Origin: an uncultured Chloroflexia bacterium | Lineage (GTDB): Bacteria; Chloroflexota; Anaerolineae; CG2-30-64-16 | Direction of reading: 5' to 3' | Assembly: GCA_963808455.1 (NCBI GenBank) | Contig: CAWEHT010000155.1 | Span: 1 to 57,521, forward strand | Length of the DNA stretch: 57,521 nt | Part shown: positions 1-57,521 of the stretch, piece after piece | Layout of the letters: each line of letters starts with the position of its first letter | Numbering within the stretch: position 1 is the stretch's first letter | Notes under the pieces: generated by a model | Seen by the model: the letters and a program-made list of their open reading frames with translations, nothing else | The model's database searches: none | Told to the model about the DNA's origin: nothing | Translations under genes and position numbers: made by a program

Positions 1-1442
1 GGCGGCGACCTCGGCCCCTACCGCCCGGCCGCCCTCGACCAGGATGCGGCGAACGGCCGTGCGCAAGTACACCTCGCCACCGTGCCGGCGGATGGCCTCG
101 ACCAGCGCGTCGGCCAGGGCCTGTGAGCTTCCGACAGGATAGCCGCCGCCCTCGAAATAGTAGCCAAAGATCGGGGCCATGGAGCCTACCGTCAGCGAGG
201 CCGGATCGTCAGAAAGGTAGCCGGTCAGGACGGACAGCAGGGATTTCAGGCCCGGCTCCTGGAAGTACTGATCCAGCATCTGCCCGAAGGGCACGTTCAT
301 CCAGCGCATCATGTGAGGATGGCTGGCAGGGAAGGCCAGCGTGGCCTCGACGGTACGCGGTGGGCCGGGCATGTCGCCCTGGTCCCCTGAGCCGGCGTAC
401 ATCTCGCCATAGATGGCGCTCATCTCGTCGAAGAACGCCGCGATGTGTCCTCCCTCGCCGGGGAACCGCCCGGCGAGGGCCGAGACGAACTCGCTTACGT
501 CGCGCGGGACTTTGAGGTGGGAGCCGTCAGGCAGGATGTATTCGTGATCCATGCGCTGCCAGGAAAGGCGGTCCTCGACGCCGAGCCGGCGCAGCAGGCC
601 CCGCACCGGGCCGTGCTCGCCGAGGCCGCTGACGTCGTGCACGCCGGCATCGAAAACGTAGCGCAGCCGGGGCCCGCCGCGGTTCACGCTGCGCGGCCAG
701 GCCGTGCAGTAGCCGCCGGGCAGATAATGCTGCTCGAAGACCGCTACTTTCAGCCCGCGCTCGGCCAGGAGCGCGGCTGCCGTCAGCCCGCCGATGCCGG
801 AGCCGACGACGATCACGTCGTGCTCGTTCTCGCCTTCCGGCCGCTCGCTCGCGAAAGTGGGCGCCGGCCATGGGTCGCGGGCGGCCAATTGGCGCCGGAT
901 GGCACAGCGCACAGTAGAAACCGGGGAACTTCGCTGAGAAGGCGATGCCCCCGGCGACCGCCAGGTTGGGCAGGATGGCCGCGAGCCAGAGCCTGGCCGC
1001 CGGCAGGGCCAGGCTCAGCCCGCCCAGCGCCATGTTGAGCAAGAAGATACCGCCCCAGGCCGCGGTGATGATCTCGTTCGTCCGGCGGAACAACGGCAGG
1101 TCCCAGAGCACGCGGGTAGCTCTCGCGGGCGTACTCATACGTGAAGGGCGAGCCGGCCAGAAGGCTACCCCAGGCCATCAGCGCCAACGTGCCGCCGACC
1201 AGCACCGCGTCGTAGGTGCGCATGAACGACAGCCCGAGCGCCACGGACAGAACGGCATGCGCGCTAAAGAAAGCCAGCGTCACGATCTCCATGGTCTTGA
1301 AGCTGCGGCTGCGGAACCAGCGCCAGCTCACCAGCCCGAGGCCGGCCGCCAGGCCCGCCAGGACCGCGGCCTGCCATTGCCCGGCGCCCGAAAGCACCCA
1401 GTAAAACACCCAGGGGATGAAACCGACCAACGCTTGTGCCAT
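1..1442 (-). CDS. Phytoene desaturase/CrtI-like FAD-dependent oxidoreductase with N-terminal multi-TM domain (3' end outside window; apparent frameshifts near 1110 and 890)
   Basis: ATG 1442 after GGAGGT RBS; hydrophobic N-terminus (ORFs 813..1484 and 527..1138), then minus-strand frame DVIVVGSGIGGLTAAALLAERGLKVAVFEQHYLPGGYC (Rossmann GxGxxG) and GGYPVGSSQALADAL typical of COG1233. Confidence 0.8.
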
Positions 1443-1508
1443 GACAACCTCCACATCGGCCACGCAAGGCCTGGGGCCCTCCAACGGCCCGCAGCCCTCC
1501 GCGGCCTA

Positions 1509-1774
1509 GTGCAGAAACAGGGGACCCTTTTGGTGACACAGAGACGGATTCTTCGCTGGCGGCTCGCCGCGGCGCAGGCCGGCTTGCTTACTCGCTTCTA
1601 AGAAACTCCCTGACGACGGATTCTTCGCTGTGGCTCGCCGGCGACAGTGATCGTGGACAGACCCGCTCAGAATGACAGGCAGGCGGTTTCTCGCCATGCC
1701 ACATGACCGCCCGAGGTCATGAACGTCTCAGAATGACAGACGCCGCTACCGACGATGTCCCCCTGCATATGCAC
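1509..1774. mobile_element. MITE-like repeat, copy 1 (266 bp, with nested internal duplication)
   Basis: CTA|GTGCAGAAACAGGGGAC...CCCCTGCATATGCAC|CAG imperfect terminal inverted repeats; core GACGGATTCTTCGCTG and CTCAGAATGACAG each present twice; homologous to 8207-8339 and 51350-51496. Confidence 0.75.
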
Positions 1775-1843
1775 CAGGATCGTATCAAACTGCCCGGATT
1801 CCGACCAGCGGCAGCCACTTGCCGGTCCTGCGCTCATATCTCT

Positions 1844-2962
1844 TCATGGTTGCCTGCTACCCGCGGACGGCTTCCCATCGTGCGCCGAGGGCCCGAACCA
1901 ATGGCTGAACTGCATCAACAGGCCGAAGTTGCCCTCGACGCGGCACCGGCCGGTCATAAAAGCCTGCCCGCCGTCGAGCTTCCGTGTCACTACATCCATC
2001 CAGACCTCGAAAGGCGCGTGGATCACCAGGTCCGGGGAGGCCGCCGGCCCTGTGTGCCCGCCGATCTGGCCGTGGCCGATGTCGAGGTAGCAGGCGCCCG
2101 TGGTCTCGCCCGCGAAGTCGAACTGGATCAACGCCCTGGAATCGCCCGCCGTGGCCGCGTCGAAGCCGGTTTCCATAAGCGCCAGGAACCCTTCGATGCT
2201 GTGTGGCCGTGGCGGCAGTCCTCGCTCCTCGAGGACCTTGGGCGTGACCCCCTCGTCAACGCAGTTCTGCCAGAACACGTTTGCCATCTGGGCCACGGTC
2301 TCAAGGCTGGCCAGGGGTTGCCGGATGCGCCCCAGGATCTCGGCGGAAACCGATCCGTTGGCCACCAGTTCCCGGCCGGCCTCCTCTGTGGCCTCCAGGA
2401 TCTGCTGCACCTTGCCGGCCCCGGCGTGCCCCATCATCATCGCATTGGGGCGGTAGATCTCCGCCAGCAATCCGCCATCCCGGCGGACGCCGAACAGGAA
2501 ATGAGCATAATGCGAGAGCTCGTCGAACACCCAGTCTTCCGCGAAGCCGGCTACTGACAGCACGACCGCCGCGGGCAGGTGGTGCCGCTCGGGATGATGC
2601 CAGTGGCCGTCGGCGGCCTGCACGAAGAACGGCTCGTGGGCCGGCCAGGTGCGTTCGATGAAGGCCTTCATCGGCGCGTTGACCGTCCAATGGAACAAAG
2701 GCGTGGCGTAGATGCAGATGTCGGCCTCCAGCCACTTGGGGTAAAGCTCCAGCGTCATGTCATCCTGCAGCGTGCAGCGGCCGGGGGTCTTGCTGCTACA
2801 GGTGAAGCAGCCTCGACAGTAGCCGATCTTCTTCTCGCGCAGGTTGGCCACTTCGACCTCGGCGCCGGCCTGGCGCATGCCCTGGACCAGATGGGTGAGC
2901 ATCAGCTCGGTGCGGCTTTGACCTTCGCCGCGCAAGCTGCTGTTGACAGCGAGCACCTTCAT
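1844..2962 (-). CDS. NAD(P)H-dependent FMN reductase / iron-sulfur flavoprotein family protein with C-terminal SCP2 domain
   Basis: MKVLAVNSSLR start, CRGCFTC..C cysteine motif, ATPLFHWTVNAPMKAFIER; C-terminal DLVIHAPFEVWMDVVTRKLDGGQAFMTGRCRVEGN is SCP2-like. Confidence 0.85.
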   Translation of the reverse strand: MKVLAVNSSLRGEGQSRTELMLTHLVQGMRQAGAEVEVANLREKKIGYCRGCFTCSSKTPGRCTLQDDMTLELYPKWLEADICIYATPLFHWTVNAPMKAFIERTWPAHEPFFVQAADGHWHHPERHHLPAAVVLSVAGFAEDWVFDELSHYAHFLFGVRRDGGLLAEIYRPNAMMMGHAGAGKVQQILEATEEAGRELVANGSVSAEILGRIRQPLASLETVAQMANVFWQNCVDEGVTPKVLEERGLPPRPHSIEGFLALMETGFDAATAGDSRALIQFDFAGETTGACYLDIGHGQIGGHTGPAASPDLVIHAPFEVWMDVVTRKLDGGQAFMTGRCRVEGNFGLLMQFSHWFGPSAHDGKPSAGSRQP

Positions 2963-3259
2963 GATGGCTTCCTCCCGGTTGTGCGGATCGTCTCTCTTGC
3001 GAAGTACAACTACAGGATAACCCCGACGGCGCCTTGAAGGGCAGTGCCTCAGGTCACAACGGCGGCACATCCTGGGTCATGTGAAGTCACGTGCATGGTC
3101 ATGCGGCGGAGAGGCCCGCATCCCGCCGGGCGAGGCCCGGGAGCAGCCGGGTCTGATATAATGGTTGCCGTACCTGCACGGCGGATCGCGCCGTATCGCT
3201 CGCGCGTACCATGATCTGGCAAGGACCTGGTGCCCTGCCCGGGCAAGGAAGGAGGAACT

Positions 3260-3899
3260 ATGGAACAACTCGATCTGCGCAAAGAGCTGAAGCGCTTCTA
3301 CTCCCCATCGGCAAAGAAGGCCGAGATCGTCGACGTGCCTGAGTTCCAGTTCGCCACGCTGAGCGGCCGGATCGAGCCCGGCGCCGAGCCGGGCAATTCA
3401 CCGGCCTTCGCGCAGGCTCTGGAGGCCCTGTACGGCATTTCCTACACCCTGAAGTTCATGGCCAAGCAGCGCAAGGAGGACCCGGTTGACTACCCGGTGA
3501 TGGCCCTGGAAGCGCTGTGGTGGGTAGAGGGGGGCGAATTCCAGATCGGGCGCAAGGACAACTGGTGCTGGCAGGCCATGATCCTGCAGCCCGAACTGGT
3601 GACGGGCGGGATGTTCGAGGAGGGGTTGGCCCAGCTGCGGAAGAAGCGCGGCGAAAGCCCGGCCCTGACGCAGCTGCGGCTCGAGCGCTTCCACGAGGGG
3701 CTCGCCGTGCAGATGCTGCACGTGGGGCCATATGATGCCGAGCCCGCCACGGTCGATAAAATGGAAGCCTTCGCGACGCGAGAGCGGCTACCGGATGGTG
3801 AGGCAGCACCATGAGATCTACCTGGGCGACCCGCGGCGCGCCGCCCCCGAGAAGCTGAAGACGGTGCTGAGACACCCGGTCGAGCGGATGGACGCCTGA
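3260..3899 (+). CDS. GyrI-like small-molecule binding domain protein (apparent frameshift near 3790)
   Basis: GGAGG RBS; LDLRKELKRFYSP, ALYGISYTLKF, MLHVGPYDAEP; continuation HHEIYLGDPRRAAPEKLKTVLRHP in another frame. Confidence 0.85.
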
Positions 3900-3909
3900 G
3901 CGCGACAGC

Positions 3910-4002
3910 TTGCTTCACGCCTTTCGCAAGAAGGGCCAGAAAGCGCCGGCGCAGGTGATCCTTACGGCCGAACGGCGGATGGTAGAGCTGCTGGAGGGCT
4001 AA
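3910..4002 (+). pseudogene. C-terminal fragment of RelE/HigB (Gp49-like) toxin
   Basis: LLHAFRKKGQKAPAQVILTAERRMVELLEG* matches the LLHAF.KK.QK.P..EI..A..R end of this family; the 5' part is missing. Confidence 0.6.
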
Positions 4003-4003
4003 C

Positions 4004-4150
4004 ATGCGACGATTGAGAACGTTCGAGGAGGAAGCAGAACAAGTGCGAGCCCCGGCATTTGCGGCTGCGGTCGAGGAGCTGGAGCCGGCCCACCAGGTGG
4101 CCCGCATGCGCATCCTTCGCGATCCAAACGCCCGCCTGACGCGTCAATGA
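4004..4150 (+). pseudogene. N-terminal fragment of HigA-like XRE antitoxin
   Basis: MRRLRTFEEEAEQVRAPAFAAAVEELEPAHQVARMRILR then loses the HTH; starts 1 nt after the toxin fragment stop, GGAGG RBS. Confidence 0.55.
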
Positions 4151-4262
4151 TCACACCCCGTCGGGCAGAGACGCAACCGGGTCACGCGGAACGCGAGCCG
4201 TGCCATGGCTGCAGCCAGCCCATTCGTACCTCCCGGCGCGGGAAACCGTGCCCCTGCCCAGC

Positions 4263-5087
4263 CTATGGCGCAGGCGTCCCCGTCGCCAGCGGCGACACCG
4301 GACCGGTCGTGGGCGGCGGCGCCGTGACGGTGGCGGCCAGCGACGGCACGAACTGCCGCGTCGGGACGTCGAAGTAGAAGACCGTGCCGCCGGTGGACTG
4401 CAGGATCACCCGCTCCCCCTGCGCCCCCGTGATGGTCACCTCCCCAGAAGCGGTAGGCGTCAGGAACATTTTCTGGTAGACCATGCTGTCGCTCAGCCGG
4501 TCCTGTGCCATCTGCCACACCTCCACGACCAGCAGGCCCTGCGGGCCGGGCGACGCCCGGGCCGGGTCCGCGTAGGTGCCGCCGGCGATGACGTCGGTGT
4601 TGACCATTCCGCCCGCGCTGACCTCGTGCCATAGGTTCGTGACCCCGAACCCGCTGTTGTAGTACGTTGGCAGCCCTCTCCCTAGCCACCCTGCGCCGGC
4701 GAGCGTTTGGCCGGGGAAGGCGGTATGAAGGGCCTGGGTCGGCCGCGGCTTGGCTGCCAGCGTCGCCTCTTCCCGGCGCAGCCTGGCCCAGTCGGTCGTG
4801 ACCTGCGGGGTGTAGAGCGGGGAGCGCCGCGTTTTCTCCACGCTGATCAGGTTTGCCCTCCTGGTCAACATCGCCTGGATCGTAGCAGCGGGGATTGGGG
4901 TGAGCGTCGCGGGGGCCGCCTCCGTTGCGGTCGGCAGGGGCGAAATGCCGGCCCCTCCGCGTACCGCGCCGGCCGACGAGTACACGAAGCGCCAGGCGAC
5001 AAAGGCCACGGCCAACAGCAGGACGGTCAGCAGCACGTCGCGGAGGGCCCTCAGTGGTTTGCGACCCTCGGGCTCAAGTCTCATCAT
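4263..5087 (-). CDS. Hypothetical membrane-anchored Pro/Thr-rich protein
   Basis: GGAGG RBS, N-terminal TM helix, ATPAP-type linkers; C-terminus nearly identical to the paralog ending at 6652. Confidence 0.75.
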   Translation of the reverse strand: MMRLEPEGRKPLRALRDVLLTVLLLAVAFVAWRFVYSSAGAVRGGAGISPLPTATEAAPATLTPIPAATIQAMLTRRANLISVEKTRRSPLYTPQVTTDWARLRREEATLAAKPRPTQALHTAFPGQTLAGAGWLGRGLPTYYNSGFGVTNLWHEVSAGGMVNTDVIAGGTYADPARASPGPQGLLVVEVWQMAQDRLSDSMVYQKMFLTPTASGEVTITGAQGERVILQSTGGTVFYFDVPTRQFVPSLAATVTAPPPTTGPVSPLATGTPAP

Positions 5088-5098
5088 AGCCTCCTGGT

Positions 5099-6277
5099 CT
5101 ACTTTTCCCAGCTCATATCGCTGGACCAGACCATGAAAGGATAGGGGTTGTTCCGCGGGACCGTTCGTGGGTCGGCCAGGAGCGCCGAGTACAGCTGGTC
5201 GAAGCCCGTGTTGGGATCGTTATTCGTCCCGGCCTGGCAGCCGACCTCCTGGCACGCATTGGACTGGGTCAGCGCGCCGATGAACCCGATGGCGCCATCC
5301 ACGTAGCCGGGGGTGCCCGGCTGGCCCTGGCTGTAGTTCTGGTGGCCGAGCAGGCTGAGAGTGTACCACTGCGTCGCGTTGCCTCCGCCCGTATTGTAGA
5401 TCTCCGGCATGGGCATGCCGGTCGTCGGATACGTATTCGGTTCGCCCCAGGCTACGTCGTAGCGCTCCTCGCAGGTCCACTCATACGGAAAGTTGGGTGG
5501 GAAGGGGCCCATCGACTGGCCGGGCGTGTTGCAGGACGTGCAGTTCTCGCACGCGCCGAAGTCGAGATAGAAGTCGTCGGCGGCGTTGCTGAAGTTCAGG
5601 GCCCAGGTGCGCGTGGCCTGACCGCTGTTAAACGCGAGCTCAGCGTCCATCCCTCCCCAGACGTCAACGTCGCCCCCCCAGCCCTCGTTGTTTACCCAGT
5701 CCGCGACCGCGACGACCTCGTCCCCCCAGCTCGTCGCGTGCTCGGCCGTGACGTAGGCGGTGCCACTCGGGCTCAAGTCCCAGTTGTTTACGCCCATGGC
5801 GACCGTGAGGTGCGAGCCCGCGGGGTATTAGCCCCCGGCCATGAACCCATTGATGAACCCATAGACGGTCTCGCCGACGTCCTCCTCGGACTCGAACACC
5901 GACCGATCCTCCCTGAGGAATACACCGTCCTCAGGCTCCCACCCGTCGCCGGCAGTGTAGGGGTAAAGGAAGTCCAGTATGATCACGATATTTTGGCCAG
6001 GGAGTGTGGTCTGGGCCCGGCTGCGGCCCAGATTGTAGCCCGGGGTGAATCCATAAAGGCTGGCAAGGCTCATGTAGCGCGAGATCGTGGCCGGAGGGGG
6101 GAAGTAGTTCACTATGAGAGGCAACCACGCATGCGGGGCCGAGGAGCCTCCAGCCGGCGACTCGGCCGCAGTTGGCGCCAGGGCTCGCGCACCGGCGGGA
6201 ACGACGAGGGTTAGCGAGGCGAACAGAACGATCCACGACGTGAGCGCGGATATCCGGGTTCGGCGCGTGGTGTGCAT
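5099..6277 (-). CDS. Secreted hypothetical protein with Chloroflexi-type 'WLPLIV' motif; interrupted by an in-frame TAA at 5828-5830
   Basis: Signal peptide (MHTTRRTR...VVPAGARA); ORFs 5828..6355 and 5099..5797 are in the same frame, separated by one TAA plus 10 sense codons. Confidence 0.7.
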
Positions 6278-6507
6278 CTTCCTCTCCCTGCCGGCCGGGA
6301 GGCCGGCGCCGGCTGGCGTGCGAGATGGGTCGAGCATTGGGACCGACGGCGCCACACGGTAGGCCAGCGGGAGATCGGTCCGAAGCCCGTTGGCGCGCCC
6401 GGCTCTGGTTGTGGAGGGTTATGGCAGGGATACGGGAAGTGTAACGGCGGGCCGGGTAAGGCACCCGGCCCGCTCACGCGGTCACGAGATGAAATTCACC
6501 TGCGTCG

Positions 6508-6534
6508 ATCATAGCGGGGGGGGGATGTTGTCAA
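6508..6534 (-). promoter_or_regulatory. Sigma70-like promoter (TTGACA-15-TATGAT) with a C9 tract in the spacer
   Basis: tgtcaa 6529-6534, atcata 6508-6513, G9 run 6516-6524 on the + strand; faces the 6277 gene. Confidence 0.5.
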
Positions 6535-7088
6535 GTCAAGGTGTGTTAACATTGCGGCCTGGTCGTGGCTGCCGCCAGCCGGGCGCGGTCCCTCGGGGGC
6601 CCTGCCGGCGCGGGCCCGTGACGCGGTCGGCGGCGGGTCTCCGCGCCCGGCTCACGGCGCAGGCGTCCCCGTCGCCAGCGGCGACACCGGGCTGGTCGCA
6701 GAAGGCGGCGGGGTGACGGTCGCGGCCAGCGACGGCACGAACTGGCGGGCCGGTACGTCGAAATAGAAAGTTGCGCCGTCAGTCGACTGCAGGATCACCC
6801 GCTCCCCCAGTGCCCCGGTGATGGTCACCGGCCCGTCCTTCGTGGGCGTCTCGAAATCGCCGCCCGGGTGCGTCTTGGCGACCGCGGCGGTGTCTAGCGG
6901 CGGTAAGGCTTCGACCCTCATGGAGAGCGCTCCTTGCGAGACGTCATTGAAGTCGGCTGCGCGGTCCGCCCCCGCGCACACTTCGGTGCGTGCCAACCCG
7001 CCCTCGGAATCGACGAACCAGCAGTTCGAGGTGTAGAACGCCATGGGGCTGTCGAACGCGAGCAGCCTCGTGACGTGGCCGGAGCCTA

Positions 7089-8204
7089 AGTACATTCAGA
7101 CAAATCATGCGGCATTAGACCCGATGGCCGAGAGCACTTTAGACGGTGTCTCGTTGCATCTTTGGAAGAAGGCCAGGGTTTCGGCGATCAGGGCCTTGAT
7201 GCTCGCGAAGAGCTCACAGTGCGTAACTTCCTTGCGGTAGTACCGCCGCAGCATTTCGATGGGATTGAGCCAAGGGCTGTAGGTGGGCAGGTACAACAGC
7301 ACCAACCGCCCTGCTGCGCCGCGGACCACGGCTTCGATTTCATCATCTTCGTGCGTACAGGCGTTGTCCCAGGCCACGTACACCGTCTCGTGCGGATGCT
7401 TGTCGAGCAAAGCCTGCAACAACTCGGCAATCTGACGGCGTCGTTTATGGCGGCGTACGATCACCACCGTCTCGCCGGTGTGATAGTTGACCGCCCCGAT
7501 GCCATACTGGGTCTTGGGCTGTCCCGGCGTGGCAATCATGACCTGCTGGCCCTTGGGACTCCACATCGCTTTCAGGGTCGGCAGCCAACTGACGTTGAAC
7601 TCGTCGGCATAGTAGAACACAGCGCCCGGCTTCAGCTGGTCTCGGGTGTCTTCAATCGTCTTTTTTTTACAACGTACTCCGGATCGGGGCTGGTGATCGT
7701 GTGCTGGGGCCGACTCAACACGATGTCAGCCGCCTTGAGATAGACCCGGACCGTTTCGGGTTCGACCCGAATGCCGGTCTGTTCGGCCATGTAGTCGGCC
7801 AAGCGCTGGAGCGTCCAGGTCGAATACGATTGGTCCAGGCTGCGAGGGCGCTGGCGTACCGCTTGCATCAGCCGCTCCCGGTACTCGGGTGTCACCTTGT
7901 CGGGCCGGCCGGGGCGAGGTTGGTCCGCCAAGCCGTTGACGCCCTCCGCCAGGTAACGCTTGAGCCAGGCGACCACCGTGTCCGGGTCCGTACGCACGAT
8001 CTTGGCGATCTCGCTGGCGACCAAGTGTTGCTCGGCAGCCAGCAGGATCATCTGCACCCGGGTTCGCAGGCGGACATCCCGTGTGCTGCGGTACAGGGTA
8101 TCGAGTTCCTGGATCGCTGCCGATGTCAGATCAGGGAGTCGGATGGCTTGTCGCATGATGACCTCCGGCTCCCAGTATACCCGATTAACTTATCTGAGTG
8201 TACT
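7089..8204 (-). mobile_element. IS630-family insertion sequence (1116 bp)
   Basis: TIRs AGTACATTCAGACAAAT / AGTACACTCAGATAAGT (14/17); TA duplication at 7087-7088 and 8205-8206. Confidence 0.93.
7105..8156 (-). CDS. IS630 transposase, two ORFs joined by a -1 programmed frameshift
   Basis: HTH ORF (WLKRY...PRPGRP...WT) plus DDE ORF (YADE, WDNA..H, LPTYSPWLNPIE); slippery A8G at 7660-7668 gives VKKKTIEDTRD...VFYYADE. Confidence 0.92.
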
Positions 8205-8206
8205 TA

Positions 8207-8339
8207 GTGCAGAATCAGGGGACCCTTTCGGTGACGCAGAGACGGATTCTTCGCTGGGGGCTCGCCGCGGCGGAGGCCGGCTTGCATACACGCTCAGAAT
8301 GACAGACACCGCTACCGACAATGTCGCCTGCATATGCAC
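8207..8339. mobile_element. MITE-like repeat, copy 2 (133 bp), abutting the IS630
   Basis: TA|GTGCAGAATCAGGGGAC...CGCCTGCATATGCAC|CA; same GATTCTTCGCTG...CTCAGAATGACAG core. Confidence 0.8.
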
Positions 8340-8976
8340 CAGGGGCCTGTCAAGCTGCGGGTCCACTGCGAAGGCGGTGGGCCCCGGAGTAATCAACGCC
8401 CACAGGTTGGGCACCGGCATCAGGGCCGGTGTTCCCGGCGTGACCGGGGCGGGCGTGGCCTGCATTCTCGCCACCTGCGTCTCGAAGGCCCACGCCCTCC
8501 TGGTGAGCCAGACCTCCACGGTAGCCGGTCCGAAGGTGGGCGCTTACGTCGGGGAACCCGGCGCGGGGGTGGCGGAGGGCAGCGGCGAATCCACGCTGGG
8601 GGTGCCGGGCGGCGAGCCGGATAGCAGGGAAGCGCCGCGTTCCGGCCTGGCGAGGCCGCCCAGGAGCAGGAAGCCGGTGGCGAGCGCAACCAGTGCTACG
8701 ATGATCAGCGTGCCCACGGCCCGGAGCCCTGCCCGTCCCTGGCGTTGTCGCGATTGGCTCATCTTGCCATCGTCCAACGAGGTGACATAACCGTCGGGCG
8801 AGCTCTTGCGGATCGCGTGGACGATGTGCAAGTTGACCGCGGAGGTTTGCGGCAACCCATGTGATTCGTCAAGATACACCTCAGCCGGCGATCCGTCAAC
8901 TCCGTAAACGCTCCTACCGACAATCCTTGCGTCCAGCATTAGCCTCTTGACGAGACCGAGAGGTGGGAGGCTAGAG

Positions 8977-9780
8977 ATGACCGGATACATCTGCGCGACG
9001 TGCGGCACCCAGTTTGCGCCAGGCGAAACGCCGCCCGAGCATTGTCCCATCTGTGAGGACGAGCGGCAGTACGTGGGCTGGGGCGGGCAGCAATGGACGA
9101 CCCTGGACGCGCTGCGCGGGGCCCACACCAACCGCATCGCCGAGGAAGAGCCCGGGCTGGTGGGCATCGGCACGGAGCCGCAGTTCGCCATCGGGCAGCG
9201 CGCTCTCCTGGTGAAGGCGTCCGACGGCAACGTCCTTTGGGATTGCATCAGCCTCCTGGACGAAGGGACCGTGGCGGCCTTGCGGGCGCAAGGCGGCATC
9301 CGTGCCATCGCCATCTCACACCCGCATTACTACTCGTCCATGATCGAATGGAGCCGGGCCTTCGATGCGCCGGTCTACCTGCACGAGGCCGATCGCCGAT
9401 GGGCCATGCGGCCCGATCCGGCCATCTGCTTCTGGAACGGCGACACATTGGAATTGGGGCCTGGCCTGACCCTCGTGCGCTGCGGCGGGCATTTCCCGGG
9501 CGGCACGGTCCTGCATTGGGCGGCGGGGGCGGGTGGCCGCGGGGCGCTGCTGACAGGGGATATCATCGACGTGGCGCAGGACCGGCGCTGGGTGAGCTTC
9601 ATGTATAGCTTCCCCAACAAGATCCCCCTCAACGCCGCCGCCGTGCGCCGGATCGTCGCGGCCGTCGATCCATTTCCCTTTGAGCGCATCTACGGCGCCT
9701 GGTGGGGCCGGGTCGTGGCCAACGATGCCAAAAGGGCCGTCGCACGCTCGGCCGAGCGCTACATCCGCGCGCTCGGCTAG
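8977..9780 (+). CDS. MBL-fold metallo-hydrolase with N-terminal CxxC/CxxC zinc ribbon
   Basis: GGAGG RBS; ICATCGTQ...CPICEDERQYV, ISHPHYY, GGHFPG, TGD motifs. Confidence 0.9.
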   Translation: MTGYICATCGTQFAPGETPPEHCPICEDERQYVGWGGQQWTTLDALRGAHTNRIAEEEPGLVGIGTEPQFAIGQRALLVKASDGNVLWDCISLLDEGTVAALRAQGGIRAIAISHPHYYSSMIEWSRAFDAPVYLHEADRRWAMRPDPAICFWNGDTLELGPGLTLVRCGGHFPGGTVLHWAAGAGGRGALLTGDIIDVAQDRRWVSFMYSFPNKIPLNAAAVRRIVAAVDPFPFERIYGAWWGRVVANDAKRAVARSAERYIRALG

Positions 9781-9789
9781 AGCGCGGGT

Positions 9790-10353
9790 CTCATGCGCTT
9801 TTCCGGCGGGCGTGCATCTCGTTCAACTATCTTCCAGGTGCGACTGCCGTCGCTCGATTCTTCGCCCCTCCAGAGGAAGCTGTCGCGCGTGATGTCTCGG
9901 AAGGTCCAGCGTTCCCGTGGGTCGTCGTCGAGCCCTTCCAGCACGATCATGCCGTTGACAGGCCGGCCGATGAAGCGGCGCACCCGGCCGTTCAAGGGGT
10001 CCAGCCACGTCGAGCGCCAGGCGCCAAGCTGCGGGTCGTAGAAGCGGATGGTGGTGCCGTGAAAGGCGCGCATGCGCCCGGCGTCGCCGCCGTCTGCCGG
10101 CACCCGCCAGACATCCTGGATCGCACGGCCGTCGAGTATCCAGCCGAAGTGCAGTTCGCCCCTGACGGCGATCGGAGAGCCCATCCGGTCGAGGCCGCGC
10201 CACTTCGAGGTCCCAGGCCCCGATGAACTGGCCGAACAACTGCAACGCTCCCGCGGATGGGCCGTGGGCCCCAGAGGCGTGCAGCGCCCCTACCAGCGAA
10301 TCCTCAGGCTGGGCGAGCGCACGGGGCGCCTCGGGTGTGACGTCACGAGACAT
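9790..10353 (-). CDS. Conserved hypothetical beta-rich protein (apparent frameshifts)
   Basis: LFGQFIGAWDL ... GELHFGWILDGRAIQDVW ... GTTIRFYDP ... RWTFRDIT.DSFLWRGE.S.DG..TW across ORFs 9823..10353 and 9777..10184. Confidence 0.7.
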
Positions 10354-10400
10354 CGAACTTCCTCCTTGCGATGCTTGGGTTCCCCAGGGCCCCGCTTTTT

Positions 10401-10429
10401 TTGACAGATGCGGCGGGGCGATATACTAT
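10401..10429 (+). promoter_or_regulatory. Sigma70-like promoter TTGACA-17-TACTAT
   Basis: Near-consensus hexamers with a 17-bp spacer just upstream of ATG 10447. Confidence 0.65.
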
Positions 10430-10446
10430 CCTGCCCGGAGTCGGGC

Positions 10447-10902
10447 ATGACACATCAGGTTCTTTTCCTCTGCACCGGCAACTACTATCGCAGCCGTTTC
10501 GCAGAGTTGTTGTTCAATCACCTTGCCGGCGAGGCCGGGCTGAACTGGCAGGCCGATTCGAGAGGGTTCGCCGCCTACCAGGCGCACGAGGCGGGCCCGG
10601 TCCTGCCCTCTGCCCTCGAGGCCCTCCTCGCGGAGGGCGTGCGGCTGGACCGGCCGCTGCGCTTCCCGCTGCAATTGCAGCCCGAGGATCTCGAGCGCGC
10701 CGATCTCGTCGTTGCTCTGGATGAAGAGGAACATCGCGATTACCTGGTAACGGACTTCCCCGGCTGGGAAAAGCGGGTGGAGTACTGGCACATCCAAGAC
10801 CTGCACTTCATCCCGGCGCGCCTGGCGCTGCCTGCGCTCGAGAGCGAGGTCCGCGCCCTCGTGCAGCGTCTCCTTCGCGACGGCCACGCCGAACCCCGAT
10901 AG
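10447..10902 (+). CDS. Low-molecular-weight protein-tyrosine phosphatase family protein
   Basis: VLFLCTGNYYRSRFAE P-loop, ADLVVALD, YWHIQD. Confidence 0.9.
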   Translation: MTHQVLFLCTGNYYRSRFAELLFNHLAGEAGLNWQADSRGFAAYQAHEAGPVLPSALEALLAEGVRLDRPLRFPLQLQPEDLERADLVVALDEEEHRDYLVTDFPGWEKRVEYWHIQDLHFIPARLALPALESEVRALVQRLLRDGHAEPR

Positions 10903-10961
10903 GTGCCGGCCGGCCGTCGCCCGCGATGGACAGCTGCCAACCGGCGCCCCTTTAAGCAATC

Positions 10962-11004
10962 TGGCTAGAATTGGTCCTGCCTGGTGGGGCTCCAGTTCTA
11001 GCCA
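10962..11004. terminator. Stem-loop between convergent genes, possible bidirectional terminator
   Basis: TGGCTAGAATTGG...CCAGTTCTAGCCA 13-bp stem. Confidence 0.4.
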
Positions 11005-11133
11005 AAGAATTGGCCGACCGAAGTTGGGCACTGCCAGCCCTGCCCAACCCCGATCAAAGCCAATTTATAGTCTACTTAGCCCCTAAGCGCGCTTATGTAG
11101 CTATGCGTACATTGCGGCCCCTGATATAGCCTG

Positions 11134-11850
11134 CTATCGTGCGCCCGCTTTCCCTGCCCTTTCCACCAGCAGCATCAGCGCATGTTCCCCTAGAAGCGCC
11201 ATGAGGAAGGGCCAGGCGAGAAGCAGCGGAAGGACCAACACCACGCTCACGGCGGTGAGCAGCAGCGCAAGCAAGACGAGAACGAACCCGTAGAACGGGT
11301 TGGCGAAAGCCAGAAGGGCCGCGGTGCGCAGGGCGCCCGGCAGGGTCGGTCCCTTCAGACCCGCCAGGATGGCCGGCAGGCAGAGCGTCGCAGCGCACCA
11401 CAGGGCGGCCAGGTAAACCCAGAGAATTGCCAGAGCCTGCAACAAGCCGGCACTCTGAAAAGCATAGAACTGGATGTTGAGCAGGAGCAGGGCCATGATG
11501 GCCATGGCGACCGCGTAAAGGGCCAGGGCGCGGCGCCAGTGTGTGCGGAAGCCGTCCCAGAAATACCCGCGATCGACGCGGAGATCGCGGGCCACCTGGC
11601 GCGCGGCGCTGGCCAGGGCCACGTTCGCCGGGCCGGCGGGAATGGCGATCAGCGGCGCCAGCCAGAATGGGGAACGCAACCCGCCGGCCAGCAGCACGTA
11701 GCCGACAAAGACGGCAAGCCCCACGAAGATCCCGCCGGTCGCCCACCACAGAAGGCAGAGCACCATCGAGAAGAGGAGCTCGTTGTAGAAGCTGACGGTT
11801 GCACGCCAGGCTGTGATCAATGCGCGCATGCGGTGGAGGGCATAGGGCAT
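11134..11850 (-). CDS. DUF624/YesL-like membrane protein (start uncertain)
   Basis: Multiple TM helices, IPAGPANVAL, YFWDGFRTHWRRAL pattern. Confidence 0.7.
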   Translation of the reverse strand: MPYALHRMRALITAWRATVSFYNELLFSMVLCLLWWATGGIFVGLAVFVGYVLLAGGLRSPFWLAPLIAIPAGPANVALASAARQVARDLRVDRGYFWDGFRTHWRRALALYAVAMAIMALLLLNIQFYAFQSAGLLQALAILWVYLAALWCAATLCLPAILAGLKGPTLPGALRTAALLAFANPFYGFVLVLLALLLTAVSVVLVLPLLLAWPFLMALLGEHALMLLVERAGKAGAR

Positions 11851-11893
11851 GGTGAGCAGGAGACGCCCGCCAGTGGCCCATCCCCTATTCTCT

Positions 11894-12973
11894 TCATGTG
11901 GTGACGATTTCCTGCAGCAGGCGGGCGGCGTTGAATATGTCTGAGATGGCGATGCTCTCCTGCGGCGTGTGGACGTTAGCCATGCCGGTGCTGAGCACGG
12001 CGCAAGACATGCCGGCTGCGTTATAGATGTTGGCGTCCGCCCCGCCGCCGCTGTTGTGATAGAAGGGTGTGAGCCCCAGGCGGCGCGCCGCAGCCGCGGC
12101 GTGGGCAACCACCGGTGTGGTTTCGGTCAGGCAGTACCCCGAGTACGTGCGTGTGACTTCGATCTCGGCACGGGCGCCGTGGCGGCCCGCTGCTTCCTGG
12201 AAGGCGTGCACCATGGCCGCAGTCTGGGCTTCGAGCCTGGCGCTGTTGCGGCTGCGCGCCTCGCCGACGATGCAAACCCGCTCGGGAACGATGTTGCGTG
12301 CCGTGCCGCCCTGGACGATGCCGATGTTCGCGGTGGTCTCGGGGTCGATGCGCCCGAGCGGCATGGCGGCGATGGCTTCGCTCGCCACGCGGATGGCGTT
12401 GATGCCTCTTTCAGGCTCGCTGCCGGCGTGCGCGGTCTTGCCGATGATCGTCACTGCCAGTGAGTCCTGGCTGGGCGCGCTGACCGCGATGGTACCGATC
12501 GGGCCGCCGGCGTCCAGCACATAGCCCTGGCGGGCGTGCAGCTTGCCCTTGTCGAGCAGCCTGGCGCCCAGAAGGCCGACTTCTTCGCCGACGCTGATGA
12601 CCACTTCCAGCGGGGGATGCGGCAGTTTGGCCTCTTCGAGCGAAATCAGCACCTCCAGGATCGCCGCCACGCCGGATTTATCGTCGCCGCCCAGGATCGT
12701 CGTGCCGTCCGAATAGATGATGCCCTCGCGGACCTGGGGCTTGATGCCCGTGTCCTGGCCTGCCGTGTCCATGTGGGCGCTGAGCAGCAGCCAGTCGCCG
12801 TGGCCGTTGGGCCAGCGAGCGATGACGTTGCCGTGCTCGTCGCGGGCGACCTGTCCGCCAAGCTCAGTGAAGCGGCGCATCAGCTCTTCGCCGATCGCCT
12901 GCTCGTGGCCGGAGGGGCTATCGATCGCGACCAGATCCAGGAAAGTCTGTAGAACACGTTGCTTGTTGATCAT
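11894..12973 (-). CDS. M20 family peptidase T-like metallopeptidase
   Basis: IDSPSGHE, SAHMDT, LGGDDKSG, GEEVGLLG, GGGADAN, HTPQE. Confidence 0.9.
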   Translation of the reverse strand: MINKQRVLQTFLDLVAIDSPSGHEQAIGEELMRRFTELGGQVARDEHGNVIARWPNGHGDWLLLSAHMDTAGQDTGIKPQVREGIIYSDGTTILGGDDKSGVAAILEVLISLEEAKLPHPPLEVVISVGEEVGLLGARLLDKGKLHARQGYVLDAGGPIGTIAVSAPSQDSLAVTIIGKTAHAGSEPERGINAIRVASEAIAAMPLGRIDPETTANIGIVQGGTARNIVPERVCIVGEARSRNSARLEAQTAAMVHAFQEAAGRHGARAEIEVTRTYSGYCLTETTPVVAHAAAAARRLGLTPFYHNSGGGADANIYNAAGMSCAVLSTGMANVHTPQESIAISDIFNAARLLQEIVTT

Positions 12974-14754
12974 TTATTCCTCTTGACGTCTTCGACTTCG
13001 GCCATCATTTCGTGCACGCCGGCACGCACAGCCGCGGTGTCGGCGCCGATCATGCGTGCCAGCTCGATGATGCGTGGCTCGCCTTCGAGGCAACGAACAG
13101 CAGTCAGCGTACGTTCGCCGGCAACGCGCTTGACCACATGGAAATGCGCATCGGCGTAGGCGGCGAGCTGTGGCAGGTGGGTGATGCACAGCACCTGGTG
13201 GCGCTGCTCCTTGCCATCCCCGGCCGCCGTCAGGCTCCACAGCTTGCGGCCGACCGTGGCCCCCACCTGGCCGCCGATGCCCATGTCGATCTCGTCGAAG
13301 ATGAGGGTGGGCGTCTCGTCGGCCCGGCCCAGGACGGTCTTGAGGGCCAGCATGAGGCGCGACGTCTCACCACCGGAGGCTACCCGGGCCAACGGCTTGA
13401 GGGGCTCGCCGGGGTTGGCAGAGACGAGAAAAGCCACCTGATCCAGGCCGTAGCTATCGAAAGCGTAGCGGCCGGGTTGCTGCCCGGCGCGCCCGGCGGC
13501 TTCCGCGGCCACCGGAGCCCCTCCGGCAGGGTCCGGCGACCACGTGATCTGCACGGCGACGCGTGATCGGGCCATTTGCAAGTCTGCCAACTCCATTTCG
13601 ATCGCACGCGCCATGCGCTCGCCTGCGCTCCGGCGCATGGCCGACACCTCGGCCCCCAGGCTGCCCAGTGTGGCCAGCAGGCGGGATTCTTCGCCCTCCA
13701 GCTCGCCGATGCGCTCCTCGGCATGGCTGATCTTCTCGAGCTCGCCGGCAGCCTTGTCGGCGTAGGCCAACACCTCGCCGATGCCTTCCCCATACTTGCG
13801 CTGGAGGCTGCGGACCAGCTGCAAGCGTTCCTCGACCTGTTGCAGACCTTGCGGGTTGAACTCGACCTGATCGCGGTAACGTTCGAGGGCGCGACCCAGG
13901 TCGTTGAGCAGTTCGATTGCCTCGGCCAGCTGATCGGCCAGCGACTGCACGCTCGGGTCGATGCGCGTGAGGCGGTCGAGCGCCTGCTCGACGGCCCCCA
14001 GGGCATCCAGCGCGCCCATCTGCTCGGTGCCGCCTTCCTGCAACACGGCGACGGCCTCGCCGCTCAACGACGCCAGTTGCTCGGCGTTGGCCAGCCGCCG
14101 CCGCTCGATCTCGAGCTCTTGCTGCTCGCCGGGCCTCAGCCGCGCCGCCTCGATCTCGTCTACCTGAAAGCTCAACAAGTCGATGCGCCGCGCCCGCTCG
14201 CGCTCATCCTGGCGCAGGCTCGCGAGCTCGTGGCGCACCTGCCTGACCTGCCGCACCAGGGCGGCCAGGGCGGCCCGTTCCCTCTCCAGGCCGGCATAAC
14301 GGTCGAGGAGCCCGAGGTGCTCCTGCTCCGGCAGCAGCGAGAGATGTTCGCCCTGGCCGTGGATGTCCAAAAGGAAGCCGCCGATGTCGGATAGCAGCCC
14401 GCTGGTGACCGCCCGGCCGTTCACGCGGGCCACCGAGCGCCCGTTCGCCCGCACCTCACGCGACAGGGTCAGCGCTTCCGTCTGGTCGCTTTCGAGCCCG
14501 TTTTCTGCCAGGATGGGCGCCAGGCGCTCGAGGGACCCGGGGGAGAGCAGGAAGGTCCCCTCGACCTCGGTGCGCGCCGCGCCGGCCCGCAGGATATCCT
14601 GTGAGGCCCGATCGCCCAACAAGAGCCCGGCGGCATCGATGATGATCGACTTGCCCGCGCCCGTCTCGCCTGTCAGCACGTTGAAACCCGGCCCGAAGGT
14701 GAGGTCCAGCTCGTCGATGATTGCCAGATCGCGAATTCGCAGCTCCGCAAGCAT
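12970..14754 (-). CDS. recN: DNA repair protein RecN
   Basis: LTGETGAGKS, IHGQGEH, coiled coil, ASGGETSR, FDEIDMGIGG, CITHLPQLAA. Confidence 0.97.
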   Translation of the reverse strand: MLAELRIRDLAIIDELDLTFGPGFNVLTGETGAGKSIIIDAAGLLLGDRASQDILRAGAARTEVEGTFLLSPGSLERLAPILAENGLESDQTEALTLSREVRANGRSVARVNGRAVTSGLLSDIGGFLLDIHGQGEHLSLLPEQEHLGLLDRYAGLERERAALAALVRQVRQVRHELASLRQDERERARRIDLLSFQVDEIEAARLRPGEQQELEIERRRLANAEQLASLSGEAVAVLQEGGTEQMGALDALGAVEQALDRLTRIDPSVQSLADQLAEAIELLNDLGRALERYRDQVEFNPQGLQQVEERLQLVRSLQRKYGEGIGEVLAYADKAAGELEKISHAEERIGELEGEESRLLATLGSLGAEVSAMRRSAGERMARAIEMELADLQMARSRVAVQITWSPDPAGGAPVAAEAAGRAGQQPGRYAFDSYGLDQVAFLVSANPGEPLKPLARVASGGETSRLMLALKTVLGRADETPTLIFDEIDMGIGGQVGATVGRKLWSLTAAGDGKEQRHQVLCITHLPQLAAYADAHFHVVKRVAGERTLTAVRCLEGEPRIIELARMIGADTAAVRAGVHEMMAEVEDVKRNK

Positions 14755-14769
14755 ATCTCGATTATAGTA

Positions 14770-16033
14770 CTAATATTCTAGTTTTCGCAACGCGGGTGCC
14801 GTCACGAGCACCAGAGCGGCCACGAGGACGGTGATGCCCGCATCGACCCCGATGGCTATCCGGGTGCCGAAGGCCTGGGCCAGCACGCCGGCCTGGAGCG
14901 CGCCGAACGGCACGGTGCCGAAAAACGTCAACATGTAGACTGCCATCACGCGCCCACGCAGGTCGTCGGGCACGAGCATCTGGATGGTCGTGTTGGCCAT
15001 GGCGTTCTGCGCGACGATCGCCAGGCCGACCACGACCAGACAGGCCAACGCAATCGGCAGCCCGGGCGCGCCGGCGAAGAATACCAACGCCGCCGGGGAT
15101 ACGATAGCGCCGGCAGCGAATACGAAGATCTTGTGCCCGAAATGGGCCATCGATGCGACAACCAGCGAGCCCACCAGCGCTCCCACGCCCACCGCGACAT
15201 TGAGCGCGCCCAGGCCCACCGCTCCCACGTTCATCACGTCCTGCGCGTAGGCGGGCAGCAGCACGCTGTAGGAGGCAGCGAAGATGGAGGAGATGCATAC
15301 GATGATGATGGTTGCACGCACCGGAACGTTCTGCCACACATAGGCGATGCCCTCGGCCAGCTGCGACATCACGGGGGCGGCGCGGACCGTTATGGCTGGG
15401 GCGGCAGGGAACTGCATCATGAGCAGCGCCGCGAGCACGGCCACGAAGCTGAGTCCGTTCAACCCGAAACACCAGGCAGCGCCCACGGCCGCCAAAACGA
15501 CGCCGCCCACCGCGGGGCCGACCACGCGGGCCATGTTGAATATCGTCGAGTTGAGAGCGATCGGTGTTCATCAGGTAGCGGCGGTCTTCGACCATCTCCA
15601 CGGCCATAGCCTGGCGGGCAGGGGCATCGAACGAGGTGGCGAAGCCCAACAAGATTGCCAGCACGACCACGTGCCAGACTTGCAGGACGCCTGGCTTGAT
15701 GGCCAGGCCGGCCAGGACGAAGGCCAGGACCATCATGGTGGTCTGCGTCATCAGGAGCAGCCGGCGCTTGGGGATGAGGTCGGCGGCCACGCCCCCGAAC
15801 AACATGAGAAAGAGGGTAGGCAACGAGCCCGCGAAAGTGACCGCTCCCAGGGCGAATTCTGAATGGGTCAGCTGAAAGACCACGTAGCCTTGCGCTACGC
15901 TTTGCATCCAGGTGCCCATCATCGAGAGGGTTTGGCCGATGAACCACAGCCGAAAGTTGCGGAACTGTAAGGCGCCGAAGGTCCCGATCCGGTCACGCTC
16001 CGCAACTATGGCTTCCGACGTAACTTCAGTCAA
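14770..16033 (-). CDS. MFS transporter (apparent frameshift near 15565)
   Basis: RNFRLWFIGQTLSMMGTWMQSVA, GGVAADLIPKRRLL, FDAPARQA; second half ARVVGPAVGG...PDDLRGRVM. Confidence 0.9.
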
Positions 16034-16117
16034 ATTCTGTACCGATGCCGGGGTGAGGCCCGCCGCAGGCAGGCCGTGGAGTCAGCAGCCCTTCCGGCGG
16101 AAAGGGCAGGCGGGCAC

Positions 16118-16715
16118 CTATTGCAGCCGCGGGTAAATCGTGCTGGCGGCAGCCACCGCAAAGACCAAGATGTAGAGGTGCCCTATCAAGATCACGGGCA
16201 GGCGCATCAGCGCCAGGACGAGCGGCGCCCCTGCGAATGCCAGCACCAGGGCAACCAGCAGGATCCCCACCACGCTTGCCGCTGCCGCGATACCACTTCA
16301 GATTCCGCGAGCGACGCCGCCCAACGCTCGCCCGGACAGCCTCTGCGATGACGCCGCCGGCAACCGGGCCGGCGAAGATGGCCAGGATCACGCCGAACAG
16401 GAGCCCCAGAATGCCAAGCAGCGCCCACGCGAGGGCACCGGCTACAGCGGCAACCACGAAGGCGACCACGGCCGCCACCAGAGGGTCGGACGCGTGGGCG
16501 TTGAAATAGACGGCTTGCTGGCTGCGAACGCACTGGCGGCAGCGATAGCCCACCGGGGTGCGTATGGCGCACCGGTAGCAGATGGGCGTCCCGCAGCGGT
16601 TGCAGCGCAACACCGTCGGCTGATCGGGATGATAGGTGCAGAATACCGTCTCGTTTTCTGGTCCGGTATCGATCTGTTCTGACTGTGTGCTAATCGTGGT
16701 CTGGTCTTGAGTCAT
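16118..16715 (-). CDS. Membrane protein with N-terminal B-box-like zinc finger (apparent frameshift near 16290)
   Basis: CTYHP...CNRCGTPICYRC...GYRCRQC followed by hydrophobic helices. Confidence 0.75.
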
Positions 16716-16767
16716 AGGTTTTTCTCGTCGCGCCCACTTGCCGGTCAGACGGCACCGGCCCTCGTTT

Positions 16768-17619
16768 TCAAACCTGCCAGCGCAACCTGTCCATCAGAGT
16801 GCGGTAAAAGTACGCGCGATCCTGCATGCGCACGAACCGGCAGACGTCCTGGCTGGCCCTGATGTCCACCCGGTCATCTTCGGCCAGCGCGATCTCGAAT
16901 TGGCCGTTGACCGTGAGGATTGCCGGGTAGTCAGCCTGCACGCGCAGCGAAACGGTCGAGCCTTGCGATAAGATCACCGGCCGATCCAAGCTCAGGTGCG
17001 CGCAAATGGGAATGAGCAGGATATTCTTCAATTCGGGCGGCAGGATGGGCCCGCCCGCGGCCAGGGCGTAGCCGGTGCAGCCGGTCGGCGTGGCCACGAT
17101 CACCCCATCGGCGCGGTAGTTGGTCAGGTGGCTGTGGTTGACCCACGCCTCGACGTTGACGAGCCGGGCCAGGCCACCGCGGCTGACCACCACATCGTTG
17201 AGGGCGCGGTAGGAATGGTTGAAGGCCGGCGCGCACTCGCCCCCGCGTGCCACCGCCACGTCCAGCAGCATGCGCTCTTCGAGCCAGAAATCGCCGCGCA
17301 GCAGCCGTTCCAGCGGCTCACGCCAGTTGTCGGGCTGCACCTCGGCCAAAAAGCCGACCCGCCCCAGCCTCAAGCCCAATATCGGGACGCCATGCGGGCT
17401 GGCCGCGCGGGCGGCGCGGAAGATCGTGCCGTCCCCGCCCAGGGTGATGAGGGCAGACAGCCCCTCGCAGTGCGCCAGTGCCTGCGGCTCGTCCCAGGCG
17501 GAGCCGGCCCAAAACGGGCAACCTTGATCGCGGAGATATGCGCCCATCTGCTCGGCCAGCGCCAGCGACTCCGGCTTCATGGGATGATACAGGATACCGA
17601 TGGAGTGTTCGCTTGCCAT
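16768..17619 (-). CDS. nadK: NAD(+) kinase
   Basis: LGGDGT, GRVGFL, ALNDVV, ADGVIVATPTG.TGYALAAGGPIL. Confidence 0.95.
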   Translation of the reverse strand: MASEHSIGILYHPMKPESLALAEQMGAYLRDQGCPFWAGSAWDEPQALAHCEGLSALITLGGDGTIFRAARAASPHGVPILGLRLGRVGFLAEVQPDNWREPLERLLRGDFWLEERMLLDVAVARGGECAPAFNHSYRALNDVVVSRGGLARLVNVEAWVNHSHLTNYRADGVIVATPTGCTGYALAAGGPILPPELKNILLIPICAHLSLDRPVILSQGSTVSLRVQADYPAILTVNGQFEIALAEDDRVDIRASQDVCRFVRMQDRAYFYRTLMDRLRWQV

Positions 17620-17622
17620 CGC

Positions 17623-18893
17623 TTACAGCCTGGCCCGCAACCAGCCGGCGATCTCGGACTGCGGCAGCGCCGTCTGCTCGCCGGTCGCCATGGCGCGCGC
17701 CAGGACCGTTGCGCTGGCCAGTTCCTGATCGCCGAGGATCAAGGTATAGGCCAGCCCGGTCTTGTCCGGCGCTTAAGCTGGGCCTTCAGGCTGCGCTGGC
17801 CGAAAGACAGCAAGGCCCCGATCCCGGCATCACGGAGGTCACGCGCCAGCTTGAGCGCCGGGACACGGGCGAGGTCTCCCAGCGCCGAGACCTGGACGGC
17901 AGGTGCCGGCAGCGCTGGGGGCTGCACTCCCTGCTCGCGCAAGCTCAGGATCACCCTCTCGATGCCCATGCCGAAGCCGATGCCCGGCGTAGGCGGGCCG
18001 CCGAGCTCCTCGATCAGGCCATCGTACCGCCCGCCGCCACAAACGGCCGCCTGCGCTCCGATGCCCTCAGCCCATACTTCGAAAACGGTCTTCGTATAAT
18101 AGTCAAGCCCGCGCACCAGGCGGAAATTGATGCGATAAGGCATGGCCAGCGCTTCCAGGTAGGCGCAGAGTGTGCTGAGGTGCGTGGCGCATTCCTCACA
18201 GAGATAATCGGCGCTATGTGGCGCATCATCCAGCAGCGGCTGCACGGCCTCTTCCTTGGAGTCGAGCAGGCGCAGAGGATTGATCGCCAGACGGCGGCGA
18301 TCCACGTCATTGAGCTCATCCTCGTGGTTGCGGAAGTACTCCACCAGCCGGGCCCGGTAGGCAGGGCGGCACTTCGGGCAGCCGGTGGAGTTCAACTGGA
18401 AGTTGAGCCCGCGGAAGCCCAGCCGCGCCAGCAGCGTCCAGGCGAGGGACATGACCTCCAGGTTGACGGCCGGGTCCATCTCACCCAGCGCCTCGCAATC
18501 GAACTGGTGATGCTGGCGAAAGCGCCCGGCCTGGGGCCGCTCGAAGCGGAAGATCGGGCCGATGGCGAAAACCTTGACCGGCTGTGGCCAGACATGCATG
18601 CCGTGTTCGATGTAAGCCCGCATGATGCTGGCAGTAAACTCCGGGCGCAAGGTCAGGTCGGCGCCTCCCTTATCTTGAAAGGAGTACATCTCCTTGTTGA
18701 CGATGTCGGTGCCTTGCCCGACACCCCGCACGAAGAGCCCCGTCTCCTCGAAAATGGGCGTATCCACCTGCTGATAGCCGAAGAGCGCGGCCACGGCCTG
18801 CATTTGCTCGGTGACGAAACGCCAGTAGGGCCGGTCCGCCGGCAAGATATCCTGCGTGCCACGTGGTGCCTGGTACACGACCGCCTCCGTCAT
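17623..18893 (-). CDS. hisS: Histidine--tRNA ligase (apparent frameshift near 17770)
   Basis: PRGTQD, LRPEFTAS, FRFERPQAGRFRQHHQ, LVRGLDYY, GGGRYD; anticodon domain continues ADKTGLAYTLILGDQE in another frame. Confidence 0.96.
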
Positions 18894-19545
18894 TCCCCTG
18901 CTGCCGCCGAGGAACGGCGTGCCGCCCACTCCTCTAAGCTGCGCAGCGCTGTTTGCAACTTTTCCTGGCGCACGGCGACGGTCAGATCACCCTGGGTGCG
19001 TTCGAGCACGGGGCGCAGCATATCGGTGCTCCGGCGCAGCCCGCCCGTCAGGCTCTCGGGAAAGTTGACCGTGATCAGGTGGCTGTAGACCTCGTCCATC
19101 GTGGCCAGGTACGGCTCGCCCTCTGCCGCCTGGCCGCGGCGGATCAGGTCGAGGATGAAGCGCCGCAGCTCACTGGCCGCCTCAGCCAGGCCGTTGAGAT
19201 ACGCGGGGCAGGTATGCCAAGCTGCGCGGGCCCAGGCGGCTCGTTGCCGTGCACGAAAGCGTACAGCAAATGGGCCTCAGCCAGCTCCTTGAGCGCGTCC
19301 TGGGTATAGCCCATGTGGTAGAGATCAGGATACTGGGCCACATCGGCCGCCATCACGGCCGCTGCCTCGCGCGCCGTCTTGAGCAAGCGGACGGCATCGT
19401 CCCAGTCATGGCGGTGGATCGCCCGCACGCTGAGGGCGCAGAAACGGACCAGCTCGCGGCTGCGGTTGAGCGTCACATCTCGCACCTGGTTCTTGGCCGC
19501 GAACTCTTCCCTGATCGTGTCGACTATCCCTGCCAGTTCCGGCAC
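18890..19545 (-). CDS. Translin/Trax (C3PO) family protein (apparent frameshift near 19205)
   Basis: SRELVRFCALSVRAIHR, QDALKELAEA, YLNGLAEAASELRR, GLRRSTDMLR translin-type motifs; stop overlaps the hisS ATG. Confidence 0.85.
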
Positions 19546-19590
19546 CGGGCTCTCTCCTCTCGAAAAGAAAAGCTACTCCACATCTGAGTA

Positions 19591-19619
19591 AGTATAAGGC
19601 GAATGCAGGATGGCGTCAA
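19591..19619 (-). promoter_or_regulatory. Sigma70-like promoter TTGACG-17-TATACT for the translin-hisS operon
   Basis: cgtcaa 19614-19619 and agtata 19591-19596 on the + strand. Confidence 0.6.
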
Positions 19620-19631
19620 CAGTTCGCGGCG

Positions 19632-19669
19632 AAAAACACGACAGCGGGCCATGCCGATGGCCCGCTGTC
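19632..19669 (-). terminator. Intrinsic terminator after ssb
   Basis: Perfect 13-bp stem GACAGCGGGCCAT/ATGGCCCGCTGTC followed by GTGTTTTT on the minus strand. Confidence 0.8.
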
Positions 19670-19707
19670 AAACGAATGAAAACAGCCAGGAACCTATCCG
19701 AAACCCC

Positions 19708-20136
19708 CTAGAACGGCAATTCGCCTTCGTCGCCGCCGGCGAACTCATCATTGGCCGCGCCGGGCGCCACGGCATGGCCGGCTGCTGCAGCCTCCGGGGC
19801 CCCTTCGCCGCGGGCACCGAGGAACTGCAAGTTGGTGGCCGTCAATTCGAGGGTGGCCCTGGCTTTGCCTTCTCGATCGGTGTAAGCTTGGGCTTCGATA
19901 TCACCTTCAACGAGGATCAGCTTGCCCTTTTGCAGGTATTGGGCCGCCGTTTCGGCCAGCTTGCGCCAGCAGGTCACCCTGAACCAGGTGGTTTTCTCCT
20001 GCTGCTCGCCGCTTTGACTCGTCCATCGGCGGTTGGCAGCCACCGTGAAAGACGTGACCGGGACCCCGCTCGGCGTATAGCGCATCTCCGGGTCCCGGCC
20101 GACGTTCCCGACGACGATGGTTTTCTGGTAAGACAT
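19708..20136 (-). CDS. ssb: Single-stranded DNA-binding protein
   Basis: VGNVGRDPEMRYTPSG, TTWFRVTCW, acidic tail ending ELPF; AGGAG RBS. Confidence 0.97.
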   Translation of the reverse strand: MSYQKTIVVGNVGRDPEMRYTPSGVPVTSFTVAANRRWTSQSGEQQEKTTWFRVTCWRKLAETAAQYLQKGKLILVEGDIEAQAYTDREGKARATLELTATNLQFLGARGEGAPEAAAAGHAVAPGAANDEFAGGDEGELPF

Positions 20137-20200
20137 GTGCGTGATCTCCTTTCGTGCGTGTGCTCGAATCAAACTTGTCGCGTCGGTCGTTATGATGCTC

Positions 20201-20229
20201 AGGTTACCACAAGTCGGGCACTTTGTCAA
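20201..20229 (-). promoter_or_regulatory. Sigma70-like promoter TTGACA-17-TAACCT for ssb
   Basis: tgtcaa 20224-20229 and aggtta 20201-20206 on the + strand. Confidence 0.6.
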
Positions 20230-20278
20230 GAACATAAGTTCGGATAACGGCGTTTCGCTGTCGGGGCAAGACCTGTCA

Positions 20279-20479
20279 TCATCCGCCGCTTGTCAGGTGG
20301 ATCGCCTGGATCTCGGCACCATCCGGCACGGGGGTGCTGCCGAAATCTGCCCGCAGCACGAGCTGGCCATTCACCCGCACCACGATCATGCGGAAACTGA
20401 ACTTGAGCGCGTCGAGCACGTCCTGCACGGTCATGCCTGGGCGCCACGCTACCTCATACTGTTGATTGACGCGAATCAT
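20279..20479 (-). CDS. ThiS/MoaD family sulfur carrier protein
   Basis: 66 aa, MIRVN...VVRVNG...DGAEI...C-terminal GG. Confidence 0.9.
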   Translation of the reverse strand: MIRVNQQYEVAWRPGMTVQDVLDALKFSFRMIVVRVNGQLVLRADFGSTPVPDGAEIQAIHLTSGG

Positions 20480-22640
20480 GCTCTCTGACCAGCTCGACTA
20501 CGTCGGGGAAATCGATGCCCAGCTCGTGCAGCTTCGACAGGGTCGGGACGCCGTCGGCGTCCCAGCCTCGCCGGCGGTAGACGGCATCGCATAGCTTCTG
20601 GTACTGCGCCTGCCGGTAGGCCTTGAGGGCGATGACCTTCTCGAGCGTGGTCATGGCAGAAGGGTCGAGCGCCAGGTTCTCGCGCAGCTGTTTATCGTAG
20701 CGTTCGGCCCGGCTCTCGTACTCGGCGACCGTCACCGGCCCTTGCGAGCGATAGGGGATGCGATCGTGCGCGCGCGTGCCGCCGCCCAGCCGCAAGTTGA
20801 AGATGCGTTGGAAGTTGTAGACCCGCTCTGACATGGTGATCAGGTCTTCCTTCGTCACTTCCAGGCCCGTGACGCCCGAGAACAGAGCCACGTAGTTGTC
20901 TACATGCTCGGGCACCTTCGCCGGCTCGGAGGTCGTGGCGTTGTCTGCCGGCTCGATATCGTTCCAGGGCAGCTTGCACAGCCCGTTGAGCCCGAACCAG
21001 GTGCGCCACATCGGGAAATAATGCAGCGCCTCGGCTTTATCCTGGAACGTCGGGATCTGGTTGTTGACCATATCCATGAAGATCAGCCAGGCCTCGTCGT
21101 GCTGCGGGCCTTTGTTGGCCAGGCCATAGCCGCCTTGCTGCGCCAGGCTCTCTTTGGTGACGTATTCGGAGTATTCCAGGCCCTTGGCTTCCATGCCGAT
21201 GTCGTCCAGAAAAGCCCGGTCGGCGCCGAAGTGGGTCGCGAAGTAGTCCTTCATGCGGCGAGTGCCCAGGCCGGCGATCAACCCGAACCCCTCGCCCCTG
21301 GCCATCTGGTGGAGCATCTCCAGCGCCGCGGCGGCGTTGCCGAAGTGCAGGTCCAGCCCGCCGGTCTTCGCCAGGTCCAGCACGCCGGCCTCGTAGCATT
21401 CCATCACGAAAGCCGTGAGCGTGCCGAACGAGATCGAGTCTACGCCGTAATGATCACAATAGAAGTTGAGCTCCAGGATGGGCTGCGGGTCGAAGATGCC
21501 CAGATTGGAGCCGCAGCCGGCGACGGTCTCATATTCGGGGCCGTCCACCGACACGCATTTCCCCTGCCACGGGCCGGTGCGCAGGCAGACCTTGTCATCG
21601 CCCTTCGAACAGGCCATGGTGCAGCCATAGAAACAAGAGTCGAGGATGCCCTGCGTGAAGAGCCCATCCCAGACCCTGGAGTCGATCAGCCGGGAATCCT
21701 CGTGCGCGCCGAAACGGTAGTTCTTGATCGGCAGGAGATCATAGTCGTTCATGATCTCGACCAGGTGCGCCGTGCCCACCCGCCGCATGCGGTTCTGCTG
21801 ATCGTCCAGCTCGTTGATCTCGCGATTGATGCGCTGGCCCACCTTGCGGATGCGGGCCATGTCGGCCGGATCGTTGGAATCGGCCTTGATGCCGGTGAAA
21901 CGGCAGACGATGGCCTTGACGTGCTTGTCGCGCAGGAGAGTGCCCAGCCCGCCGCGCCCCGCCTGTTTGACGCGCACGATGCCCCGGCGGGGCTCGAACC
22001 AGCTTACATTCAGGCAGCCGATGCGCGTGTGCTCGCTGCCCTGGCCGGCCGAGACCACCGAGATGTTCCGCCGATCGGCATCATCGCGGGCGTACATTTC
22101 GGTGAGCTGGGTGGCCACCTCGTAGGTGTTGACCGCCTCCAGCGGCGCCTCGTCGATGAAGACCTGCCCGGCATCGCCGTCGATGAAGACGATCACGTCG
22201 CGCTCGGCCTTGCCCTGCAGCTCGAGCGCGTCCCAGCCGGAGAATTTCAGCAACGGGCCGAAGTAGCCACCCACATTCGAGTCGATAACGATCTCGGTCA
22301 GCGGTGAGATGGCCACCACGAGCGATTTCCCGGTGCCGGGATAGGAAGGGGTGCCGCAGATCGGGCCGGTGGTGATCACGATCTCGTTCTCGGGATCATC
22401 CCAGCGGGTCTGGCGCGTTACGGCTTGCCAGAGCCGCCAGAGACCGAAACCCTTGCCGCCGATAAAGACGCGCTTCATCTCTTCGGTCACCGGCCGGGCC
22501 TCGATCTGCCCGCTCCCCACGTTTACGTACAGAGTCTGGCCGGCATAGCCACGGTGCACTTTGGGCACCGCGTATTGGTACTCCGCCAGCCGCCGGTGCG
22601 CCAGCTTCATCGCTTCCAAAGTAGCATCCGTCGTCCCCAT
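20454..22640 (-). CDS. Tungsten-type aldehyde:ferredoxin oxidoreductase family protein
   Basis: GGKGFG, SPLT...DSNVGG, AGRGGLG, C..CTM.C, DGPEYET, CDHYGVDSIS, YRRRGWD.DGVPT; GGAGGT RBS. Confidence 0.92.
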   Translation of the reverse strand: MGTTDATLEAMKLAHRRLAEYQYAVPKVHRGYAGQTLYVNVGSGQIEARPVTEEMKRVFIGGKGFGLWRLWQAVTRQTRWDDPENEIVITTGPICGTPSYPGTGKSLVVAISPLTEIVIDSNVGGYFGPLLKFSGWDALELQGKAERDVIVFIDGDAGQVFIDEAPLEAVNTYEVATQLTEMYARDDADRRNISVVSAGQGSEHTRIGCLNVSWFEPRRGIVRVKQAGRGGLGTLLRDKHVKAIVCRFTGIKADSNDPADMARIRKVGQRINREINELDDQQNRMRRVGTAHLVEIMNDYDLLPIKNYRFGAHEDSRLIDSRVWDGLFTQGILDSCFYGCTMACSKGDDKVCLRTGPWQGKCVSVDGPEYETVAGCGSNLGIFDPQPILELNFYCDHYGVDSISFGTLTAFVMECYEAGVLDLAKTGGLDLHFGNAAAALEMLHQMARGEGFGLIAGLGTRRMKDYFATHFGADRAFLDDIGMEAKGLEYSEYVTKESLAQQGGYGLANKGPQHDEAWLIFMDMVNNQIPTFQDKAEALHYFPMWRTWFGLNGLCKLPWNDIEPADNATTSEPAKVPEHVDNYVALFSGVTGLEVTKEDLITMSERVYNFQRIFNLRLGGGTRAHDRIPYRSQGPVTVAEYESRAERYDKQLRENLALDPSAMTTLEKVIALKAYRQAQYQKLCDAVYRRRGWDADGVPTLSKLHELGIDFPDVVELVREHDSRQSTV

Positions 22641-22754
22641 TCGGAACCTCCGCGTCGGTGTTACAGCCCGTCCTGCGGACGGCCTTATGTCTGCACCATA
22701 GCATGCCGGCGCCAGAGTGACCATGACCTGCGTCAGCAATTCGAGATAGGAGCG

Positions 22755-25367
<2,613 letters not shown>

Positions 25368-25469
25368 GATCCCTCTCCAATGACGCTCACTTAAACACAT
25401 GATCGAAGCTCTCCCCTCGGGGAGGCTCCGCTTTCGAACGATTCCAGCTTCCAGTATGCCGCAGCCCGC

Positions 25470-25507
25470 GTTAGAAATACGTTGGCGGGGCGTTAGCGAT
25501 ATGTGAG
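25470..25507 (-). promoter_or_regulatory. Four direct repeats with 11-bp periodicity upstream of clpB
   Basis: GTTAG 25470, GTTGG 25481, GTTAG 25492, GTGAG 25503; CATACT -10-like hexamer at 25453-25458 on the minus strand. Confidence 0.45.
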
Positions 25508-25572
25508 AGGGGCCAATGTGTCGCGGGGCAAGCTCGGAGGAGGGCGCTCTGCCTTCGGTGCAGGCGAGGCGC

Positions 25573-26367
25573 TCAGCCGGCGGCGCGGGGCCGTTCGTAG
25601 ACGCCGCGCCAGCCGTTCAGGCGGATCTGCAGCACCTCGCACAGCATGCGCAGCGTGTCGCGGACCGCGCTGACCCGGCTATCGCCGTCGAAGTACCAAT
25701 CGATGGGCACGCCGACCACCCGATAGCCCCGGCGCAGGGCGATGAACAGCGCTTCGACGTCGAAGCTCCAGCCGAGCGTGGTCAGATCGGCAAAGATCTC
25801 GAGGGCCACCTCGCGCCGAAAACTCTTGAATCCGCATTGTGAGTCCGGGAACTGCGGGATGGCCATCCCGCGGACGATCAGGTTGAAGACCCGCCCCATG
25901 AGATGCCGGTAGGCCGGCTCGCCATAGCGGTGGGCTCCCGGCCCTTCGCGCATGCCGATGGCCACATCGTAGCCTTCCAGCATGGGCGGCAGGAATTTGT
26001 CGAGCTCGCCGATAGGCATGGACAGGTCGGAATCACACATGAAGAGGTAGCGGCCCCGCCCGGCCAGCATGCCGGCCCGCACGGCCGCGCCCTTCCCTTT
26101 GGCGCTGTGCAACACGCGGACGAAAGGGTAGCGCCCCGCGAAGTCCTCTGCGATCGCCGTCGTGCGGTCGTGGCTGCCATTCTCCACCACCAGCACTTCC
26201 ATGCAACCCGGACGGCTCTGCGCGTACTCTACCACGCTGTTCAACGACCTTGGCAGGCGCGACTCTTCATTGTATGCCGGGATGATGATGCTCGCCAGCA
26301 CCTCCTCCGCCGGCCCTTGCATGGCCATGCCCGTGGGCAATGGTGCGCTTGCCGTGCTCACGATCAC
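25573..26367 (-). CDS. GT2 dolichyl-phosphate glucosyltransferase-like protein
   Basis: [35 protein letters not shown]. Confidence 0.9.
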
Positions 26368-26462
26368 TCTTTGCCCTCTTTTTGTCGCAATTTGCCCCGA
26401 AGTCCCTGTATGGAGAAAGCGCTGGCGAACTCGCGAGGTCCTTCACCGTGCCGCGTGCGCTG

Positions 26463-27360
26463 CTACCAGCGCATCAGGTTTCTCAACGCGAAGCCCGCGA
26501 TGAGCTCTACGACCACCGCGCCGCCCCAGAGCAGATAGGCACCCTGGCGCTGCACCTGGCGATAGATCAACACGCCGCCTACCACATTGGCGCCCCAGGC
26601 GAACAGGCCGATCAGCGGCAGCGCAAACAGCTCGGTCTTGCCGGCAATGCGGTCAGGCAGACCGTTGGCGTCGAAGTGCAGTGGCAGGTTTGCCGAGAGC
26701 GCCGGGAACCGGAAGCACAAGGCGCCAAACAACAGCAACACGCCCGCGAGGCCCAGGCCGATGAGCGCCAGGGCCTGCCGGTCACGCCAGAGCGCCCACG
26801 TCCAGAGGGGGGGCCGCTGCACCTGGGCCTGCAGCGGGGCGCGCGATCCCCAGACGATAGCGTTCCTGCAGGGCGTTGATGAAAGCCTCCGGATCGGATG
26901 GCGAGAGCCCAAAGTTGCCGCTGGCAGTGACCAGGATGACTTGCTCGGGCAAGGGGCGAGTGGCGTAGCCCCGCACGCGGCCCAGTTGCTTGCTGGCGAT
27001 CCAGCGGCAATCCGGGCAGGGAAAATGCCAGGGCCGGGGCGGCGCCTCGTTGGCCAGGTCCGCCCCCCGTTGGATGCGGAGGATCTCTCCCATCGGCACC
27101 ACCTGGCGCATCGGCCCCCAGACAACGGTCACACCATCTCGCTCGACCCAGTACTCCAGAGCAAAAGCGCCATGCGTGCGATAGGCGACATAGATCAGGA
27201 TCGGCAGGCTGGCGAGAACGCATAGGCCCAGCAGGTAACTGGCGGCGTCTGGGCCACGGACAGAGACCACACGCACGAAGAGGACATCCAGCAGGAGCAT
27301 GCCGAGGACAAGCAGGATGCCTTTCCAGCGATCAGGGTTATCGCAAGGCTTGAAGCTCAT
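26463..27360 (-). CDS. Bacterial PH-domain / DUF1648-like membrane protein (apparent frameshift near 26830)
   Basis: Two TMs plus a PH-like region (GLSPSDPEAFINAL); C-terminal LPLHFDANGLPDR DUF1648-like motif. Confidence 0.75.
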
Positions 27361-27363
27361 GTT

Positions 27364-28146
27364 CTATTCCCGCCCGTCTGGCAGATGCAGGTCCCAGTGG
27401 GCCAGTTCGGCCAGCTGTGCGCGATCGGTCATGTCCATGTTCAAAGGCGTGACCGAGATGTAACCGTGCGCCAGAGCGCCGAGGTCAGTGCCTTCCTCGG
27501 GCTCGCCGGCGGGCGGGTCGCCACCGATCCAGTAATACGGCCTGCCTCGGGGGTCCAGGCGTTCGATCAGGATGTCGCGGTAGACCCGGCGACCAAGCCG
27601 CGTCAGCTGGATGCCCCGCATCGCATGGCCGGGCAACGCCGGAAGGTTGATGTTGAGCAGCCTGCCGGAGGGCATGCCACGCTCCAGAACGTGCGCGGCG
27701 ACGGCAGCCACGACGTGCCCGGCGAACTCGAAATCGGCATCGCCGGCCTGGGGAAGCTCCTGGGAAGCGGCGATGGCCGGCAGCCCCGCCACGGCAGCCT
27801 CCATAGCGCCGGCCACCGTGCCCGAGTAGGTGATGTCGTCTCCCAGGTTCCCTCCCAGGTTGATGCCCGACACCACCAGGTCGGGGCGCTGGGGCACCAC
27901 GCCGAGCAGCGCCAAGCCCACGCAGTCTGACGGCGTGCCGGTCGTGGTGAATAGGGGCAAACCGTCCTCGGTGTGTCCCCGGTCGATCCGGAGCGGCTTG
28001 TGCATGGTCTTGGTGTGCCCGGCCGCCGACCAGTTGTGGTCAGGCGCAAAGACCGTCACCTGGCCCAGCCGGGCCATGGCGTGGGCCAGGGCCTTGAGCC
28101 CCGGCGACTGGTACCCGTCGTCATTCGTAAGCAGAATGTGAGGCAT
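27364..28146 (-). CDS. surE: 5'/3'-nucleotidase SurE
   Basis: ILLTNDDG, GTPSDCV, VVSGINLG.NLG..ITYSGTV, YYWIGG. Confidence 0.96.
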   Translation of the reverse strand: MPHILLTNDDGYQSPGLKALAHAMARLGQVTVFAPDHNWSAAGHTKTMHKPLRIDRGHTEDGLPLFTTTGTPSDCVGLALLGVVPQRPDLVVSGINLGGNLGDDITYSGTVAGAMEAAVAGLPAIAASQELPQAGDADFEFAGHVVAAVAAHVLERGMPSGRLLNINLPALPGHAMRGIQLTRLGRRVYRDILIERLDPRGRPYYWIGGDPPAGEPEEGTDLGALAHGYISVTPLNMDMTDRAQLAELAHWDLHLPDGRE

Positions 28147-28165
28147 CGCTTGTCTTGCAGCCGGT

Positions 28166-31100
28166 TTACTGCGCCGGCGTGGCTGTTGGCGTCGGCGTTG
28201 GCGTCGGCGTGGCCGGGGGCTTGTGCTTGACGATGATCGTCACTGGATCGCTCTGGGTCGAATTGCCGGCCTTGTTGAACGCCTTCACCGTGATGGTATG
28301 GGTCTCGGGGCCATCGCCGGCCATCGTGATCGTCCAGGCGATGCTGTAGGGCGCGAGGGTCGTCTCGCCGATCAGCTTGCCGTCGAGATAGAACTCCACC
28401 CTGTCCATCGCCCAGGTGTCCTGGGCGTCGGCCGTGATGTTGACGACCTCGTCCTCTTCCATCACGTATTCGGGGTCTTTGCCCGAGGCGTCCTTCTCCG
28501 GGTGAATGATCTTCACCTTGGGCGCCGCATTGTTGACGACCACCTGGATATTCGTGGTTTCGACGCTGCCATCGTTCTTCATCACCGTCAGTCGCAGGTG
28601 ATAGAGCCCGTCAAAGCCCGTCGTATTCCATATTTCCAGCAGGCCGTTGGTCACCTGGTTGTTGTGTGTGCCGCCGACTGGCGTCCATTCGTCGGGTTTG
28701 CTCTGCGACGCCACCTCCAGCTTGTAAGCGTGGAAGTTGGCACCGCGCGCCGTGCCCGTGATCGGCACGGTCCCGCGCACCGAGCCGCCCATGATCGGTC
28801 CGGTGATCGCCACGTCGCCGGTCGAGGCCGCCACCGCGCTGCACGGGCCATCCTCATCTGTGGGCGGCTGCGGCAAGTCCTTTTGGGTGCGGACCCAGTC
28901 GGCCGCGTTGGAAGGAAAGATCTGGTAGACCTTGCGCACGACCGCGTCCGGCGGCGTGCAGGGCGATGCCAGCTTACCGTTGTTTTTGTTGATCTCAAAG
29001 GCCTGGAACATGTCATCTTTCTGCGTTGGCACGTGGCCGGTCAGGAAGATGTCGTCGGTCGTCTGCGGGCAGTCAGGGGTTGGCAGCAGGCCCGACGGGA
29101 CGCAGACGGTGGCGTGCTGGATGCCGGGCGGTTCTTGCCAGGTCTGCACCGGTTGGCCGGCCATCGCCTTTAGCATGATGGCGTGCCAGATCGGCGCCGC
29201 GCCCAGGGAGCCCGTCGATTGGGCCATCGGGTGATCGTCGCTGTTCCCCGTCCATACCCCTACCACGAGCTGTGGCGTGTAGCCCAGCGTCCAATCATCC
29301 TTGTAGTCGTTGGTCGTGCCGGTCTTGGCGGCCACCGGCCGGTCGGGCAGAACGAGGTAATCGGCGTACGAGCCGAAGGCGACCGGGCGAGGGCTGGGGT
29401 CGCTCAGCACATTGTCGAGCATGTAGACGGGCGCCGGATCGAACACGCGCTCGGTGGTCGGCTTATCGTAGCGCTCGAGGGTGTTGCCGTCCTTATCGCG
29501 CACCTCGAGCACGAAGACCGGGTCGAGGTTGCGGTAGCCAGGGCGCTTCTGGTCGTCTGGAACGGGCTGACCGGCCATGATGCCACCGTTGGCGAAAACG
29601 CTGTAAGCATAGGTGTGGTCCAACAGCGTGATCTCGCCGCCGCCCAGCGTCAGCGCCAGGCCATAGTAGCTGAGCTCCTTGTCGAGGCTGCTGACCCCGG
29701 CTTTGCGGGCAGTCCGGATGACGTTGCCTACGCCGACCTGGCTCATCAGCCAGACGGCGGGGATGTTGTAGGAGCGTTGCAGCGCCCAGCGCAGTAGCTG
29801 CGGCCCATGGTAGGTGCGATCGTAGTTCTCGGGCACGTAAGGCCCGTTGATCGCGTCGGGAAACACTGTGCGAACGTCCATCACAAAGGTCGAAGGTGAA
29901 TAATTGCCCGACTCGAAAGCCGTCAGGTAGGTGTAAGGCTTGAACGAGGAGCCGGGTTGCCGCGGCGAGACGGCGACGTTGACCTGGCCGTCGATACTAT
30001 CGTCAAAATAGTCCAGGCTGCCGACCATGGCGAGCACCTCGCCGGTCGGCGGGCGGATGGCAACCACGGCCGCGTTGGTCATCTGATGATCGTACTGCTG
30101 GCCCGGAGATTGTAGTTGCGGGATGACCGGCAGGTTCTGCAGGCCTCCCTGGCACGCCTTGGGCTGCTTCATCTGCACGGCGGCGATGTGGCTGCGCGCT
30201 ACGCATTCCGCATACGCCTGCAGGTTCCAGTCCAGCGTCGTATAGACCTGTAGGCCGTTCTCCCAGATGTAATAGGGGTCTTCGGCAGTGTTGTACTGTT
30301 CCTCGATCTGGTTCAGGACATAGAGCGCGAAATGCGGCGCGTCGGGCGGGATCTGATAGCGCTGCTCGGCGCTTTCCCGCGTGTATTGCCACAGCGTTGT
30401 GGGCAGTTTCTTGGCGGCATCGGCCTCGGCCTGGGTGAGCATGCCGGCCTTGACCATCGCATTGAGCGCCCGGGCAGTGGCCGGCCGGTCGCCCGTCGCC
30501 ACCAGCGGCAGATCCTGGTCTGTCAGGAAGCCCTGGCCAACGAGGTCGTTGAGCAAAGGTGTGTTGAAATAGCGGGTGGCCTTCTGTGCCTGGGCGTCCG
30601 TGATGTAGCCGGCATCCACCATCGCCTGAAGCACGGCGCGCTGGCGACGATAGGCGTCGGCGGGTGCCTGCAGGGGATTCAAGCCCGGATACTCCGGGAT
30701 GGCCGCCAGCACGGCGACCTCGTCCAGGCCCAGTTCAGACACCGGCTTGTTGTAATAGACCTGGGAGGCGGCCTCGATGCCATAGGCCGCGTTGCCGTAG
30801 GAGATCAGGTTGAGATACCATTCCAGGATCTGGTCCTTGCCCTGCTTGCCCGGGTATTTGCGGGTGATATCCAGGGCCATGATCACTTCCCGGATCTTGC
30901 GGGAAACCAGGGGGCGGTAGCGGTCCTTGGGGTCGATCAAGGTGAGCTTGACCAGCTGCTGGGTGATGGAGCTGCCGCCTTGCACGGCGTTGCCGCGCAG
31001 ATCATTGACGAGGGCGCGTCCAAGGCCGCTGAAGTTCACACCGAGATTGGTGTAGAAGTTGCGGTCTTCGAGGGCAATGGTCGCCTCACGCGCCAGGATA

Positions 31101-31437
31101 GGTATCTGATCGATGGTCAGATAGGTGCGGTCGCCTCGGTAAGGACGGGGATCGATGGATTCGTAGAGCAGATGCTGGCCTGTGCGATCGTAGAATCTTG
31201 ACGGTCTGGTACGTGGATTGTTGGGTCTGGATGGCACTGGGGTCAGGCAAGCCCTGCCGCGAAATAGGCATACACACCGGCGAGCGAGGCAGTGGCGCCA
31301 AAAAAGAGGAAGCCAACAAAGGCCAGGATCGCCAGCAAACAACCGGCCCCCAACCGAAGGGTCCATTTTCCGATGTGCGGCCCAGAAGTTGCGCGTCGTT
31401 GGCGACGCCTGCGCTGGATCAATTCACTGCGATTCAT
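28166..31437 (-). CDS. Class A penicillin-binding protein (PBP1a) with C-terminal Ig-like domains (apparent frameshifts near 31200-31260)
   Basis: N-terminal TM; EDRNFY, QGGSSITQQL, RKIRE, YLN transglycosylase motifs; SSFK, SYN, KTGT transpeptidase motifs; VEFYLDG/APYS Ig-like tail. Confidence 0.92.
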
Positions 31438-31619
31438 AGGGTCACAAGGCATGTTAGCAGAAGAAGGCAGGCTTGGCAAACGAGCACGCCGGCGTGCTTG
31501 TTTCGGGCAGTTGGCGCGCGACCTGCCGACGCGATCCGGACGCCACACCCCCAGAGTTTCGTGCGACGGCCTCGAGCGGCCAGGCAGGGAGCGTGGTATA
31601 ATGCACACGAGGTTTGACG

Positions 31620-32123
31620 ATGTCAAGGCTGGATGTCGAAGGTCTCAAGCGGCGCATCAGCGACGCCGCCCTCGGGCAGGGGCAAGTGCGCCTGGTCTAT
31701 CTTTTCGGGTCGCTGGCCGGCGGCCAGGTCGGGCCGCTGAGCGATGCTGACCTGGCTGTGCTGCTCGCTCCTGGCGCGCCGGTGGCACGCAGCCGGTCGC
31801 AGCTTGCAAGCCTCTTTTCCGCCGGGCTCGAGGGCGTTGCCGTCGATCTGGTCATCCTCAACCGGGCGCCCGTCGAGTTGGCGTACGCCGTCATTGCTCA
31901 AGGCGAGATCCTCTTCCAGCGTGATCCGGCAGAGCGCGTCGAGTACGAGGCGGACGTGCTGAGCCGCTACGGGGACTTCTTGCCTTTTTTGCGGATCCAG
32001 CGACAGGCCATCCTGGAAGGAACGGGGCATGAGCGTCGAGTTCGCCGGCATCGAGAGGCGCTTGGACGAACTGAGCGAGCGCTTGCTGCGCCTGGTGCCG
32101 CTGAGCGAGAGACCGCGGACTGA
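31620..32123 (+). CDS. MntA-type minimal nucleotidyltransferase (type VII TA antitoxin)
   Basis: YLFGS....GPLSDADLAV, VDLVILNRAPVELAY; TGGTATAAT extended -10 at 31594-31602. Confidence 0.85.
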   Translation: MSRLDVEGLKRRISDAALGQGQVRLVYLFGSLAGGQVGPLSDADLAVLLAPGAPVARSRSQLASLFSAGLEGVAVDLVILNRAPVELAYAVIAQGEILFQRDPAERVEYEADVLSRYGDFLPFLRIQRQAILEGTGHERRVRRHREALGRTERALAAPGAAERETAD

Positions 32124-32165
32124 TTTCGAGCGCGAGCCTTATCTGCGCGATATCGTCGAGCGCAA
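32029..32165 (+). pseudogene. Truncated HepT/DUF86 HEPN toxin
   Basis: MSVEFAGIERRLDEL...YLRDIVERN matches the HepT N-terminus; similarity ends abruptly and no RxxxxH motif follows. Confidence 0.7.
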
Positions 32166-32467
32166 TGGAGAACGGCGTTTGTGTCTATATCGGCTATTAC
32201 GGGCCGCGGGAAATCAAGTATTCAGGGAGCGGCGGCGCAGGCAACGGTAACTGGGGTTTTGCTCCCTGTAGCTACCCACAAGCCTGCACCGGCGAATACG
32301 ATATCTACGTCGTAGCATGCCCTCCCAACGTACCGACGTACGGACTGAGCCTTGATCCAAGCGGTACCCCGCCGCCACCGGCCAAATCGCAGGAATGGAA
32401 CGCGGACGTCACTAACAAATGTGCTGCCGGGCAGTGGACGGGCATTGTCTTCAGAGGTACCCATTGA
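32165..32467 (+). pseudogene. Probable 3' fragment of an unrelated Cys/Gly-rich extracellular protein
   Basis: 100-aa ORF with lower GC than its flanks, no own RBS or signal peptide, begins exactly where HepT similarity ends. Confidence 0.4.
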
Positions 32468-32578
32468 CCACGGTGGGCGCGTGCCCTACGCCGGGCCTTC
32501 AGCTGAAGGCTGCCGGGACCGGCAGGCCGGCGAGCCGCCCACCAACGGGAACACAGGGGCGCAGCTCGGATGGAGGGA

Positions 32579-33375
32579 TTACGTTAGCTTTGAGAGGATG
32601 AGCAGGTGGCTCAGCCCGAAGGCCTGCAGGGGCGTATGCTCCAGGGCATACAGCACGCGGCGCAAGGCCTGGCCCAGGGCGGGGCGGCTGGCGACGACGT
32701 TGTCGAAGCCCGGGTAGATCACGCTGTGGTGCACGAGCTGCACGGGCTGGTCGGCGAAGAGCGCCATCAGGCTGCGGCCGGTGTAGGCGCGGACGTGCGG
32801 CGCCAGGCGGTCGCGGAGGGCATCGGGCAGCCAGTTGATGAACGGGGTATTGCCGAAGTGATAGCGCCCGCGCCAGTAGTGGCCGTGCGTCTCGAACGGG
32901 TAGCGCCGGTTGGGGGCAAAGATCACGATCTTGCCACCGGGCGCGGCGACGCGCACCATCTCGCGGGCGGCGGCCCGATCGTCTCGCACGTGCTCGATGA
33001 CCTCGTGCGAGAAGACTACGTCAAAGCTGCCGTCGCCGAAAGGCAGCTCCTCGACCGGCGCCACGACGATGCGTGGCCGGGACGGCGCTGGCCTGTTCCC
33101 TATTTCCTTATTGCCCATTCCCTCGTGTGCCTGCGCGGCCGCGGCGAAATCGATCTCGATGCCGGTCACGAGCGCGCCGCAGCGGCAGAATTGCGACGTG
33201 TAAGCGCCGACGCCGCAACCGGCGTCCAGGATGCGCGCGTGCCCTCGAGGCGTACATGGCCCCTGACCAGGGCCAGCCGGCGCTCCTGCCCGGCGCGCCA
33301 GACGTACGACGGGTGGCCCAGCCGGGCCGCGTCCTCGGCGCCGCGCCGGAAAGTTATCCCTTCCTGTTTCTGCAA
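32579..33375 (-). CDS. Class I SAM-dependent methyltransferase (apparent frameshifts near 33180-33240)
   Basis: GHPSYVWRAGQERRL, ILDAGCGVG (shifted frame), EELPFGDGSFDVVFSHEVIEHV, PNRRYPFETHG. Confidence 0.85.
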
Positions 33376-33404
33376 GTCGTCCTCTGCCGTTCCTGGCGTT
33401 TCAA

Positions 33405-33842
33405 TCAGCCAGGCTGGCCGGGCTGGGGATAGGCATCCAGCCAGCGCCGGCTTTGATCGAGAAGGTAGGCTGCGTGTACGATAGCACCCTCGGCATCCGG
33501 CCGAAAGTAGCTTTGCCCGGGCGTCAGGTCAGGCAGCCCGTTGGGGTAGCGGGTAGGGATGTAGAATCTGTCCAGGGCGGCTGCCTTCTCAACCCAATCT
33601 GGAAGATTGGGCAGACCTGGGCGGCCGGGGAACTCCGTGACCAGCTTCTGCAGAGAATGACCCCAGGGCTCCTCACCGATCAGGTACCACAACGCCTTGA
33701 CAGCCTTCTCGCCGGCCTGTTCGGCGATAAAGCAGGCGTGCGCGTAAAATTCCGCATCGAGCAGCGTCCTGGCGGCGCGCAAGTCGTCTGAAGCTGTGAC
33801 AAGCCAGCGCTCGGCGGTATAACGGTCTTCAGTCTGACTCAT
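33405..33842 (-). CDS. HEPN domain protein
   Basis: A..DL.AA, ACFIAEQAGEKAVKA, WGHSL, LDRFYIPTRYPN. Confidence 0.9.
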   Translation of the reverse strand: MSQTEDRYTAERWLVTASDDLRAARTLLDAEFYAHACFIAEQAGEKAVKALWYLIGEEPWGHSLQKLVTEFPGRPGLPNLPDWVEKAAALDRFYIPTRYPNGLPDLTPGQSYFRPDAEGAIVHAAYLLDQSRRWLDAYPQPGQPG

Positions 33843-34159
33843 ACAGCACGATCCCCTCGCGCAGCGCTCGGGCCACAAAGTGGCGCTGGCGCATCTGCTC
33901 GAACTCCTCAGGTGTGTAGATCAGGGCTTCGACCGCGATCCCCGGCAACGCCAGGTTGAGCTCGCGGAGAAGGCCTTCATAGCGCTCCAAGAAACGTTTC
34001 GCTGTGTGTTGCACCAGGATGAGGTCGGCGTCGCTGTGCCTCGAAGCTTCGCCACGAGCCCGGGAGCCGAACAGGACGGCTTTGAGGAATCCCATGCCGG
34101 CGAAAAACCGGCTCCAGGCTCTGCCGGATCGACTCGACTGTCATTTGCTCTGTGGCCAT
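33829..34159 (-). CDS. Minimal nucleotidyltransferase (MNT) partner of the HEPN protein (apparent frameshift near 34090)
   Basis: LFGSRARGEASRHSDADL, VEALIYTPEEF; overlaps the HEPN start. Confidence 0.85.
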
Positions 34160-34420
34160 TCACGTCCCCCGGCGCCTACCGCGGCCTCCAACCCTGGCAC
34201 CACTTGCCTTCCCTTTGATTATCCATGGAAGGGCCGGATGGAGCAAGCGCGCCCATGCTCATAGACGAAGCAGGTGAAAGCCGCATAATGACCAACTGGG
34301 CCGAGCGACTGTCCCAACCCTAGCGATCAGGTCGCGTTGGGGTTGGCGTGCTTGCCATAATATTCGTGCTTGTCCGTCAGCGAGGCCAGGGGATCAGGAC
34401 GGAGGACGCCAAGCGCGACT

Positions 34421-34460
34421 TTGACAAGCAACTCGAGGGGAAGTACAGTAATGCTGTACA
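34421..34460 (+). promoter_or_regulatory. yefM-yoeB promoter (TTGACA-17-TACAGT) with overlapping palindromic operator
   Basis: GTACAG-TAATG-CTGTAC palindrome over the -10, containing the TGTACA core known from YefM operators. Confidence 0.7.
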
Positions 34461-34478
34461 TATGTGAGGAGATGCGAT

Positions 34479-34761
34479 ATGACCATTCACACGACTTACA
34501 CCGCCTTGCGGCGAAGCCTGGCTTCCTTTCTTGATAGCGTGACCGATGGCAACGAGGTTGTCATCGTTAAACGACAGCGGGCGCCGCGCCATCGCTCTCA
34601 TCCCTGCTGACGAACTGGCCAGTCTTGAAGAGACCGCGCACCTGCTGCGCTCACCCGCCAACGCCGAACGACTGCTGGCTGCCTACACACGTGCTGTCGC
34701 TCAGGAGGGGATGCCTCAAACTCTAGACGAGCTCAAGCGTGAGGTGGGATTTGAGCCCTGA
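34479..34761 (+). CDS. yefM: Phd/YefM antitoxin (apparent frameshift near 34580)
   Basis: TTYTALRRSLASFLDSV..GNEVVIVKR ... SLEETAHLLRSPANAERL. Confidence 0.88.
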
Positions 34762-35020
34762 GCGCTATCTGGCCGTCTTCCAACCCGAATTCTTGGAGGA
34801 CCTGCGCTATTGGGTCCAGGCGGAATATAAGGTGGCGTTGCGGGCCTTTGACCTGGTCGAGGCCATCCTGCGAGACCCGTTCCAGGGTGTCGGCAAGCCC
34901 GAGCCCCTCAAGCGTACACTGCCGGGCACCTGGTCTCGTCGCCTGACCGAGGAACACCGCCTGGTGTACCTCGTCAGCGGCAATCGTATCGACTTTCTCC
35001 AGTGCCGCTACCATTATTGA
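34751..35020 (+). CDS. yoeB: Txe/YoeB toxin
   Basis: EDLRYW, DPFQGVGKPEPLK, WSRRLTEEHRLVY, QCRYHY. Confidence 0.95.
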   Translation: MSPERYLAVFQPEFLEDLRYWVQAEYKVALRAFDLVEAILRDPFQGVGKPEPLKRTLPGTWSRRLTEEHRLVYLVSGNRIDFLQCRYHY

Positions 35021-35133
35021 TCGCCCTTCAGCCTTGCGGCTGGCCCGCCGCGGCGCCTGGGGCGAGGTCGCTGGCGCCTTCGGCTGCAGCCAGTGCGCCA
35101 GCGCCGCAATCTTGCCCTTGGATCGACTCCTGG

Positions 35134-35619
35134 TTACGTCTTCAGATCGATCTCCAGCTTGTAGCCAAACCGCACGGTGTTGTCCGTAAGGCGCAGCCAA
35201 TCAGGGCGCAGCACGTAGAAGCGCGCCCGGGCCAGCGGCCCGGCGAGCACTTCCGGCCCCTGGCTCCCCGCCAGCAAGGCCCCGACAAAGGCGTATTTCC
35301 GGCCGTAGACGGCAGCGGCGTGCGGCAGCTCGCCTGCGGGCACACGGGCGGCCCGGCCGCGCACCTGCAGGCCCTGGATCGACTGCCAATCCTGCCCGTC
35401 GCTCTGGATCGTCGCCGCCACATCCGGGCCGGCCGCCAGGTTCTGCCCGTGCCGGGTGCGCTCCTCGGACAGAAAGTAGAGGTTGAGCCGCTCGTCATGG
35501 GCGTAGAAGACGGCCGCCGCCCACGGCCGGCCCAGCCCGTCCACGGTGGCCAGCGCCAGCGTCGAATGGGCTGCCAGAAAATCGGCGATGCGGGCCAGCG
35601 CGGCCGGGTCGGCCATCAT
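35134..35619 (-). CDS. Pyridoxamine 5'-phosphate oxidase-like FMN-binding protein
   Basis: TLALAT...PWAAAVFY...LYFLS...TRHGQNL, IQGLQVRG, DN..GF/FG.K. Confidence 0.85.
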   Translation of the reverse strand: MMADPAALARIADFLAAHSTLALATVDGLGRPWAAAVFYAHDERLNLYFLSEERTRHGQNLAAGPDVAATIQSDGQDWQSIQGLQVRGRAARVPAGELPHAAAVYGRKYAFVGALLAGSQGPEVLAGPLARARFYVLRPDWLRLTDNTVRFGYKLEIDLKT

Positions 35620-36213
35620 TCAGCCGTCTTTTTCCTGGGGATGCCGAGCCAGCGATAATACAGGTCGTTCTCGAAACCCAGGCGGGCCAGCATCCGCCCC
35701 ACCAGACCGTTGACGATGTCGTCGATGGTGCGGGGCCGGCTATAGAACGCCGGCACCGGCGGGAAGATGATGCAACCGATGCGGGCCGCCTGCGCCATCA
35801 GCTCGATGTGGCCGAGATGCAGCGGCGTCTCGCGCACGACCAGCACGAGCGGGCGCCCTTCCTTGAGCTGGACGTCCGCCGCGCGTGCGATCAGGTCGTC
35901 GGCGTAGCTGTTGGCGATCGCCGACAGCGACTTGATGCTGCATGGGACGACGATCATGCCGGCGGTCGGGAATGAGCCGCTGGCGATGGCCGCGCCGATA
36001 TCGTTCGGCCGGTAGGACGTGGAGGCCAGAGCCTCGACATCGCGAGGGGCCCAGTCGGTTTCCTCGACCATGGTAATGCGCGCGGCCGGGCTCAGCACCA
36101 GGTGCGTCTCCACGTCCGCCGTCGAGCGCAAGACCTCCAGCAGCCTGATGCCGTAGAATCTGGCCCGATGCACCCGTCATCCCGACCACCAGGCGCTTTG
36201 CCGGCTCTCCCAT
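35616..36213 (-). CDS. ubiX: Flavin prenyltransferase UbiX (apparent frameshift near 36160)
   Basis: VVGMTGASG, IASGSF, PCSIKSLSAIA, RAADVQLKE.RPLVLVVRETP, PPVPAFY. Confidence 0.93.
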
Positions 36214-36984
36214 CTACTTTACCCCCCAGTGCAATGCCACCGTCCCCATCATCGCCAGCCGATAGCGCACGTCGCGCAGGCCGGATCTCTCCATGATCCG
36301 CCGCAAGGCAGCCGGGTCCGGGAAGGCCCTGGTGGACTGCGGCAGATAGGTGTACGCCTCGCGCTGCCCGCTGAGCAGGCCGCCGATCAGGGGCACGGCG
36401 CCGAAGAAGTACAGATCGAAGAACCGGCGAAAGAGCCGCCCCGCAGGGCGCGTGATCTCGAGACAGACCACGCGCCCGCCCGGGCGGGCCACGCGGGCCT
36501 GTTCGGCGAAGGCGGCCGCGATATCCACTACGTTGCGCATCATGAAGCCGGAGCAGACGGCATCGAAAGTGCCGTCGGGGAACGGCAGCGCCAGCGCATC
36601 GCCTTCGCTGAGAGGAAAAGCGAGCCCAGGGTGCTTGCTGCGCCCGCGCAGCATCATCGCCCGCGCCAGATCGAGGCCCACCACCCGCGCCGGGCCTGTC
36701 CCCGGAGGGCCGGCGGGAGCGCGCCGCAGGGCTTCGAAGGCGAGGTCGCCGGTCCCGGTCGCCACGTCCAACAGCCTCCCGCCGGGGGGCAACGCGCACA
36801 GGGCCACGACCGCCCGCCGCCAGGCCTGGTCGCGGCCGAAGGTCATCAGCCGGTTCATCAGGTCGTAGCGCGGCGCGATCGCCGTAAACATACGACGGAC
36901 GTAGTCCCGCTTCTCGGGCGGCGGCGGCAGCACGCTCCTGGGGTCTTCCACTTTCGGCTCACCTACCCACGGATGAACATCCAC
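36214..36984 (-). CDS. menG: Demethylmenaquinone methyltransferase UbiE/MenG
   Basis: VRRMF..IAPRYDLMNRLMTFGRDQAWR, LDVATGTGD, AYTYLP.S. Confidence 0.9.
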   Translation of the reverse strand: MDVHPWVGEPKVEDPRSVLPPPPEKRDYVRRMFTAIAPRYDLMNRLMTFGRDQAWRRAVVALCALPPGGRLLDVATGTGDLAFEALRRAPAGPPGTGPARVVGLDLARAMMLRGRSKHPGLAFPLSEGDALALPFPDGTFDAVCSGFMMRNVVDIAAAFAEQARVARPGGRVVCLEITRPAGRLFRRFFDLYFFGAVPLIGGLLSGQREAYTYLPQSTRAFPDPAALRRIMERSGLRDVRYRLAMMGTVALHWGVK

Positions 36985-37706
36985 GGCGCCAGCCAGCGCT
37001 GCAGACGATCGACGACGAAGTAGAGCAAGAGGCCGAGCAGGCTCATCGCCGCCACGCCCGCGTACATCTCGGGATAGGCCAGCCGCCCCCAGCTCTCGAC
37101 GATGATATAGTAGCCCAGGCCGGACGTCGTGGCAAAGGACTCGGCAAAAAACAGCACCGCGATGGCAGTGCCCACGCTGATACGCAGCGCTGTGAGCGCG
37201 GCGGGCACGGTGGCCGGCAAGTAGACGAAGCGGAAGAGCGCCCTCCGGCCCGCGCCCAGCGACCGCACCGAGTAAATCAGCTCCGGGCGCAGCGCGCTGG
37301 CTTCGTCGCGCACCACCACCAGGATCTGGAAAAAAAGCACCAGGAAGATGATGAAGATCTTGGAGCGCTCGGCGATGCCCAGGAAGAGCAGGATGATCGG
37401 CAGGAACACGATCTTGGGTATCGGGTAGAGGATATAGATGATCGGCGAGAACAGCCGGTTCAGCCGCGGGCTCTGCCCCAGGGCCAGCCCTGCGGGCACC
37501 CCGGTGGCCACCGCCAGGACCACGCTGGCGACCACGCGCCAGGCGCTGACCAGAAAGTGCCAGGCCAGGCCGTTCGGCAGGGCGTGCACGAAAGCCACGC
37601 CCACCGCAACGGGATCGGGCAGCACGTCAACGTGGACGATCAGCGCCACGATCTCCCAGACGGCCAGCAGCCCGGCGGCGGCCAGCGCCAGGTCACGCCG
37701 CTGCAT
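36963..37706 (-). CDS. NitT/TauT-family ABC transporter permease
   Basis: YPIPKIVFLP, SLGAGRRALFRFVYLPA EAA-like loop, GLGYYI. Confidence 0.9.
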   Translation of the reverse strand: MQRRDLALAAAGLLAVWEIVALIVHVDVLPDPVAVGVAFVHALPNGLAWHFLVSAWRVVASVVLAVATGVPAGLALGQSPRLNRLFSPIIYILYPIPKIVFLPIILLFLGIAERSKIFIIFLVLFFQILVVVRDEASALRPELIYSVRSLGAGRRALFRFVYLPATVPAALTALRISVGTAIAVLFFAESFATTSGLGYYIIVESWGRLAYPEMYAGVAAMSLLGLLLYFVVDRLQRWLAPWMFIRG

Positions 37707-38502
37707 GGCGTTTGCCTTCCTCCGCCAGGACGTCGAGGGCGGATCGCAGCTCGCCGCAGCGCTCCAGAAAACCGGTCCGGCCCCGGTAGCCCGGTGAGCC
37801 GGCCTCGGGGTTCTCTATGACGCGCGCCTCACAGGCCGGCGGCCGGCCCAGCACGAGGATGCGCTGCCCGAGGTAAACGGCCTCGTCGATGCTGTGCGTC
37901 ACCAGCAGCGTGGTGACCGAGGTCTCACGGCGCAGCTCGGCCGTGAGCTGTTGCAGGTCCTCACGCGTCAGGGCGTCGAGCGACGAAAAAGGCTCGTCCA
38001 TCAGCAGCAGGTTGGGGTTCTGCAACAGGGAGCGGGCGATGGCCGTGCGCTGCCGCTGGCCGCCGCTGATCTGCGCCGGATACGCGTCCCGCAGCCCGGC
38101 GATGCCCAGGCGCTCCAACCACCGATCGACCTGATCGGGCGTGATGCCGGCCCGCGGGTAGGGACGCGGCCCGCTGCCGGCAGCCCTCTTGTGCCTGTAG
38201 AAGTGGCCCATGCGCATCACCAACGCCACATTTTCCCATACGGTGGCCCAGGGCAGCAAGCCGTAGTCTTGCAGGATCAGGCCGGTGCTGGCGAGCGGGC
38301 GGGCGACCGGATGGCCCAACACCAGGACCCGGCCGGCCTGCGGCTGGCGCAAGCCGGCGATCAGGTAGAGGAGCGTGCTCTTGCCGCAACCCGACGGCCC
38401 GATGATGGCCCACGCCTCGCCCGCTGCCACCCCCCAGCTGAAGCGCTCGAAGAGCGGCGGCCGGTCGGGATAGGCGAAGGTCATGCCCTCGATCTGGATC
38501 AT
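37693..38502 (-). CDS. NitT/TauT-family ABC transporter ATP-binding protein
   Basis: GPSGCGKST, ISGGQRQR, LLMDEPFSSLD, VTHSIDEAV. Confidence 0.92.
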   Translation of the reverse strand: MIQIEGMTFAYPDRPPLFERFSWGVAAGEAWAIIGPSGCGKSTLLYLIAGLRQPQAGRVLVLGHPVARPLASTGLILQDYGLLPWATVWENVALVMRMGHFYRHKRAAGSGPRPYPRAGITPDQVDRWLERLGIAGLRDAYPAQISGGQRQRTAIARSLLQNPNLLLMDEPFSSLDALTREDLQQLTAELRRETSVTTLLVTHSIDEAVYLGQRILVLGRPPACEARVIENPEAGSPGYRGRTGFLERCGELRSALDVLAEEGKRHAAA

Positions 38503-39467
38503 TGGGGCAGGTACGAGGAGTCCACCATATCGCTGTACGGGATGTCGCGAGCGATCAGGCCTTTTGCGCGCATCCACTGGACGACGTCGGCCATCTCCGC
38601 CGGGGTGGGCAGGCTCTTCGCCGGGAAGGGCGGCATTTTGAAGGTGCCCTGGATCGACTGCGGCACATTGCCCTTCTGGATCAGGACATCCTGATACTTG
38701 CTAGGGTGCGCGTTCAACTCTTTGACGGCTTCTTCCCAGGCGACCAGGAACTTCCGGACCGTGCCAGGTTTGTCGCGCAGCGTCTCCACACGGAAGCTGA
38801 GGTACGACTGCGAGTATTGCGGGAACGCCGAATCGTCGGCGATGAGGCGCGCGCCGCCGGCCTGGGCGCCCTGCCCCAGGGGGTCGGGCAGGGTGGCCGC
38901 CTTCAGATTGCCGTTCATCAGCTGCTCGAATCGCACGGGGATAGCCGTGACCTCGATCACATCGATGTCGGCCGGCGCCAGGCCCTGCGCCTGCAGCACG
39001 CGATCGGTCACGTACTGGATGACGGTGTTCTGGCTGATGCCTATCGGGATGCCCTTCAGGTCGGCCACGGACTTGATGGAGCCGTTGGGCGAAGCCAGGA
39101 TGCGGAACTGCGGCGCGTTGGGATAGGAGATGCGGGCTGTGCGCACGATCTTGATCTTGGGCGCCTCTTTGTCGAACAGCCCGACGGCCACGGCGTCGTT
39201 GACGACGCCATCGATCTGTCCGGTCTGGAGCAAAGCGTCACGCTCCTGCGCGCTTTTGGCCGTCACGAAGTTCACCTGGATGCCCTGGTCCTTGAAGTAG
39301 CCGTTTTGGTCCGCCACGTACAAAGGGATGACGTCCAGGATGGGCAAGAGCCCCATCTTGAGATGCGCGTCGTCGGCCGGGGAGGCAGGGGCAGAGCAGG
39401 ACGGCACGACAGCCGTGGCCAGGATCAGCAGGGCGCCCAGGATGGCGGCGCGATAGGGTTTATGCAA
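38499..39467 (-). CDS. SsuA/THI5-like ABC substrate-binding lipoprotein
   Basis: GGAGGT RBS plus TTG; lipobox VVPSC; LKMGLLPILD..PLYVA...GYF, DLKG. Confidence 0.88.
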   Translation of the reverse strand: MHKPYRAAILGALLILATAVVPSCSAPASPADDAHLKMGLLPILDVIPLYVADQNGYFKDQGIQVNFVTAKSAQERDALLQTGQIDGVVNDAVAVGLFDKEAPKIKIVRTARISYPNAPQFRILASPNGSIKSVADLKGIPIGISQNTVIQYVTDRVLQAQGLAPADIDVIEVTAIPVRFEQLMNGNLKAATLPDPLGQGAQAGGARLIADDSAFPQYSQSYLSFRVETLRDKPGTVRKFLVAWEEAVKELNAHPSKYQDVLIQKGNVPQSIQGTFKMPPFPAKSLPTPAEMADVVQWMRAKGLIARDIPYSDMVDSSYLPQ

Positions 39468-39604
39468 GAATACCAACCTCCTTTTTTCATCTTGCTCCAA
39501 GATGCATTTGCGCTTTCCCCGCCCGCAACGGCGGCGGGGCGGGGCGCTCCTGCGAGGCAGTGGCCCGCACATGGCAGGGCCGGCCCGCCCGCAGACCCGG
39601 CAAC

Positions 39605-40458
39605 TCAGAAATGGAGCCCAAGCCAGGCTGCAACGAAGATCAGCACGCTGATGTAGCCGTTTACGTTGAAAAAGGCCAGGTTGAGGCGGCTGAGATCGTC
39701 AGGCTTCACCAGGCTATTTTCCCACCACAGCAGCGCGGCGACGCCCGCCGCGCCGATCCAGAAAGCCAGGCCCAGGTGCAGGGAAAGGCCCACGCCGGCG
39801 AGCGCCAGCAGGGTCAAGGCGTGATTGACTCTGGCCCAGCGCAGAGCCCGCGCGTTGCCGAAACAGGCCGGCACGGAGAACAGGCCTTCCGCCCGATCGA
39901 ACTCAGTATCCTGGCAGGCGTAGATGATGTCAAAACCGGCCATCCACAAGGTGACGGTCAGCCAGAGCAGCCAGGGCGCGGGATGGCTCAGGGAGCCGGT
40001 CACCGCGGCCCAGGCACCGGGCGCGGCCATGCCATCGGTGATGCCCAGCACCCAGTGGCTGGCCCAGGTGAAACGTTTGGTGTAGCTGTAGCCTGCCAGG
40101 AAGATGACGGCGCCGGGCAGCAGCTCGAGCACGAACCGGTTGAGCTGCCAGGCAGCTATGGCCAGCACGGCCAGCGCCGCGCCGGCCATGAGCCAGACGG
40201 GTCGCGGCGCGATGGCCCCCTGCGGCAGGGCGCGGTTGCGGGTGCGCGGGTTGCGCCCGTCATAAGCGCGGTCGACGAGGCGGTTCACGGCGAAGGCGAA
40301 GGTACGGGCCGCCGCCATGGCGACGGTGATCCAGAAGAACTTCGGCCAGCCGGGCCAGCCATGGGCCGCCAGCACCATGCCCAGGTAGGCAAAGGGCAAG
40401 GCGAAGATGGTATGTTCGAACTTGACCAGGTCCAGAAAGATCTTGCTTTTCGGATCAC
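39605..40458 (-). CDS. mqnP: UbiA-family polyprenyltransferase (MqnP type)
   Basis: KFEHTIFALPFAY, NRLVDR.YD..NPRT.NR, YSYTKRFT, GFDIIYACQD. Confidence 0.88.
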
Positions 40459-41946
40459 GATCCGGGACTCCGCAAGAGCTCTCCCAGCCCGTACTCTTCC
40501 CAGCGCCTGGCCACCAGATCGCGGATCGCTTCGGGCATGACGGCCTGCTCCGGCCAGGCGCGAGGATAGCCGTCGCGCGCACCCTTTGCCGTGGCGTCGA
40601 TGCCGATCTTGCCACCATACGCAAAGCGATACGAAGCGTGGTCGAGGGCGTCGGTCGGGCCTTCCTGAATGATCACGTCGTGCGCCCAATCGACGTTGCC
40701 GAACATCTGCCAGTAGGCCTCGGCGGTGTTCTGCACGTCGACCTCTTCGTCAAAGACCACGATGCACTTGGCGAGCATGAGCAGGCCCAATCCCCATAGG
40801 CCGTCGATCACCTTGCGGGCGTGGCCGGGGAAACGCTTGTGGATGCTCACCAGGACGAGGTTGTGGAAAATGCCTTCCGCCGGCATGTTAACGTCCACGA
40901 TCTCGCTGAGGAACAGGCGCATCAAGGGCAGGAAGAGGCGCTCGGTCGCCTTGCCCATCCAGTAGTCTTCCATGGGCGGGCGACCCACTACAGTGGCAGG
41001 GTAGATGGGCGCCTTGCGCCGGGTGATCGCCGTGATGTGCATGATGGGGTAGACGTCAACGGGCGTGTAGTAGCCCGTGTGGTCACCGAATGGCCCTTCG
41101 GGCCCCGATTCGGCCGGGTCCACGTAGCCCTCGATGACGATCTCGGCGTCGGCGGGCACTTCCAGGGGTTGCGTTACGCACTTGACCAGCCGCACCGGGC
41201 TGCGGCGTAGCCAACCGGCCAACAGGAACTCGTCGATACCGGGCGGCAATGGGGCCGAGCCGCTCCAGATCGTGGCCGGGTCGCCGCCCAGGCTCACGGC
41301 CACCGGCATGCAGGCGGCGCCGATCTCCTGTGCCACCCGCTGGCTCGGCCCCGCCCTTGTGCAGCTGCCAGTGCATGCCGAGGGTGTGGTCGTCCTGCAC
41401 CGGCAGGCGATACATGCCGACGTTGCGGATGCCCCGGGCCGGGTCGCGGGTGATGACGGTCGGCAAAGTGATGTAGCGCCCACCGTCCTTCGGCCAGCAC
41501 TGCAGGATCGGCAGTTCCGCCAGGCCGGCCTGCTCCCCGGCCAGCACTACCTCCTCGGCCGGCGCATGGCTCACCAGGTGCGGCCTTAGCCCCACGCTCC
41601 GCAGCGCACCCCATAGCTCGCCGGCCCTGTCGAGCATCGGGGCCGGCCGCGCGGCAGGTCCGGCCTGAGCAAGGCCCCGAGGTCGTCGGCCAGCTGGTTC
41701 AGGTCTTCCACGCCCGAGGGCCCAGGCCATGCGCCGGGCCGAGCCGAAGGCGTTGATCAGGACCGGGATCGCCGAGCCCTCGACATTCTCGAAGAGCAAC
41801 GCTTTGTTCGAGACTGCCGGCCCCTTGGCGACCCGGTCTGCGATGGCGCTGATCTCCAGCGTTGCGCTGACCGGTGCGCTGACCCGCACCAGCTCGCCCG
41901 CTCTTTCCAGGCGGGCCAGGAACGCTCTCAAGTCACGATAGGCCAT
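40455..41946 (-). CDS. ubiD: UbiD-family menaquinone-biosynthesis decarboxylase (MqnL type; several apparent frameshifts)
   Basis: YRDLRAFL, WPKDGGRYIT, RNVGMYR, MHWQ.HK, EGPFGDHTGYY, GRPPMED, LDHAS, GGKIGIDAT. Confidence 0.9.
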
Positions 41947-42016
41947 GCTCACTCGTCTTCGCACCCTGCCTGCGACAGCTCCAGAAACACGAGTTCCAGG
42001 ATCAACAAGCCCGCCC

Positions 42017-43124
42017 TCACTGGCCCTTCTCGTACGGCTTGCCGTCGGCTGCCGGTGCCACGGCCCGGCCAACGACCCCGGTCAGCACGATGATGGTCAA
42101 CAGATAGGGCAGCATCTGCGGGATCTGCGATGGGATATCGGGCCGGAAAATGGAGATCGTCGCCGTGGCGCTGTTGCCGAGGCCGAAGATGAAAGCGCCC
42201 AGCATGGCCCCGAACGGCGTCCACTTGCCGAAGATCATGGCTGCCAGGCCGATGAAGCCCAGGCCGTTCGTCATCTCCGGGCTAAAGACGTTCGACCGCC
42301 TCGAGCGTGAACCACACGCCGCCCAACCCGGCGATCAGGCTGCCGACCAGCACGTTGATGTAACGCGTGCGGATGACGTTGATGCCCAGCGTGTCGGCTG
42401 CCAACGGGTGCTCGCTGACCGCCCGGCAGCGCAGGCCCCAGCGTGTGCGAAACAGCATGAGGTGGATCCCGATGGCCGTCAGGAGCATAATATAGGTGAG
42501 CGGCTTCTGCTGGAACAGGATCGGGCCGATCACGGGGATCTGCGAGAGCAGCGGCAAGTTGAAGATGGGGAATGTGCCCGGCCCGGCCGGCAGGTTCTGC
42601 GACAGGAACTGCCGGTACATGTACCCGGTGACGCCCGGCGCCAGTATGTTGATCACCGTGCCGCTGATGATCTGGTCGATCTTGAAGCGGATCGAAGCCC
42701 ATGCGTGGAGTGCCCCCAGCAGCAACGCGGAAGCCATGCCGGCGAGCACGGCCAGCCAGCGGCTGAGATCGCCGGCCGCCGTCGGTCCCATGGTCCGTTG
42801 CAGCGCCTGGAAGACGAACAGGTTGGTGGCGTAGCCGACCATGGCCGCGGTGAGCATCTGGCCCTCGATGCCGATGTTGACCACGCCCGCGCGTTCGCAG
42901 ACGACGCCGCAGAACGGGGCGAAGGCGATCGGCGTGGCCTCGCGCAGCGTCTGATTCAGCGTATCGACCACACACTTCGATTCGCAGCGGCCGGAGATGA
43001 CCAGGTTGAGCAGCCACCAGGCCGCCGTCAGGCCGAAGGCGACGAAAAGCGCCGTCACCCACCAGGATGTGGAGGGCGCCCCGCCGGTCCGCCGCCGGGC
43101 CAAGGGTTCGGTTGTGGCGGCCAT
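42017..43124 (-). CDS. Nucleoside (BMP/Nup) ABC transporter permease (apparent frameshift)
   Basis: ERAGVVNIGIEG, EHP.AADTLGINV, G.GFIGLAAMIFGKW, PAADGKPY. Confidence 0.9.
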
Positions 43125-43125
43125 A

Positions 43126-44501
43126 TCAGCCTCCTCCCCAACCGCGGGTCAGCGGTGCTTCTTCTCCCTCTCGCCCGGCTCGCATGCGGTAGAGCCAGCG
43201 CACCATCGCCGGCGCTGCCACAAAGAGCAACACCAGCGCCTGGATCAGCGAGATCACGTACTTCGAAACGCCCGAGTTCAGCTCCATCAGGTCCGACCCG
43301 TTGCGCAGGGCGCCGAAAAGGAAGGCGGATGCCAGGATGCCGAAAGGATTGTTTTTGCCCAGCAAGGCCACGGCGATGCTGTCGAAGCCGTAGCCGCTCG
43401 AGAAAAAGAGCGGCAGGCAACGGCAGGTCGAGACCCCCAGCACTTCGATCGTGCCGGCTATGCCGGCCAGCGCGCCCGAGATGCCCATGGCCAGGACGAT
43501 ATTGCGTGTGATATTGATGCCCGCGTAGCACGCTGCGGAGGGGTTGGCGCCCACGGTGCGGAGCTCGAAACCGATCTTGGTGCGCCACAGGAACCACCAG
43601 ACGGCGACTGCGGCGCCGATGGCCATCAAGATGCCGATGTGCATCCGATCATAGGGATCGGTGAACGGCCACCAGGCACGGGTCAGAGCCGGCAGGCCCA
43701 CGAAAGCTACCAGGCCGGCCAGGGCGGCGATCCCGATCTGCGCCGGGCGGCGCTTCCCCGCGGGCACCGGCGGGTTGCCACGTTGGACCGGCCCTGCCAC
43801 CAACGCACCAGCAGCCAGGCCACGAAAGCGACCACCAGCGCGACGGCCAGGGCGTTGAGCGGGTCCTGCAGCCGGTGTGGGATCTCGGCGAAAGTCCAGA
43901 CCTGTGCATTGGGGTCGACAGCCTGCGTCTGCACCTCGTTCTTGCCCGGAGCCCGCAGCGGGCCGCTGAGCATCAGCTCGGTGAACCGGAATGCGACATA
44001 GTTGAGCATGATCGTGTTGATGACTTCGTGCGCACCGGTCTTGGCCTTCAGGTAGCCGGGGATGGCCGCCCAGATCCCGCCGCCGATCGCGCCGGCCAGG
44101 AGCGTCAGCGGCAGCAGGATGATGGCCGGCAGCCCGTGCACGGCCTGGCCGAACCACGCGGCGCTGAGGGCGCCTATGTCGAACTGGCCCTCGACCCCGA
44201 TGTTGAACAGGCCGGTCTTGAAACCGACGGCTACGCCCAGCGCCAGCCAGATGTAAGGCCCGGTGGCCACCAACGACTCGGACAGCCCGCGTTTTTGGAG
44301 GAACGCGCCCTGTACGAGGCCCGCATAAGCCTGGCCGACGGTTGCCAGGCTGCCGCTCGTGATCCAGATCACCAGGCCACCGAGGACGAAAGCGCTCACG
44401 ATGGCCAGCGCGGGCATGGCCATGGCGTCGAGCAGGCGCCGCCACCAGGGGCGGCCACGCTCCGGCCGGGCCAGCGTACCGGCTGTGACGGTGCTAGACA
44501 T
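43126..44501 (-). CDS. Nucleoside (BMP/Nup) ABC transporter permease (apparent frameshift)
   Basis: [45 protein letters not shown]. Confidence 0.9.
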
Positions 44502-46042
44502 GGGCCTCCTCCTTCGTCACGCCTGCCATCAGGAGCCCCAGCTCCTCGCGCGTCGCCGTTGGGGCATCCAGGGTCGCGAGGATGTGCCCTTTGTACATGA
44601 CGGCGATCCGGTCGGCAAGGCTCATGATCTCGTCCAGCTCGGCGCTGATGAGCAACACGGCCGCGCCGGTGTCGCGCGCGGCCACGATGCGGCTGTGGAT
44701 GAACTCGATGCTGCCGACGTCCAGGCCGACGCGTCGGCTGGCTGGCGATCAGCAGACGCACCGGGCGCGACAGCTCGCGGGCCACGATCACCTTTTGCTG
44801 GTTGCCCCCGGAGAGCGAGCCGGCGCTCGTCATGATGCTGGGGGTCCGGATGTCAAAAGTGCGCACCAGCTCGGCCGCGTGGCTCTCGATGGCCGCGTAG
44901 TCCAGCTCGACCCTGCCCGAGAAGGGCGGCTGATAATAGTTGCACAGCACCAGGTTGTCCCGGACGGGGAAAGGCAGGACCAGGCCGTGTTTCTGCCGGT
45001 CTTCGGGTACGTGCGAGGTCCCTGCCTGGGTGACGGCGCGGGGCGTCGCGTGCGTCGTATCCTGCCCCAGGATCGTCACCCGTCCTGATGCCACTTTGCG
45101 CAGCCCGGTCAGCGCCTCGGCCAGCTCGGTCTGGCCGTTGCCCTGGACACCTGCCAGGCCGAGGATCTCGCCCGCCCTGACCTCGAACGAAACGCCATCC
45201 AGCACCATGTGCTGGCGATCGTCCAGGGCCCGGAGGTCTTCCACCCGCAGCCGGACTTCGCCCGGCCGCGCCTCTGACTTGTCGATCTGCAAGATGACCT
45301 TGCGCCCGACCATCAACTCGGCCAGCAAGTCGGTCGTGGCCTCGCCGGGCTGGAGCGTGCCCATCATCTCGCCGCCGCGCATCACGCTGATGCGGTCCGC
45401 CACCTCGAACACTTCGCGCAGCTTGTGTGTGATGAAGACGAGCGATTTGCCCTGCCGCGCCATCGAGCGCATGATCACGAACAGCTCGTCCGCCTCCTGG
45501 GGCGTCAACACGGCGGTCGGCTCGTCCAGGATCAGGATGTCGGCGGCCCGATACAACGCCTTCACGATCTCCACACGCTGCTGCGCGCCGACGGGCAGGT
45601 CCTTGATGTAGGCGTCGGGGTCAACGTCGAGCCCATACTGGCTGCTCAGCTCGCGTATGCGCCGGGCAGCCGAGCGCCGGTCGAGCACTGCCAACCCGCC
45701 GAGCGGCCTGGTCACTGCTACCAACGATTCCTGCCCCAGCATGATGTTTTCGGTTACGGTCAGGGGCGGGATGAGCATGAAATGCTGGTGCACCATGCCG
45801 ATCCCGTGGGCGATAGCGTCGTGCGGGGTCTCGATCAGCACCGGGCTGCCGTTCACGCAGATCTCGCCGGCGTCGGGCTGGTACAGGCCGTACAGGATAT
45901 TCATGAGGGTCGATTTGCCAGCGCCATTCTCTCCCAGCAGCGCGTGGATCTCGCCCTTCATGAGGTCGAAGCTTACGTCATTGTTGGCCAGCACACCGGG
46001 GAAACGCTTGGTGACGTGGCTGGCTTGCAGAGCCAGTGTCAT
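44494..46042 (-). CDS. Nucleoside ABC transporter ATP-binding protein with tandem NBDs (apparent frameshift near 44730)
   Basis: [35 protein letters not shown]. Confidence 0.93.
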
Positions 46043-46171
46043 GGATGTACTCCACGAATGGTTGGAAGGCTTCCCCCTGCGGGGTCTTCGTGGCCGAACT
46101 TGCGCTCCCGCACTACAAATAAGGGTGCTGTACCGCCGGCACAGCACCCTTCCCTGGCGAGCCCCGATAGA

Positions 46172-47260
46172 TCAGGGCTTGTAGCCGGTGGTGATCGAGC
46201 CGTCCTTCAGCCCGGCGGTGGCCGCCGTGACCTTGTCCTTTACGCTCTGCGGGACCTTGCTGTCCCAGTCGTGGTACGGCGCCAAGCCCACGCCGCCGTT
46301 CTGGATGTTGGCCGTGAGGACGCCGGCCTTGTCCTGGCCAGTCTTGACCAGTTTCAGGTAGTTCTCGACGGCTGCATCGACGTTCTTCATGGCGCTGGTA
46401 ACCAGGGCGCCCTTGACTTCCGGATAGGTCAGGTACTGGTCGACGTCCACGCCGATAGCCGTGAGGCCCTTGTCATTGGCGGCCTTCAGGCCGCCGTTTC
46501 CGGTGTTCCCACCGGCGCCAAAGACCACATCGCAGCCCTGGCCGATCATGGACAGGCCGGCTTCGCCGCCCTGGGCCGGATCGGTGAACGACGGCACATA
46601 GACGTGCAGGGTCTGGGCCTTCGGGTTCATCCACTTGGCGCCGCTCTCATAGCCGGTCACGTACCTTACGACGGGCGGGATTTCCATGCCCGCGACGGTG
46701 CAGACCGTGCCCGACTTGCTAATGCCGGCCGCGACCACGCCGGCCAGGAAGCCCACCTGGTCTTCCTGGAACATCAGGCTGGTGACGTTGGTAAGGCCGC
46801 CATCGCTGTAGCAGTCCTTCTTGGTCTCGTCGCAAGGCTTGGCGCCCTTGGTGGGGCTGTAGGAGTTGTCGATGATGGCGAACTTGATCTTGGGGTACTG
46901 CTGAGACTTGGCTGCGGTGGCGTCGGCCATCAGGAAGCCCACCGTGATGATGACGTCATAGTTCTCGCTGGCGAACTCGTCGATGTTCTTCTCGTAGTCT
47001 GTTGGCTGCTTCGACTCCACGAACTTGGCGTCGATGCCGCCCAGGTCTTGCACGGCTTTCTGCACGCCGGCCCACGCCGACTGGTTGAAGGATTTGTCGT
47101 TGACGCCACCCGTATCGGTGACGAGGCCGACTTTCAGGTTGGCTGTGGGGGTTGAACCGCCCGCTGCGGGGGCTGCGGGGGCAGCCGGTTGTGCACAAGC
47201 GGCCAACAGGGTAGCGAGGACGACCAGGACACTCAGGGCAACGATCGTGCGCCTACGCAT
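46172..47260 (-). CDS. BMP family ABC substrate-binding lipoprotein
   Basis: Lipobox LAAC; DTGGVNDKSFNQSAW.G, IGVDVDQ. Confidence 0.93.
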   Translation of the reverse strand: MRRRTIVALSVLVVLATLLAACAQPAAPAAPAAGGSTPTANLKVGLVTDTGGVNDKSFNQSAWAGVQKAVQDLGGIDAKFVESKQPTDYEKNIDEFASENYDVIITVGFLMADATAAKSQQYPKIKFAIIDNSYSPTKGAKPCDETKKDCYSDGGLTNVTSLMFQEDQVGFLAGVVAAGISKSGTVCTVAGMEIPPVVRYVTGYESGAKWMNPKAQTLHVYVPSFTDPAQGGEAGLSMIGQGCDVVFGAGGNTGNGGLKAANDKGLTAIGVDVDQYLTYPEVKGALVTSAMKNVDAAVENYLKLVKTGQDKAGVLTANIQNGGVGLAPYHDWDSKVPQSVKDKVTAATAGLKDGSITTGYKP

Positions 47261-47828
47261 GTTTGCTCCTCCATTCTGCTCCAGGGGACTTTATCCTTCC
47301 ACTGGGCACATTATAGCGCAAGCACCAGATGCAGCGCAACCCCTCGCGCGACGAAGCGCCGTGATGGATCGGCGGAAAAGGATGAGGCTTGGCAAGCGGT
47401 ATCCCGCGTGTTAGAATGGCCCTACCTTGTGGTTGCCGGGCGACGTGGGCAGGGCAGCCCGGCCGGCTTCGATGCCGAGGAACGGAGGTGGTCAATCCGG
47501 CCTGAGCCTGATGCATGGCCAATGCACGCGCAGCAAGCCCGTTTGTCCCGCGTCCGGGGGAGGACCTGGCTTGCTCCTCAGCCGCGCGCCTGACTTCCCT
47601 GTGATCTTCACGACCTATCGTTACCATCGTCTTCAAAGCAGCTGCAGCAGAGCGGTTATGGCAGGATGCCCGTGGCGTGCAGCCACTCCCGATCTTGGCC
47701 ATTGGACGTGCGGAGGCGCGGCCTAGCCGTCCAATCTGGGAGAACTGCCCGCCCGACCGAAAAGTTCTGTCTGCTGCGGCGCTGGGCGCCTTCGGGCACC
47801 CGCATGAGCAAGGAGCAAACTCACTGAG

Positions 47829-48938
47829 ATGGCCGGTGTCACCTATGAGCACGTCTACAAGCGTTTTGGCGAAGTGGTCGCCGTCAACGACCTCGATATC
47901 AAGATCGTGGATAAGGAATTCCTGGTCTTCGTCGGCCCTTCGGGCTGCGGCAAGACCACCAGCCTGCGCCTCCTGGCGGGCCTGGAAGAGATCAGCGATG
48001 GGCGGATCCTGATCGGCGACCGCATGGTGAACGATGTGGCGCCCAAGGATCGCGACATCGCCATGGTGTTCCAGAGTTACGCCCTGTACCCGCACATGAG
48101 CGTTTACGATAACATGGCCTTTGGGCTCAAGCTGCGCGGGACCCCCAAGGCCGAGGTGGACAAGCGCGTCAAGGAAGCTGCCGACATCCTGGGCATCGGC
48201 CAGCTGCTCGACCGCAAGCCGAAACAGCTTTCCGGCGGCCAGCGGCAGCGCGTGGCGGTCGGCCGCGCCATCGTCCGCGATCCGGCCGTCTTCCTCTTCG
48301 ATGAGCCGCTCTCCAATCTCGACGCCAAGCTGCGCGTGCAGACGCGCGCCGAGATCAGCAAGCTGCACCAGCGTCTGGGCACTACCTTCATCTATGTCAC
48401 GCACGACCAGGTCGAAGCCATGACCATGGCCAGTCGCATCGCCGTGATGAAAGACGGCCTGCTCCAGCAGATCGACACGCCGCAGAACCTGTACGATCAC
48501 CCGAGCAACGTGTTCGTGGCCGGCTTCATCGGCAGCCCTTCGATGAACTTCTTCGACGCGACGCTGGTGGACCAGGACGGCAAGCTGTTCGTGGATGGCG
48601 GCACGTTCAAGCTCCAGGTGCCGGAGAACAAGAAGGCCACCTATTTGCCGAGCAAGGGCAAGAAGGTCGTCTTCGGCATGCGGCCTGACGATGTGCACGC
48701 CGCCAACTACACCCCGCCCGGCATCACGCCGGCGCCGCTGGCTGCGCAGGTAGACGTCACCGAGCTGATGGGCAACGAGATCTTCCTCTATTTGCTGACC
48801 GGCAAGAAGCAGTTCGTGGCCCGCGTCGATCCGCGCACGCGCGTGCACAACGGCGAGACGATCGACCTGATCGTGAACATGGATAACATGCACCTCTTCG
48901 ATCCGATGACGGAGAAGACGCTCGACGCGCCGATGTAA
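47829..48938 (+). CDS. MsmX/MalK/UgpC-type sugar ABC transporter ATP-binding protein
   Basis: GPSGCGKTT, MVFQSYALYPHM, LSGGQRQR, DEPLSNLDAKLR, FIGSP, TOBE tail. Confidence 0.95.
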   Translation: MAGVTYEHVYKRFGEVVAVNDLDIKIVDKEFLVFVGPSGCGKTTSLRLLAGLEEISDGRILIGDRMVNDVAPKDRDIAMVFQSYALYPHMSVYDNMAFGLKLRGTPKAEVDKRVKEAADILGIGQLLDRKPKQLSGGQRQRVAVGRAIVRDPAVFLFDEPLSNLDAKLRVQTRAEISKLHQRLGTTFIYVTHDQVEAMTMASRIAVMKDGLLQQIDTPQNLYDHPSNVFVAGFIGSPSMNFFDATLVDQDGKLFVDGGTFKLQVPENKKATYLPSKGKKVVFGMRPDDVHAANYTPPGITPAPLAAQVDVTELMGNEIFLYLLTGKKQFVARVDPRTRVHNGETIDLIVNMDNMHLFDPMTEKTLDAPM

Positions 48939-48949
48939 GGCGCGGCGGC

Positions 48950-49500
48950 GGGCGCCTGGCTCAGCGCCTTTGGGGTTTCGCATCCCTTTCTTTGCTGGGG
49001 GCTCGGCCCCCCGTGGGCATGCTTCTTTCAGTCCCTTTGTTGGGGGCCGGCCTGGCCCCCAACACCCCCGGCCGGCGGGGCTGACGCCCCCCGGACCCCC
49101 CGCATGGCTCACGCCGGGCCGCACGCGGCGCCACCTATGATGGCGCTCGCCTGAGCCACGCGGGGGTATCAGTGTGGCCTCGTGCCCAAATAACCCCGCC
49201 GCGGCGCCGCGAGCTACGCGGGGGAATGCGGCGGACGCCTGGCCGCGCGCGTGCCTTGGGGGGTTTTCAAGGGGCACAGCCCCTTGAGCGGGGGTCCTGG
49301 GGGCCAGCCGGCCCCCAAGGGAAGGATTGGCGAAAGGCACGGGGGCCAGCCGGCCCCCAGGAGAAGAAATGTAAGAGACTCAGGGGCCAGGCGACCCCCG
49401 CCAAAGAAGAACGGTTACAAGTTGCGCCTGGGGGCCAGGCGGCCCCCACGAAATGAAGCTCAGCGACAGTGTAGGGGCGCAGGGCCAGGCGCCCCCGCGA
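48950..49500. repeat. Non-coding mosaic of GC-rich palindromes forming a large imperfect inverted repeat
   Basis: About seven copies of GGGGGCC-N4/5-GGCCCCC-like hairpins; left arm (~48985-49101) is the imperfect reverse complement of the right arm (~49258-49370). Confidence 0.7.
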
Positions 49501-49587
49501 AGGGGCCGGCGGCAGCGGCCGGGTGCGTGGCAGAATACCCCTGCCGCCCGCTCTCCGATGCGCGCCGGGGGCCCTGGTGCGCCTCCG

Positions 49588-50583
<996 letters not shown>

Positions 50584-50947
50584 GAAATATGCTCCATTCC
50601 TGTCAGCCTATGCCATCGTTGGCGCAAGGAGCCCCGGCAACACGCGGCCGGCGGCCCCCGGTTGGAACCTAATTTAAGAAAACGACTTCAGATAAATTAT
50701 AGTCCCCGGCAGGCCGTCTGGCAAGGGTTTCCCCTAAAGTTTCGCTGTGATGTGCTGCTGCGGTGCCGGTTGGTTACCTGCGGCGTCGAGGGCGATCCGG
50801 CGACCCGCGAAAGTTGGCAAAACGCCCAACTTGTGGCGCAATGGTGGTCTGTCAGGTAGCCGGCAGGGGGCTGCCTGGGCAGAACCGCCGCGTAACGAAA
50901 AACGCAGGACACGACGGGGCGGCACACGATGGTTGCGAGGGGGCGAA

Positions 50948-51325
50948 TTGCTTCGACCGATCACCTTAATCAAGTCTGCTCACACGCTCATTTTCATAAC
51001 GCTCAGCGTCGCCAACCTTGTCGTCTTCTATTCTGCGCTTGGTGGGCTCGTTACCCCGACCACATGGGTTGCCATGGCTCTGGTCATTGGCGAAGGAATC
51101 ATTCTCGTGCTCAACGGTTGGCGCTGTCCACTCACGACGTATGCCGAAAAGCTCGGCGCTGCCAGCGGACAGGTAACGGATATCTTCCTGCCGAAGTGGT
51201 TCGCAGACCGCATCTTCCCGATCTGCGGTGGCCTACTGGCGTTCTCTGTGCTCCTCTTCGCCATAAGATATCTCGCGAGCTGCCTGGGGCTACTCGCTCC
51301 CCTGCAGTTCACTTCCAGATTCTAA
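50948..51325 (+). CDS. Small membrane protein (DUF2784-like)
   Basis: IK..HT.I, NGWRCPLT..A, DIFLP.W; GAGGGG RBS before TTG. Confidence 0.75.
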   Translation: MLRPITLIKSAHTLIFITLSVANLVVFYSALGGLVTPTTWVAMALVIGEGIILVLNGWRCPLTTYAEKLGAASGQVTDIFLPKWFADRIFPICGGLLAFSVLLFAIRYLASCLGLLAPLQFTSRF

Positions 51326-51349
51326 TCGACGTGCGCAGCTGTCTCCCTA

Positions 51350-51496
51350 GTGCGGAAACAGGGAGCCCTTTCGGTAACGCAGAGACGGATTCTTCGCTGG
51401 CGGCTCGCCGCGACGTGGGTTGGCTCGCTTACCCGAGCTTTGCACTGCGGTCAGAATGACAGACGCCGTTACTGAAGATGTTCCCTGCACATGCGC
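51350..51496. mobile_element. MITE-like repeat, copy 3 (147 bp) with a perfect TA duplication
   Basis: C-TA|GTGCGGAAACAGGGA...TTCCCTGCACATGCGC|TA-G; same internal core as copies 1 and 2. Confidence 0.8.
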
Positions 51497-52128
51497 TAGC
51501 CAATGAGCGCAGCTGACCCGGAGCGCTCCTCCGAAGAGAGCGCATGCCCAATCCAACCGAGGCCGGCAGCGAAGACGACAAACGGGAGGGCGGCCAGCAG
51601 GTTGCTGATGCTGCCGCTCAAGGCAGATCCTAGCACCGTGAGGGCCCCGCCGGCGAGCAGGAGCACGCCTGCGGCCCGCGCAAAAGCTCCGGAGCGCATC
51701 ACGGCGAGGCCGAGCAGGAGGCCGCCCACGCCGAACAGGACGCTGGCCGCAAAGAAGAAGATGAAGAATGAAAGCGGTGGATTGGCGATGAGGCCGGGCG
51801 ACGCCTGGGCAAGCCAGGGGAAGATCAAGAGCTCGATGGCTGCGACACCCGTGAGCAAGAGGCCGCCCAGAAAGGCCAGCGCGAAGCCGGCGAGCCCCAG
51901 CCGGCCGGCGCTCGGCGACAGGCGTGCGGCGATGCCGGGGAGCCCCAGCAGGAGAAGCGCCTCGCCGATGAAGCTCAGCAGCGTGAGGGCCAGCCACACG
52001 GTGGACCTGTACTGCTGCGGATCATTGCCAGAGTAGAGCGCGGAGCTCGCCACGTTGCCGATGATGCCGAGCGCGGCCCCAAGCAAGAGGGCCAACCCGC
52101 TGGCGCGATAAAGGGTCGTCGAACGCAT
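51496..52128 (-). CDS. Hypothetical multi-pass membrane protein
   Basis: GGAGG RBS; about six hydrophobic helices; TAG stop coincides with the MITE end. Confidence 0.8.
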   Translation of the reverse strand: MRSTTLYRASGLALLLGAALGIIGNVASSALYSGNDPQQYRSTVWLALTLLSFIGEALLLLGLPGIAARLSPSAGRLGLAGFALAFLGGLLLTGVAAIELLIFPWLAQASPGLIANPPLSFFIFFFAASVLFGVGGLLLGLAVMRSGAFARAAGVLLLAGGALTVLGSALSGSISNLLAALPFVVFAAGLGWIGHALSSEERSGSAALIG

Positions 52129-52312
52129 GATATTCCTCCTTCTGGCAAGGTTCATTCCGCACGATTCCGACGTTACACATGGACGCACATTTGGCCCTGG
52201 GGATATGCCTTTGGCGGTGATGGTAGTCGCGTTGGTATTGGCGGGAGGGCAAATGCCCATGTGGCAACAGGGGTTTCTTATTCGAGCGCGTGCGGCGAAC
52301 GGCGTGGAGAAG

Positions 52313-53266
52313 TCAGGAGGAATGCGGCCGTACCGTGCCGCGCAGCGCCTGGAGGGTGACCAGCACCGTCCCCGCCAGGATAAGGCAGGCGGCGGCTGCC
52401 TGCGCCGGGCTCAGCCCCTGGCCATAAATCGCCGCGCCGACGCCCCACGAAACCACCGGAGCGAACGTCTCCACCAGCGAGGCATTGGCCACACTGGTAT
52501 GGGCCAGCCCGCGGTAGTAGAGCTGATAGCTGGCGACGGAGAGGGCGACCAGAACCAGCAGGGCGCCTAACGTGGCAGCCGAGGCCTGGCGCAAGTGGCT
52601 GCCCTCGAATAGCACCAGCGGGCAAAGCAGGAAGCCGGACAGCAGGTGCCGTCCGGCAGCCACGAGCCGGCCGTCAACCACCGGGCCGGCGGGCGCCTCG
52701 TGATCCATCAAGCTCTTGCTGATGACCGAGGCGGTGCCCCATCCCACGGAAGCCACCAGCATCAGCAAAATGCCCGCCGGCACGAGGCTCCCGTTGCCCG
52801 GTGTGACGCCGGCCATCATGTAGAGGCCTGCCACGGCGCAGGCCAGGCCCGCCACGTGGTAACCGGTCGGCCGCTCGTGCAGGAAGAGGGAGGCCAGGGC
52901 AATGGCCCAGACGGGATAGACATTGCCCACAAAATTGAGGACGGCTATGCTCACTGCCGAGCGCAAGGCATACACAAAGAGCAGATTGGGCAGCGCAAAC
53001 CCCAGGAGCGCCAGTGCCAGGAAGCCCACCGGCTGGCCGCGCAGCGCGGCCCAAAAGCGCCTTGGGCCGGCGAGCGCGGTCAGGATGGCGCCGGCGAGCA
53101 GCATGCGCAAAGTCACCAGCTCACCGGGCAGCAGTTGCTGCGCGGCAGCGGCGACGGCGAAGGGTATCACGCCCCAGAGAAACACGGCAGCCACGATGTT
53201 GCCGAACGCGGAAGCGGCGACCCGCCGCGGCTGCGATCCCAGGTCCACGGCCATACCCCCAAGCAT
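52313..53266 (-). CDS. DMT/EamA family transporter (start uncertain)
   Basis: Two EamA-like repeats, LFLHERP, Y.GL..TSVANAS, about 10 TMs. Confidence 0.85.
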   Translation of the reverse strand: MLGGMAVDLGSQPRRVAASAFGNIVAAVFLWGVIPFAVAAAAQQLLPGELVTLRMLLAGAILTALAGPRRFWAALRGQPVGFLALALLGFALPNLLFVYALRSAVSIAVLNFVGNVYPVWAIALASLFLHERPTGYHVAGLACAVAGLYMMAGVTPGNGSLVPAGILLMLVASVGWGTASVISKSLMDHEAPAGPVVDGRLVAAGRHLLSGFLLCPLVLFEGSHLRQASAATLGALLVLVALSVASYQLYYRGLAHTSVANASLVETFAPVVSWGVGAAIYGQGLSPAQAAAACLILAGTVLVTLQALRGTVRPHSS

Positions 53267-53426
53267 AGGTCCGGCGCGGGCCGAGGACAATGACGGATGT
53301 CAGGGGCGTGTCCCGGGTTCGGGGCAGGGCGCGCGCCGCGGCGAGCCTATCCGCGCATCCGGGGGTATCCGTGGCCGGCCCGGCCCCGGAACCGGCGCGC
53401 ACCCCGCGGCGAATGCCGGTTTCGCC

Positions 53427-56057
53427 GTGAGCGTAACAGGCTGGGGAAAAGGGGAAATTTAAGCCAACCCGCCAGATAGGGTACATAATATACCTTGGCA
53501 AAACCATCAACCGAGCGAGGTTGGCTGCGTGCAAGGTACCATAGGACTGGGGAAAGCTCAACTGCTGGCGGGAGCCGTGGGGCATGGGCTGGTGATCGTC
53601 AGCATTCTGGCCTTGGCCTGCCTGGGGCAGGTGGTCCCAGAGCAGGCCGGGTGGGTGCTGGGCGGTCCAGGTACTGCCATGGTGCAGCGGCGCAGGAGCT
53701 GTGCCAGGGTTAGCTGGGAGCCAGCGAGTGGCGGGCAGGCGGAGCTTTGGCTGCAACTGGCGCAGACCTGGCAGGTTGCGCTGCTGCGCAGCCTGCTGTT
53801 ATGGGGTTTATGGCACGGCAGCGGGCCGCTGGGGCCCGCCTGGCTGGCGCTATGGCCGTGGGCGCTGTGGTTGTGGCGCAGTTTGGGTCTGGCTTGGCCG
53901 GGGCTAGGCCGCCGCCCGAGCTGGTACCACGTGGAGCATTGGCTGGCGCAGGGGCAGCGCTGGCTGACTTTGGGTTATGGCGGGCTGGTCCTGGCGCTCT
54001 GGTTACGGGCAGGCTGGGGGGTGGCTAGCCCAGCCGGTCAGGGCGCAGGCAGCGGGCGGGCCCGGCTGCTGGGGAGCAGGCTGCCTGGTCTGCGGCGGCG
54101 CCGAGCCGCGGGTCACGGTCGAGCGGCAGGCGGATGGCAGCTATCAGGCCACGTTGTGCGGGCACTTCACGCTGCAAGTAGCCGGGGACAGCCTGTTTCG
54201 CAGGCGGCTGCTGTTGCTGTTCCTGGGCTTGCTGGAGCGGCCCGGACCGCCGCGTAAAGGGCGGCGCACCCGCGATGGGCGCACACCGTTTGTCACGGAG
54301 AGGCAACTGGCCGTCTGGTTTGGTATGCCGCAGCCGGTGGTCAGTCGCTGGTATCGTTACTGGCTGCACGCCGATTGGGCCAACTTGCTGAGCCTGCACA
54401 GCGCCGAAGTGCTGACCAGGGAGTGGGTCGCGCGCATTGTGGCGGTCTGTGCCACGTTTCCCTGGTGGGGACCCGCACAGGTGCAGGCCCACCTGCGCAG
54501 CCAAGGTCTGCCGGTGAGTCAAGCGCAAGTGGCCCAGGCGTGGGCCCAGAGCGGTTGGTCCCAGCTGCGCCAGACCTTGTTTGAGCGCTATGATCTGAGC
54601 GGCGCGGCCCTACAACTGCGGGATGGTTGGTTGGTGGGCCAACTGCTGGCCCAGGTGCAGGGACTGTTGGAACGCCTGGAGGGTGGGCTGGCTGTGACGC
54701 CGGAACAGCGCCTGACCGTGGCCGACTTACAGCAGCTGGCGGCGGTGGCCCCAGGGCTGGCCGCACCGCCCGTGCCCGCCCAGCCCTGGCTGCGGCGGGT
54801 CGAACAGGTCCTCCTGGGACCGTGGCCGGCGGCGGGCGCCCCTTGTGCCGACCCAGTCCACTGTCCGAACTGCGGCTCGCCGCAGGTCCAGCCTAAAGGG
54901 CACCGGCCGCGCCTCAAGAAGTTCTACGATGACCAGCACCAGGTCCAGCAAGTGGCAGTCTATCGCTATGTCTGCGCCAATCCGCAGTGCCCGACGCAGA
55001 GCTTCACGGCGCTGCCCGCCGGACTGCTGCCCTATTCGCCCTACCGCACGGAGGTCCACCTGCTGGCCCTGCAGATGTATGCCTGGGGCTACAGCACCTA
55101 TCGCCGCACCGGCACGGCCTTGGGCGTGGCCAGCCTGACCGCCTGGCGCTGGGTCAGCGCCTGGGGCTACGACCTGCTGCCGGTGGCGGCCCTGTTTGGC
55201 GTCCTGAAGTCCAGCGGCGTGGTCGGCGTCGATGAAAAGTACGTGCTGGTGCCCAAAAATGACAAACCGGCCGGTGCCATGCGCCGCTGGATGTATGTTT
55301 ATCTGGCGGTGGACGCCTGGACCTACGACCTGCTGCACATCGCCCTCTACCCCGACAACAGCGACGCCAGCGCCCAGGCCTTCCTGCTGGCCTTGCGGGC
55401 CAAGGGCTACCACCCCCAGGTGCTCGTCACCGACCTGCGCCAGGACTATGGCCCGCTGATCGCTCAGGTCTTCCCGCAGGCCGTGCATCACGAATGCATC
55501 TTCCACGCCTTACAAAATGCGCAGAAGCATATCAAGGACGCCTATGGTCATGGACTACCAGACGGCCCATCCCGAAGCCGTGCACCTCAAGGGCCTCATC
55601 TACGCCATCTTCGAAGTCCAGACCCCGGCCCAGGCCCAAGAGCGCTACGCCGCCGTGCTGGCACTCCAAGCAGCCTATGTCCAGGCGCAGCCGGCCGCGC
55701 AGACCATCTTTGACTTCCTGGAGCGGCACTGGCCCAAGCTGGTGAATGCCATCGGCAGCGATCTGATTCCCACCACGAACAACACCGTGGAACGGACCAT
55801 CGGCCGTTTTGACCAACACTACCAAAATTTCTGCGGTTTCGAGTCCCTGGCGGATGCGCAACGCTACCTGGCCGTCTTCGAGAAGGTCTATCGTTTCACG
55901 CCCTTCTCGCAGGATGCTCAGCCCGGCGTCCGCGGCAAGGCGCCCCTGCAACTGGCGGGCTACGACATCAGCCACTTGCCGATGGCGACCCTCTGCTCCG
56001 GCCGCAGCATCATCTGGCCCACGGAGAGCCCTCGTGTCCCCAGCCCGTGACGCTCTC
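53427..56057 (+). mobile_element. Large (~2.63 kb) insertion sequence, copy 1; DDE transposase of IS256/ISH6/IS6-like type, family unassigned
   Basis: TIRs GTGAGCGTAACAGGCTGGGGA (53427-53447) and GAGAGCGTCACGGGCTGGGGA (reverse complement of 56037-56057); sequence repeats from 56065. Confidence 0.85.
53529..56050 (+). CDS. ~840-aa DDE transposase with hydrophobic N-terminal extension (apparent frameshifts near 54030-54075 and 55550)
   Basis: GAGGT RBS plus GTG; HTH-like TERQLAVWFG.PQPVVSRW; zinc ribbon CPNC...C....C; VGVDEK, YLAVD, VTD, CIFH, TTNN.VER; the stop lies inside the right TIR. Confidence 0.8.
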
Positions 56058-56064
56058 GTCTTTA

Positions 56065-57521
56065 GTGAGCGTAACAGGCTGGGGAAAGGGAAAATTTCAA
56101 GCCAACCCGCCAGATAGGGTACATAATATACCTTGGCAAAACCATCAACCGAGCGAGGTTGGCTGCGTGCAAGGTACCATAGGACTGGGGAAAGCTCAAC
56201 TGCTGGCGGGAGCCGTGGGGCATGGGCTGGTGATCGTCAGCATTCTGGCCTTGGCCTGCCTGGGGCAGGTGGTCCCAGAGCAGGCCGGGTGGGTGCTGGG
56301 CGGTCCAGGTACTGCCATGGTGCAGCGGCGCAGGAGCTGTGCCAGGGTTAGCTGGGAGCCAGCGAGTGGCGGGCAGGCGGAGCTTTGGCTGCAACTGGCG
56401 CAGACCTGGCAGGTTGCGCTGCTGCGCAGCCTGCTGTTATGGGGTTTATGGCACGGCAGCGGGCCGCTGGGGCCCGCCTGGCTGGCGCTATGGCCGTGGG
56501 CGCTGTGGTTGTGGCGCAGTTTGGGTCTGGCTTGGCCGGGGCTAGGCCGCCGCCCGAGCTGGTACCACGTGGAGCATTGGCTGGCGCAAGGGCAGCGCTG
56601 GTTGACTTTGGGTTATGGCGGGCTGGTCCTGGCGCTGTGGTTACGGGCGGGCTGGGGGGTGGCTGTCCCAGCGGTCAGGGCGCATGCCGCGGCTATGGCC
56701 CCGTTGCTGGGGACAGGCTGCCTGGTCTGCGGCAGCACCGAGCCGCGGGTCACGGTCGAGCGGCAGGCGGATGGCAGCTATCAGGCCACGTTGTGCGGGC
56801 ACTTCACGCTGCAAGTAGCCGGGGACAGCCTGTTTCGCAGGCGGCTGCTGTTGCTGTTCCTGGGCCTGCTGGAGCGGCCCGGACCGCCGCGTAAAGGGCG
56901 GCGCACCCGCGATGGGCGCACACCGTTTGTCACGGAGAGGCAACTGGCCGTCTGGTTTGGTACGCCGCAGCCGGTGGTCAGTCGCTGGTATCGTTACTGG
57001 CTGCACGCCGATTGGGCCAACTTGCTGGCCTGCACAGCGCCGAAGTGCTGACCAGGGAGTGGGTCGCGCGCATTGTGGCGGTCTGTGCCACGTTTCCCTG
57101 GTGGGGACCCGCACAGGTGCAGGCCCACCTGCGCAGCCAAGGTCTGCCGGTGAGTCAAGCGCAAGTGGCCCAGGCGTGGGCCCAGAGCGGTTGGTCCCAG
57201 CTGCGCCAGACCTTGTTTGAGCGCTATGATCTGAGCGGCCCTGCCCTACAACTGCGGGATGGTTGGTTGGTGGGCCAACTGCTGGCCCAGGTGCAGGGAC
57301 TGTTGGAACGCCTGGAGGGTGGGCTGGCTGTGACGCCGGAACAGCGCCTGACCGTGGCCGACTTACAGCAGCTGGCGGCGGTGGCCCCAGGGCTGGCCGC
57401 ACCGCCCGTGCCCGCCCAGCCCTGGCTGCGGCGGGTCGAACAGGTCCTCCGGGGACGGTGGCCGGCGGCGGGCGCCCCTTGTGCCGACCCAGTCCACTGT
57501 CCGAACTGCGGCTCGCCGCAG
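56065..57521 (+). mobile_element. Second, slightly diverged copy of the same IS in head-to-tail orientation (runs off the window)
   Basis: Starts GTGAGCGTAACAGGCTGGGGA 7 bp after copy 1; nearly identical to 53427 onward. Confidence 0.88.
56167..57521 (+). CDS. Transposase of copy 2, partial (apparent 1-bp deletion near 57028)
   Basis: One open frame joins the hydrophobic N-terminus to CLVCGSTEPRVTVER...TERQLAVWFG. Confidence 0.75.

Follow-up and report, generated by a model that had tools for sequence, protein, structure and literature searches.

A large Chloroflexota insertion-sequence family with a putatively membrane-anchored DDE transposase

Bacterial transposases are, to our knowledge and in the papers reached by full-text literature searches, treated as soluble DNA enzymes. 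IS256 elements measure ~1.2-1.5 kb, encode a transposase of ~400 aa and generate an 8-9-bp target duplication, and the IS6 transposases are ~220-250 aa long with a short spacing between the second catalytic Asp and the Glu; elements of the IS26 type are expected to be common in a plasmid collection. The ISBst12 type is a single-ORF subgroup of IS66, and elements of the IS30/IS21 type form tandem dimers and are IR-targeting, their abutted ends lying a few bases apart. Among DNA-binding proteins of other kinds, ToxR and CadC are membrane-anchored one-component regulators with a TM segment after the DNA-binding domain. Two papers give GTAAGCG as the hallmark start of IS66 terminal inverted repeats (TIRs; PMC11946415, PMC12888890) and 8 bp as the IS66 target duplication (PMC11946415), and a third lists ISKra4, ISLre2 and ISH6 as prokaryotic Mutator-like families (PMC3942029). 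Here we describe an insertion sequence (IS) of ~2.6 kb that belongs to a large Chloroflexota family outside the curated IS families and whose DDE transposase is, in what we consider the probable explanation, anchored in the membrane.

The window, a 57,521-nucleotide stretch of 65-69% G+C, carries two head-to-tail copies of the element on the forward strand. Copy 1 (53427..56057, 2,631 bp) is full length with two frameshifts and is delimited by its TIRs, by a self-match of 100% and by related copies; several metagenome contigs have a loose end that begins or stops exactly at 56056/56057, its right end. The 21-bp TIRs agreeing at 18/21 positions that the first-pass annotation had reported were both located. 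The left arm (GTGAGCGTAAC..GCTGGGGA; 53427..53447, forward strand) begins at 53427 with the sequence GTGAGCGTAACAGGCTGGGGA, and the right arm (56037..56057, reverse strand), which ends at 56057, equals the left arm at 18/21 positions as its reverse complement. The TIR core G.GAGCGT..C....TGGGGA is retained in 13/13 aligned left ends. Copy 2 (56065..57521, forward strand), 98% identical to copy 1, starts 7 bp after it and comprises the first 1,457 bp of the element, the rest being cut off by the contig end. The 7-bp spacer between the copies, GTCTTTA (56058..56064, strandless), also occurs 3' of an IS right end on contig C38 and before an IS left end in metagenome contigs. No Logan contig from four soil runs (X1-X4) bridged the 56057/56065 junction, a search in which contigs cannot show absence, and the head-to-tail arrangement may be a genuine tandem or a circle junction captured during assembly. 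Element ends recur on other contigs of the same genome and in 78 loci of other genomes; the IS is not a chance feature and is a real mobile element. Its 5' leader holds a conserved, palindrome-like GGTACATAATATACC (53480..53494, forward strand), a putative -10 box or operator, within which GGTA.A is invariant in 13/13 left ends. Since a scan of 53300-56250 for consensus sigma-70 promoters returned 0 sites, the conserved GGTACA..TACC stays a candidate promoter or operator.

The element had been described as enclosing one long gene. Copy 1 does contain that gene with every motif quoted for it, but its reading passes through three frames (53529-~54075, ~54076-55548 and 55553-56050) owing to two +1 insertions, near 54076 and at 55550; read through, they give ~839 aa. 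The first frame (53529..54075, forward strand, delimited by ORF and GC3) starts with GTG and encodes a hydrophobic, Trp-rich N-terminal module with four predicted helices, followed by a linker; the module includes the segments GLVIVSILALACLG (53586-53627), ALLRSLLLWGLW (53778-53813), AWLALWPWALWLW (53838-53876) and LTLGYGGLVLALWL (53964-54005). It runs into a divergent patch (54027..54076, forward strand), in which copies 1 and 2 differ at 13 positions in 50 nt and which ends near the extra base. The second frame (54076..55548, forward strand) encodes, in the domain order of an AF2 model of an intact paralogue, a beta-hairpin/HTH, a coiled coil, a Zn ribbon (54859-54993, with CPNC as its first Cys pair at 54859-54879 and a second Cys pair at 54967-54993), another HTH, the two catalytic Asp (VDEK, 55222-55242; VTD, 55423-55443) and the CxxH motif (CIFH, 55492-55512). 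At the second frameshift (55549..55552, forward strand) four bases stand in place of one codon in relatives; the extra A at 55550 is missing from the C38 copy and from one contig of run X1. The third frame (55553..56050, forward strand) supplies an alpha-helical insertion domain, the catalytic Glu (TNNTVER, 55775-55795) and the C-terminus, and its stop codon sits within the right TIR. The CxxC at 54079-54099, also proposed earlier, is present in copy 1 but is not conserved: the intact paralogue lacks it and other family members vary there, and it was dropped as a functional site. Programmed frameshifting in copy 1 was likewise dropped, since relatives have a single ORF and another copy lacks the extra A.

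Copy 2 reads from the hydrophobic part into the first HTH region in a single frame (56047-57051), as first reported, and carries a 1-nt deletion of its own at 57027/57028. The window's two copies are thus defective, with one or two frameshifts each. An intact paralogue of 825 aa, encoded by a single ORF, lies on contig C54 of the same metagenome-assembled genome (MAG) and is the likely active gene of this genome.

A word-index search yielded 1,602 matches (8,000 candidates scored), and cluster representatives numbered 775 at E<=1e-3 and 190 at E<=1e-30. The family is large and, with 71/78 genome loci labelled Chloroflexota, essentially restricted to Chloroflexota MAGs; cultured Oscillochloris and Chloroploca strains are also among the carriers. 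Its elements span 2.5-2.9 kb, have TIRs of 21-25 bp with the tip G(T/A)GAGCGT(A/C)AC....TGGGGAC and encode one protein of ~825-855 aa. Exact 7-bp direct repeats bound the element at 8 of the 29 loci with both ends and flanks (chance expectation ~1 in 16,384 per locus), and an exact 8-bp repeat does so at one more. In soil-metagenome contigs the flanks differ at both element ends. Many family members stand alone on contigs of 2.6-3.5 kb, a recurrent repeat in Chloroflexota MAGs. A 228-bp derivative retains both TIRs and has its own 7-bp duplication, which indicates that the enzyme can act in trans.

The catalytic layout D..D..CxxH..E given by the first-pass annotation is correct: D549, D616, C637xxH640 and E735 are conserved in 57 diverse sequences, and the nearest solved fold is that of the IS256-family ISCth4 transposase (Foldseek top matches 6xg8, 6xgx and 6xgw; best ISCth4 E 1.4e-8, TM 0.47-0.50 on the target). 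A gap of 119 residues, which holds the insertion domain, separates the second Asp from the Glu, and AF2 predicts helices (638-770) in the part that follows the second Asp and reaches past the Glu. Besides the D..D..CxxH..E motif, the element shares with ISCth4 (PDB 6xg8) an alpha-helical insertion and an HTH just before the core, and its right-end/spacer/left-end junctions are as expected for copy-out/paste-in. Unlike IS256, it is about twice the size (2.5-2.9 kb and 820-855 aa, with a 7-bp duplication), and its N-terminal 420 residues have no counterpart there.

We used NCBIfam models as proxies for ISfinder families. When the intact paralogue is compared with the NCBIfam IS models, only five match at all, at 25-56 bits against cut-offs of 125-224, so that no curated model reaches its cut-off and no described IS family is matched in this sense. 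The weak profile matches are to IS6, IS66, ISL3 and IS256. The best-scoring model is transpos_IS6 (NF033587; IS26/IS240), which covers the HTH and the first half of the core (56.1 bits against 125, model positions 4-151 of 202; relatives reach up to 79). The IS6 cut-off is thus left unreached, and the element differs from that family also in its 119-residue second Asp-Glu spacing with an insertion domain and in giving no tblastn match in 72,556 plasmids, queried with the intact paralogue and a 983-aa distant relative. Scores for transpos_ISL3 (NF033550) and transpos_IS256 (NF033543) are 42.1 bits against 180 and 27.5 against 150 (28.6 in a whole-genome search), respectively. Among 14 members, the ISKra4 and ISLre2 models gave no match at E<=0.01, and ISH6 gave 21-24 bits against 240 in two. 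The best reading is an unclassified IS family, as judged by NCBIfam models standing in for ISfinder.

It is unlikely, in our estimate, that the element is already catalogued, for example as a divergent single-ORF IS66 member (ISBst12-like) or under ISNCY, with only its N-terminal feature unremarked. The resemblance to IS66 TnpC is real: both show, in this order, a coiled coil, a Cys4 zinc ribbon and a DDE core in which C..H follows the second Asp and TNN..E marks the approach to the Glu, and the coiled coil, Zn finger and DDE follow the same order as in an IS66 transposase of the same genome. Pfam DDE_Tnp_IS66 scores 33.3 bits against a gathering score of 23.1 (P0001) and exceeds gathering in 12/14 diverse members, Pfam DDE_Tnp_IS240 scores 29.0 bits against 27, and the match to the NCBIfam IS66 model begins at the Zn ribbon and reaches the Glu (positions 26-359 of 387); given these above-threshold Pfam scores, ISfinder curators might place the element in an existing family. 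The TIR tip GTGAGCGT is one base off the GTAAGCG given in PMC11946415 and PMC12888890. Against this, transpos_IS66 (NF033517) reaches 42.1 bits for the paralogue and 28.7-55.6 in the other 13 members, far from its cut-off of 180, whereas it gives 193-294 bits for bona fide IS66 genes of this genome, and the IS6 and ISL3 models score as high as IS66. A bona fide IS66 transposase of that genome shows no BLASTP similarity to the element's protein (E 0.88; hhalign probability 15%), which is longer by ~400 residues at its N-terminus, the hydrophobic module among them. No match at E<=0.01 was found in the 14 members to zf-IS66, LZ_Tnp_IS66 or the IS66 C-terminal domain. A single ORF fills the element in place of a tnpA-tnpB-tnpC operon, with neither tnpA nor tnpB; the tip reads GTGAGCG or GAGAGCG, with GTAAGCG in only 2 loci, and the target duplication measures 7 bp, unlike the IS66 pattern of a GTAAGCG TIR with an 8-bp duplication. 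Source annotations of the relatives read only 'transposase' or 'hypothetical protein', and a term search of the five-family survey of prokaryotic Mutator-like transposases (PMC3942029) gave no instance of 'transmembrane'.

The N-terminal module sets this transposase apart. In the five proteins tallied, the first 170 aa contain 9-11% Trp and at most 2.4% each of Lys, Asp and Glu, and in the five checked, helix 1 attains Kyte-Doolittle 19-mer maxima of 2.1-2.5. An N-terminal segment with a Kyte-Doolittle value of at least 1.6 is present in 27/35 representatives of at least 560 aa; 7/35 distant representatives have no hydrophobic N-terminal segment, for which truncated gene calls or real losses are possible. 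Low-GC relatives of 930-990 aa are among the 27, and there the segments look like TM stretches of the ordinary Ile/Leu/Phe kind. On the octanol scale the most favourable segments fall in the first ~160 aa, but this scale is unspecific, flagging buried strands of the soluble part as well. The AF2 model of the paralogue has helices at 4-30, 62-94, 101-124 and 127-152, with pLDDT ~80-90 for helices 2-4. Because basic residues flank helix 1 on both sides and an invariant Arg84 lies inside helix 2, several numbers of spans and topologies are possible, and we infer membrane insertion and topology from sequence.

These same features bear on the alternative that the module is translated without serving as a membrane anchor, forming instead a soluble or peripheral Trp/Arg-rich helical bundle for multimerisation, docking or nucleic-acid binding. 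In the Trp-rich subfamily helix 1 alone exceeds the Kyte-Doolittle threshold and helices 2-4 miss it, and AF2 packs the latter confidently as a bundle; the invariant Arg84 and the ambiguous topology left by the charges around helix 1 point the same way. However, a stretch of ~170 residues with almost no Asp, Glu or Lys is unusual for a soluble domain, helix 1 is strongly hydrophobic in 5/5 proteins, and low-GC relatives swap Trp for Ile, Leu or Phe in ordinary-looking TM helices, a substitution that keeps hydrophobicity and no particular surface. We regard the soluble bundle as improbable and favour the membrane anchor.

The earlier annotation had also asked whether homologues begin only after the hydrophobic region; they do not. 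Full-length ones can be aligned from residue 1 onwards, and 98/120 relatives, among the matches listed, span 95% or more of the intact 825-aa paralogue. Across 17 sequences of 30-63% identity, G40, R84, S85, P107, W108, W111 and P121 are invariant, and GC3 peaks in the frame encoding the hydrophobic N-terminus. It is very improbable that this stretch is untranslated, with translation starting only beyond it and high G+C accounting for the open frame: long spurious ORFs are common in several frames of a 65-69% G+C window, whose start codon here is GTG, but dN/dS is 0.21-0.41 over codons 1-170 in nine pairs (0.07-0.20 in the catalytic part), ATG or GTG stands at the homologous start in 13/15 loci beside a conserved Shine-Dalgarno-like GAGG, indels between homologues preserve the frame, and low-GC relatives hold 170-260 open hydrophobic codons before the conserved part. 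The pattern of substitution indicates that the ~170-aa hydrophobic N-terminus is coding and under purifying selection. TM-like N-terminal segments also occur in relatives at 22-30% identity, low-GC ones included; since the module is both family-wide and present in these, the suggestion that it might be a fused passenger domain is unsupported. Pfam gave 0 families for the hydrophobic ORF alone, an ESM Atlas search with residues 1-235 gave no usable match, and a Foldseek search of the PDB with an AF2 model of these residues gave nothing meaningful (best E 0.84).

For the membrane-anchored transposase we propose the following arrangement. The protein comprises, in order, a ~155-aa hydrophobic module nearly devoid of acidic residues and lysine (a single helix of classical TM type, then a basic loop, then three Trp/Leu-rich helices), a disordered linker, a beta-hairpin with HTH, a coiled coil, a Cys4 zinc ribbon, a second HTH and an RNase-H-fold DDE core with CxxH, in which an all-alpha insertion domain precedes the Glu. 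The N-terminal module would enter the cytoplasmic membrane, leaving the DNA-binding and catalytic parts in the cytoplasm, where the core, by homology, is predicted to cut and join the TIR ends. The arrangement resembles ToxR and CadC by analogy only, in that a single polypeptide would combine TM helices in the membrane with a DNA-binding part in the cytoplasm; unlike them, this protein is a transposase and not a regulator, its TM module is N-terminal and no homology is expected. Fold similarity and the junctions suggest that transposition probably proceeds by copy-out/paste-in through a right-end/7-bp/left-end junction, as in IS256, a weaker part of the proposal. Head-to-tail copies with ends a few bases apart are also seen with IS30/IS21, whose transposases are unrelated; the spacer here is 7 bp, the length of the target duplication. 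A plain account in which the tether enforces action in cis is too strong, given the trans action indicated by the 228-bp derivative.

As far as literature searches show, a conserved membrane-like front section is undescribed for such transposases. It is possible, and we put it forward tentatively, that a deep undescribed DDE lineage comprising the Chloroflexota family and relatives of 580-990 aa, low-GC ones included, consists of integral membrane enzymes. As the curated models give the family no name, a profile of its own would improve annotation. If the membrane-anchored reading is true, a reactive intermediate would have left its footprint in the recurring right-end/7-bp/left-end junctions, and transposition would take place at the cytoplasmic membrane and might also be controlled there, through the site of co-translational insertion or proteolytic release at the disordered linker. 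A multi-helix membrane module maintained by purifying selection in very distant relatives would then represent a new way to place or restrain transposition.

Copy 1 of the insertion sequence (IS) occupies 53427-56057 of the window (2,631 bp) and is bounded by inverted repeats, the left arm of which, GTGAGCGTAACAGGCTGGGGA, is matched at 18/21 positions by its right partner, in agreement with the first-pass annotation. Seven bases (GTCTTTA, 56058-64) separate it from copy 2, which lies in the same orientation at 56065-57521, is 98% identical to copy 1 and reaches the contig end. The window belongs to a metagenome-assembled genome of 495 contigs (81% complete). Elsewhere in this genome, contig C246 opens with a right end of the IS, contig C38 carries a right-hand fragment, contig C145 has a short remnant, and contig C54 holds an intact paralogue with 73% DNA identity, a single 825-aa ORF with a GTG start and a stop codon inside the right terminal inverted repeat (TIR). 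The C38 copy is broken at position ~2099 of the element by another, unlike IS present in multiple copies (C38:1-1514, locus L005; ~1.5 kb, with Pfam DDE_Tnp_1 and DDE_5), found at 12 places on 11 contigs of this genome, 5 of them full length, with 98.6-100% identity. An EamA-family transporter gene (Pfam 114 bits; 52313-53290, minus strand) points away from copy 1, its start lying 137 bp from the left end of that copy.

Scanning one genome per species, we found 78 loci with element lengths of 2.5-2.9 kb, 71 of which carry Chloroflexota labels (Anaerolineae, Chloroflexia including the cultured Oscillochloris and Chloroploca, Ardenticatenaceae, Thermoflexales, Dehalococcoidia and Ktedonobacterales); the remaining 7 were binned outside Chloroflexota, mostly on short contigs. 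A sample spread evenly over the phylum gave a match at E ≤ 1e-20 in at least 7 of 401 genomes, and neither the paralogue nor a distant relative gave a tblastn match among 72,556 plasmids. The left ends have G.GAGCGT..C....TGGGGA in common and, further inward, GGTACA..TACC. The latter palindrome-like element (window 53480-53494) lies ~55 nt within the left end, is kept in 13/13 sequences of the left-end alignment and is retained even where 75 nt are inserted ahead of it; it could be a -10 region or a binding site, and a consensus promoter scan found nothing. Both ends plus 17 nt or more of flank are available for 29 loci; the element is bordered by an exact 7-bp direct repeat in 8 of these, an exact 8-bp repeat in 1 and a 6/7 match in 1. 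The GTCTTTA heptamer flanks the C38 fragment on its right and, in contigs from three soil runs, adjoins an IS left end on its left, with different DNA further upstream; other metagenome contigs carry additional, differing flanks at the right end, indicating that the element moved recently in these populations. Conserved TIRs, a 7-bp duplication and insertion at multiple sites are shown for this IS family.

Junctions of a right end, a short spacer and a left end recur in 5-6 of the 78 loci besides the window (56034-56090), the commonest spacer being 7 bp, the length of the target duplication. The spacer is 7 bp in L010:2631-2683, L023:702-754, L034:5982-6034 and the window, 6 bp in L036:40-91 and 8 bp in L045:5979-6032; a 7-bp junction in L009 is weaker, with a poor left arm. 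Such junctions may reflect either tandems, the family inserting beside its own ends, or circles with a right-end/7-bp/left-end junction that assemblers threaded into contigs, which would suit an IS256-like copy-out/paste-in mechanism. Both readings apply to the window, because the left flank of copy 1 (TTTCGCC) has no partner on its right side, the GTCTTTA spacer is the duplication of another copy, and the contig ends within copy 2; none of the soil-run contigs compared bridges this junction. In two loci, a 228-bp non-coding derivative with both TIRs directly follows a full IS (L034:6011-6238 and L045:6009-6236). In L045 the derivative is bordered by an exact 7-bp duplication of its own (TAGAAGC), shifted one base relative to the duplication around the full IS; in L034 a single 7-bp duplication (AGTTCTG) encloses the full IS and the derivative together. 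These small derivatives must be mobilised in trans.

The peptide motifs quoted in the first-pass annotation are all present where it placed them. Its 'one long gene' does not hold for copy 1, in which the reading crosses three frames through one additional base near 54076 and another, an A, at 55550; for copy 2, the hydrophobic part and the first helix-turn-helix (HTH) region do share one frame, and one base is missing at 57027/57028. The extra A at 55550 is missing from the C38 copy and from one soil-run contig, marking it as a lesion particular to copy 1, and we rejected a programmed frameshift at this position on the same grounds. Of 28 differences between the two copies, 13 cluster in one 50-nt patch (54027-54076 versus 56665-56713) encoding the disordered linker that joins the hydrophobic module to the first DNA-binding domain. 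Gene conversion, with a third copy as donor, or a loosening of constraint could account for this.

Five independent grounds in the sequence data show that the hydrophobic N-terminus is real protein. Its frame has the highest G+C at the third codon position and the lowest at the second, matching the downstream coding part. A word-index search with the paralogue returned 1,602 relatives among 8,000 scored candidates, and 98 of the 120 relatives listed cover at least 95% of the paralogue at 59-74% identity, with lengths of 809-854 aa. An ATG or GTG stands at the homologous start in 13/15 genomic loci, preceded by a conserved GAGG. Over nine pairs, the Nei-Gojobori dN/dS of codons 1-170 is 0.21-0.41; the Trp-rich core has values of 0.20-0.35, residues 171-420 of 0.15-0.34 and the catalytic part of 0.07-0.20. 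In an alignment of seventeen N-termini with 30-63% identity, G40, R84, S85, P107, W108, W111 and P121 are invariant. The single large ORF includes a hydrophobic N-terminus that is under purifying selection and retained in very distant relatives.

Composition and hydropathy point towards a membrane-like module. Across five members, Trp makes up 9-11% and Leu 16-21% of residues 1-170, Lys, Asp and Glu not exceeding 2.4% each, and helix 1 has a Kyte-Doolittle (KD) 19-mer mean of 2.1-2.5. The segments that the octanol scale rates most favourable fall, in each protein, within the first ~160 residues; this scale is unspecific in that it picks out buried strands in the soluble part as well. An AlphaFold2 model of the paralogue (57-sequence alignment, mean pLDDT 79) predicts a helix at 4-30, a disordered basic loop at 31-61, helices at 62-94, 101-124 and 127-152 and a disordered linker at 155-174; residues 1-235 modelled alone give the same layout, with helices 2-4 at pLDDT 80-90. 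Distant relatives give the strongest indication. An exhaustive representative search yielded 775 clusters at E ≤ 1e-3; of those listed, 35 representatives reach 560 aa or more, and a segment with KD ≥ 1.6 lies in the N-terminus of 27, only an internal one is present in 1, and 7 lack any. In relatives with low GC content, which are 930-990 aa long and share 22-24% identity with the paralogue, plain Ile/Leu/Phe transmembrane-like stretches replace the Trp-rich ones. In four of these proteins (P0190, P0196, P0200 and P0208), two or three repeats of a beta-hairpin/HTH module apparently, by eye, lie between the hydrophobic N-terminus and the zinc ribbon. What distant relatives conserve in the N-terminus is hydrophobicity and layout, as expected of membrane segments and not of the fused passenger domain that the first-pass annotation had offered as an alternative. 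Three features run counter to the membrane reading: in the Trp-rich subfamily only helix 1 exceeds the classical threshold, it has basic residues on either side, and helix 2 contains an invariant Arg.

Beyond the linker, the model places a three-stranded sheet and helix at 179-218, HTH helices at 241-337 (with HTH_32 and IS481 N-terminus matches below threshold), a coiled coil at 349-413, a Cys4 zinc ribbon at 426-475, a second HTH at 488-537, an RNase-H fold with D549 and D616 at 545-636, and then C637xxH640, an all-alpha insertion domain and E735 in TNNxVE. The catalytic residues are invariant or nearly so across 57 diverse sequences; the CxxC noted earlier ahead of the sheet varies and is not a conserved feature. 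Among solved structures, the top fold match is to the ISCth4 transposase of the IS256 family (E 1.4e-8, 16-18% identity, TM 0.47-0.50 on target), and the protein has a DDE/CxxH core with an ISCth4-like fold.

None of the curated NCBIfam IS models reaches its cut-off with the paralogue (IS6, 56 bits versus 125; IS66, 42 versus 180; ISL3, 42 versus 180; IS256, 27.5 versus 150; IS481, HTH only, 25 versus 224), and the ISKra4 and ISLre2 models have no match at E ≤ 0.01 in the 14 members scanned. Pfam DDE_Tnp_IS66 (33.3 versus 23.1) and DDE_Tnp_IS240 (29.0 versus 27) score slightly above gathering. Coverage is fullest for the IS66 model, from the zinc ribbon through the Glu, and the TIR tip GTGAGCGT differs by one base from GTAAGCG, with which IS66 repeats begin, accompanied by 8-bp duplications, according to two reports (PMC11946415, PMC12888890). 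The same genome also encodes bona fide IS66-family transposases (193-294 bits; C43:51-1190, C44:48-1187, C42:6-1058 and C229:32385-33287, several at contig ends), one of which compares with the paralogue at BLASTP E 0.88; against it, the profile of the element's own family gives an hhalign probability of 15%, yet the catalytic residues align. Source annotations read only 'transposase', 'transposase-like protein', 'Transposase IS66 family' or 'hypothetical protein'. We conclude that the transposase core, among DDE enzymes, sits in the IS66/IS256/IS6/ISL3 neighbourhood; the element itself falls outside all four families as the NCBIfam models curate them.

The N-terminal module probably enters the cytoplasmic membrane and anchors the enzyme to it, leaving the DNA-binding and catalytic parts in the cytoplasm. 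Copy-out/paste-in chemistry is a more tentative proposal, to which we give slightly less than an even chance. An anchor might keep the enzyme near its gene under transcription, translation and insertion, so that nearby ends would be favoured, might limit the active transposase pool, or might let the enzyme be released at the disordered linker. Mobilisation of the derivative in trans speaks against strictly cis action. No paper among those searched uses a phrase such as membrane-bound, membrane-tethered or transmembrane transposase, none of the matches listed by wider searches was relevant, and the word 'transmembrane' is absent from the survey defining five prokaryotic Mutator-like families (PMC3942029). 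The element is ordinary as an IS in its ends and chemistry; what is new is an unclassified transposase clade with an unprecedented conserved membrane-like module.
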